The translations under genes and the position numbers were made by a program. From NCBI RefSeq assembly GCF_006345805.1, contig NW_021828906.1, forward strand, positions 1-7,375: a DNA stretch of 7,375 nt. Direction: 5' to 3'. The DNA is from Octopus sinensis. Taxonomy: Eukaryota. Each line of letters begins with the position of its first letter. Position 1 is the first letter of the stretch. Of this stretch, positions 1-7,375 are shown piece after piece. The notes under the pieces were generated by a model. That model did not search any database and had not been told where the DNA came from. It saw only the letters and a program-made list of their open reading frames with translations.

Positions 1-31
1 GCATTTGCATCTATGTATAAAATTATGCAGG

Positions 32-98
32 CATGGTTCAGGATCAATCCCACTGCATGGCATCTTTGGAACTAAAATTAGATGGAAACTGTGAAGAA
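32..98 (+). mobile_element. Degraded, internally deleted 5' fragment of SINE family AB
   Basis: CATGGTTCAGGATCAATCCCACTGCATGGCATCTTTGGA and TAGATGGAAACTGTGAAGAA match two separate parts of the 5' half of the copies at 1654 and 3905. Confidence 0.55.
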
Positions 99-224
99 TC
101 TTGTAATGTGTTGACAACTCTTGAAAAGTAACAGCATCATTTTTCTTTTTCCTTTTTGTGTTACTAAATCGAATTTTTCCCTGTAAGTTTGGAGCTATAC
201 TCCCTAATATTATTATTATTATGT

Positions 225-274
225 TATATATATATATATATATATTATAATATATATATGTGTGTGTGTGTGTG
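225..274. repeat. (TA)n(TG)n microsatellite, probably the internal tract of a SINE AB copy
   Basis: Visible dinucleotide runs directly preceding a SINE 3' half. Confidence 0.9.
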
Positions 275-480
275 TTTGGGCCACCCCACCATTGCTTGAC
301 AACCAGTGTTGGTATGTTTACATGCCTGCAGTTTAGCAGTTCAGCAGAAGAGGCCAATACAATAAGTACTAGGCTTTAAAAAGAATAAGTCCCAGGGTTG
401 ATTTCTTCATCTATATCTCATCAAGGTGGTGCTCCAGCATGGCCATAGTCAGAATGACTGAAACAAATAAAAGACTAAAA
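271..480 (+). mobile_element. 3' half of SINE family AB
   Basis: CCATTGCTTGACAACC...AATAAGTACTAGGC...GGTGCTCCAGCATGGCC...ATGACTGAAACAAATAAAAGA aligns to 1852-2049. Confidence 0.85.
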
Positions 481-593
481 GTATATACATGTGTGTGTGT
501 ATGTGTGTGTTTGTGTGTATTTATATGCATATGTGTGTATGTATTTGTGTGTGTTTGTATATATATATAATATATATAATATATATATTATAT

Positions 594-627
<34 letters not shown>

Positions 628-735
628 ATATGCATGTGTGTGTGTGTATACACATATTTATATTTATATGCATATGTGTGTATGTAGTGCGCATTTGTGT
701 GTATGTATGTGTGCGCATGTATATATATATATATT
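481..735. repeat. Compound TA/TG microsatellite
   Basis: Direct reading of the sequence. Confidence 0.95.
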
Positions 736-900
736 CTGTAATATAAGGATGAAATAGAAACTGAAAGACGAGTGTATATTTATATTTGGAACTGCGTGTA
801 GAATTTCAATACTCGGTTCTTTGATTTCCTTGTTCTATAAATACACCTTATCATCCCTTCAAATGCTTTAATCAGTCTCCGAACAAAGATGTTACTTGCT

Positions 901-950
901 CTCTTTCTCTGTCTCTCTCTCTCTCCTCCCCCTCATCCCTCTCCTCCCAT
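901..950. repeat. CT-rich polypyrimidine tract
   Basis: (CT)n followed by C-rich runs. Confidence 0.85.
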
Positions 951-996
951 CAACCTTATATCATTCCTCATATTGATTGATTTTCTCTATTTAAAG

Positions 997-1034
997 ATAT
1001 ACATAATACATATATATATATGTGTGTGTGTGTG

Positions 1035-1080
<46 letters not shown>

Positions 1081-1105
1081 CACATGTATGAAAGATACAC
1101 ATACA
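997..1105. repeat. Compound TA/TG/CA microsatellite
   Basis: Direct reading of the sequence. Confidence 0.95.
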
Positions 1106-1450
1106 GAGTCACTTACGCCCGTATATGCACTCCTGTGCATATACTCCACAGACATGCATCGTTCACAGTTCCATGCTTATATGCATATATACACACTCAC
1201 TCAGTGATGAAGTTTCATTAATTTTTTTTTTACATGCATGCACACACACACACAATTGGATCATGTATAATATTCTGTTTTTAGACTATTCAGTTGGTGT
1301 GCACTGTTTAGTGGCATTCTCTGTGTGCGTTTATATATATATATATATATACCGGAGTAAACACATAAATGTGAAACAAGGTGGAGAAAAGAGTACTCAA
1401 ATACCAGTGGTAGAGTAATATGCTTTATTTAAAGCAGCAGAAAATTCAAC

Positions 1451-1497
1451 AAAACCTGTTACTCTGAGTTTCCCGTTGCCGTTCATCGGACAGTTTT
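1451..1497 (-). ncRNA. Minimal type I hammerhead ribozyme-like motif (variant core CCGAUGA)
   Basis: Minus strand reads AAAA-CTGT-CCGATGA-ACG-GCAA-CGG-GAA-ACTC-A-GAGT-A-ACAG-G-TTTT. Stem I is CTGT/ACAG (extendable by AAAA/TTTT), stem II has a GNRA loop, stem III is palindromic, and the cleavage triplet is GUA. Confidence 0.7.
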
Positions 1498-1539
1498 TGC
1501 TAGATTTTAGCAAGATTCTAGTTTTGCTAGATTCTAGCA

Positions 1540-1585
1540 AAAACTGTCCGATGAACGGCAACGGAAACTCAGAGTAACAGGTTTT
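1540..1585 (+). ncRNA. Second hammerhead-like motif (1-nt deletion at the base of stem II)
   Basis: AAAA-CTGT-CCGATGA-ACG-GCAA-CG-GAA-ACTC-A-GAGT-A-ACAG-G-TTTT; the predicted cleavage site would lie between 1576 and 1577. Confidence 0.6.
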
Positions 1586-1622
1586 GTTGAATTTTCTGCT
1601 GCTTTAAATAAGTATATATATA

Positions 1623-1653
<31 letters not shown>

Positions 1654-2049
1654 AAACGTAGGAGTGGCTGTGTGGTAAGTAGTTTGCTTACCAACCACAT
1701 GGTTCCAGGTTCAGTCCCACCACGTGGCACCTTGGGCAAGTGTCTTCTACTATAGCTACGGGCCGATCAAAGCCTTGTGAGTGGATTTGGTCGATGGAAA
1801 CTGAAAGAAGCCCATCGTATATATGTATGTGTATGTGTATATGTTTGTGTGTCTGTGTTTGTCCCCCTAGCATTGCTTGACAACCGATGATGGTGTGTTT
1901 ACGTCCCCGTAACTTAGCGGTTCGGCAAAAGAGACCGATAGAATAAGTACTGGGCTGGCAAAGAATAAGTCCAGGGATCGATTTGCTCGACTAAAAAGGT
2001 TGTGCTCCAGAATGGCTGCAGTCAAATGACTGAAACCAGTAAAAGAGTA
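1654..2049 (+). mobile_element. tRNA-derived SINE family AB, full-length, with internal microsatellite (~1818-1851)
   Basis: A-box-like TGGCTGTGTGG and B-box-like GGTTCAGTCCC, then CCTTGGGCAAG (a CORE-like motif). Collinear with the copies at 3905-4281, 6516-6960 and 7082-7375. Confidence 0.9.
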
Positions 2050-2326
2050 TTTGCATGTGTGTGTGTGTATGTGTGTGTATGCATGTTCATGTATGTTTAT
2101 ATGATTGATTGTCTATATCTGTGTGTATGTCTAAAAATGTGTCAACCGAGAGTGAATCTATTTATATTTAAGAAAAATGCTAATTACATTGACTCGAATG
2201 GGTTATTTTTTTTTTCGCATGTTTATCATGTTTTGACTTCGTTATATACTGATAATATAATAATAATAATGAGAGACATGAACAAACTTTTCATTAATTA
2301 ATTTGGCATAACTATCTTACATTTAG

Positions 2327-2360
2327 AGCTCTCTCTCTCTGCTCTCTCTCTCTCTCTCTC
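2327..2360. repeat. (CT)n microsatellite
   Basis: Direct reading of the sequence. Confidence 0.95.
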
Positions 2361-2494
2361 GTTGCAATAAATAACCCAAGATAATTTGCTATTAACTAAA
2401 TGGTTAGTTGTCTGTGGCCTATTTTGTTAACTGGAAAAAAATCCTATGGTCACTTGTGCAACAAGCAATGAAGTTATCAGTGTTTTACATAGAT

Positions 2495-2647
2495 CAGGCA
2501 TAGGAAATCTGCAACGGTGCAGGACATTATGAATAGCAGGCCTAGAGAAAAATTACTTCAAAATTTCTATTAATTGCATGCATGACCAGCGTGATTATGA
2601 GCCATGCCTCACATGGCCCACCCCTTGGAAGAAGTTGGCCATACCTG
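2495..2647. mobile_element. Probable short non-autonomous hAT (Buster/Charlie-like) element
   Basis: Left end CAGGCATAGGAAATCT versus reverse-complemented right end CAGG(C/T)ATGGCCAACTT (11/16 against the copies in units 2 and 3). GGCC subterminal motifs are present. Flanks ACATAGAT and ATGTA(A)GAT resemble a decayed 8-bp nnnTAnnn target-site duplication. Confidence 0.45.
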
Positions 2648-2906
2648 ATGTAAGATAACTTGTCCTATTGCGTATGATCAGGTTAAGTGCATGACCGGCA
2701 TGATTATGAGCCATGCCTCACATGGCCCACCCCTTGGAAGAAGTTGGCCATGCCTGATGTAAGATAACTTGTCCTGTTGCGTATGATCAGGTTAAGTGCA
2801 TGACCGGCGTGATTATGAGCCATGCCTCACATGGCCCACCCCTTGGAAGAAGTTGGCCATGCCTGATGTAAGATAACTTGTCCTGTTGTGTATGATCAGA
2901 TTAAGT
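2579..2906. repeat. Tandem repeat, 3 x 109 bp
   Basis: Units start at 2579, 2688 and 2797. Only 6 variable positions occur across the three units, all transitions. Confidence 0.97.
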
Positions 2907-3088
2907 CAGTTTAGTGGTCTTGTCAACTCTTGTAGTTCCCAGTGTTCAAATCCTAAGTGGTCCACATAGATATAGGTACAGTGAGTTGGAAGGAAGGTTC
3001 ATACATGTGCTTGATAAAACAAGTGGTCTCTGGATTAGTTTTGACTGATAGCCAGAACCATTGGATGAGCATAATAGGGTGATACCCC

Positions 3089-3252
3089 GAGTGGTTTTGT
3101 GGTAAGAAGCATGCTTCCCAACCACATGGCTCCAGGTTCAGTCCCACTGTATGGCACCTTGGACAAGTCTCTTTTCTTTTATAATATGGGAGAGACTAAG
3201 ACCTTGTGAGTGGATTTGGTAGATGGAAACTCAAAGAAGCTTGCTGTGTGTG
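3089..3252 (+). mobile_element. 5' half of an older SINE AB copy
   Basis: GAGTGGTTTTGTGGTAAGAAGCATGCTTCCCAACCACATGG...GATGGAAACTCAAAGAAGC aligns to 1660-1815. Confidence 0.85.
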
Positions 3253-3258
3253 GGTATA

Positions 3259-3617
3259 CTAATAATGATGATAATAATCCTTTCGACCCCAGTATGCAAC
3301 TGGTACTTAAATCATCGGCCCCGAAAGGATGAAAAGTAGTGTCACCCTGGACAGAATTTGAACTTAGAATGTAAAGACAGATAAAATATCTATTTCTTTA
3401 CTACCCACAAGGGGCTAAACACAGAGTGGACAAACAAGGACAGACAAACGGATTAAGTCGATTATATCAACTCCAGTGCATAACTGGTACTTAATTTATC
3501 GACCCCGAAAGAATGAAAGGCAGTCGACTTCAGCGGAATTTGAACTCAGAACGTAACGGCAGATGAAATATGATTATGCCTTTCGCCCAGCTTGCAAACG
3601 TTTCTGCCAACTTGCCT
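3259..3617 (-). mobile_element. Second tRNA-derived SINE (family C): full unit 3390-3617, partial tandem unit 3283-3389, (ATT)-rich tail 3259-3279
   Basis: Minus strand has A-box-like TGGCAGAAACG, B-box-like GAGTTCAAATTCC, and central GCCTTTCATTCTTTCGGGGTCGATAAATTAAGTACCAG. The B-box-to-central segment recurs at 3283-3389. Confidence 0.85.
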
Positions 3618-3669
3618 ATGTGGTGTGTGTGTGTGTTTTGCATTTGTTCCCCTTCTATTGATAGATAAA

Positions 3670-3835
3670 TGTGTGTGTATCCCACTACAGCTTGACCGCT
3701 GGTGTTGGTTTGTTTTACTTGCTGTAACCTTGCAGGGTTCCAGCTAAAAGAAGCTGATGAAATAGGTACCAGGTTTGAAAAGAATTAATTAGTAGGGTCA
3801 ATCTGTTTGACAAATTACTGAAACAAGTAGAAAAA
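3670..3835 (+). mobile_element. Degraded 3' half of SINE AB, partner of 3089-3252
   Basis: GCTTGACCGCTGGTGTTGGTTTGTTT...GAAATAGGTACCAGG...TACTGAAACAAGTAG, with an internal deletion relative to 1852-2049. Confidence 0.65.
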
Positions 3836-3856
3836 CGAAAGAATTAAAGAATATGC

Positions 3857-3904
3857 ACCCACACACACACACACACACACGCATCACACACGTGTGTGTG
3901 TTGT
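3857..3904. repeat. (CA)n then (GT)n microsatellite
   Basis: Direct reading of the sequence. Confidence 0.9.
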
Positions 3905-4281
3905 GTGGCTGTGTGGTAAGTAGCTTGCTTACCAACCACATGGTCCCAGGTTCAGTTCCACTGCGTGTCATCTTGGATGAGTGTCTTCTACTATAGCATT
4001 GGGCCGACCAATGCCTTGTGCATGGATTTGATAGACGGAAACTGAAAGAAGCTTGTTATATATATTTATATATGTGTGTGTGTGTGTCTGTGTCTGTGTC
4101 CCTCACCATCGTTTGACAACCGATGTTGGTGTGTTTACGTCCCCGTCACTTAACGGTTCGGCAAAAGAGAACGATAGAATAAGTACTAGGCTTACAAAAA
4201 AATAAGTCATGGTGTCGATTTGTTTGACTAAAGGCGGTCCTCCAGCATGGCCGCAGTCGAATGACTGAAACAAATAAACGA
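3905..4281 (+). mobile_element. SINE family AB, near full-length (internal microsatellite ~4057-4086)
   Basis: Collinear and highly similar to 1654-2049. Confidence 0.9.
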
Positions 4282-4285
4282 AATA

Positions 4286-4316
<31 letters not shown>

Positions 4317-4421
4317 TATATATATATATATATATATATACATTATATATATATGTGTGTGTGTGTATGTGTGTATGTGTATATATATATATTATATATG
4401 TTGTGTGTGTATGTATGTATG

Positions 4422-4466
<45 letters not shown>

Positions 4467-5038
4467 ATATATGTGTGTATATATAAATATATATATATAT
4501 GTGTGTATATATGTGTGTATATATAAATATATATATATGTGTGTATATATAAATATATATATATGTGTATATATGTGTGTATATATAAATATATATATAT
4601 GTGTATGTATGTATATATAAATATTAATATGTGTATGTATGTGTGTATATATGAATATATATATGTGTATGTATGTGTGTATATATGAATATATATATAT
4701 GTGTATGTATGTATATATAAATATATATATATGTGTATGTATGTGTGTATATATGAATATATATATGTGTATGTATGTGTGTATATATGAATATATATAT
4801 ATGTATGTATGTGTGTATATATGAATATATATATATGTATGTATGTGTGTGTATATATAAAAATATATGTGTATGTATGTGTGTATATATAAATATATAT
4901 GTATGTATGTATGTATTTAATATATACATAAATATATATGTATATATTATATATATGTATGCATGCGTAAATATAGAAATGTGTACGCACGCGCTCACAA
5001 AAGCATGTACGTCGTACGTGTGTGTGTGTGTGTGTGTG
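4282..5038. repeat. ~750-bp compound TA/TG microsatellite containing a ~34-bp minisatellite (~4590-4900)
   Basis: GAAT/AAAT marker positions at 4619, 4653, 4687, 4719, 4755, 4789, 4823 and 4891. Confidence 0.95.
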
Positions 5039-5077
5039 GTATATGTCATTAAGTTGTATGTTATGTTAACAGCTGAA

Positions 5078-5098
5078 CAGAGAGAGAGAGAGAGAGAG
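5078..5098. repeat. (AG)n microsatellite
   Basis: Direct reading of the sequence. Confidence 0.95.
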
Positions 5099-5346
5099 TT
5101 GGCAGAGTAGGGGTGGGCCAGGGTGAACGAACAGGGACTGTTAAAGAAAGGACAACAGACTGAGAGACTGGAATGCTGGTGCTTCTATGAAATACGTTCC
5201 TGTAAATGTTTCTATGGCAACAGGCCACCGCCGCCATCGTCATCGTCATCTCTTACTTACTGAGCAAAAAGAATCTTAATCCTCGTACGACCACCACGAC
5301 TAAAAACAACACTGCCTTTTTTTCACCACCATCGAACTGAGAGTGA

Positions 5347-5836
5347 GAGAGGTGCTTCTATGTGGTCGCTCGACATGCTGAAATAGTAACCAAATCTCTT
5401 CAATTCTCACTGTAGTTTAGTGTCTTATTGTGAAAGAAGGGTAGAGGAGCCTCTGTGTAGTCGCTCAACATGCTGGAAATAGCTGCCAAATTGCCCTTAA
5501 ATTTCGCAAGTTTTTTTTTTTTTTTTTTGCATTGACAGAAGGGTAGAGGAACCTCTCTGTGGTTACTCAACATGCTGGAAATAGCTACCAAATTTCCTTC
5601 AGATTTTCACTGTGGTGTCATATTGAAAAAAGGAAATATAGAGTGACCTCTATCTGGTCGCTTGACGTGCTGAAAATAGCAACCAAATCTCAAATTTTCG
5701 CTGCAGTGTCTTTTTATTGATAAAGGATGTGTAGATGACCCTCTATATGGCCATTCAACATGCTAGAAATAGCAGCCAAATGTCCCTTAAATTTCATTAT
5801 CTTTTTTACAAAAAAACAGAAGGGGAACATCAGATA
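5347..5836. repeat. Diverged tandem array of five ~93-102-bp units
   Basis: Motif TAGAGGANCCTCTATGTGGTCGCTCAACATGCTGGAAATAGCNNCCAAAT recurs, with C(A/G)TGCT anchors at 5374, 5469, 5571, 5666 and 5759. Confidence 0.85.
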
Positions 5837-5928
5837 AATTGTAAGTCTTCAATATAAATTGCTATATTTGAATAATAAAAGATGGAAGGGTCACCATTGG
5901 AGCACTTTGGATGATAGGTGTAGGGGAA

Positions 5929-6046
5929 GGCACGACTGTGGTTTAGAAGCCGTGTTTGAAAAGTGTATTTGAAAGACGGAAACTGAAAGAAGCCTGCCGT
6001 GTGTGCAGCCCTTACTACCACTCGAAAACTGATGTTGGCTTGTTTG
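5929..6046 (+). mobile_element. Collapsed, degraded SINE AB-related fragment
   Basis: AGACGGAAACTGAAAGAAGCCTGCCGT-GTGTG...ACTGATGTTGGCTTGTTT matches the region around the internal microsatellite of family AB. Confidence 0.5.
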
Positions 6047-6139
6047 CATATCTTCCATTTTTGCCCTACCTTCGCTATCTGTCAGGATTTCGATTATAAA
6101 ACTTGACCCCAGAATATTTTATAAATAATAAGGATAACA

Positions 6140-6403
6140 TTGGGTTGGTGCATAAATATTGCGGCTTTTTGGGGGTTTTTTTCAACAAATTTTATTCAAC
6201 AAAACCAATAAGAATATTCAACAAAAGCATCTTTAAATGATGGTCTGAACGTCTGCCAAGCAAAAGGGAAGCAGTAATTGAAGTAGATGGTGAATCTGAT
6301 CCGGAATAATCATTTAAAGATGTTTTTGTTACATGTTGTTATTGTTTTTTGTTGAATAAAATTTGTTGGAAAAAAAAGCCGCAGCAATTATGCACCAACC
6401 CAG
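6140..6403 (+). mobile_element. Mariner-derived MITE (264 bp) with ~100-bp inverted arms
   Basis: Ends (T/C)TGGGTTGGTGCATAA...TGCGGCTTTTT resemble the Hsmar1/MADE1 terminal inverted repeat (TIR). TA lies at 6404-6405 and CA at 6138-6139. Arms are 6140-6241 and 6309-6403. Confidence 0.85.
6247..6309 (+). pseudogene. Remnant of a mariner transposase C-terminus
   Basis: Translates to ERLPSKREAVIEVDGESDPE*, resembling the mariner C-terminal LPxRWxxVIxxxGxY pattern, and lies just before the right arm. Confidence 0.6.
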
Positions 6404-6515
6404 TATAAAAAGAAAAAAATCCTGAAACCCATAATTTAAGATTCAGAGAGAGAAAGAGAAAGAGAGGGTGAGAGAGATGCAGATTAAATGTTTGTGTGTG
6501 TGTGTGTTATACATA

Positions 6516-6755
6516 TACTCTCTTTTACTTGTTTCAGTCATTTGACTGCGGCCATGCTGGAGCACGCCTTTAGTCGAGGAAATCGACCCCGGGACTTATT
6601 CTGTAAGCCCAGTACTTATTCTATTGGTCTCTTTTGTTGCCGAACGCTAAGTGACGGGGACGTAACACACCCCACATCGGTTGTCAAGCAATACTAGGGG
6701 GACAAACACACACACACACACACACACACAACACACTACACACACACATATATAT

Positions 6756-6787
<32 letters not shown>

Positions 6788-6960
6788 CATATATACGACA
6801 GGCTTTCTTTCAGTTTCCGTCTACCAAATCCACTCACAAGGCATTGGTCGGCCCGGGGCCATAGCAGAAGACACTTGCCCAAGATGCCACGCAGTGGGAC
6901 TGAACCCGGAACCATGTGGTTGGTAAGCAAGCTACTTACCACACAGCCACTCCTGCGCCT
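6516..6960 (-). mobile_element. SINE family AB, full-length (internal microsatellite ~6706-6795)
   Basis: Reverse complement starts AGGCGCAGGAGTGGCTGTGTGGTAAGTAGC and ends GAAACAAGTAAAAGAGAGTA. Confidence 0.92.
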
Positions 6961-7072
6961 ATATATATATAATATACATACATACATACACAATATGTGT
7001 GTTTTGTCCGTCTCTCTTTACATATGTGTGTGTATGCATAGAGATAGATGTTTCTATATATGTGTGTATATA
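6961..7072. repeat. Degenerate TA/CA/TG microsatellite
   Basis: Direct reading of the sequence. Confidence 0.8.
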
Positions 7073-7081
7073 TAGTTATTT

Positions 7082-7375
7082 CTTTAATAAGTCATTTTAG
7101 TCAATTTGACTGCGGCCATACTGGGGCTCCGCCCTTTTTTAAAGCCTAGTGCTTATTCTTTCGAGCTGTTTTGTCGAACCGTTAAGTAACGGGGACATAA
7201 ACACATCGAGATCGGTTGTCAAGTGATGAGGAAGGGATTGTGTGTGTGTATGTGTATACACGACGGGCTTCTTTCAGTTTCCGTCTACCAAATCCACCCA
7301 CAGGGCTTTGGTCGGCCCTAGGCTATAGTAGAAGGCACTTGCCGAAGGTGCCACGTAGTGGGACTGAACCCGGAA
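7082..7375 (-). mobile_element. SINE family AB copy, cut by the window end, with an internal deletion in its 3' half
   Basis: Aligns to 6520-6911 but lacks the TAGTCGAG...GACTTATTC segment near 7140. Confidence 0.88.

What the first reader, a model, noticed from the sequence alone, without database searches (positions are those of the whole stretch)
1451..1585. Pair of oppositely oriented minimal hammerhead ribozyme motifs with a non-canonical CCGAUGA core
Seen in sequence: both arms fold as type I hammerheads, with stem I CUGU/ACAG (plus AAAA/UUUU around a bulged G), core CCGAUGA, short stem II with a GCAA tetraloop, GAAA, palindromic stem III ACUC-A-GAGU and a GUA cleavage triplet. Established knowledge: minimal type I hammerheads with palindromic stem III occur in Penelope-like element pLTRs and are proposed to cleave as dimers. 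Inference: this is a cephalopod Penelope-like or retrozyme-like family carrying a U4-to-C core variant, which strict CUGANGA searches would miss. Both copies are one change from an ideal ACG/CGU stem II (CGG in one, CG in the other), so these particular copies may be impaired.
Basis: partly seen in the sequence, partly recalled or inferred. Interest (0 to 1): 0.85.

Follow-up and report, generated by a model that had tools for sequence, protein, structure and literature searches.

The report
Truncated Penelope retrotransposon carrying twin hammerheads
The two mirror-image hammerhead ribozyme motifs are real, but they are an ordinary by-product of how a Penelope-like retrotransposon inserts: two short, head-to-head copies of its tail in a TA repeat, here from a sub-lineage with one changed core base.

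Summary
Window 1425-1612 is a near-perfect palindrome, and each arm carries a minimal type I hammerhead (HHR) with core CCGAUGA.

It is not a MITE or a retrozyme. It is a minimal insertion of an abundant Penelope-like element (PLE). The parts are a heavily 5'-truncated copy on the minus strand (about 1505 to 1352, including a 73-nt 3' tail), an abutting inverted 5'-truncated copy without the tail (1531-1612), and (TA)n on both sides.

Full copies in the same genome have an inverted copy, a pLTR, a 711-aa RT/GIY-YIG ORF and a 3' region with the same HHR and tail.

Related PLEs from other organisms carry the same HHR. They show compensatory changes in all three stems, an invariant catalytic core, a free N7, and H17 that is never G. 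A covariance model built only from those foreign sequences finds both window arms (E about 1e-8 to 1e-9).

U4-to-C is not family-wide. The ORF-bearing majority lineage has canonical CUGAUGA (2732 exact copies). The window's sub-lineage has C4 (1128 copies), which is most parsimoniously derived. Cleavage was not tested. At this locus the 85-bp hairpin and the missing partner copy make activity unlikely. This is a new member of a known kind.

The parts
1333..1351 (.). (TA)n microsatellite, left flank of the insertion (target site)
   Evidence: Read directly. All aligned genomic copies are bounded by (TA)n on both sides.
1352..1424 (-). 73-nt 'tail': the extreme 3' end of the PLE, read on the minus strand (...GTTTACTCCGG-3'). 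It is present only on the direct copy.
   Evidence: 97-99% identical to L080 1520-1592 and 4873-4944, which follow the hammerhead arm in the upstream pLTR and at the 3' end of a full-length copy. It is absent from the inverted copy, L080 128-1358. It is present on one side only in 34 of 38 aligned copies.
1425..1505 (-). Body of the direct, heavily 5'-truncated PLE copy (sense = minus strand). It holds the hammerhead about 36 nt upstream of the tail.
   Evidence: Colinear with the L080 3' region 4791-4872. Left arm of the palindrome.
1450..1499 (-). Minimal type I hammerhead motif, sense on the minus strand. Core CCGAUGA is at 1489 to 1483. Predicted cleavage is between 1460 and 1459.
   Evidence: Descriptor hit 1493-1456. 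Hit of the foreign-sequence covariance model at 1455-1494, 32.6 bits, E = 2e-9.
1506..1530 (.). Junction filler between the two 5'-truncated copies, made of fragments of the CTAGCAA motif.
   Evidence: The centre differs in length and sequence between genomic copies, while the arms stay colinear with the PLE 3' region.
1531..1612 (+). Inverted 5'-truncated PLE copy (sense = plus strand). It ends at ...TTTAAATAAG and has no tail.
   Evidence: Right arm of the palindrome. Corresponds to the tail-less inverted copy of full insertions, L080 128-216.
1538..1590 (+). Minimal type I hammerhead motif, sense on the plus strand. Core CCGAUGA is at 1548-1554. Predicted cleavage is 3' of 1576. It has a 1-nt deletion after stem II relative to the sub-lineage consensus.
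   Evidence: Descriptor hit 1544-1580. Covariance-model hit 1543-1581, 29.7 bits, E = 2e-8.
1613..1655 (.). (TA)n microsatellite, right flank of the insertion (target site)

Best explanation
Window 1352-1612 is a dead-on-arrival insertion of a Penelope-like retrotransposon (PLE) into a (TA)n microsatellite.

A PLE's GIY-YIG endonuclease cuts the target, and reverse transcription is primed on both DNA strands from internal sites near the 3' end of the element's RNA. This mechanism is taken from the literature and was not tested here. It gives two cDNAs that face each other. In the window one starts at the very 3' end, so it carries the 73-nt tail (minus-strand copy, about 1505 to 1352). The other starts at the inner site, so it has no tail (plus-strand copy, 1531-1612). 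Both were truncated about 85-95 nt in and joined head to head, which makes the palindrome.

Each stub still contains the element's minimal type I hammerhead, which lies 36 nt upstream of the inner start site. That is why two hammerheads point outward on opposite strands.

In full-length copies the same hammerhead sits in the upstream pLTR and in the 3' region. It is the conserved PLE ribozyme, thought to self-cleave precursor RNA as a dimer through its palindromic helix III.

The window's copy comes from sub-lineages whose template RNA carried U4-to-C. This was a change in the master copy, because both arms share it. U4C is known from another system to lower hammerhead activity.

At this locus the motif is a passenger. 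No second sense copy is available for a dimer, and the 85-bp hairpin would out-compete the ribozyme fold.

What is shown: the anatomy, the family link, the ORF, and the cross-species structural conservation. What is inferred: the priming mechanism, self-cleavage, the dimer, and the effect of C4.
For: 1. Family and boundaries.
- At least 40 scored copies of 439 candidates share the unit (TA)n | 73-nt tail | palindrome | (TA)n, and the centre is variable.
- The arm extended inward occurs 1872 times in the genome and 0 times in the reversed control.

2. Link to a PLE.
- Long copies share about 2.5 kb. Next to them lies an inverted copy whose length varies from 115 to 1237 bp.
- In L080 the inverted copy is 128-1358, the pLTR 1357-1596 repeats 4710-4948, and an intact 711-aa ORF lies at 1660-3795. 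The ORF has YRDDG and a C-terminal GVVY...YTGAS...RFYSH motif.
- The hammerhead arm is at 4791-4872, followed by the tail and (TA)n.
- The ORF family has 20,426 first-look candidates. 124 were scored, with open frames up to 766 aa.
- A profile of the ORF clade aligns colinearly over 565 columns with an ORF that carries Pfam RVT_1 (4.6e-10) and GIY-YIG (6e-6). HHalign probability is 95.8%, E = 7.7e-9.

3. The hammerhead is real.
- Nine related PLEs from other organisms (43-57% aa identity) carry the same motif next to their ORFs. Some are on the opposite strand upstream and some are in head-to-tail tandems.
- In the 13-sequence alignment, 88.3% of cells are paired against 75.9% in shuffles. Nine of 12 pairs have changes on both sides, which 0 of 500 shuffles reach. 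Slid controls give 26-49% paired.
- C3, G5, A6, G8, A9, G12-A14, A15.1 and U16.1 are invariant. N7 takes all four bases. H17 is A, U or C and never G.
- The model built only from foreign sequences finds both window arms at E = 2e-9 and 2e-8, and finds the canonical L080 copies at 38.6 bits.

4. Orientation.
- In the listed genome hits, all 23 inverted pairs closer than 300 bp are in the order minus then plus, so the hammerheads point outward.

5. Literature.
- Inverted 5'-truncated copies, a one-sided tail and microsatellite targets are described in PMC8557442.
- Two internal reverse-transcription start sites that define the tail, with both strands cut and extended, are described in PMC11167929.
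- Minimal hammerheads in pLTRs and 'dual min-HHRs ... in opposite strands' 100-700 bp apart are described in PMC4209133.

6. Dimer prediction.
- The RNAcofold minimum of two canonical copies forms the extended intermolecular helix III, with both cores unpaired and stem II hairpins intact (-24.0 kcal/mol).
Against: - No Rfam hammerhead model matches, even for canonical-core arms.
- The isolated arm does not fold into the hammerhead as its minimum-energy structure, and it is no more stable than shuffles (z = -0.6 and 0.1).
- Stem II is only 2 bp plus a GNRA loop, and the usual G10.1-C11.1 pair is missing.
- U4 is replaced by C in the window's copies. U4C 'considerably decreases activity in vitro' in a viroid hammerhead (PMC3088659).
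- The octopus ORF has no Pfam hit of its own, so its RT/EN assignment rests on motifs and a profile comparison.
- The tail is 73 nt, whereas 30-40 nt is described for other PLEs.
- No cleavage or expression data exist here.
- In the one PLE studied in vitro, hammerhead mutants inserted normally and no RNA-seq reads ended at the cleavage site (PMC11167929). The ribozyme's role in transposition is therefore itself uncertain.
Confidence: 0.88

Rival explanations
1. It is a MITE: a short non-autonomous DNA transposon with about 85-bp terminal inverted repeats and a TA target-site duplication. On this reading the hammerhead-like motif is incidental.
For: - Near-perfect palindrome.
- TA-rich flanks.
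- Hundreds of short copies.
- Pairs of inverted arms 2-5 kb apart that could look like an autonomous element with TIRs.
Against: - The unit is asymmetric. A 73-nt unique segment lies outside the inverted repeat on one side only, in nearly all copies.
- The inverted part varies from about 85 to 1237 bp between insertions and is always colinear with the 3' end of one element.
- That element encodes RT plus GIY-YIG, not a transposase.
- Direct pLTR repeats exist.
- No ORF matched a transposase family.
Confidence: 0.03
2. The motif in this family is a conserved RNA element of PLEs that is no longer a ribozyme, or never was one. It could be a protein-binding or reverse-transcription-start structure. 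In the C4 sub-lineages in particular it is catalytically dead, and the element spreads without it.
For: - The C4 sub-lineages still reached 1128 exact copies or more and split into at least three variants.
- Copies are young, at 2.75% mean divergence from the sub-lineage consensus.
- Hammerhead mutants of the Anolis PLE insert normally in vitro, and Naiad PLEs thrive without hammerheads (PMC11167929, PMC8557442).
- PLE minimal hammerheads cleave poorly in vitro (PMC4209133).
- In the C4 + G11.1 sequence the predicted dimer minimum pairs CCG of the core with CGG, which would sequester the core.
Against: - Across the clade, exactly the catalytic nucleotides are invariant. N7 is free and H17 avoids G. 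This pattern is specific to selection for cleavage, not just for a fold.
- The U4C viroid variant retains enough activity in vivo for infectivity (PMC3088659).
- The majority, ORF-bearing lineage keeps canonical U4.
Confidence: 0.35
3. The short palindromic unit is itself a propagating non-autonomous element (retrozyme-like or SINE-like). It would be copied as a unit by the PLE machinery, rather than being made anew at each insertion.
For: Many copies share the same centre junction. This is the 161-bp class L015-L022, and it shows as 30-42 bp spacing of the 23-mers. Either strand of such a palindrome ends in the inner reverse-transcription start sequence.
Against: - The same junction class occurs in both the U4 and the C4 lineages, and it sits at the palindromic CTAG. 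This fits a recurrent template-switch or annealing hot spot.
- Centres vary widely otherwise.
- There are no tandem arrays, which define animal retrozymes (PMC7229834 abstract).
- The tail is on one side only, as expected from fresh two-site priming.
Confidence: 0.12
4. It is a chance resemblance: a hammerhead-like string in a repeat, with no family-level meaning.
For: - The core departs from the consensus at U4.
- There is no Rfam hit.
- Relaxed descriptors do hit random sequence, at 0.045 per shuffled window.
Against: - The foreign-sequence covariance model hits both arms at E about 1e-8 to 1e-9.
- The same motif lies at the same place in nine other PLEs, with compensatory changes.
- Canonical-core copies are the majority in this genome.
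Confidence: 0.01

Closest known systems
Minimal hammerheads of metazoan Penelope-like elements (Cervera & de la Pena 2014, PMC4209133)
   Same: - Type I topology with an open, loop-less helix I.
- A tiny, palindromic helix III that implies action as a dimer.
- Location in the pLTR / 3' region of an RT + GIY-YIG element.
- Thousands of mostly solitary or truncated copies.
- 'Dual' motifs on opposite strands about 100 bp apart.
- An unpaired nucleotide 5' of stem II.
   Different: - Helix II is only 2-3 bp with a GNRA loop, whereas 6-8 bp is described.
- The 10.1/11.1 position is a mismatch (A.A, A.G, U.U) instead of the 'highly conserved G10.1-C11.1'.
- The window's sub-lineage has C at position 4.
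PLE insertion architecture: pLTR, inverted 5'-truncated copy, one-sided tail, microsatellite targets (Craig et al. 2021, PMC8557442; Frangieh et al. 2024, PMC11167929)
   Same: All four features are seen in this family's full copies and, in miniature, in the window. Insertion is into (TA)n.
   Different: - The tail is 73 nt rather than 30-40 nt.
- (TA)n preference was reported for Naiads, which have an N-terminal EN and no canonical hammerhead. This element has a C-terminal EN and a hammerhead.
- The clade within PLEs was not assigned.
Animal non-LTR retrozymes (Cervera & de la Pena 2020, PMC7229834; Li et al. 2026 preprint 10.64898/2026.07.22.740005)
   Same: Type I hammerheads of PLE ancestry in short non-coding repeats.
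   Different: Retrozymes are head-to-tail tandem arrays whose transcripts self-cleave and circularise. Here there is a single inverted pair with no tandem repeat.
Natural U4C hammerhead core variant in a viroid (cited in Perreault et al. 2011, PMC3088659)
   Same: The same single core change (U4 to C) in a natural hammerhead.
   Different: The viroid variant was shown to keep biological function despite reduced in vitro cleavage. Nothing has been measured for the octopus variant, which also lacks loop-loop tertiary contacts that could compensate.
Rfam Hammerhead_1 (RF00163) and other Rfam hammerhead models
   Same: Same core and three-way junction.
   Different: No Rfam model reaches E<=10 on these sequences. 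They are too minimal for the curated models.

Membership tests
Hammerhead ribozyme, type I | Conserved core C3 U4 G5 A6 N7 G8 A9 / G12 A13 A14 / A15.1-U16.1 / H17 | tested here: not met
   In the window's two copies every core position fits except position 4, which is C. The same family's majority lineage and all 9 foreign relatives have the full canonical core.
Hammerhead ribozyme, type I | Three helices around the core, supported by covariation; 5' and 3' ends in helix I | tested here: met
   In the 13-sequence alignment, 88.3% of cells are paired against 75.9% in shuffles. Nine of 12 pairs change on both sides (0 of 500 shuffles reach this). Slid controls give 26-49%. The element order is I - core - II - GAAA - III - UH - I.
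Hammerhead ribozyme, type I | Match to a curated Rfam hammerhead covariance model | tested here: not met
   No hammerhead family at E<=10 in the whole window, in a single window arm, or in a single canonical-core arm of L002.
Hammerhead ribozyme, type I | Site-specific self-cleavage 3' of H17 | not testable with these tools
   This needs in vitro transcription or mapping of RNA ends.
PLE minimal hammerhead (Cervera & de la Pena 2014) | [quoted passage not shown] | tested here: inconclusive
   There is an A (octopus) or U (relatives) between A9 and the first Watson-Crick pair of stem II. In most sequences a matching unpaired base sits on the 3' side, so it can equally be read as a 10.1/11.1 mismatch.
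PLE minimal hammerhead (Cervera & de la Pena 2014) | Highly conserved G10.1-C11.1 pair | tested here: not met
   Only L085 has G-C at that position. Octopus has A.G, A.A or A-U, and most relatives have U.U (pair 14-37 is unpaired in 10 of 13).
PLE minimal hammerhead (Cervera & de la Pena 2014) | Palindromic positions 15.2-16.2 / loop 3, implying a dimeric helix III | tested here: met
   ACUC-A-GAGU in octopus. ACUCGAGU (perfect), ACUU-A-AAGU and ACAG-A-CUGU in relatives. The cofold minimum forms the intermolecular helix III.
PLE minimal hammerhead (Cervera & de la Pena 2014) | Same RNA family as hammerheads of related PLEs (non-circular model test) | tested here: met
   Model R1 was built from 9 non-octopus sequences. 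Window hits are at E = 2e-9 and 2e-8, and the next hit is at 0.1.
Penelope-like element (EN+) | Single ORF with reverse transcriptase and GIY-YIG endonuclease | tested here: met
   [quoted passage not shown] HHalign gives 95.8% probability, E = 7.7e-9, over 565 colinear columns to an ORF with Pfam RVT_1 + GIY-YIG. The ORF's own Pfam scan is empty.
Penelope-like element (EN+) | pLTR (partial tandem), adjacent inverted 5'-truncated copy, one-sided tail | tested here: met
   In L080, 1357-1596 repeats 4710-4948, 128-1358 is the inverse of 3651-4879, and the tail is on the direct copies only. The inverted copy has variable length in L070-L079.
Penelope-like element (EN+) | Hammerhead in the pLTR / 3' region | tested here: met
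   L080 has hammerheads at 1451-1488, 4804-4841 and 203-166(-).
Animal non-LTR retrozyme | Head-to-tail tandem array of hammerhead-bearing units | tested here: not met
   There is one inverted pair only. No tandem repeat covers 1352-1612.
MITE / TIR DNA transposon | Symmetric termini with a target-site duplication, and a transposase-encoding partner sharing the TIRs | tested here: not met
   The 73-nt segment is on one side only. The partner element encodes RT/GIY-YIG.

The most novel reading that the evidence does not exclude
The C4 (U4-to-C) hammerhead is not a dead relic. On this reading it is a working ribozyme, attenuated or dependent on other factors, that is maintained in an actively transposing PLE sub-lineage. 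That sub-lineage has at least 1128 exact copies, at least three sub-variants, and copies about 3% diverged. The same change recurs independently in an unrelated PLE (L086 2614-2658). Position 4 would then be a natural tuning site for retroelement self-cleavage, and strict CUGANGA descriptors would systematically under-count animal hammerheads.
Probability: 0.2. Interest if true: 0.5.

Novelty: new member of a known kind. Interest (0 to 1): 0.3.

Why it matters
It turns an eye-catching 'double ribozyme' into a textbook example of how Penelope-like elements insert: two internal reverse-transcription starts, head-to-head truncated copies, a one-sided tail and a microsatellite target.

It documents three things:
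- A very abundant, apparently recently active PLE family in this genome, which looks like an octopus genome.
- An ORF clade that Pfam does not recognise.
- A hammerhead that is more minimal than the published PLE descriptor and is invisible to Rfam.

The practical value is for annotation. Such palindromes are easily mis-called as MITEs or miRNA-like hairpins.

It also offers a natural matched pair for testing what the PLE hammerhead is for: lineages with U4 and with C4 that use the same protein machinery.

Tried and rejected
- **Rfam scans.** The whole window, ten loci and two single arms gave only generic miRNA-hairpin matches caused by the palindrome, and no hammerhead.
- **Half copies.** The 'half copies' L037-L039 were expected to lead to a longer element. 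They turned out to be internally deleted short copies.
- **Pfam.** Scans of ORF fragments from long copies and of the intact ORF gave nothing, even at E<=10. A PDB sequence search gave only noise. Pairwise BLASTP to a bona fide PLE ORF was marginal (E = 0.008 and 0.033). Only the profile comparison was convincing.
- **MITE / TIR-transposon reading.** Considered after one search showed inverted arms 2-5 kb apart. Rejected on asymmetry and ORF content.
- **Missing record.** One homologue (P0027) was not on record.
- **Energy evaluation.** My hand-written monomer hammerhead bracket string was mis-registered (+18.6 kcal/mol), so that number is discarded. Only the cofold minimum is used.
- **tRNA scan.** It found nothing in the window.
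- **Not attempted.** I did not assign the PLE clade (Penelope/Poseidon, Neptune, Nematis or Hydra). I did not build a sub-lineage phylogeny to polarise C4 against U4 beyond outgroup parsimony.
Full report
**1. Checking the observation**

On the plus strand the order is:
- stem I, CUGU 1544-1547, preceded by AAAAA
- core CCGAUGA, 1548-1554
- an unpaired A
- CG / GCAA / CG, 1556-1563
- GAAA, 1564-1567
- ACUC-A-GAGU, 1567-1575
- A17 at 1576
- ACAG-G-UUUU

The minus strand carries the same motif from 1499 to 1450, with A17 at 1460 and one extra G after stem II.

The two motifs are the arms of a palindrome at 1425-1612. The arms are 94% identical. The palindrome folds as one hairpin of -153.4 kcal/mol, z = -30.

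A descriptor that leaves position 4 free finds only these two sites in the window. It gives 0.045 hits per dinucleotide-shuffled window, and 0.004 if stem III must have 4 bp.

Rfam gives no hammerhead hit at E<=10, neither for the window nor for a single arm. An isolated arm does not adopt the hammerhead as its minimum-energy fold.

On the window alone, though, its meaning is open.

**2. What the palindrome belongs to**

The genome is G000: 2.72 Gb in 13,516 contigs. It is not named by the tools. An octopus is my inference from the repeat content and assembly statistics.

The genome holds many copies. Aligning 38 of them shows a sharply bounded unit:
- (TA)n
- a 73-nt unique segment, CCGGAGTAAACA...TAATATGC (window 1352-1424)
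- the palindrome, ending ...CTTTAAATAAAG
- (TA)n

The unique segment is on one side only. The centre of the palindrome differs in length and sequence between copies, while the arms stay colinear. This asymmetry already argues against a MITE.

Extending one arm inward (ATATCGGTTCCATTCTAGCAAAAACTGTC) gives 1872 genomic matches and none for the reversed control. Many occur as minus/plus pairs 2-5 kb apart.

Ten such regions share about 2.5 kb of sequence. In each, a longer copy abuts an inverted copy whose length varies from 115 to about 1000 bp.

The 5' part of the longer copies encodes a protein fragment with YRDDG and a GIY-YIG-like C-terminus. Searching the genome with it gives 20,426 first-look candidates. 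124 were scored at 83-100% identity, with open frames up to 766 aa.

**3. A full copy**

L080 is G000:C17:13931300-13937300. Its layout, is:

| L080 coordinates | Feature |
|---|---|
| 128-1358 | Inverted 5'-truncated copy; reverse complement of 3651-4879, 98.5% identical |
| 1357-1596 | Direct repeat of 4710-4948, i.e. a pLTR |
| 1660-3795 | Intact 711-aa ORF |
| 4791-4872 | Hammerhead arm in the 3' region |
| 4873-4944 | The 73-nt segment, ending ...CTCCGG, then (TA)n |

The inverted copy ends at ...AAATAAAG without the 73-nt segment.

This is the published PLE insertion architecture: a partial tandem forming a pLTR, an adjacent inverted 5'-truncated copy, a 'tail' at one end only, and microsatellite targets (PMC8557442). 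The tail is explained by two internal reverse-transcription start sites, with both target strands cut and extended (PMC11167929).

The window therefore holds the smallest version of that structure. PLE sense is the minus strand:
- Direct copy, about 1505 to 1352, with the tail.
- Inverted copy, 1531-1612, without the tail.
- A 25-nt filler between them.

In the genome hit lists, all 23 inverted motif pairs closer than 300 bp are in the order minus then plus. The hammerheads point outward, as head-to-head joining of 5'-truncated cDNAs predicts.

**4. Is the ORF a PLE protein?**

Pfam finds nothing in the octopus ORF, even at E<=10. PDB sequences give only noise.

The protein has 1076 homologues at E<=1e-5 among the 8000 candidates scored. 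Most come from marine ENA/Logan assemblies, and one is from the bivalve Solemya velum.

One ENA contig (L086) carries a different ORF next to such a homologue. That ORF passes Pfam's thresholds for RVT_1 (4.6e-10) and GIY-YIG (6e-6).

A 23-sequence profile of the octopus clade aligns with that ORF colinearly over 565 columns, from the N-terminal region through the RT to the GIY-YIG motif. HHalign probability is 95.8%, E = 7.7e-9.

I accept RT plus C-terminal GIY-YIG. The PLE clade was not assigned.

**5. Is the hammerhead real?**

I fetched contigs for nine homologous ORFs from other organisms. Each has the same minimal type I motif next to the ORF. In L082 and L084 there is an additional copy on the opposite strand upstream. 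In L085, L088 and L090 the elements are head-to-tail tandems with one motif per spacer.

Examples:

| Source | Hammerhead sequence |
|---|---|
| Octopus, ORF-bearing lineage | CUGU CUGAUGA A CG GCAA CG A GAAA CUCAGAGUA ACAG |
| L082 | UCUGU CUGAAGA U CGC GAAA GCG U GAAA CUCAGAGUU ACAGA |
| L087 | CCGU CUGAUGA U CGC CUUGA GCG U GAAA CUUAAAGUA ACGG |
| L088 | GUCAU CUGAGGA U CGC CUA GCG U GAAA CAGACUGUU AUGGC |
| L085 | CUGU CUGAUGA GUGC GUAA GCAC GAAA CUCGGAGUA ACAG |
| L089 | UGCAU CUGACGA U UGUACAU ... AUGUACA U GAAA CUCGGAGUA AUGUA |

In the 13-sequence alignment:
- C3, G5, A6, G8, A9, G12, A13, A14, A15.1 and U16.1 never vary.
- N7 takes all four bases.
- H17 is A, U or C and never G.

For the three-helix structure:
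- 88.3% of cells pair, against 75.9% in shuffles.
- Nine of 12 pairs show changes on both sides; 0 of 500 shuffles reach this.
- Sliding the 3' partners drops pairing to 26-49%.

As a non-circular test I built a covariance model from the nine foreign sequences only.
- It finds the two window arms at 32.6 and 29.7 bits (E = 2e-9 and 2e-8), with the next hit at E = 0.1.
- It finds the three L080 motifs at 38.6 bits.

The motif is a conserved hammerhead of this PLE clade. Its conservation pattern is the one expected under selection for catalysis.

Compared with the published PLE minimal hammerhead (PMC4209133):
- It shares the open helix I, the palindromic helix III, the location and the unpaired base 5' of stem II.
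- It differs in having a much shorter stem II and no G10.1-C11.1 pair.

**6. The C4 core**

The window's CCGAUGA is not the family's state.

In the fetched loci the ORF-bearing and long copies have CUGAUGA ... CGA GAAA ... ACAGA. This holds for all three motifs in L080 and for 15 of 21 in L070-L079. The window's variant (CCGAUGA ... CGG GAAA ... ACAGG) and two relatives (CCGAUGA ... CGU; CCGACGA ACGGGAACGU) dominate the short copies first retrieved.

Genome-wide, exact 23-mers give 2732 canonical and 1128 C4 copies, and none for the reversed controls.

Both arms of the window copy share C4, so the change was in the template RNA and is not post-insertion decay.

C4 copies are young: mean divergence from the sub-lineage consensus is 2.75%, against 1.8% for the canonical lineage. 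Some extend into the ORF's 3' end, with a 3' UTR only 76-85% identical to L080. They therefore represent a separate sub-lineage.

All nine foreign relatives have U4, so C4 is most parsimoniously derived. A reversal through CpG decay cannot be excluded.

U4C is a known natural variant in a viroid hammerhead. It 'considerably decreases activity in vitro' but remains sufficient in vivo (PMC3088659).

An unrelated PLE on L086 (2614-2658) also has a well-formed minimal hammerhead with CCGAAGA.

The C4 sub-lineages nonetheless proliferated. That fits two reported facts: hammerhead mutations do not affect PLE insertion in vitro (PMC11167929), and hammerhead-less Naiads thrive (PMC8557442). It also fits residual activity. 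The data here cannot tell these apart.

**7. How it works at this locus**

Shown here:
- the anatomy
- membership in the PLE family
- the conserved RNA structure

Inferred, from PMC11167929 and the one-sided tail:
- two-site, two-strand priming
- 5' truncation
- head-to-head joining

Inferred, from the literature and the conservation pattern: self-cleavage 3' of A17, as a dimer through helix III. The cofold minimum of two canonical copies does form the intermolecular helix III with open cores.

At this locus the motifs are most likely inert passengers, for four reasons:
- Any one transcript contains one sense and one antisense copy, so no dimer partner is available.
- The 85-bp hairpin would out-compete a fold worth about -10 kcal/mol.
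- The core carries C4.
- The plus-strand copy has an extra 1-nt deletion next to stem II.

**8. Comparison and verdict**

The nearest known things are the PLE minimal hammerheads, including the reported 'dual min-HHRs in opposite strands' 100-700 bp apart, and the PLE insertion architecture.

It is not a retrozyme, because there is no tandem array. It is not a MITE.

Novelty: a new member of a known kind.

Interest is modest. It is a clean illustration of PLE biology, an annotation trap (MITE or miRNA-like hairpin), a hammerhead too minimal for Rfam, and a natural U4/C4 pair of lineages for testing what the PLE ribozyme does.

Noticed in passing
L086 2614-2658 (+), ENA contig ERZ1755870 NODE_1402: An unrelated PLE, whose ORF passes Pfam thresholds for RVT_1 and GIY-YIG, has a well-formed minimal hammerhead with the same U4-to-C change: GGGCGA CCGAAGA A GGCC UUACU GGCC GAAA CGCAUGUA UCGCCC. 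This suggests the variant recurs in PLE hammerheads. It is a single copy, so decay cannot be excluded.
   Followed up: partly
L080 1660-3795 and homologues P0002-P0121: The 711-aa RT/GIY-YIG ORF clade has 1076 homologues at E<=1e-5 among the 8000 candidates scored, mostly in marine metagenome and Logan assemblies. It gets no Pfam RVT_1 or GIY-YIG hit even at E<=10. Only a profile-profile comparison links it to a recognisable PLE ORF.
   Followed up: partly
Genomic copies L015-L022 and others; 23-mer spacings of 30-42 bp in the hit lists: Many short inverted insertions, in both the U4 and the C4 lineages, share the same centre junction at the palindromic CTAG just 5' of helix I (the 161-bp class). 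This could be a recurrent template-switch or annealing hot spot, or amplification of the palindrome as a unit. It is unexplained.
   Followed up: no
L085, L088, L090 (ENA contigs): Homologous PLEs in other organisms sit in head-to-tail tandems. ORFs are only about 320-400 bp apart, with one hammerhead per spacer. This is the arrangement in which dimeric self-cleavage to unit length would be possible.
   Followed up: partly
window 1662-1860, 3089-3258, 3903-4100; inverted 6805-6996 and 7255-7375: There are several copies (83-90% identical) of a roughly 200-nt repeat that I read as a tRNA-derived SINE (GGAGTGGCTGTGTGGTAAG...GGTTCAGTCCCAC...). One lies directly after the (TA)n tract that flanks the PLE stub. 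ARAGORN calls no tRNA.
   Followed up: no
window 2579-2906 and 5348-5793: Two tandem arrays of unknown nature: 109 nt x 3.0 copies (96% matches) and about 95 nt x 4.6 copies (68% matches).
   Followed up: no
window 1480-1557 and equivalent places in other copies: The palindrome draws sub-threshold Rfam matches to many miRNA precursor families (MIR6217, mir-19, mir-8, MIR837 and others). These are generic long-hairpin matches and are a likely source of false miRNA annotation.
   Followed up: yes
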